DNA of 24,604 nucleotides from a virus (lineage: Duplodnaviria; Caudoviricetes): IMG/VR virus record IMGVR_UViG_3300021959_006711, positions 1 to 24,604 of that record; one strand, written 5' to 3'. Each line of letters opens with the position of its first letter. Positions within the stretch are counted from its first letter, which is position 1. The notes under the pieces were generated by a model. It had not been told where the DNA came from. It saw only the letters and a program-made list of their open reading frames with translations, and did not search any database. The translations under genes and the position numbers were made by a program. Of the stretch, positions 1 through 24,604 are shown piece by piece.

Positions 1-2
1 AG

Positions 3-587
3 TTGAGCAACACGAAGTATCACTCCAGTCTTCAGTCTTGCCACATTGCGGAAACCCAGTGTTCTATTATTTAGAGTAGCACTGGCACAGAACGCTGATA
101 GACGAAGCAGGGCAAACTGATAGCCTCTTGGCACGGTGTAGATACTTGCTTGATTTTTGCCTGTGCCTGCGGCAATACGAGCATAGGTCACAGTGTTGCC
201 TGCGTTGGTTAAGTTGATGTCGTTGTCTGGGTCGCCATATGCTCCGCCTGGTGTGGCAACTGTAACCAAATCATTTATTCTTAGGTATTCTTTCTGTGTT
301 GTTTGTGTGACAGGCGTTGCTGTGAGTGTGACGGTTTCCTGTATCTCATCATAGTTAGCATCAAGCCCTTTGATTAGGATTGTGTAGCCTGCGTCTGCTG
401 TGTTCCAGCGTAGTGTCATTGTGGTAGCGGCTGTTGGATAAGGATATTGTTCTGCCAGTTCCCAGGCTGGGATAAAGGTTGTGCCAATGGCCTCATTGTA
501 TCCAAAGATGTTGCGGGGTGAGTTGCCTGTACTCTTACCCAGTGCCACAGCCGAATGCCAATCAATGTAATTACGATTGCCTGCCAT
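3..587 (-). CDS. Hypothetical phage protein, probably virion-associated (partial, runs off the window start)
   Basis: Not in the ORF track. ATG at 587 overlaps the TAA of the upstream gene (TAATG). Open frame MAGNRNYIDWHSAVALGKSTG...NIFGYNEAIGTTFIPAWE...IKGLDANYDEIQETVTL...YLRINDL...QASIYTVPRGY; Thr/Ala/Gly-rich, beta-strand-like. Confidence 0.75.
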   Translation of the reverse strand, partial: MAGNRNYIDWHSAVALGKSTGNSPRNIFGYNEAIGTTFIPAWELAEQYPYPTAATTMTLRWNTADAGYTILIKGLDANYDEIQETVTLTATPVTQTTQKEYLRINDLVTVATPGGAYGDPDNDINLTNAGNTVTYARIAAGTGKNQASIYTVPRGYQFALLRLSAFCASATLNNRTLGFRNVARLKTGVILRVAQ

Positions 588-1066
588 TAGTTCCAAGGTC
601 TCCCAGGCTCTAGTCCACCAACATTGGGATTGTCAACTACATTGTTTGTATCGTTGTCCTGATATTGTGTTGGAAGTTCTGTAATATCAAATGTATAATC
701 TGTATTACCGCCTGGTGTTGCTTGTCTTTTAACACTTGCTATGCGAAGTTTACGATCCTGTCTAACGTCTTTGGTATTTGTAGTTGTTAGATTCTTTTTG
801 TCATCAATACAGATAATAGTATCGCCATTAACTAGTCCTAAATTTCCTACCCCAACAGCAATAGGATCACTGCCGTTAGCAACATCTGTAATACTAGTGT
901 CACGCTCTAGTGCTATGTCATAGTCATTGTTTGTTAGCACTCCTAATGTAGGATCTTCGTCAGCAATTATAAGAGTAATAAGGCTAACAAATGTAGCAGT
1001 ATCTGCCGCAGTAATTGTTCCACGCTTGCCTGTTAGTCCTTTGTAGTTTAGTGTGATATTTGCCAT
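587..1066 (-). CDS. Hypothetical protein with ubiquitin-like (beta-grasp) N-terminal domain and a C-terminal 'DITELPTQY..DNPNVGGL..GRPW' motif
   Basis: 159-aa ORF, RBS GGAG upstream, coupled to both neighbours. ITLNYKGLTGKRGTI and LGLVNGDTIICI resemble the ubiquitin strand patterns. Confidence 0.6.
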   Translation of the reverse strand: MANITLNYKGLTGKRGTITAADTATFVSLITLIIADEDPTLGVLTNNDYDIALERDTSITDVANGSDPIAVGVGNLGLVNGDTIICIDDKKNLTTTNTKDVRQDRKLRIASVKRQATPGGNTDYTFDITELPTQYQDNDTNNVVDNPNVGGLEPGRPWN

Positions 1067-1428
1067 TATTCAGTCTCCTTGTTCATTGTGTCAATCATGT
1101 CACCGTGTGGATCTTGACTGCTCTGTTGTAGTTCATTGTAATAGTCTCGGAAACCTTTGTACTCTGGATACATGCCAACTGTGCTGGCTCTGATGTCAGC
1201 AGGATGTTTGGCATAATTGATTCCACCACCTGCTTTGGTTGTGACTGCATCCACATCTGCATATTTTTCGTCTGGTGAATTTGAATACTGTGTGTCTGAC
1301 TTTTTGTCAAGATCATCAATCTGTCTGAATCTATTTGCATCAGTGTAGCCTGGTGACTGTTCTTTGTCAGCAATCTTATCCTGCTGTATCACTTTTAAAA
1401 TTTTTTTAATTAATTCTACTGGATCCAT
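1066..1428 (-). CDS. Hypothetical protein (120 aa, MDPVELIKKILKVIQ...)
   Basis: Start moved from 1527 to the ATG at 1428, which overlaps the TAA of the upstream gene (TAATG coupling). Confidence 0.7.
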   Translation of the reverse strand: MDPVELIKKILKVIQQDKIADKEQSPGYTDANRFRQIDDLDKKSDTQYSNSPDEKYADVDAVTTKAGGGINYAKHPADIRASTVGMYPEYKGFRDYYNELQQSSQDPHGDMIDTMNKETE

Positions 1429-2855
1429 TATGCTACCTCTATTGAAACATTTCCTGAAGGCGGTTGCGTCATTGATGCTTTTGATTTTATTATCACCCCA
1501 CCGGTTTTTAATTCTTTGTTGGGCCATGTCACATTAGTGAACCATTCACCTGCTTTGTTGATACTGTTTCCAACTTTGATAAAGTTTTGCTGTAAACATT
1601 CTCTAATAAACGGTTCAAAGTTAGGCATTGCCACTTTGTCTTTGTTAATTTCTTTTGATACAATTTGCAGTAGTAGATAATTCAAAATGTTGGCAACCGA
1701 ATAACCTTTTTCTAAATTTTGTTCTGCTTTGCTACTGACATAAATCTTACGCACATTGTTCAATATTTTTTTGAATTTAGGAAACTTGTTAATATCTTTT
1801 ATGGTTGGATTTGCTTTAAAGAATGCAGTAATTTCTTCATCACTCACATCTACACCCACTGCGGCACAATCAGAACTGCCATTAGCACCTAAATAATTCA
1901 TCACTCTGTACGGATTGTGTGTGGATTGGTTTCCTGTTTTTTCAGTCACAATTTTCATAAATCCGAGTTCTACTTTGTTTTGGGCATTTTGTTCGATAGA
2001 CTTTGGCACTTCAACATTTGTCAAACTGAAAGCCGCACCCTTTCCTGATTTACCACCCTTGGTGGATATCATCACAGAGTTTCCTGTGGTTTCATTTTTG
2101 AAAGATGCAACAACTCCCAGTGTATCTGCTAACCCAAAAGTTTTTCCCGCTGGGAAGTTGACCTTCATTTGTTCTATTGGAGAACCGATATGATCGACGA
2201 ATGCTTCTCTGGCTCCGCTAACCCAGTTGGCTTTGCCATTTAGCATCATCAATATGCCAATGTACTCACCAGCATTGTCTCTAAAATTTTCTATGCCACC
2301 ATCGTACATTGAAAAATCTGGCACTTTGGGAGACCCACTCACAGTGGGAATAGTTTTTACAAACTCTATAATTTTTTGACCAAATTCATTGTTTTTTAAA
2401 TTTGAATTTATGACTGCTTTGTACAGTTGATCTTTTGTAAAATCTTTGCCTTCCAGTCCTACATCTGACGGTTGTGTTTTGTAAGACACTTTGCCTCCAC
2501 CCTGGCCTTCATAATCTGGCTGTTGTCCTCCGAATTCTTTGGTTTTCATCAGAGGACCTGATGATTGTGTAAACACCAAAGGGCCTTGATCGCTTTGTAG
2601 TGTAAGTGTTGGCTTCTTTCCTTTAGGTGCTTCTAAATATTGTTTTACCCATGCATCAAACTTTTGCACTGCTTGTGGCTCTGTAATTTTTACAGGCTTG
2701 CCGTTTTCATGTGTAAATAATCCACCTTTTTCTAATTTGTCTCTAAAAACAGGTATTCTATTTTTGTTTGGATCGTTAATATATGCAGTCAATGTGTTGC
2801 CACTCAGGAACGCTTTGGTTGATCCCTCTAAGATTTTAAATTCTCTATAACGCAT
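1428..2855 (-). CDS. Large hypothetical protein, possibly an internal virion protein with a PD-(D/E)XK-like fold
   Basis: Start moved to MRYREFKILE (ATG 2855), 5 nt downstream of a TAAATA motif. Contains GEY...FP..(T)FGLADT...MISTKGG. Confidence 0.7.
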   Translation of the reverse strand: MRYREFKILEGSTKAFLSGNTLTAYINDPNKNRIPVFRDKLEKGGLFTHENGKPVKITEPQAVQKFDAWVKQYLEAPKGKKPTLTLQSDQGPLVFTQSSGPLMKTKEFGGQQPDYEGQGGGKVSYKTQPSDVGLEGKDFTKDQLYKAVINSNLKNNEFGQKIIEFVKTIPTVSGSPKVPDFSMYDGGIENFRDNAGEYIGILMMLNGKANWVSGAREAFVDHIGSPIEQMKVNFPAGKTFGLADTLGVVASFKNETTGNSVMISTKGGKSGKGAAFSLTNVEVPKSIEQNAQNKVELGFMKIVTEKTGNQSTHNPYRVMNYLGANGSSDCAAVGVDVSDEEITAFFKANPTIKDINKFPKFKKILNNVRKIYVSSKAEQNLEKGYSVANILNYLLLQIVSKEINKDKVAMPNFEPFIRECLQQNFIKVGNSINKAGEWFTNVTWPNKELKTGGVIIKSKASMTQPPSGNVSIEVA

Positions 2856-2860
2856 ATGGA

Positions 2861-2881
2861 TATTTATCGAATAGGTAAATA
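2861..2881. promoter_or_regulatory. Divergent pair of TAAATA late-promoter-like motifs
   Basis: TAAATA on - strand at 2861-2866 (upstream of ATG 2855) and on + strand at 2876-2881 (upstream of ATG 2892); matches the core of the T4 late promoter TATAAATA. Confidence 0.5.
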
Positions 2882-2891
2882 TGCATTTAGT

Positions 2892-3155
2892 ATGCGATCC
2901 ACTCGACAAACTAAAAAAACAATCAGACACACGCTGGATGGAGACAGTGCATTTGCCGAGGTAGAATTGGTGCGATTCATGGATAAAGCACTGGTCTCGC
3001 CCTGTAAAAAATATGTGATTAAAGTCAATTTAGAAAGATGGACTGACAGAGCATGTAAACATTGGGAAGGCATAATACACAAAGAGCCTCATTGGAAAAA
3101 TCTTAATTTTAAGTATTTGAAGAAAAGTAAAACTTTTAGATTTGAGAAGTGTTAA
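2892..3155 (+). CDS. Hypothetical protein (87 aa, MRSTRQTKK...)
   Basis: Part of ORF 2856..3155; ATG 2892 follows TAAATA; fills the gap between two - strand genes. Confidence 0.55.
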   Translation: MRSTRQTKKTIRHTLDGDSAFAEVELVRFMDKALVSPCKKYVIKVNLERWTDRACKHWEGIIHKEPHWKNLNFKYLKKSKTFRFEKC

Positions 3156-3411
3156 AGCCTTTTATCGGCTTATAGGAATAAATTTCTCCTTCGAGACGTA
3201 ACTCAATATTTTTTGGAACCCAGTTTTTGGGAGGAGTTTCCATATCTTTATAATCTATTTTATTCCATAATATTTCAAATATTGATTCGGCAGAGTCTTC
3301 TTCATCTGCAAAGTGTTCTGCGTCCACCCAAACTTTTTCTCTGTTGTACTCTAAAAATCTTTGGTGATCCCAGTACGCTTTTAAATCTTCATATTTTTCT
3401 TTTGATATCAT
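3136..3411 (-). CDS. Hypothetical protein (91 aa, MISKEKYEDLKAYWD...)
   Basis: ATG 3411 lies 4 nt after the stop of the upstream gene; protein-like composition. Confidence 0.65.
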   Translation of the reverse strand: MISKEKYEDLKAYWDHQRFLEYNREKVWVDAEHFADEEDSAESIFEILWNKIDYKDMETPPKNWVPKNIELRLEGEIYSYKPIKGFNTSQI

Positions 3412-3415
3412 ACAA

Positions 3416-3757
3416 TTATTTAGACTCATCTTGCACTTCATTGTCTGACTGTTTAACTAACGTTTTTGGTTTAGCACAAGGCATTCCACACCTATCAAAC
3501 CATCTGCCATCAGCAGTTTCATACACGTGATTGAAAAAGTTATTTCCATCTATGCCTTTTTCTGTGATTCTTCTTTTGTCTATTTTTCCTCTATAGGTAG
3601 AACCATCAGCATTGACCAAATGCACCTTGCCATTTATATCTCCGTATATTCTGTCTTTGCCTAAATTACTTGCTATAGGACCTGTAACAGTTTCTTCAGG
3701 TTCTTTCTGTGTGATTGCTTTTAAATTTTCTAATATTTGTTTTGATTTTTCGCTCAT
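3416..3757 (-). CDS. Hypothetical protein (113 aa)
   Basis: ORF tightly packed in the - strand operon. Confidence 0.7.
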   Translation of the reverse strand: MSEKSKQILENLKAITQKEPEETVTGPIASNLGKDRIYGDINGKVHLVNADGSTYRGKIDKRRITEKGIDGNNFFNHVYETADGRWFDRCGMPCAKPKTLVKQSDNEVQDESK

Positions 3758-3758
3758 G

Positions 3759-4298
3759 TTAATACCACATATCCGCCGCCACTATATAACGATCTTGTTT
3801 TGATTTTAATATTCCAGGTCGGTGCCAATAGTGACTCGGGTAAATTACCCATTGACCGATCCTTGGAGGTTCCATGTGCCTGTCTTTGCCTTCTGGTCCT
3901 TGCATGGCAAATTCTGTGCCACACTCATCCAACACTTCAGGTAGATGCACATAGAACACTCCGCTGAGTGATTGCACCTGTTTGTTGTGATGATGGTGAT
4001 GCCAAAGATTGTCTCTGGCTTCCTCATGCTTCAGTGAAGTCTGGTAACTCCAACTTTGCACATTTTTGATTTGAAGTTCTTTGCCTGCATACATGAAACA
4101 GCTCATAATAAAACTCATTTTAAGTTTCATCCAGTGTGCACCAGGCTCACCCAATATATTCACATTGGTTTGAAATTTTGGTGAGTTAGTAAAATATTTT
4201 CCTTGCTCTATGAGATTGGACACATCAGCACACATATGATTTCTGTCAGCATCGCTGATGTGTTGATTCCAATCATACCATTTTAAATCTGGTTTCAT
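3759..4298 (-). CDS. Putative 2OG-Fe(II) oxygenase
   Basis: WHHH (HxH-type metal ligands), LSGVFYVHLP, GTEF, G.WVIYPS...HRP and RYIVAAD follow the DSBH 2OG-oxygenase motif order. Confidence 0.8.
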   Translation of the reverse strand: MKPDLKWYDWNQHISDADRNHMCADVSNLIEQGKYFTNSPKFQTNVNILGEPGAHWMKLKMSFIMSCFMYAGKELQIKNVQSWSYQTSLKHEEARDNLWHHHHHNKQVQSLSGVFYVHLPEVLDECGTEFAMQGPEGKDRHMEPPRIGQWVIYPSHYWHRPGILKSKQDRYIVAADMWY

Positions 4299-4541
4299 CT
4301 ATTTCTTCATGCTCAAGTCGTCCAGCATTCTTTCTTTTTTTCTGTTGTAAGAGTCATTGGCCATTGTGATCATCATGGATATCAAAAACCAAATACCCAA
4401 AGTCGCCAAATACAAATATATGTCTGTTTTAATCAACAACACAAGACTTGCCAACACAGCACTGATTAATATTTGTTTCCAAAACATCAAAATTGGACTC
4501 ACCAATAACTCATGCAATATGAATTTAATTCTGTAATACAT
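4299..4541 (-). CDS. Small membrane protein (80 aa, two hydrophobic segments)
   Basis: ATG 4541 with strong RBS AAGGAGG; hydrophobic ILISAVLASLVLLI and LYLATLGIWFLISMMI followed by a charged tail. Confidence 0.7.
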   Translation of the reverse strand: MYYRIKFILHELLVSPILMFWKQILISAVLASLVLLIKTDIYLYLATLGIWFLISMMITMANDSYNRKKERMLDDLSMKK

Positions 4542-4563
4542 ATGTGTCCTCCTTAATTCTAAC

Positions 4564-4592
4564 AGTATAGCACAATGAAAATGCTTTGTCAA
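4564..4592 (-). promoter_or_regulatory. sigma70-type promoter with extended -10
   Basis: TTGACA (4592-4587), 17 bp, TATACT (4569-4564), TG in the extended -10 position. Confidence 0.75.
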
Positions 4593-4643
4593 TACCAGAA
4601 ATTATAGTACCATTTAATAAATACTTCAAAACAAGGAGACTTT

Positions 4644-4895
4644 ATGGCTAAGATGAGAACATTCCATTTTTGGAATGAAGCAGGTGATGAAAAGGACACA
4701 GAACAATTGAGTTTATCAAGAGCAGTAAAATCTGTTCAAGGAGATTTTAAAGATTCAGTCATTGGAGTCAGATACATCACTAAAAGAGGTAAGGAAATTG
4801 AAGACGCAATCAAATTACCCTGGGGACGAAAAGTTAGACAAGCAATCGAAACTGAAAAGAAAAGAGCCGCATTGAAGGCTAAACAGCAAAGGTAA
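4644..4895 (+). CDS. Hypothetical basic protein (83 aa)
   Basis: RBS AAGGAG at 4633-4638; TAAATA at 4618-4623. Confidence 0.75.
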   Translation: MAKMRTFHFWNEAGDEKDTEQLSLSRAVKSVQGDFKDSVIGVRYITKRGKEIEDAIKLPWGRKVRQAIETEKKRAALKAKQQR

Positions 4896-4898
4896 ACC

Positions 4899-5045
4899 AT
4901 GGCAAAACTAGCGAAATCGTACATAGCTCACGTGAGCACGCCTAAAAAGACCAGCCAGGCTGGTAAAAAAAGCAAGTGCAAAATGAGTTCTATGAACAAA
5001 TCAAAAAAACGCAGTCTTAAATTTAACGTAGGACAAGGAAAATAA
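4899..5045 (+). CDS. Small, very basic protein (48 aa) MAKLAKSYIAHVSTPKKTSQAGKKSKCKMSSMNKSKKRSLKFNVGQGK
   Basis: Not in the ORF track; translated by hand. The PKKTSQ...SSMNK.KKRS.K...GQGK pattern resembles a small basic protein family recalled from T4-like marine phages. Confidence 0.7.
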   Translation: MAKLAKSYIAHVSTPKKTSQAGKKSKCKMSSMNKSKKRSLKFNVGQGK

Positions 5046-5070
5046 AAGTTAAACTGATTTTGTACAAACT

Positions 5071-5934
5071 ATGTCTGACATTGTTAAAGTAGGATCAAGA
5101 CAATCGCCTTTGGCTGTCATTCAGGCAGAACACGCCATTTCAAAAATAGATTACCCTGCAGAATTGATCACCATGTTGGCAGAAGCCGATCTGGATCTTT
5201 CAAGACCTGTGCATGAAATGGGAGGTAAAGGCATGTTCTGCACCAAGTTGGAACAGGCATTGTTATCAAACAGAATTGATTGTGCTGTACACAGTGCCAA
5301 AGATTGTGCCACTCAGGAAACTGCGGGCACCGATTTATTGGGAGTGATCTACACAGGTGATTCTAGAGATTGTGTTATTGGAGATTATTCTTTGCATGAT
5401 TTACCAGCAGGATCAAGAATAGGAACATCAGCACCCAGAAGAACAGAAGCCATAAAAATCATTCGACCTGATTGCACAGTGTTGCCTATCAGAGGCAACA
5501 TCAACACCAGACTGAACAAATGGAAAGCAGGTGAAGTGGATGCACTTGTTTTGGGACAGAGTGTGATAGACAGAATGAAACTGAATGTGCCTCATCACAC
5601 CGTGGATCAAGATGTTATTCTGCCAGCCGCGGGAGCAGGCAAAGTTGTAATACAAATACGATCCAATGATTCCACAGCCAAAGCAACTTGGTATCCTGCT
5701 GTGGATTTTTCTGCCACTCAGGAGTTATGGATCGAGCGAGGAGTGTTGCGAGCAATTGATGGTGATTGTCACACTGCTGTGGGACTCAAGGCTAGCGTGG
5801 ACACTCACAACGATGATTTACAATTGGAAGCAATGAGTGTGCAAAACGATCAATTAAAATTTTTTAAACTGCAAGGAGCATTATCAGATGCACCAGCCAT
5901 GATGGAAGAAATGAGTATCAAAATACTGGCTTGA
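5071..5934 (+). CDS. hemC: Porphobilinogen deaminase (hydroxymethylbilane synthase)
   Basis: GSRQSPLA, GGKGMF, DCAVHSAKD, IGTSAPRR, IRGNINTRL, LPAAGAG and ERGVLRAIDGDCHTAVG (Cys for the dipyrromethane cofactor). Confidence 0.95.
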   Translation: MSDIVKVGSRQSPLAVIQAEHAISKIDYPAELITMLAEADLDLSRPVHEMGGKGMFCTKLEQALLSNRIDCAVHSAKDCATQETAGTDLLGVIYTGDSRDCVIGDYSLHDLPAGSRIGTSAPRRTEAIKIIRPDCTVLPIRGNINTRLNKWKAGEVDALVLGQSVIDRMKLNVPHHTVDQDVILPAAGAGKVVIQIRSNDSTAKATWYPAVDFSATQELWIERGVLRAIDGDCHTAVGLKASVDTHNDDLQLEAMSVQNDQLKFFKLQGALSDAPAMMEEMSIKILA

Positions 5935-5959
5935 CATTCAAGTAAATACACTGTAATAT
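5931..5959 (+). promoter_or_regulatory. sigma70-type promoter upstream of the riboswitch
   Basis: TTGACA 5931-5936 (overlaps the hemC stop), 17 bp, TAATAT 5954-5959. TAAATA motifs also at 5943-5948 and 5992-5997. Confidence 0.6.
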
Positions 5960-6003
5960 AATATTATGTGTTTGTTGCATACCTGATATGCTAAATACAT
6001 ATA

Positions 6004-6046
6004 CGTTCAGGCATCAAGCCCGGAAGTAGGTTATACCGAAGGAACG
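6004..6046 (+). ncRNA. Glutamine riboswitch (glnA RNA motif, glutamine-I class)
   Basis: CGTTC-A-GGC(ATCAA)GCC-CGGAAGTA-GGT(TAT)ACC-GAAG-GAACG: P1 CGUUC/GAACG, P2, conserved GGAAGUA...GAAG E-loop and P3, in the 5' UTR of a small ORF. Confidence 0.85.
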
Positions 6047-6075
6047 CACCTAACACTAACACTGGAGGGTGAAAC

Positions 6076-6270
6076 ATGACAAGACACTCATTTATGCTCA
6101 AGCAGTATGCTGAGCAACAATCACGCAAACGCAAGGAAGGCGTGTTGATGAAAGCAAGACGTGAAGTCGGCATCAACGATAACGGCACTTCAGGCTACGT
6201 GATAAAAAATGGTGCTAACAAGGACAAGATCCTAGCACACAAATCTACCAAATCTACCAACAACTGGTAA
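6076..6270 (+). CDS. Riboswitch-controlled 64-aa basic peptide, similar to glutamine synthetase inactivating factor IF7/IF17
   Basis: RBS GGAGGG at 6064-6069. RKEGVLMKARREVG aligns without gaps to IF7 RQQSMLSRAAAEIG (recalled from memory). Confidence 0.65.
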   Translation: MTRHSFMLKQYAEQQSRKRKEGVLMKARREVGINDNGTSGYVIKNGANKDKILAHKSTKSTNNW

Positions 6271-6293
6271 TATTGGTTGTTCAACAGCATTGA

Positions 6294-6319
6294 TTATTGG
6301 GGGCTAAAACCCCCAATAA
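6294..6319 (+). terminator. Perfect 10-bp hairpin after the peptide gene; likely terminator or 3' stabiliser
   Basis: TTATTGGGGG-CTAAAA-CCCCCAATAA; lacks a clear U-tract on the + strand. Confidence 0.6.
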
Positions 6320-6454
6320 ATGCAGTGTTAACACGTCATATCTGCCCATACACGGGCCTTTAACACAAAATGCACTCACAGTACTCATAGCATATTACTG
6401 GACCAAATATAAGATAAATATTGGTCTTAACAACTCAACAAAGGGAGATAGGCT

Positions 6455-6574
6455 ATGAAGGCAATACTAACCAAAATCACATCCGTGATTGAAAAAATTA
6501 AATCGTTTTTTGTCGGAATGTACAACAGATTGGAAAAATTTGTTGACAGAATCGTCAGCGGTTTAAAACACTAA
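6455..6574 (+). CDS. 39-aa amphipathic peptide MKAILTKITSVIEKIKSFFVGMYNRLEKFVDRIVSGLKH
   Basis: Not in the ORF track. RBS AAGGGAG, and TAAATA at 6415-6420 upstream. Confidence 0.65.
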   Translation: MKAILTKITSVIEKIKSFFVGMYNRLEKFVDRIVSGLKH

Positions 6575-6584
6575 TCTACAGCAA

Positions 6585-7226
6585 CTAAAACTCAATCCAA
6601 GTATTGATGATGTACTTGGCACTGCTTCGGGGCGGATTGCCTCGGTGCAGGTGAGTGTAGTTGCCAGGATAAATCAACAAGGTTCCTTGCACTGCTGGTT
6701 CTAGACGCGAGTAGTATAAAAATTCTGTACCACCGCCCTGCTCCACAGTGTTGAGGAACAGTTGAACATTCAACAGTCTACTGCTGTTTTGGCGACCTTC
6801 CTGTTCCCAGTGCCACACATGATATCCTGAACCCACATCTGTCTTTTGTATTTTAAGTTCATTGATGGACAATGGTGACTGTGTGCGTAAGGATGAAAAT
6901 TTTTCTGAATATATTTCGAAATACTGCCATGCACGTTGTAAAAAATAATCCTGTATCATGGGCACCCCTATAAGGTTCATATCCATCACGCCCGAAGTGA
7001 CCAAACGTGTGGTGTTGACATTTATAGTGTCCTGTATGTGTGCCAGTGATCCATTCAATTGCTGTCTGCTGAAACCAAAACCCATCTGGTCCATCTTTTC
7101 AAAATAGTTAATGGCTTTTTGGCACCACTCCGGTTCGAATGCATTTTCAAATTTGCCCACAAAATTGTCCAACGAGACTTTAAGGTTTTGCGGTAGCGGT
7201 AGATTTTCTTTTGTGTTTTCAGACAT
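6585..7226 (-). CDS. 2OG-Fe(II) oxygenase (prolyl-hydroxylase-like, marine myovirus type)
   Basis: KIQKT..GSGYHVWHWE, RLL..QLFLN, GGGTEFLY, GTLLIYP..YTHLHRGNPP, KYIINTW. Confidence 0.88.
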   Translation of the reverse strand: MSENTKENLPLPQNLKVSLDNFVGKFENAFEPEWCQKAINYFEKMDQMGFGFSRQQLNGSLAHIQDTINVNTTRLVTSGVMDMNLIGVPMIQDYFLQRAWQYFEIYSEKFSSLRTQSPLSINELKIQKTDVGSGYHVWHWEQEGRQNSSRLLNVQLFLNTVEQGGGTEFLYYSRLEPAVQGTLLIYPGNYTHLHRGNPPRSSAKYIINTWIEF

Positions 7227-7275
7227 GCTGTTGTATATATGGGACTCATCAGGCGTCCGCTAAAAAAATGGTTTT

Positions 7276-7330
7276 ACGCTGTCGCGTTTCCGCTTCGCGG
7301 AATTGAATTTTCGGCGCTACCGCATTGCGG
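7276..7330. repeat. GC-rich intergenic cluster of three CGC/GCG-core hairpins
   Basis: ACGC-TGTC-GCGT (7276-7287), TTCCGC-TTC-GCGGAA (7288-7302), CCGC-ATT-GCGG (7320-7330). Confidence 0.65.
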
Positions 7331-7349
7331 CTTTTTGGTAAAATGAGTT

Positions 7350-8810
7350 CTACTGATCGTTATCATCCAAGTTGGTTAAAAATTCTCTCAACTTGGTTGA
7401 ATCTGTTTTGGGCTGTATTCTTCCTATGCTGTCACCTTTTGTAGGGTCTGGCGGAGTTATTGGTTTTCCTGCTTCTACACGGTTGTCTGTGTTTTCGGGT
7501 GTAACTTTTGATCCTTGTTTGATAGATTGGAATATTGTGCTCTTGCGTTTGTCAAATTCCTGGTACTCGGAATCATCTGCAAGATCTCTTATTCTTAAAC
7601 TATCTAAATCAAATTCTAAATCAATTTTCATTCCTACTCCACTAGATGATCTTGTTTTCATAAGTTGTATTTGATATCTTCCACGTTCTCTCATTGCTCT
7701 AGATGTGAATATACCAAACACATTATCAGCAGTTTGTATTTTACTTAATCCTCCTGATATGTGCGAATGATCAAACTCTATTTCTTCAACAGCACCTCTG
7801 TTTAATTGTGCGGCTGTGACAAACACTGTGTTCAATTCCATTGCTAGATTACGCAGTTCCTCAGATACAAATTTGTCTTTGATAAACAAATCACTTGGAG
7901 AAACTTTTCTACTGTTGGGCATCATAAGATCCAAATAATCTACAAGCAATACATCAACCTTACTGTTTGTTTTTATTTCATATTCTTTGATATATGATCT
8001 GATATCGTTTGCGTTTTTACCACTTGGCATGTATTTGATCTGAAACTTTCCTGCTTTTTTACCAATCATTTTAACTTTCATCTCTACACCATCTAAGTCT
8101 TTAAAAATCTCTTTAGTAGGAATATCAGTTAGCATTGAATCTATTCTCATACTGACCAATGGTTCACTTAATTCGAATGTTAGATAAACCACATTCAAAC
8201 CTTCTAATGCCCAATTGCAACCTAAGTTAGCAAGGAATAAACTTTTACCTGCACCAGATCCGCCTGCAAAAATATTCAATTCTCCTTTGTTGAATCCACC
8301 AAATAATCTTTTGTCTAAACTTTCCCAGCCTGTTTTTACTTGACCATTTTGATCTTTTAATCCTAGCAGTCTACCTTTAGGATCTTCGAAGTAATCTGTT
8401 CCTATGTCTTTGTGTAATCCAATCTGTACAGCGTCTTTGACCAACACTTCAACAGGACCATATTCACCTTTTTCTAACATGTCTGCTGATTTTAGTATTG
8501 CTCTTTCTAAACTTTTGTGTCTAATAAATGTTTCAAAATCATCTAACAACCAATCAAAGTGTTGTTCGTTTAGTCCTGTGGGAATTTCTAAGTCTGATTT
8601 ACAACTAGAATTTACAATGTCTTGTGTAGGAAGTGCATTGTGTTTAGTCACATATTCATTTACGAATTGTGCGGCATCTTGTAATCTTCTATCAAACAAT
8701 GTGTGATCAAATATAGACTGACAACGCACAAATGTTTCTGCATTGCTCAACATCATTTCAAGATATACTTTTTGTATATCGTATCCGTATTCTTTGTTTT
8801 GTTTAGACAT
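7350..8810 (-). CDS. dnaB: Replicative DNA helicase, DnaB/T4 gp41-like (SF4)
   Basis: Walker A GGSGAGKS, TFELSE, Walker B VDYLDLM, AAQLNR, TADNVFGI, MKTRSS. Start moved to MSKQNKEY (8810). Confidence 0.93.
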   Translation of the reverse strand: MSKQNKEYGYDIQKVYLEMMLSNAETFVRCQSIFDHTLFDRRLQDAAQFVNEYVTKHNALPTQDIVNSSCKSDLEIPTGLNEQHFDWLLDDFETFIRHKSLERAILKSADMLEKGEYGPVEVLVKDAVQIGLHKDIGTDYFEDPKGRLLGLKDQNGQVKTGWESLDKRLFGGFNKGELNIFAGGSGAGKSLFLANLGCNWALEGLNVVYLTFELSEPLVSMRIDSMLTDIPTKEIFKDLDGVEMKVKMIGKKAGKFQIKYMPSGKNANDIRSYIKEYEIKTNSKVDVLLVDYLDLMMPNSRKVSPSDLFIKDKFVSEELRNLAMELNTVFVTAAQLNRGAVEEIEFDHSHISGGLSKIQTADNVFGIFTSRAMRERGRYQIQLMKTRSSSGVGMKIDLEFDLDSLRIRDLADDSEYQEFDKRKSTIFQSIKQGSKVTPENTDNRVEAGKPITPPDPTKGDSIGRIQPKTDSTKLREFLTNLDDNDQ

Positions 8811-9801
8811 TGTTGTTATTATACCACATTTTGTCAGAGTTGTCAATGTGCTTGTTGTATTTGGCACACACAGCACCTATGCATGACCCAGGATCTCCTG
8901 GATTCTTTGGCACCCATATATCATCCCAAACTGATTCTAATTTGGTTCTAGCAGTTCTATTCAACGCACAACCTCCTACTAGAATAATGTTCTGTGTTGG
9001 TATGTTCATTTGTACCCAAGAACTGGCACACATCAAAGTTTGTTCAAAAATGTGTTGGGTTGTTGCCGCCAAGTCTGCCAAATCTTGTTCAGAATTTAAT
9101 TCTGGTCTCCACCAATTACAACCTCTGTGTAAATTTTCTCTTGTTTTAAAAGGCATTCTGGTTTTAATAATTTCTTCCATCATTATTCTATGATATTTTC
9201 TCCAGTTGCCCTTTTGTGCTAACTGTTCTAGTTTGTATTCTTCTGCGTTGGCTTTGAATCCACATCTTTGAGTCATTGCTGAATAAAATAAACCAATACT
9301 GTGTGGATATCGTTGACTGTATTTCTTTTCCAGTTTATCACCATGACCATGCCATATTGTGTACGTTTCAAACTCACCAATTGAATCTAGCACAATCACT
9401 GCGGCATTTTTGTAAGGAGATGAATAATATCCATAAGCCGCATGACTGTGATGATGATCCATATATTCTATAGGCACGTGTATACCTTGTCTTTGTAAAA
9501 ACTTCTTAACATTGTTTTCTTTAAATGTCCAACCTTGTCCTGCTGTCAATTGACGCACTGATTTTTTGAAAGGCTTTTCATACCAAATAATTTTTGCCGG
9601 GTGAGCCCATCTGGCATTGGATCTCACATGGGCCAGCATTTCTGGACATAGATTTGGATCACCAGGTACTCCACTAAAGTCTGAACTCTTACCTGCCCAG
9701 TGTAGGTATAATCCGTATTTGTCTGTCAGACCTTTTACGTGATATTCCATGACTGCTAAACTGGCATCATGATTGTTTCCTGTTATTCCCCAAACTATCA
9801 T
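8803..9801 (-). CDS. Carbamoyltransferase (NodU/CmcH/TobZ family), Kae1-like N-terminal domain only
   Basis: NHDAS, HHHSHAAY, DSIGE, SIGLFYSAMT..GF....EEYK, LAATTQ, GGCALN, PGDPGSCIGA; ends at 332 aa. Confidence 0.88.
   Translation of the reverse strand: MIVWGITGNNHDASLAVMEYHVKGLTDKYGLYLHWAGKSSDFSGVPGDPNLCPEMLAHVRSNARWAHPAKIIWYEKPFKKSVRQLTAGQGWTFKENNVKKFLQRQGIHVPIEYMDHHHSHAAYGYYSSPYKNAAVIVLDSIGEFETYTIWHGHGDKLEKKYSQRYPHSIGLFYSAMTQRCGFKANAEEYKLEQLAQKGNWRKYHRIMMEEIIKTRMPFKTRENLHRGCNWWRPELNSEQDLADLAATTQHIFEQTLMCASSWVQMNIPTQNIILVGGCALNRTARTKLESVWDDIWVPKNPGDPGSCIGAVCAKYNKHIDNSDKMWYNNNNV
8818..8846 (-). promoter_or_regulatory. Consensus sigma70 promoter for the helicase (leaderless geometry)
   Basis: TTGACA-17 bp-TATAAT with TGn extension, inside the 3' end of the upstream gene; 7 nt from the -10 box to the ATG. 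Confidence 0.8.
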
Positions 9802-9974
9802 CTTTCAATTACCCATGCTCTGTGATAGAAGTTGTCTATATTTTTTTGAATCAGCGACTTGGCTAAATCATTGGCTTCTAGTTTAGGCATAGGCCCATGC
9901 TCCTTTTTTGTTGAAGGATCTAACGTTCTAATATTGTTAGGATCCTTGTGTATTCCTTCTATTACGTAGTACAT
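9798..9974 (-). CDS. 58-aa protein, DUF4170-like
   Basis: Not in the ORF track. MYYVIEGIHKDPNNIRTLDPSTKKEHGPMPKLEANDLAKSLIQKNIDNFYHRAWVIER; ATGA overlap with the carbamoyltransferase start. Confidence 0.65.
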   Translation of the reverse strand: MYYVIEGIHKDPNNIRTLDPSTKKEHGPMPKLEANDLAKSLIQKNIDNFYHRAWVIER

Positions 9975-9975
9975 C

Positions 9976-10098
9976 CTACTTGTAAATAAAAGGGTCTCTC
10001 TTTTGTAACTCTTTTATTCTTTTTCTGTATTTCCATTTTTGAATTATTTTTCTAAATGGGGATAACAAAATTTGAATAACTTTTCTTATGAAAACCAT
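9976..10098 (-). CDS. 40-aa basic peptide ending RKRIKELQKRDPFIYK
   Basis: Not in the ORF track. Start overlaps the end of the primase gene; fills the gap exactly. Confidence 0.7.
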   Translation of the reverse strand: MVFIRKVIQILLSPFRKIIQKWKYRKRIKELQKRDPFIYK

Positions 10099-11090
10099 TT
10101 TTTCATCCTCAGTTTGATTTTTAATGTTGATTGCTCAGCAAATTTAACTATTGAATAAAGTGTGTGCAATCTCCCATATTTAAGCACAGCATCATTCACA
10201 TCTTTAATATCTTGATGCCAATCAGGCATACTCACACTCCATCCAGATTCGATAGCCTGTTCAACCAATTTTATTCCTGCGTCATCTCTGTCGGGCATCA
10301 CAATTACGTGTTTTCCCATGCTGTTTAACAATATCTCTTGTTGCTGTTTTACTTCACTGCCCAACAATCCTACACCATCTATGCTCATTGCATCTATTGG
10401 ACCTTCCACAGCAATTATAAATTCTCTATCATCATTTTGATTATCTAAATTAAAAACATATCCCGGCTGTTGTTCGGAAATATATTTTACCTTGCTATCG
10501 ACAACTTTTCTTGCAGTATAGCCTACTATGTCTGATCTATAATAAAAAGGAATAATCAATCTATCACTGTATGCAGAGTTAGGAGTCCAATAAAATTTAA
10601 AATCTAAATCTGCTAATTTTCTTTGTTCTAAATATTGTAAAACTTTGACAAAGTTTGCATCTAGCCCTGATGGCTCCAGTGCTTTGTAGTCAGCCCACTC
10701 TTGCAACTGTTTAGCACCTTCCGGCAATTCTTTTTTTTCAAATTTTGGTAACTGAAGTATTGGTGCATTACCTGTTTGCTCTTCTTTTAGTTTTAAAACT
10801 TGCAGTGCTAATTTTATAATTGTGTCATCTGGCGTGTTTAACCATTTCAACAGTTTACGTAGTTTATATGAAAGATTTCTACCAGGTTGCCAACTTGCTG
10901 TGTACCCACAATTAAAACAGTGATAACTGATCCCGCCATCTGCATTATTAATCAATCCGCCTCTCTGTCTAGAATCTGTTGTGGTGCCATTATGTTCGCA
11001 ACAAGGTGCATTGAAAGAAAGCCATCCGCTAGGAGTTTTCTTTCTTTTAAAAGGCAAATATGCAAGTAGTGTATCGTAAACAGAGATCAT
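10086..11090 (-). CDS. dnaG: DNA primase (DnaG/T4 gp61-like)
   Basis: Zn-binding FNAPCC...YHCFNCG; RLIIPF..VGYTAR; TOPRIM VEGPIDA and PDRDDAG; KDVND. Confidence 0.92.
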   Translation of the reverse strand: MISVYDTLLAYLPFKRKKTPSGWLSFNAPCCEHNGTTTDSRQRGGLINNADGGISYHCFNCGYTASWQPGRNLSYKLRKLLKWLNTPDDTIIKLALQVLKLKEEQTGNAPILQLPKFEKKELPEGAKQLQEWADYKALEPSGLDANFVKVLQYLEQRKLADLDFKFYWTPNSAYSDRLIIPFYYRSDIVGYTARKVVDSKVKYISEQQPGYVFNLDNQNDDREFIIAVEGPIDAMSIDGVGLLGSEVKQQQEILLNSMGKHVIVMPDRDDAGIKLVEQAIESGWSVSMPDWHQDIKDVNDAVLKYGRLHTLYSIVKFAEQSTLKIKLRMKKWFS

Positions 11091-11097
11091 TTACGAT

Positions 11098-11126
11098 ATT
11101 ATATTTTATTTTTTGGTAAAAGTCAA
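11098..11126 (-). promoter_or_regulatory. sigma70 promoter for the primase (leaderless geometry)
   Basis: TTGACT-17 bp-TATAAT; 7 nt from the -10 box to ATG 11090. Confidence 0.75.
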
Positions 11127-11936
11127 TTAGTTTCTAATTAATATTTTGGTAACATCATTGTCGTAGTCTTCTTCTATGTCAACTTTATTGGTAGTGTGTT
11201 TTATTCTAATGTTAGTATACACACCATTGAAATTTACATATTTCAATTTGTCTGAAGAAGTTACGTTTATTTTAGCAACATCTGACCAATATGTTGACTC
11301 AGATACTTGTGAGTCAAGTGTTGCCTGCACAGTGATACTGCCATCGGCACTGTTTAGATAAAATGCCGCTGTGTGAAGTGCTTCATTGCCATTAATGGCA
11401 GGTTCGGCTGTGATTGCTTCTGATAAAAACACATCGCTACCGTCTGATTCTTGGCTTAAAGATGTAACACTGTAAGATCCTAATGGTCCTGGAATTTCGC
11501 TGGCATCTAAATACACTGATCCTTTACTTTCAAAATGAGAATTGCTATATGTTAATACTCTTTCATTATTAGTGTTGTCAACTAATTCAATGGTGTAATT
11601 TAAAAATTGTGATTGTAAATTTAATAAGTCATTTTCGCTGATCATCACAGTAAACATACCAACATTGCTTGGTGTTGCTGTTTCTAATATAGTTACATCT
11701 TTCTCAACCACCATTCGTGTGTTTTCATCAAACATTTTAAATTTAGGTGTGTAAGAATTAAGAATAGACACCGGTTTCTGATCTGCATTAATGATCTTGA
11801 ACTGGATTTTGTTGTCTATTCCTCTAAAAATATTTAATCTTCTCTGATACAATGATTTATACTCCGTTACTTGTCCTGCCACATTTGCAGTAAGCAGTAC
11901 ACTGTTATTTAATAAATATCTCTGAACTAATTGCAT
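11127..11936 (-). CDS. Hypothetical phage protein, beta-rich, possibly structural
   Basis: 269-aa ORF (IFRGIDNKIQFKIINADQKPV); TAAATA at 11949-11954 upstream. Confidence 0.7.
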   Translation of the reverse strand: MQLVQRYLLNNSVLLTANVAGQVTEYKSLYQRRLNIFRGIDNKIQFKIINADQKPVSILNSYTPKFKMFDENTRMVVEKDVTILETATPSNVGMFTVMISENDLLNLQSQFLNYTIELVDNTNNERVLTYSNSHFESKGSVYLDASEIPGPLGSYSVTSLSQESDGSDVFLSEAITAEPAINGNEALHTAAFYLNSADGSITVQATLDSQVSESTYWSDVAKINVTSSDKLKYVNFNGVYTNIRIKHTTNKVDIEEDYDNDVTKILIRN

Positions 11937-11958
11937 AACTTTTATTAATATTTATCAC

Positions 11959-12327
11959 ATGCTAAGAAACGAAATAGAAACCAAGTTTCCCTACATAAGT
12001 GTAGTAGAATACGGCGGAAAAGAGTATGTGGGAGTGATCAACAATCAAGATAACTCTGTAACAAGTGTGTATGTTTACACCGATTTACTCACAGAAATAG
12101 AGAAAAAAGACTTTTTAGAAACCTGTGAAACATGGTGGTGGGAGTCTAATCGCATGATACCTATTGGAATTTTTATGCGTAAAGAAATGCAAAGATACAA
12201 ACATGTAGTGATGATAATGGCAACTAAAGATGTCAGAGTATTGATAGGTCCATGCACAAATCTTAATAAGTTAGCAATCAAACGCACCAAACGTAAATCA
12301 GTTCAGTTAGTCCGACAGCCTAAATAA
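11959..12327 (+). CDS. Hypothetical phage protein (122 aa)
   Basis: ORF with EYVGVINN and WWWESNRMIPI; divergent from 11936 and convergent with the mini-DnaE. Confidence 0.75.
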   Translation: MLRNEIETKFPYISVVEYGGKEYVGVINNQDNSVTSVYVYTDLLTEIEKKDFLETCETWWWESNRMIPIGIFMRKEMQRYKHVVMIMATKDVRVLIGPCTNLNKLAIKRTKRKSVQLVRQPK

Positions 12328-12328
12328 A

Positions 12329-12895
12329 TTATTTTTTATCTTTTTGAATTTGTTCACAGATAAGATTCATGTGAACTACCACTGCTACTGCATATGAAAC
12401 TGCATGAGCTTTTTTAAAATAATAACCTTCAGATGGTTTAGTCCATACTTCATTCATTATGGTGTCCCAGTCTTTGGTTAGTAAATATCTTTTGCTTGGT
12501 CTTATTATTGCCAATACTGCCGCTAATTGTTTGATATTTTTTGGTTTTAGTGTTTTTAATATTTCGTTGTGTCCGTTTAAATGAAACACTTGATCGCTGA
12601 AATCTTTCGCTTCTAATAATTCCCACACAGGTTCGATATTCATTAAAGTCTCAAGATGTTTTTCGTCACGCACTTTGTCATAGATACTTACATTCAATAA
12701 ATCAATTTTAAAATATCCACGTTCCTCTGCTTGTTTATAATTGAGTGTACTCACATTGTCCAACGGGTTGTGGGGAACTTCTGTGAAGTACACACCAGTA
12801 TTGTGTTTTTTACCTGTGTCTAGTTTGGCAATTCTGTGCTTTAACTTTTCTAACAATATATTTCTGTCTGCAAAATCTATATCTATATCAAACAT
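12329..12895 (-). CDS. Miniature DNA polymerase III alpha (family C) catalytic-core-like protein
   Basis: FDIDIDF, KHNTGVY, GYFKIDLLNV, VFHL, LAAVLAIIRP and YYFKKAHAVSYA correspond in order to DnaE PDxDxDF, HAAGVV, GLxKxDFLGL, GVFQ, ALxRPG and YGFNKSHxxxYA. Confidence 0.85.
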   Translation of the reverse strand: MFDIDIDFADRNILLEKLKHRIAKLDTGKKHNTGVYFTEVPHNPLDNVSTLNYKQAEERGYFKIDLLNVSIYDKVRDEKHLETLMNIEPVWELLEAKDFSDQVFHLNGHNEILKTLKPKNIKQLAAVLAIIRPSKRYLLTKDWDTIMNEVWTKPSEGYYFKKAHAVSYAVAVVVHMNLICEQIQKDKK

Positions 12896-13352
12896 TTCTA
12901 ATCAGTCCTAATTTTTTTACTCTTCTTGTGTGTCTACCTTTTTCAAAATTGGTTTTAAAAAATGCTTCTATCATATGTTTTGCATGATCGAAATCTGTGT
13001 AGTCTGCACCAATACATAATACATTCATATCGTTGTGTTGTCTAGCCTGTTCCACATCAAAGACGTCAAAACACACTACCGCTCTTGCTTTTGAAAATCT
13101 GTTTGCCTGGATAGCCATACCAAAACCGCTCCCACATATCAAAATACCTTTATCAAATACACTCATATTTTCACCAACTTTGACAGCAATGTCATTGTAA
13201 TCAATTCTTTTTGGCTTGTATGTACCAGCATCTTGAAATACTGCAATGTCAAATTTACTATCACATTCTGAGTCAATCGGACACAACCATGTTGATATTT
13301 TTTCTTTTAATTCGAAACCTCTATGATCTGATCCTATTATTACATCACGCAT
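12888..13352 (-). CDS. rpiB: Ribose-5-phosphate isomerase B
   Basis: GSDHRG, DY, GILICGSGFGMAIQANR, ARQHNDMNVLCIG, FEKGRHTRRV. Confidence 0.93.
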   Translation of the reverse strand: MRDVIIGSDHRGFELKEKISTWLCPIDSECDSKFDIAVFQDAGTYKPKRIDYNDIAVKVGENMSVFDKGILICGSGFGMAIQANRFSKARAVVCFDVFDVEQARQHNDMNVLCIGADYTDFDHAKHMIEAFFKTNFEKGRHTRRVKKLGLIRNV

Positions 13353-14025
13353 TTATGACCTCTCTTAATTTTGATTTTGGAGTATTAATATTTCTTTTTT
13401 CACAAATAGATTCAAGCACACACAAATCGCATCTAGGAGATTTCGATGTACACACTCTTTTGGCATGAGTTATCAACTGCATGTGTGCGGCGTATTTGTA
13501 TTTGTCAGGTGTAGTGTCATTTACAATCACAGCACTTTTGCTTTCATCTAAACTGTCAGTCCAACCCAGTCTCCAAAGTAACCTAAACACATGAGTATCA
13601 ACTGCTATGTTAGGCGCTCCCCAAACGAATCTCATCACTATGTCAGAACTTTTTCTTCCTACGCCCGGCAATGACATTAATTCTTTTTGTGTTTGTGGCA
13701 CTTTGCCTTTGAAAGTTTCTAGAAGCATTTTACTGGTTGCGAGTATATTTTTACTTTTTGCTTGAAATAATCCTGCTGGTCTTATTGCTTCTATTATTTT
13801 TTCTTGTGATAATTTTAACATTTTTTCTGGTGTGTCGGCTAATGCGAATAATTGTTTGCAGGCAACAGCAGTTCTGGCATCTTGACTTTGTGCTGATAAC
13901 ATAACTCCTATTAGACTGGTATAAGCCTTTTTGTGTATTTTTGCCGCAGGTTTTTTATTTGCATATTTGGGCCAATATTGACCTAGTTGTTCGTATAGAA
14001 AAGTAATTTGTTCTTGAGTTTTCAT
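13345..14025 (-). CDS. nth: Endonuclease III (HhH-GPD DNA glycosylase/AP lyase with 4Fe-4S cluster)
   Basis: LSAQSQD, LPGVGRKS (catalytic Lys), AVDTHVFR, C-x6-C-x2-C-x5-C. Confidence 0.95.
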   Translation of the reverse strand: MKTQEQITFLYEQLGQYWPKYANKKPAAKIHKKAYTSLIGVMLSAQSQDARTAVACKQLFALADTPEKMLKLSQEKIIEAIRPAGLFQAKSKNILATSKMLLETFKGKVPQTQKELMSLPGVGRKSSDIVMRFVWGAPNIAVDTHVFRLLWRLGWTDSLDESKSAVIVNDTTPDKYKYAAHMQLITHAKRVCTSKSPRCDLCVLESICEKRNINTPKSKLREVINA

Positions 14026-14705
14026 AGAGATGATTGTTTAACTATTTCTTTCACAAGTTCCACATCCGCCGGAGCCCGTCTAAATCTTAATGCCCAGTGT
14101 TGAGGATCCAACACATAAGACACAATTTGTAATTGTTCTTCGTTGAATCTTTTTAACATATCCTTTCCTGTGGTGCAATTCAAAACCAACCACGGAGATA
14201 TTTTGCCGTCTTTTATATCTTGGGTAGCTCTGTTTGAACTTGCATACTTAAAATAATGATCCCAAGGTGCTCCTTTTTCATCTGACCATTCCATTAGATT
14301 TTTAATGGATCTTTTCACAGCATCTTCAACTCTTTCTTTTAGAATAATATCTAGTGCATAAGTTTGATACAGTTCTTCCCTACACCAATGATCCAACTTC
14401 ACTCCAGATGTAACAACGTAGTCTATAAATTTTTCAGGATACAAAGGCTTTACGTTACTGAGAAAACTGCCAAATTTTACAAATGCTGTGTAGTAAGGAC
14501 TTTTACAAAATTGTTGATAAGTTTTGGGTTCATCTTGATTCTGACACAATTCATAGAATCTAATATATGTCTGATAGCCTAGTTGTACTCTGCGTTCATC
14601 TTTTTGTGTAAATCTTCTTTTTTGTTCACACATATGAACAGTTAATGTTTTTTCTCGTGTAAATTTTGCATTACAGTGTTGACATGAATATGTTGGTTGT
14701 GTCAT
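14022..14705 (-). CDS. Hypothetical protein with N-terminal C2H2/C2HC-type zinc finger
   Basis: YSCQHCNAKFTREKTLTVHMC. Confidence 0.75.
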   Translation of the reverse strand: MTQPTYSCQHCNAKFTREKTLTVHMCEQKRRFTQKDERRVQLGYQTYIRFYELCQNQDEPKTYQQFCKSPYYTAFVKFGSFLSNVKPLYPEKFIDYVVTSGVKLDHWCREELYQTYALDIILKERVEDAVKRSIKNLMEWSDEKGAPWDHYFKYASSNRATQDIKDGKISPWLVLNCTTGKDMLKRFNEEQLQIVSYVLDPQHWALRFRRAPADVELVKEIVKQSSL

Positions 14706-15184
14706 TTTAATGTTTTCTTAATTTGTTCTTTGGTCAATCCTAAATCTTCAGCGTATTTTTTTATATCTTTAGGATCATTAATATTGCATAATAATTCAAT
14801 TTCATCTTCTTTTAAATTTTGATAAATCTCTTTTAAAAACTTTGCTGTTTTATTCTTTCCAGCAGAATCTTTAAATTTATATCCAATCCATTCGTGCCAT
14901 TTAATTTGTTTGTCATCGTCTTGTGTGGCGCACAGTAATTGCCATAAAAGTTTTTTGTGTTTGCTGAGTGTAAAAAAATGTTTGTTATAGTATTCATTTG
15001 TTTTTAAAATTGTTAGTTCTTGTTTGGCTCTAGGACCTTTTATAGCACTTGCGTATCGGTTAAGCAAATAAAAACTTACTTGTTTTCTCTCGTCGTCGGA
15101 CAAGTCGTCCCACACAGTTGTGGCTTTCATGTCGATAGCCGCAAGTATATCTTTTATTGGTAGTTTATTAGTCTTCGTAGCCAT
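14702..15184 (-). CDS. Putative clamp-loader small subunit (T4 gp62-like)
   Basis: FYLLNRYAS...NEYYN...HKKLLWQLL...HEWI resembles the gp62 pattern; replication-gene context. Start set at MATKTNK. Confidence 0.5.
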   Translation of the reverse strand: MATKTNKLPIKDILAAIDMKATTVWDDLSDDERKQVSFYLLNRYASAIKGPRAKQELTILKTNEYYNKHFFTLSKHKKLLWQLLCATQDDDKQIKWHEWIGYKFKDSAGKNKTAKFLKEIYQNLKEDEIELLCNINDPKDIKKYAEDLGLTKEQIKKTLK

Positions 15185-15437
15185 ATAATTCAAGTAATAC
15201 TATATACTTCTCCCATGCTTTTTGCAAGCCTTTATGTTTCCAACACATTTCGACTGCTCTTTCAGTCATGTAATATTGTCTGCGTTGATGTTCTTCCTCA
15301 ATGTATGCTTTGTTTGATTTAGAAATTAAAACTTTAGGTCCTTTTCCGTTTATAGGTGCCCCATAGATGGTATTACCACCATCTGGTGAAGTAAAAATCA
15401 TTTCAGTGTCTTTTTTCTTTTTTCTTTTGTTTGGCAT
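15168..15437 (-). CDS. Hypothetical protein with SPDGG.T.Y motif
   Basis: IFTSPDGGNTIY; translationally coupled to neighbours. Confidence 0.7.
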   Translation of the reverse strand: MPNKRKKKKDTEMIFTSPDGGNTIYGAPINGKGPKVLISKSNKAYIEEEHQRRQYYMTERAVEMCWKHKGLQKAWEKYIVLLELYGYED

Positions 15438-15943
15438 TACAACAACTCTGTGTAATCAATACTTTCACACTGTCTACTGATATCTTTGACAAAGAAAGCA
15501 CACAGCGGTGATTTTCCCAGAGTGATCGGAACACTTAATAATTGATTATTTTTTATTTTTGGAAAGTGCCATTTAACGTCATTGTAAAAATTAATTACTT
15601 TGATATTTCCAAACTCTGCTTTGAAACCATGCAAAGGATTGAATAAAAAAGCATCAAAACCTCTTTCGCCTAAACTTGTGAGTGGTACCACATCAACTGT
15701 GTGGCTGTTTTCTTTATCACCTACTGCTATATTCCAGTCCAACGGCATAGTTATTTCTTGTCCTGCTATTTCTAATACTATTGCTGGACAACTAAATGAC
15801 TCTACGTATATCATTGGCAAGAAAAAGAAATCAGGTTGTTTTGGATCACTATTGTCCAAAACTGAAAAACGCATGTCTTCGTTTACATGTTCAGGCAATT
15901 TGTTCATCTCGTATGCTGTGTCATCTAATGTTAAAATTCTCAT
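15437..15943 (-). CDS. Hypothetical protein, possibly a degenerate Hint-fold domain
   Basis: 168-aa beta-rich ORF coupled to the helicase stop; see findings. Confidence 0.7.
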   Translation of the reverse strand: MRILTLDDTAYEMNKLPEHVNEDMRFSVLDNSDPKQPDFFFLPMIYVESFSCPAIVLEIAGQEITMPLDWNIAVGDKENSHTVDVVPLTSLGERGFDAFLFNPLHGFKAEFGNIKVINFYNDVKWHFPKIKNNQLLSVPITLGKSPLCAFFVKDISRQCESIDYTELL

Positions 15944-17397
15944 TTTGTGTAATCAACCTTTTCTATTGTAAAAGGATAGTTTGCTTCTTTGTAAAACTTC
16001 TTCCTTTGAGTTAAATGTCTTTTTGCAAATTTACAAGTGGATGTAATATCCCATATTTGCACAAAGTCTTTGTCTTTTGCCTTTCTTATGCCTCTTCCTA
16101 TACTTTGTATCACTCTCACAAATGATTTGCCAGGCTCGATCAATATTAGATTGAAAATTCTTGGTATGTTAATACCTACACTGGCTACGCCATACGTTGC
16201 AATCAACACTTTATTTGTTGCTTCGCTGATCTCATCATATTGCTCTTTCCTGTCTGCTAATTTTGTTTCTCCTCTTACAAAGACACTGTCTTTAATTAAC
16301 TCTTGTAATTTTTCACCTGCTGTAATTCTGTCTACTAAAACTAAAGTGTTTCCGCCAGTGGATATTTTATCAACTAGTTTAGAAACATATGTAACTCTTG
16401 CATCATCTGTAACAAGAAATTTTAATTCTTCTTGATAATTTTTGTGTGCAACTGTGTCAATCATCTGCACAATATTAACATGACAATTACTGAGTACTCC
16501 TTTTTCCTGTAATTCTTTTGCACTTATTTGATTTATTACGGGACCTATGCCTGCCAGTATTGCTTGAAATTCAAATTGTTCTTTGGGCACAGTTCCAGTA
16601 AGTCCCCATCTTATAGGTGCATGATTTAGATGTTGAGTCAGGAGTTTTTTTAAAACTTCTGCTTTCGCTTGGTGTACTTCATCAATGATTACTGTTTTTA
16701 CATCATGTAAAAACTCAGCAAGTGTCACTACTGCATCTCCGTTTTTACTTTTTTTATCAAGTATGTTTAAACTTTGCCACGTACAAATTGTGTGTGTCTT
16801 GTTTAGTTCTTTTCTATCTCCAAAGTAAACACCGACATCTAGTCCAATGTTTACATAATCTTCTTCTGTTTGTGTAACAAGACTTTTATTAGGCACTATC
16901 ACTAGAGTTCTTCCTAACGGTTCGCATAACTTGGATAAACATGCTGTGATAATTGTTTTACCTGCACCAGTGGCAACTTCTTGTAGACTTTGTGGATTCT
17001 TTAAAAAGTTATTGATCACTTCCACCTGATAATCTCTTAATTCAATATTCTGTCCTTCAGCGATGTGTCCTTTGGGCCATGATTTATCAGAAACATAGTT
17101 TTTGTCAATGGTTGCAAATTTCAAATCAACTTTTTCTCTTAAGTCTTCCACTTCATCTATTTCAACACCGTTTTCGTGTAATAATTTTATTATTGTATCA
17201 AGGTGATTTACAAATCCATTACCACCTAAACCAAAGAAACCAACCTTACCATCCCAGCGTCCTAATTTATACTGAGGAAGATATCTTGCGTATGGCACTT
17301 GAAATTTTAATTTATTGGCAATTTTTCTACGTACATCTACAGGAAGATTGTGTATCTTAACATTTACTTCATCCGATATTGTTATTCTACATTTCAT
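15940..17397 (-). CDS. uvsW: SF2 DNA helicase, UvsW-like
   Basis: LRDYQ, ATGAGKT, DEVH, GLTGT, SVGINIP, QSIGRGIR; N-terminal WDGKV..F. Start MKCRI at 17397 (ATGA overlap). Confidence 0.88.
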   Translation of the reverse strand: MKCRITISDEVNVKIHNLPVDVRRKIANKLKFQVPYARYLPQYKLGRWDGKVGFFGLGGNGFVNHLDTIIKLLHENGVEIDEVEDLREKVDLKFATIDKNYVSDKSWPKGHIAEGQNIELRDYQVEVINNFLKNPQSLQEVATGAGKTIITACLSKLCEPLGRTLVIVPNKSLVTQTEEDYVNIGLDVGVYFGDRKELNKTHTICTWQSLNILDKKSKNGDAVVTLAEFLHDVKTVIIDEVHQAKAEVLKKLLTQHLNHAPIRWGLTGTVPKEQFEFQAILAGIGPVINQISAKELQEKGVLSNCHVNIVQMIDTVAHKNYQEELKFLVTDDARVTYVSKLVDKISTGGNTLVLVDRITAGEKLQELIKDSVFVRGETKLADRKEQYDEISEATNKVLIATYGVASVGINIPRIFNLILIEPGKSFVRVIQSIGRGIRKAKDKDFVQIWDITSTCKFAKRHLTQRKKFYKEANYPFTIEKVDYTK

Positions 17398-18665
17398 ATT
17401 TTTTCTATTCCCCATACATGATCATTCCACTGAGCATCTGCATTATCGTAATGAATGGTGAGATCATACTGATGTATTAATTTGTCTATTTTAGCAAAGT
17501 GCCTAACAGATCCTAAACTTAACACACATTCAGGCTCCCAAATCTCTTTCATTACGTCTTTAGGAATCTTCTTATTATTAATATAAACTATTTTTGTTGA
17601 TAAATCAAGTTTATTGTTTATCTTTTGTGATTTAACATAATCATTAAATTTCGCACCTTCTTTTTTGTTTTCTTTTCTGAATAAAACCGAAATTTCATTA
17701 TCAGAAAAAATATTTTTGGTAATGTTGTGAAAATTTACCAATTGATCCAAAGGGTTCTTGTCATCCAAAATTACCAGCAGTGGAAATCGATGCAACTGTA
17801 TTAGGCTGTCTACAATATTAATTAGTGATTGTTCTTTTTGATCTATTTGTATTAAACTGCTTGTTCTACCCATTATTTTTTTCGACAACGGACTCAAAGA
17901 ACTTTGTGAGGCATGTAGATGTGCTTCGTCAACATGATCGAGTCCAATCTGGACTCTTTTGTCATAATACAGATATAAATTTTCTAGATTAGGTTCTCCT
18001 AATTTATCTATTAAAGGTTGTGCTATAATAGGTGTAATGTTTTTAATTTTAAAGTTGTAGATCCCTGGCACATAATCTTCTTTGTGTAGATTGAAGTTTT
18101 CAATTTCATTATATATTTTTAGTACATCTGAATCAATATTCTGAATTAAATTTTTAAAAAGACTGACTGTTTTGTAAATTATTTTTTCGGTAAAAGGCAG
18201 TATATGTTTGTAATTGTCTGACTTGTAGTGTTCTGAAGGAAACAAAATTAATTTTTTAATTTCTCCAATAAGTTTACTATACTTCATATTGAATGGAAAC
18301 CTCACAACTAAACATTTGCCTGCATTTTGATGGTATTTCCATCCTGCACCGTCTGTGTTATCGGAATAATTTTCTATTGCAATATACTCACTTCTGTCTA
18401 TTTTTCTCAATGGCAATCTTAAATTGTTGACACTGCTTTCAATGTCAACATCTTTTTCAATAAAGTCTTGTTTATATCCTGTTAGTAATATTTTTTTGAT
18501 TACTTCATATTGTCTATCAGACAATGCCTTACCTTTAAAAGTTGAATAAGCAATGCTGGTCAAAATTCTATGGTCTTTTTCGGCAATAGTAAAGTTTTCA
18601 AAGTCCTTGCTTTTTAGCAAGCCGCTCATTAACTCTATACAGTCTTCTATTTTGAAAATACGCAT
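17394..18665 (-). CDS. Hypothetical protein (423 aa) co-transcribed with the helicase
   Basis: Long ORF with ALSDRQY and VRFPFN motifs; has its own sigma70 promoter. Confidence 0.8.
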   Translation of the reverse strand: MRIFKIEDCIELMSGLLKSKDFENFTIAEKDHRILTSIAYSTFKGKALSDRQYEVIKKILLTGYKQDFIEKDVDIESSVNNLRLPLRKIDRSEYIAIENYSDNTDGAGWKYHQNAGKCLVVRFPFNMKYSKLIGEIKKLILFPSEHYKSDNYKHILPFTEKIIYKTVSLFKNLIQNIDSDVLKIYNEIENFNLHKEDYVPGIYNFKIKNITPIIAQPLIDKLGEPNLENLYLYYDKRVQIGLDHVDEAHLHASQSSLSPLSKKIMGRTSSLIQIDQKEQSLINIVDSLIQLHRFPLLVILDDKNPLDQLVNFHNITKNIFSDNEISVLFRKENKKEGAKFNDYVKSQKINNKLDLSTKIVYINNKKIPKDVMKEIWEPECVLSLGSVRHFAKIDKLIHQYDLTIHYDNADAQWNDHVWGIEKI

Positions 18666-18671
18666 TCCATT

Positions 18672-18700
18672 ATTATAATGGATTTTGGTTAAAAAGTCAA
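18672..18700 (-). promoter_or_regulatory. sigma70 promoter (leaderless geometry)
   Basis: TTGACT-17 bp-TATAAT; 6 nt from the -10 box to ATG 18665. Confidence 0.75.
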
Positions 18701-19522
18701 TCGTGAAAAAGGAATGCCTTGTGCTATTTCTTCAATAGTCCACTCTGTATGTGTGTAATCGTTGAGCCATTGCTGTCTATCAGGGGTCTTTGGGCTGTTA
18801 ATGGTGCTGAAATCTGTGTTTCCAACATCGTATGCTAGACTTTGTTCACCCACAAACGCAGGTACGCCATTCAATACAGCATGTATGCCTGGGTTACTGC
18901 TGTGGCTGACAACTGCCCAAGCATTGGAAAAATTTAAGTCAAAATCATCATATGTGTTTGCAATTTGTTTTGGAACTTCGTAACTGACATTTTCTAATAT
19001 AGGTGGATTTTGTAATGGACATCTTGGATGAGATCTCACAATTATTTTTCTATCTGTGTGTTGTCTTATTTCTTGCACAGTGTTTTCGACGTATCTAGGT
19101 AGTGCAGGCATATTGGCCCACTGTTCACTTTTGTCGTGTTGTAGACACAGTAATATGTGTTCGCCTTGATTGCGCCAAGGACGCAAAGTTACATCTAATT
19201 TTTTTGCTCTTGCATCATCATTATTTTTAGGACCAAAGTCTCCTGATCTATTGATACCATTTATACCCACTTTCCATGTGTGATTTCTTTTGATTCCGCC
19301 CACTTCTAAAACCAAGACATTTTTATTTTGTTGTCTGAAATGACTCCATATGGATTTGTTGCCAGACATTCTGCCATGCCAAAGCAATGACCAAATGACA
19401 GGAATGTCACAGTGATCATCAATAACCACAGTGTGTCCTAATGCAGTTAGTCCTTTTTGTACAGCATCAAACACAGGTTTGCTGTTTAATGATCCATGTT
19501 TGCGGTAAAGTCCAAATTTCAT
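18689..19522 (-). CDS. GT-B-like / capsule-modification (KpsS/KpsC-like) glycosyltransferase
   Basis: LCLQ..KSEQW, IIVRSHPR, AVVSHSSNPGIHAVLNGVPAF. Start moved to MKFGLY (19522). Confidence 0.65.
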   Translation of the reverse strand: MKFGLYRKHGSLNSKPVFDAVQKGLTALGHTVVIDDHCDIPVIWSLLWHGRMSGNKSIWSHFRQQNKNVLVLEVGGIKRNHTWKVGINGINRSGDFGPKNNDDARAKKLDVTLRPWRNQGEHILLCLQHDKSEQWANMPALPRYVENTVQEIRQHTDRKIIVRSHPRCPLQNPPILENVSYEVPKQIANTYDDFDLNFSNAWAVVSHSSNPGIHAVLNGVPAFVGEQSLAYDVGNTDFSTINSPKTPDRQQWLNDYTHTEWTIEEIAQGIPFSRLTF

Positions 19523-19538
19523 TGTAAATACATTTATT

Positions 19539-20366
19539 ATGACCAAATATTCTGTTGTTACCACATTTAACCAAAAAGGTTATGATGTGTACGCAAATAA
19601 ATTTATCAAAAGTTTCAACGACAAAGTGGATAATAGAATTCCCCTCACAGTGTATGCAGAAGATTGTTCTCCCACAGGAGATTCAAGAACACTGATTTTT
19701 GATGCAAAACAATCACTGGATAAATTAAACGCATTCAAGCAAAAGTGGGGTTCGATACCAAAAGCCAATGGCAAATGTCCACCAGAAATCAAAGCCAGAA
19801 GACCCAAAGATTGGCACAAAGAATTCAAATGGGACGCAATTAGATTTTCAAACAAAGTGTATGCCATATTTCACGAAGCCCGACGCACAGATGCTGACAT
19901 ACTGATATGGATGGATGCCGACAGCATTGTTCACAGCACAGTCACGCAGAAAGATTTTGAAAGAATGCTACCTTCATCTTTTGATATTCATTATCTAGGA
20001 AGAGGAAAAAAATGGCCAGAGTGTGGATTTTATGGAATGAATTTACGTTCTTCAATGTGTCAAGATTTTCTAAAACAATTCGAACAAATGTATGATGATG
20101 CAGAAAAAGGAATATTTACATTAGATGAATGGCATGATTCTTTCGTGTTTGATGCTGTATTAAAAAGACACAAACAAAAATTTCCTACCAGTGCTATTAA
20201 AGATTTTAGTGGACATCTTATAAGTGGAGAAGGACATCCATTAATAAATTGTGAATTAGGAGCATACTTTGATCATCTAAAAGGCGACAGTAGAAAAGCA
20301 AAAGGAAAAAGTTTGTCTACTGATTTAAAAATTACTCGGGTTGAGAACTACTGGAAGCAGGTTTAG
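19539..20366 (+). CDS. GT-A-like nucleotide-diphospho-sugar transferase
   Basis: VVTTF, RFSNKVYA, WMDADS (DxD), ECGF, EWHDSFVFD, DHLKG; TAAATA at 19525-19530. Confidence 0.7.
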   Translation: MTKYSVVTTFNQKGYDVYANKFIKSFNDKVDNRIPLTVYAEDCSPTGDSRTLIFDAKQSLDKLNAFKQKWGSIPKANGKCPPEIKARRPKDWHKEFKWDAIRFSNKVYAIFHEARRTDADILIWMDADSIVHSTVTQKDFERMLPSSFDIHYLGRGKKWPECGFYGMNLRSSMCQDFLKQFEQMYDDAEKGIFTLDEWHDSFVFDAVLKRHKQKFPTSAIKDFSGHLISGEGHPLINCELGAYFDHLKGDSRKAKGKSLSTDLKITRVENYWKQV

Positions 20367-21312
20367 TGGCCCACTTTCTCATGTGAAGCCAACATTTTCC
20401 TCGTTTCACTTCATCCAAAGTCCAATGCATCTGAGCCAGTCTTTCTACAAATAGTTGCCTATCGAACTCTTTATGATCTTCAATTTCATTGAAAGAATGA
20501 TGAGAAACTGTGCTGGATTGAGCATTGACCGGATCGGTTAGGAAAGTAGGAATACCTTCAATCACGCTGGCACAAGTCGGACTGCTGTTATGTCCTACTA
20601 AAGAATGTGCTGTATAAAAATCTTCTTCCAGTTCTCTAGTGGCACTTATAAAAATATCTTTGAACACTCCAGGATCTCTTTTTGACCAATTGGCAATGGC
20701 TTGTCTGTGTTGGGCTGTATTTTTATCACCGGGATGAAATCTAATCAATATTGATCTGTCAGTTCTCATTCTTAATTCTGTGATAACGTATTGTAGCCAG
20801 TCTTGCACTGATCTTCCGTCCATGCTCCAACCGCCGTCACGTTGACAGCAAATCAATATGTGTCCGTCTTTTTGATTCAATCTCCAAGGTTTTAATTCAA
20901 TGTTTAAATCTTTGCTTATAATTTTCCATCTTTCTGGATTAGGGGTATTGTTACAGTATTCTGCTGTGTGTGGAAAAATGCCATCATATCCATATCTTAG
21001 ATAGCCTCTAGTCTGTGCAGGATCTTTCCACAGAAACAAACTGCTGTCCACTATGACACAACGTTTATTTTTCCGTATTTGATTTTCATAAATTTCTTTA
21101 CGCAGATTTAAATGAGTACTGTTTTTACTGTTTTTATGAACAAACCCTTGTATAACTGCCACATCTGCATCAATCACAGATCGTGAACTTGTTACCATGC
21201 CTTTGTCACCGCAACGATTGACACCTTCGATAAAATTTCTAATGATCATAGGCTTTTGTGGATTTTTATTTCCAGGAGGTATCACTTTCATGTATGCAAT
21301 TACTGAAATCAT
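20332..21312 (-). CDS. GT-B-like / KpsS-like glycosyltransferase paralogue
   Basis: LKPWR, ILICCQ, ILIRFHPGD, HNSSPTCASVIEGIPTF. Confidence 0.65.
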   Translation of the reverse strand: MISVIAYMKVIPPGNKNPQKPMIIRNFIEGVNRCGDKGMVTSSRSVIDADVAVIQGFVHKNSKNSTHLNLRKEIYENQIRKNKRCVIVDSSLFLWKDPAQTRGYLRYGYDGIFPHTAEYCNNTPNPERWKIISKDLNIELKPWRLNQKDGHILICCQRDGGWSMDGRSVQDWLQYVITELRMRTDRSILIRFHPGDKNTAQHRQAIANWSKRDPGVFKDIFISATRELEEDFYTAHSLVGHNSSPTCASVIEGIPTFLTDPVNAQSSTVSHHSFNEIEDHKEFDRQLFVERLAQMHWTLDEVKRGKCWLHMRKWATKPASSSSQPE

Positions 21313-22103
21313 TTTAAATCATATTCCTTCATAATCTTCATTGCGATACCGTGTTCCAGTTCAAAAGGAGTGTATTGACAATAGGATAACCATTTTAACC
21401 AATGTCTCACTTGATCAGGATTTGGTCTGTATGCTGATTCAATTCTAGACAGATCTTTTAGTGTTACATAATCAGCGGCAGTGGGTGCTGTTGCAAATGC
21501 AGGCACTCCATGACACACTGATTCAATTGCCGCTATGGATTGATAGGTCACCACAGCGTAGACATTGTCGTTATCCAATTGTGCAAATAAACTGTTGCCT
21601 CCTACTCTTTCTCTTCTCAATCCTTTATCTCTTATAATGATTGGTCTGTCGGTGTGCTGTTTTAATTTTGCTGTGGTGTCGTCTATCCATTGCTGTCTGG
21701 TGATACCATAAAACTTGCAAGGTTTTTCTGATGGTGTAACCAAAAGAATATTTTTGCCTGCAGGTTTCCATCCTTTAAAATTGACTTCTGGATGCCTTTG
21801 TGAATATCTTTTAAATCGATCATCTGGCACGTCCTTCACTTGAGTGTGTTGTACATTATTTCTGACCAATCTATGATAATGTTTCTTTTTGATTAAGTTT
21901 CCGATATAACCTGTGTCTAAATAGTAAAATTCTCTTTTGCTTTTCCAACAATCATGGATTATTTTGCCTTTGGTCATACCACGCAACACAACTGGATTGT
22001 TCACCGGAGTTTGTTTCACTGTCTCCCAAACACCGTACTCTGCTTCAGTACCTTTCATAAAGTCCTGTATGATACGGTCTTCGTGATCGAGTGCATAGAT
22101 CAT
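21309..22103 (-). CDS. GT-B-like / KpsS-like glycosyltransferase paralogue
   Basis: YYLDTGY, TDRPIIIRDK, VVTYQSIAAIESVCHGVPAF, LSYCQYT. Confidence 0.65.
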   Translation of the reverse strand: MIYALDHEDRIIQDFMKGTEAEYGVWETVKQTPVNNPVVLRGMTKGKIIHDCWKSKREFYYLDTGYIGNLIKKKHYHRLVRNNVQHTQVKDVPDDRFKRYSQRHPEVNFKGWKPAGKNILLVTPSEKPCKFYGITRQQWIDDTTAKLKQHTDRPIIIRDKGLRRERVGGNSLFAQLDNDNVYAVVTYQSIAAIESVCHGVPAFATAPTAADYVTLKDLSRIESAYRPNPDQVRHWLKWLSYCQYTPFELEHGIAMKIMKEYDLK

Positions 22104-22107
22104 TTGA

Positions 22108-22287
22108 TTATATGGTCCAATCTTTCTGTTGTTGTTTTGTGGGTTTGTGTGCTTTTACTTTTTCAACTTTACCACCTTTGGCTAAAAATTCTTTCATTTT
22201 AGCATCCAGTTCCTTTTGTTTTTCTTGAGGAGTTTTTTCAATTTCTCCTGCAATGTAGGCTCTGTTTATTCCCATGTGTTTTGGCAT
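22108..22287 (-). CDS. 59-aa protein with a SutA-like RNA-polymerase-binding motif
   Basis: Not in the ORF track. RBS AAGGAG; MPKHMGINRAYIAGEIEKTPQEKQKELDAKMKEFLAKGGKVEKVKAHKPTKQQQKDWTI. Confidence 0.7.
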   Translation of the reverse strand: MPKHMGINRAYIAGEIEKTPQEKQKELDAKMKEFLAKGGKVEKVKAHKPTKQQQKDWTI

Positions 22288-22288
22288 A

Positions 22289-22981
22289 TTAGTCTCCTTT
22301 CTTTGAGTTCATCATTGTGTTTAAGTAATTTTTCCAAACGTCTCCGTATTCGCAGTGTCTATAGTTTTTAAACCAAGGGCCGCCTTCTGTGTAGTGCAAG
22401 GCTTTGGGCTCACCATCTTGTGGTGCTTTGTACCAGCCCACAAGCCAATTCCATTCATGACTGAGTGATCCAATTTCTTCATCTTTTAACCATGAAAATC
22501 TATGGAAGTATGCTCCGTCATAATTGGGATTGTTTACTAAATCCACTGTTAACTTTTCGTTTGATTTGTGTCCGCAGTTGTACAACACAACTGATGACCA
22601 ATTTTTCCTAGGATACACAGTTTGCTTTTGTCCATCCATTTTTATTCCAGGTTTAGGTGTGTAGTCATGTTGTACACACATCACAGCATATTTGTCATCT
22701 CTTTGTTCAAATAACTTTTGCACATCTTCGTTGAACACAATATCTGAGTCACAGAACAATGCCCAGCCTTCATAATTCATTAATGCAGGAATTAAAAATC
22801 TTGTAAAAGTAAATTCTGTGGAACCCAGTTTGTCTTCATTTCTCCAATACCATTTTTCCTGTCTCAAACGATGTTGATTCAATGGCACCACCTCGGCTTT
22901 TATATTCTTAGAAATGATAGAGTGTTCGCACACTTGATAAGCAATATCTTCTCTGGTATCATATCCCACAAACACTTTCAT
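22289..22981 (-). CDS. Glycosyltransferase (GT8-like, GT-A fold)
   Basis: FVGYDTRE..AYQVC..SI, STEFTFTRFLIP, FCDSD, YPRKNWSS, EWNWL, HYTEGGPW. Confidence 0.85.
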   Translation of the reverse strand: MKVFVGYDTREDIAYQVCEHSIISKNIKAEVVPLNQHRLRQEKWYWRNEDKLGSTEFTFTRFLIPALMNYEGWALFCDSDIVFNEDVQKLFEQRDDKYAVMCVQHDYTPKPGIKMDGQKQTVYPRKNWSSVVLYNCGHKSNEKLTVDLVNNPNYDGAYFHRFSWLKDEEIGSLSHEWNWLVGWYKAPQDGEPKALHYTEGGPWFKNYRHCEYGDVWKNYLNTMMNSKKGD

Positions 22982-22984
22982 ATA

Positions 22985-23701
22985 CTATAATTTAACCTCA
23001 AATCCGTTTTCATCTAGGAACTTCTGAACTGACCATTTGGGTTGCCATCCTAATTTTTTCATCTGTGTAGGATCTGCTTGGGAGTGCTGTCTCTCTAAAA
23101 TAGATCCTTTTTTAATTGGCAAATTGGGTGCTATATCTTTTACATAGACTGATTCTCCGGTACCTATATCGATTGATCCTGTGAAGGTGCTGTCCATCAA
23201 AATTATTATTGCTTGGCAAACATCTTCTATGTGTACAAAATCTCTACTGTGATCAGTGACATATTCCAAAGTACCCATGAGCAGTCTATCAAAGAACATG
23301 CCTTTCCTGTTTGTTGCACCATACACTGTGTGGAATCTCATAGCAACACTGTTGCTGTGAGGGATTTTTTCTATTATGTGTTTAGATGCGGCATAAGGAT
23401 TTAGCCACGGTTCATACTGTGTGCTTGAACTTGCAAACAATACTCTTTGATTTTTATAATTTTTTAAAATTTTTTGTGTGGCAATAACGTTGTTATCCCA
23501 ATATTGTTTTGGATTTTCCATTGATTGTCTTACTCCACCTATGCCTGCGAGATGAATCACAAGGTCCACTTCAGGCAGTTGTGCTGACAAAATATTGGTA
23601 TTGTCTTTAACATCTATTCCAACAATAGTGTGTTTGTTAGATAATTTTTTAGATAGATGTTGACCTATGAATCCTTTGTGTCCAGTAATCAAAATTTTCA
23701 T
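22985..23701 (-). CDS. NAD-dependent nucleotide-sugar epimerase/dehydratase (extended SDR)
   Basis: TGHKGFIG, HLAG, FASSS, YAASK, RFHTVYG, RDFVHIED. Confidence 0.9.
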   Translation of the reverse strand: MKILITGHKGFIGQHLSKKLSNKHTIVGIDVKDNTNILSAQLPEVDLVIHLAGIGGVRQSMENPKQYWDNNVIATQKILKNYKNQRVLFASSSTQYEPWLNPYAASKHIIEKIPHSNSVAMRFHTVYGATNRKGMFFDRLLMGTLEYVTDHSRDFVHIEDVCQAIIILMDSTFTGSIDIGTGESVYVKDIAPNLPIKKGSILERQHSQADPTQMKKLGWQPKWSVQKFLDENGFEVKL

Positions 23702-23706
23702 ACTTT

Positions 23707-23735
23707 ATTATAAAGAAATAATTTTGATTTGTCAA
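23707..23735 (-). promoter_or_regulatory. Consensus sigma70 promoter (leaderless geometry)
   Basis: TTGACA-17 bp-TATAAT; 5 nt from the -10 box to ATG 23701. Confidence 0.75.
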
Positions 23736-23745
23736 CGATTCAAAT

Positions 23746-24522
23746 CTATAACTTGCCCTCTGACCGCATTTTTTTTCTTATTTCGGTAGCAGAAATCTTT
23801 TGGATTCTTTCTGGTAGTTCTATTTCTTCTATTTTATATCCTACTCCTCTTCCATAACATATATTAGTTATGTTAGATACCATAGTTATTTTAAATCTAT
23901 TTTTATAGTTTGTTAATGCCTTCTCTATATTAGTTTTAACAGTATAAAAATCAAATGGATTATCACCTATGTTTAGTACATCTCTAACCATAATTTCTAC
24001 CTGTCCTGTTTTCTTTATGATTTCTTCAAACAATGTTTGATGTCCTTCGTGCCAAGGTTGCCATCTTCCTAACATTTGTGCTGTTGGTTTTCTATTATCC
24101 CACACGTAATCTTGTATTTCGTCGGCTATTCTTATCGCCCATAATTCTGCATTTTGAGTTGGAACTCTAAAGTCATAAGTTTCTGGTGGCACAAACATTT
24201 TATTGGTGTCTTCAAATCTACCTTCTTTGATAGTGTCTATCCATACTGTGTAGTCAGCACCAAAGTCTTCTCTTGTTTTAGGTGTTGGACACACAAAATC
24301 TGCTATGACGTGTTTTCCTGAATCTAAGGCTTGCTGTGACAGAGTTTTCATTCTGTGTGCTTGTCGTAGTCTACCTTCGGGAGTAAAATCCCAATCGTTT
24401 GCTTCTTCTCTGACTTTGTCAGCATTTAACCAGACAGCATCAATCAGCGGAGCCAATTTATCTGCTAGGTATGATTTGCCTGATCCAGGCAAACCCATTA
24501 TTAATATTTTGTTGTGTTTCAA
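23746..24522 (-). CDS. Fusion of an adenylylsulfate-kinase-like P-loop domain and an HxGH cytidylyltransferase-like domain
   Basis: GLPGSGKS, NADKVR, DFTPEGRLRQ, DFVCP; then LGRWQPWHEGH, YGRGVGY, ISATEIR. TTG start. Confidence 0.85.
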   Translation of the reverse strand: MKHNKILIMGLPGSGKSYLADKLAPLIDAVWLNADKVREEANDWDFTPEGRLRQAHRMKTLSQQALDSGKHVIADFVCPTPKTREDFGADYTVWIDTIKEGRFEDTNKMFVPPETYDFRVPTQNAELWAIRIADEIQDYVWDNRKPTAQMLGRWQPWHEGHQTLFEEIIKKTGQVEIMVRDVLNIGDNPFDFYTVKTNIEKALTNYKNRFKITMVSNITNICYGRGVGYKIEEIELPERIQKISATEIRKKMRSEGKL

Positions 24523-24602
24523 GTTTGTGTTCCGATAGTTCGTCTTTCAATATCATCATGATTGAACTCTGCCCAATACAATTCAAAGGCAACTCCGTCT
24601 TT
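24519..24602 (-). CDS. C-terminus of a probable cupin-domain protein (partial)
   Basis: ...KDGVAFELYWAEFNHDDIERRTIGTQT*; the stop overlaps the TTG start of the next gene. The cupin call rests on recall of a phage family. Confidence 0.55.
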   Translation of the reverse strand, partial: KDGVAFELYWAEFNHDDIERRTIGTQT

Positions 24603-24604
24603 TA

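Follow-up and report, generated by a model that had tools for sequence, protein, structure and literature searches.

A phage-borne glutamine riboswitch cassette encoding a small basic peptide of SAR11 with genomic links to glutamine synthetase

Organization of the cassette

The whole stretch of DNA that was analysed (the window) is a virus record of 24.6 kb, estimated to be 7% complete and hence a fragment of a jumbo phage; the nearest relatives of its helicase are found in PA5oct-like jumbo phages (51-52% identity). The cassette lies between hemC (5071-5934), which had no match in PHROG, and a 2OG-Fe(II) oxygenase gene on the opposite strand. On the plus strand, it includes a sigma-70-like promoter match (TTGACA-17-TAATAT, 5931-5959) whose -35 hexamer overlaps the hemC stop codon, a TAAATA promoter element (5992-5997) located 6 nt ahead of C1 of the aptamer, a predicted type-1 glutamine riboswitch aptamer of the glnA motif (6002-6050), an expression platform (6047-6071), the gene of a 64-aa basic peptide (P0001, 6076-6270), and a perfect 10-bp hairpin 3' of the stop codon (6294-6319, stem 6294-6303/6310-6319). 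A palindromic box of the GCA-N9-TGC type, TGCATA-NN-TGATATGC, occupies 5976-5991. Every cassette element that an earlier note on this DNA had named was located where it had been placed, and the idea of a self-contained cassette, which is also conserved, was supported. The description as a phage cassette holds in part: it is conserved in phages, but it is not phage-only, and the peptide is encoded by a near-core SAR11 gene.

The hairpin is stable (z -2.67), and equally stable folds were obtained in 2 of 200 shuffles. It has no U-tract, and a terminator scan of the window found no terminator; the hairpin is likely a transcript end or a stabiliser. An estuary metatranscriptome contig (X3) spans 6017-6188 without differences, and contigs of close relatives span parts of the aptamer or ORF in the RNA runs X1-X3; such contigs cannot show transcription, and the shares were small throughout the RNA runs.

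Promoter elements and glutamine riboswitch

The sigma-70 promoter motif proposed earlier is present (TTGACA 5931-5936, 17 nt, TAATAT 5954-5959), but taken alone it is no better than chance: such 10/12 matches occur at 2 sites in the window versus 3.8 +/- 1.9 in shuffles. The TAAATA motif (5992-5997) is also where it had been reported. In 107 of 136 distinct viral loci it precedes the aptamer by 5-12 nt, the spacing being 6 nt, as in the window, in 54 of them. It is not enriched in the window (24 occurrences vs 52 in mononucleotide shuffles), so that its role is argued from position only. TAAATA may be a late promoter or a host -10 element, and its spacing suggests a likely start site at the 5' end of the aptamer.

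The Rfam covariance search recovered the proposed glnA-motif aptamer as RF01739 at 6002-6050 (47.9 bits, E 8e-8; gathering score 35); the match spans the full model (1-53) and is the sole Rfam match in the window. The P1 stem is formed by 6004-6008/6042-6046, the junction includes G6022-G6023, and the linchpin is C6047. The junction CGGAAGUA, the P1 ends and the linchpin G23-C60 are all intact, with G6023 and C6047 present in the alignment; the equivalence of G6023/C6047 to G23-C60 is our own mapping from the Rfam alignment onto the description in PMC6212724. In agreement with the earlier note, the minimum-energy fold contains a helix between CACCT (6047-6051) and GGGTG (6067-6071). The latter lies within the Shine-Dalgarno (SD) sequence GGAGGGTG (6064-6071), and the linchpin C6047 is also the first base of the anti-SD CACCT.

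Covariation of the platform was counted in 105 of 119 distinct platforms, after 14 without GTG were left out. The fourth anti-SD pair is C-G in 61, U-A in 35, U-G in 7 and A-G in 2. It is of the Watson-Crick type in 96 of 105 platforms, compared with 54.6 on average and at most 72 in shuffles, a comparison that gives no probability because the platform sequences are related. The compensatory C-G/U-A change indicates a platform over the RBS of the downstream ORF. Blocking of C6047 and G6023 in a 2D model opened the anti-SD helix only partly (as did blocking of C6047 alone); thus the switch would need tertiary energy beyond that model.

In the gifB leader of Synechocystis, C60 and the bases after it pair with the RBS, and glutamine is postulated to melt this helix; the gifB switch was reported as an ON switch driving IF17 (Klahn 2018, PMC6212724). 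The two leaders share the RF01739 aptamer, the linchpin C in an anti-RBS helix, the small basic ORF that follows, and the predicted ON logic; whereas gifB is cyanobacterial, and the present cassette belongs to a phage/SAR11 setting, with a peptide that has no DUF4278 or IF7A match and a putative inhibition of glutamine synthetase (GS). By this precedent, transcription would start just ahead of C6004, and without ligand CACCT would mask the SD. Glutamine would then lock P1 and the G6023-C6047 pair, the helix would open, and translation would proceed. The element is very probably a type-1 glutamine riboswitch with translational ON switching (high glutamine = ON), and the predicted order of events, in which high glutamine frees the SD and the peptide is made, is well supported by the anatomy and the gifB precedent.

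Glutamine riboswitches in phages are already published, in Melnitz, Mosig and AG-345-P14 (PMC9004378). These are also marine phage-borne type-1 glutamine aptamers; however, the available text of that source ties them to ssrA and lysis timing and names no downstream peptide, whereas the aptamer of the window is positioned at the SD belonging to a defined small ORF. A blastn search of the leader against cultured phages returned only one chance match.

The peptide family and the comparison with IF7/IF17

The ORF at 6076-6270 encodes, as proposed, a 64-aa basic peptide (pI 10.4). Family members have 53-78 aa and pI values of 9.2-12.0 (81 rows), and this small size and basic charge are IF-like, which was counted for a GS regulator. 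The family core is NxNGTxGYxxKxG, i.e. G37-T38-x-x-Y41-x-x-K44-x-G46 in P0001; G37 and G46 are invariant, and T38, Y41 and K44 are nearly so. The family consensus contains no cysteines. The copy in the window has its full length and shares its core with the host copies. The monomer is predicted to be poorly ordered (pLDDT 66, pTM 0.34); its model has a confident N-terminal helix (residues 2-30) and low confidence beyond, and the low-confidence region after residue 30 holds the conserved core. P0001 matched PHROG 32989 (unknown function) with an E value of 7e-11, and had no match in Pfam (E 0.1) or NCBIfam and no usable match in the ESM Atlas. One candidate homologue, L007, was dropped as a chance match of 14 residues.

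The earlier note had aligned a residue pattern of the ORF with IF7 residues that it gave as R21, L26, R28, A29, E32, I33 and G34. The pattern is truly in the ORF; but the likeness to IF7, which was tested through the IF7A profile of NCBIfam (NF052599) only, did not hold, with the profile cut-off of 70 bits not reached. Nor is the pattern a family signature, since the invariant core is the G37-T38-x-x-Y41-x-x-K44-x-G46 segment. Among 65 members, position 19 is K in 24, E in 22 and R in 11, position 32 is G in 7, and position 26 is K or R in 60. NF052599 gave no match to P0001, to any of the 65 diverse members or to any of the 150 distant members (the best 150 of 164 matches from a search of 1.84 billion proteins). 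It touched 1 of 36 close homologues (E 0.06), and gave 10 weak matches on 101 SAR11 genomes, none over the cut-off; in the five genomes with known coordinates of the peptide gene, none of the matches fell on it. DUF4278, the IF17 type, was also not found in P0001 by Pfam at E 0.1.

The IF7 protein was reported to require three arginines (PMC6316151, section 9). An equivalent set is not conserved among the 65 members (R3 in 58, R28 in 38, and R19 in 11), and its absence was counted, together with the lack of IF7A homology, against a GS inhibitor. By every profile test, the peptide is not a member of the IF7/IF17 family; it may nevertheless work like these factors. That it is a true but highly diverged IF7/IF17 homologue seems highly improbable: the single touch at E 0.06, the fairly conserved L24, basic 26 and V31, and the riboswitch and glnA arrangement as in the gif genes speak for such an origin, but the IF7A model matched none of the 65 and 150 members, and the GTxGYxxKxG core is the family's own signature.

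Distribution in viruses

The close homologues of the window peptide number 37 (64-100% identity). Six close viral loci carry the same leader, five of them above the Rfam cut-off. At L001:2880-2975, P3 of the glutamine aptamer holds a long hairpin insertion, and the match lies below the Rfam gathering score. A wider scan confirmed 426 viral relatives. Among the best 80 of these, from which 6 were left out because of a missing start or short flank, there are 55 distinct leaders, and a regular expression found the aptamer in 42 of the 55 viral family loci. The aptamer-less viral copies include L308, L315, L319-L321, L326, L329, L330, L339, L341 and L346, and in several of these a remnant, CACCTAA, still precedes the SD.

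Viral aptamer loci were also collected by a pattern scan, which yielded 119 of an estimated total of about 660. The ORF could be resolved in 110 of them, with at most 70 aa in 106 and a pI above 9 in 108. The family of the window peptide accounts for 32 of these ORFs, a family of 28-38 aa for 29, and a family of 47-51 aa for 18; the further groups include DUF4278-like ORFs (8, labelled by eye), ORFs of 32 aa (5), and smaller ones. The viral glutamine aptamers (L158-L276) thus front at least four other small basic peptide families.

Most matched records of cultured phages are Pelagibacter phages, in 16 of 17 with P0001 as the query and in 22 of 23 with a host copy. The copies in HTVC019P, HTVC011P, HTVC106P, Kolga and others belong to the same protein family (PHROG 32989, hypothetical genes); however, they have 53-58 aa and no riboswitch at the gathering score. 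RF01739 was found at that score in none of 10 cases (nine cultured-pelagiphage copies and HTVC008M). The riboswitch-free copies of cultured pelagiphages sit among late genes, and many riboswitch-free phage copies lack the C-terminal 10 residues. In HTVC008M (L015:1415-1587), the homologue is unannotated, and its start codon and the core are in different frames, which is a frameshift or a sequencing error in the record. In the close relative L003, a permuted alphaproteobacterial tmRNA and a porin-like gene (labelled by eye) adjoin the cassette (features at 995-1383 and 1441-2463). The Pelagibacter-phage matches, the host copies and this tmRNA point to SAR11 as the likely host of the window phage, consistent with the non-cyanobacterial host that had been considered earlier.

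The riboswitch-free copies are difficult to reconcile with a GS inhibitor, because an unregulated inhibitor is hard to square with the nitrogen demand of a phage. Infection by HTVC022P and HTVC027P was reported to raise glnA, gltBD and amt transcripts (PMC12753301), and HTVC027P encodes a family homologue. The family might bind GlnA while the phage copy serves as a decoy or an activator by which the enzyme stays active in infected cells. The spread of riboswitch-free, often C-terminally shortened copies across unrelated pelagiphages and the rise of nitrogen genes would suit such a role, and a small GS activator, sP26, reportedly exists in Methanosarcina. On the other hand, an activator made only at high glutamine would be a positive feedback, and the window copy is full length with the host-like core, so we regard this role as quite unlikely.

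Distribution in SAR11 and linkage with glnA

The family profile matched in 240 of 301 Pelagibacteraceae genomes, many of which are incomplete (the count includes one unpublished genome, G226), and the gene is single copy in all listed genomes but one. In 401 Alphaproteobacteria, the profile gave 2 matches, both from the SAR11 set; the non-SAR11 genomes of this sample contained no family member. Host loci were examined across the range of profile scores. In one clade, the peptide gene lies directly 3' of iscA on the same strand in all 15 loci, with gaps of about 10-20 nt in some. Twelve of these iscA-linked loci are tail-to-tail with a convergent glnA (ends about 0-15 nt apart); of the other three, one has an intervening gene, and in two glnA is not within the stretch examined.

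The tail-to-tail arrangement is also that of glnA and gifA (IF7A) in Nostoc PCC 7120 (PMC11288750). In both cases a small basic gene converges on the 3' end of glnA and a regulator box lies at both promoters; however, the peptide families are different, and the SAR11 box is GCA-N9-TGC and not NtcA. Moreover, the Nostoc-like layout was seen here in one SAR11 clade and not in the phage.

The glnA adjacency could also arise simply because the peptide gene closes the suf/iscA run, and Fe-S metabolism would then be indicated. The peptide might then be a basic nucleic-acid, ribosome or Fe-S-linked factor with an incidental position next to glnA. This possibility draws on the constant place directly behind iscA, with short gaps, and on a weak likeness to ribosomal bL20, which was the only return of a PDB sequence search (E 0.43 or worse) and was seen by profile in one family member (E 0.024). 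The bL20 match is non-significant and rests on basic-helix composition, though, and the consensus lacks cysteines; the glutamine control and the shared box would also be left unexplained. Such a factor is accordingly judged very unlikely.

In a tree of 64 columns, which is weakly resolved, the glnA-adjacent host copies and the cultured pelagiphage copies form one clade (99/95), whereas the window peptide falls in the other main clade. The split suggests at least two captures by phages. It also means that the evidence from glnA adjacency comes from the sister clade of the window peptide, whose closest host copies do not adjoin glnA, and this was counted against the reading of the window peptide as a GS regulator.

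The top-scoring host copies lie elsewhere, not by glnA, and most are behind a double-pseudoknot RNA. A few are behind RF01739 (L019, L020 and L043), and overall RF01739 was found in 1 of 121 host genomes. Located about 110 nt ahead of the host peptide gene, the double-pseudoknot RNA comprises two H-type pseudoknots in tandem, each with a short stem, a loop of 4-5 nt, an A-rich linker and a loop-pairing segment; an extra hairpin is present in one subgroup. It was seen at L021-L027, L030, L031, L036, L037, L044-L067, L073-L076, L079, L081 and L082. The second module covaries (CUAC/GUAG, UCGC/GCGA, CGAC/GUCG and GAUC/GAUC), with 4 of 4 pairs formed in 18 of 19 parsed variants. Rfam at E 10 gave no match over the motif in 5 loci, and the available part of Meyer 2009 (PMC2704228) contains no motif resembling it. 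Since this RNA takes the place of the glutamine aptamer, it is a candidate new nitrogen-sensing riboswitch.

GlnE was found in none of 151 SAR11 genomes, in a search whose control matched in 3 of 14. P. ubique was described as lacking GlnB, GlnD, GlnK and NtrBC, and the control of nitrogen assimilation in SAR11 without PII, GlnD and NtrBC was regarded as an open question (PMC3870248). Together these suggest that a post-translational GS brake is missing. No paper naming the host gene 'SAR11_0746' was found; the first 2 of 57 numeric matches in the supplement of PMC3870248 contained no row for it, and the available text of the mdRNA-Seq paper PMC5069720 does not describe the peptide family.

The palindromic box upstream of glnA and the peptide gene

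The box TGCATACCTGATATGC (5976-5991) abuts TAAATA; its position in four or five phage loci, flanked by a -35-like hexamer on one side and TAAATA on the other, is repressor-like. With at most 3 mismatches, it recurs upstream of glnA in 5 of 8 SAR11 loci (two of the eight have an incomplete upstream stretch, and one of these two has the box just outside), as compared with 1 of 10 amt loci and 10 of 254 other SAR11 upstream regions. It is also upstream of some host copies of the peptide gene. Five of the other regions have at most 2 mismatches: three lie in an intergenic region that also borders the peptide gene, glnA or gltD, and the remaining two were picked by the pattern search itself. Because the pattern was derived from the window and the host peptide loci, only the glnA and amt counts are independent. 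Most of 20 followed-up box-like sites are in coding sequence, and a second box pattern was dropped because of its wrong spacing and looseness.

The box is likely, as a prediction from the sequence, a binding site of a nitrogen regulator. GCAn9TGC is a pattern for sites of the NtrX/NtrC family, and according to the same source NtrX in Rhodobacter has no nitrogen-gene role (PMC7240162). The latter point and the non-independence of the pattern count against a GS regulator.

The box also bears on whether the glutamine ON switch drives a peptide with another nitrogen node as its target. Like PirA, the peptide would divert surplus nitrogen, through glutamate synthase, Amt or arginine/polyamine flux, rather than stop assimilation. 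The box lies ahead of gltD, one amt, and a gene which we take from its sequence to be ornithine-decarboxylase-like; yet it was the pattern search that selected the sites at gltD and the decarboxylase gene. Family members are fused to the C-terminus of S-adenosylmethionine decarboxylase in P0045, P0080, P0085 and P0144, four of the distant homologues (the best 150 of 164 matches), and phages gain from polyamines; but such fusions are infrequent, and a lost stop codon or an assembly artefact may explain them. In addition, glnA is the only recurring nitrogen-tied gene neighbour. Another node is therefore considered possible but unlikely. A SpeD-like motif is also found within L281.

Proposed role of the peptide

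Several independent genomic links between the peptide family and GS are supported. The riboswitch, the shared box and the glnA adjacency would also fit an IF-like rise in expression at nitrogen excess. The SAR11-restricted spread, the glnA adjacency, the shared box and the lack of GlnE were counted for a link to GS; whereas the raised nitrogen transcripts during infection, the iscA linkage, the rare host aptamer, the only partial opening of the anti-SD helix in the 2D model and the S-adenosylmethionine decarboxylase fusions were counted against it. By analogy with IF7/IF17 and from four genomic links, there is about an even chance that the peptide binds GlnA and lowers its activity. It would fold on the acidic surface of the dodecameric GlnA, and the dampened GS could leave more ATP and carbon skeletons to the virocell when glutamine is abundant. 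We place the same balanced confidence in the view that the peptide is a functional, non-homologous SAR11 analogue of the GS-inactivating factors IF7/IF17, which was captured by phages.

A broader scheme is possible, though somewhat doubtful as a whole. SAR11, without PII and GlnE, might control GS by an independently evolved inhibitor peptide whose gating differs among clades: a glutamine riboswitch in some, a box for a nitrogen regulator or a new riboswitch class with a double pseudoknot in others. Many unrelated pelagiphages might have captured this peptide, and might also place several other peptide families under glutamine switches, so as to adjust the nitrogen assimilation of the host during infection.

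Peptide inhibition of GS was stated to be unique to cyanobacteria (PMC6212724). If the proposed role is true, it would have arisen on two occasions, each time with this riboswitch and this gene layout, and the phage glutamine riboswitches would gain a target. The peptide would be a so far unknown GS brake of SAR11 that was borrowed by its viruses, and these viruses would sense a host metabolite and tune a core nitrogen enzyme of the most abundant ocean bacteria. No paper that links phage glutamine riboswitches or SAR11 to the peptide was found in a search that covered mainly the openly available literature.

Other features of the window

A further small ORF of 39 aa is located at 6455-6574 on the plus strand, with a good SD and a TAAATA at 6415, and its product looks amphipathic by eye. 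Near-identical contigs span about 6442-6682 in 3 of 4 RNA runs; being contigs, they cannot prove transcription. Besides the cassette, the window contains other phage-borne metabolic genes, including those of a porphobilinogen deaminase (hemC, 5071-5934), a carbamoyltransferase (8803-9801) and an RpiB-type isomerase (12888-13352).
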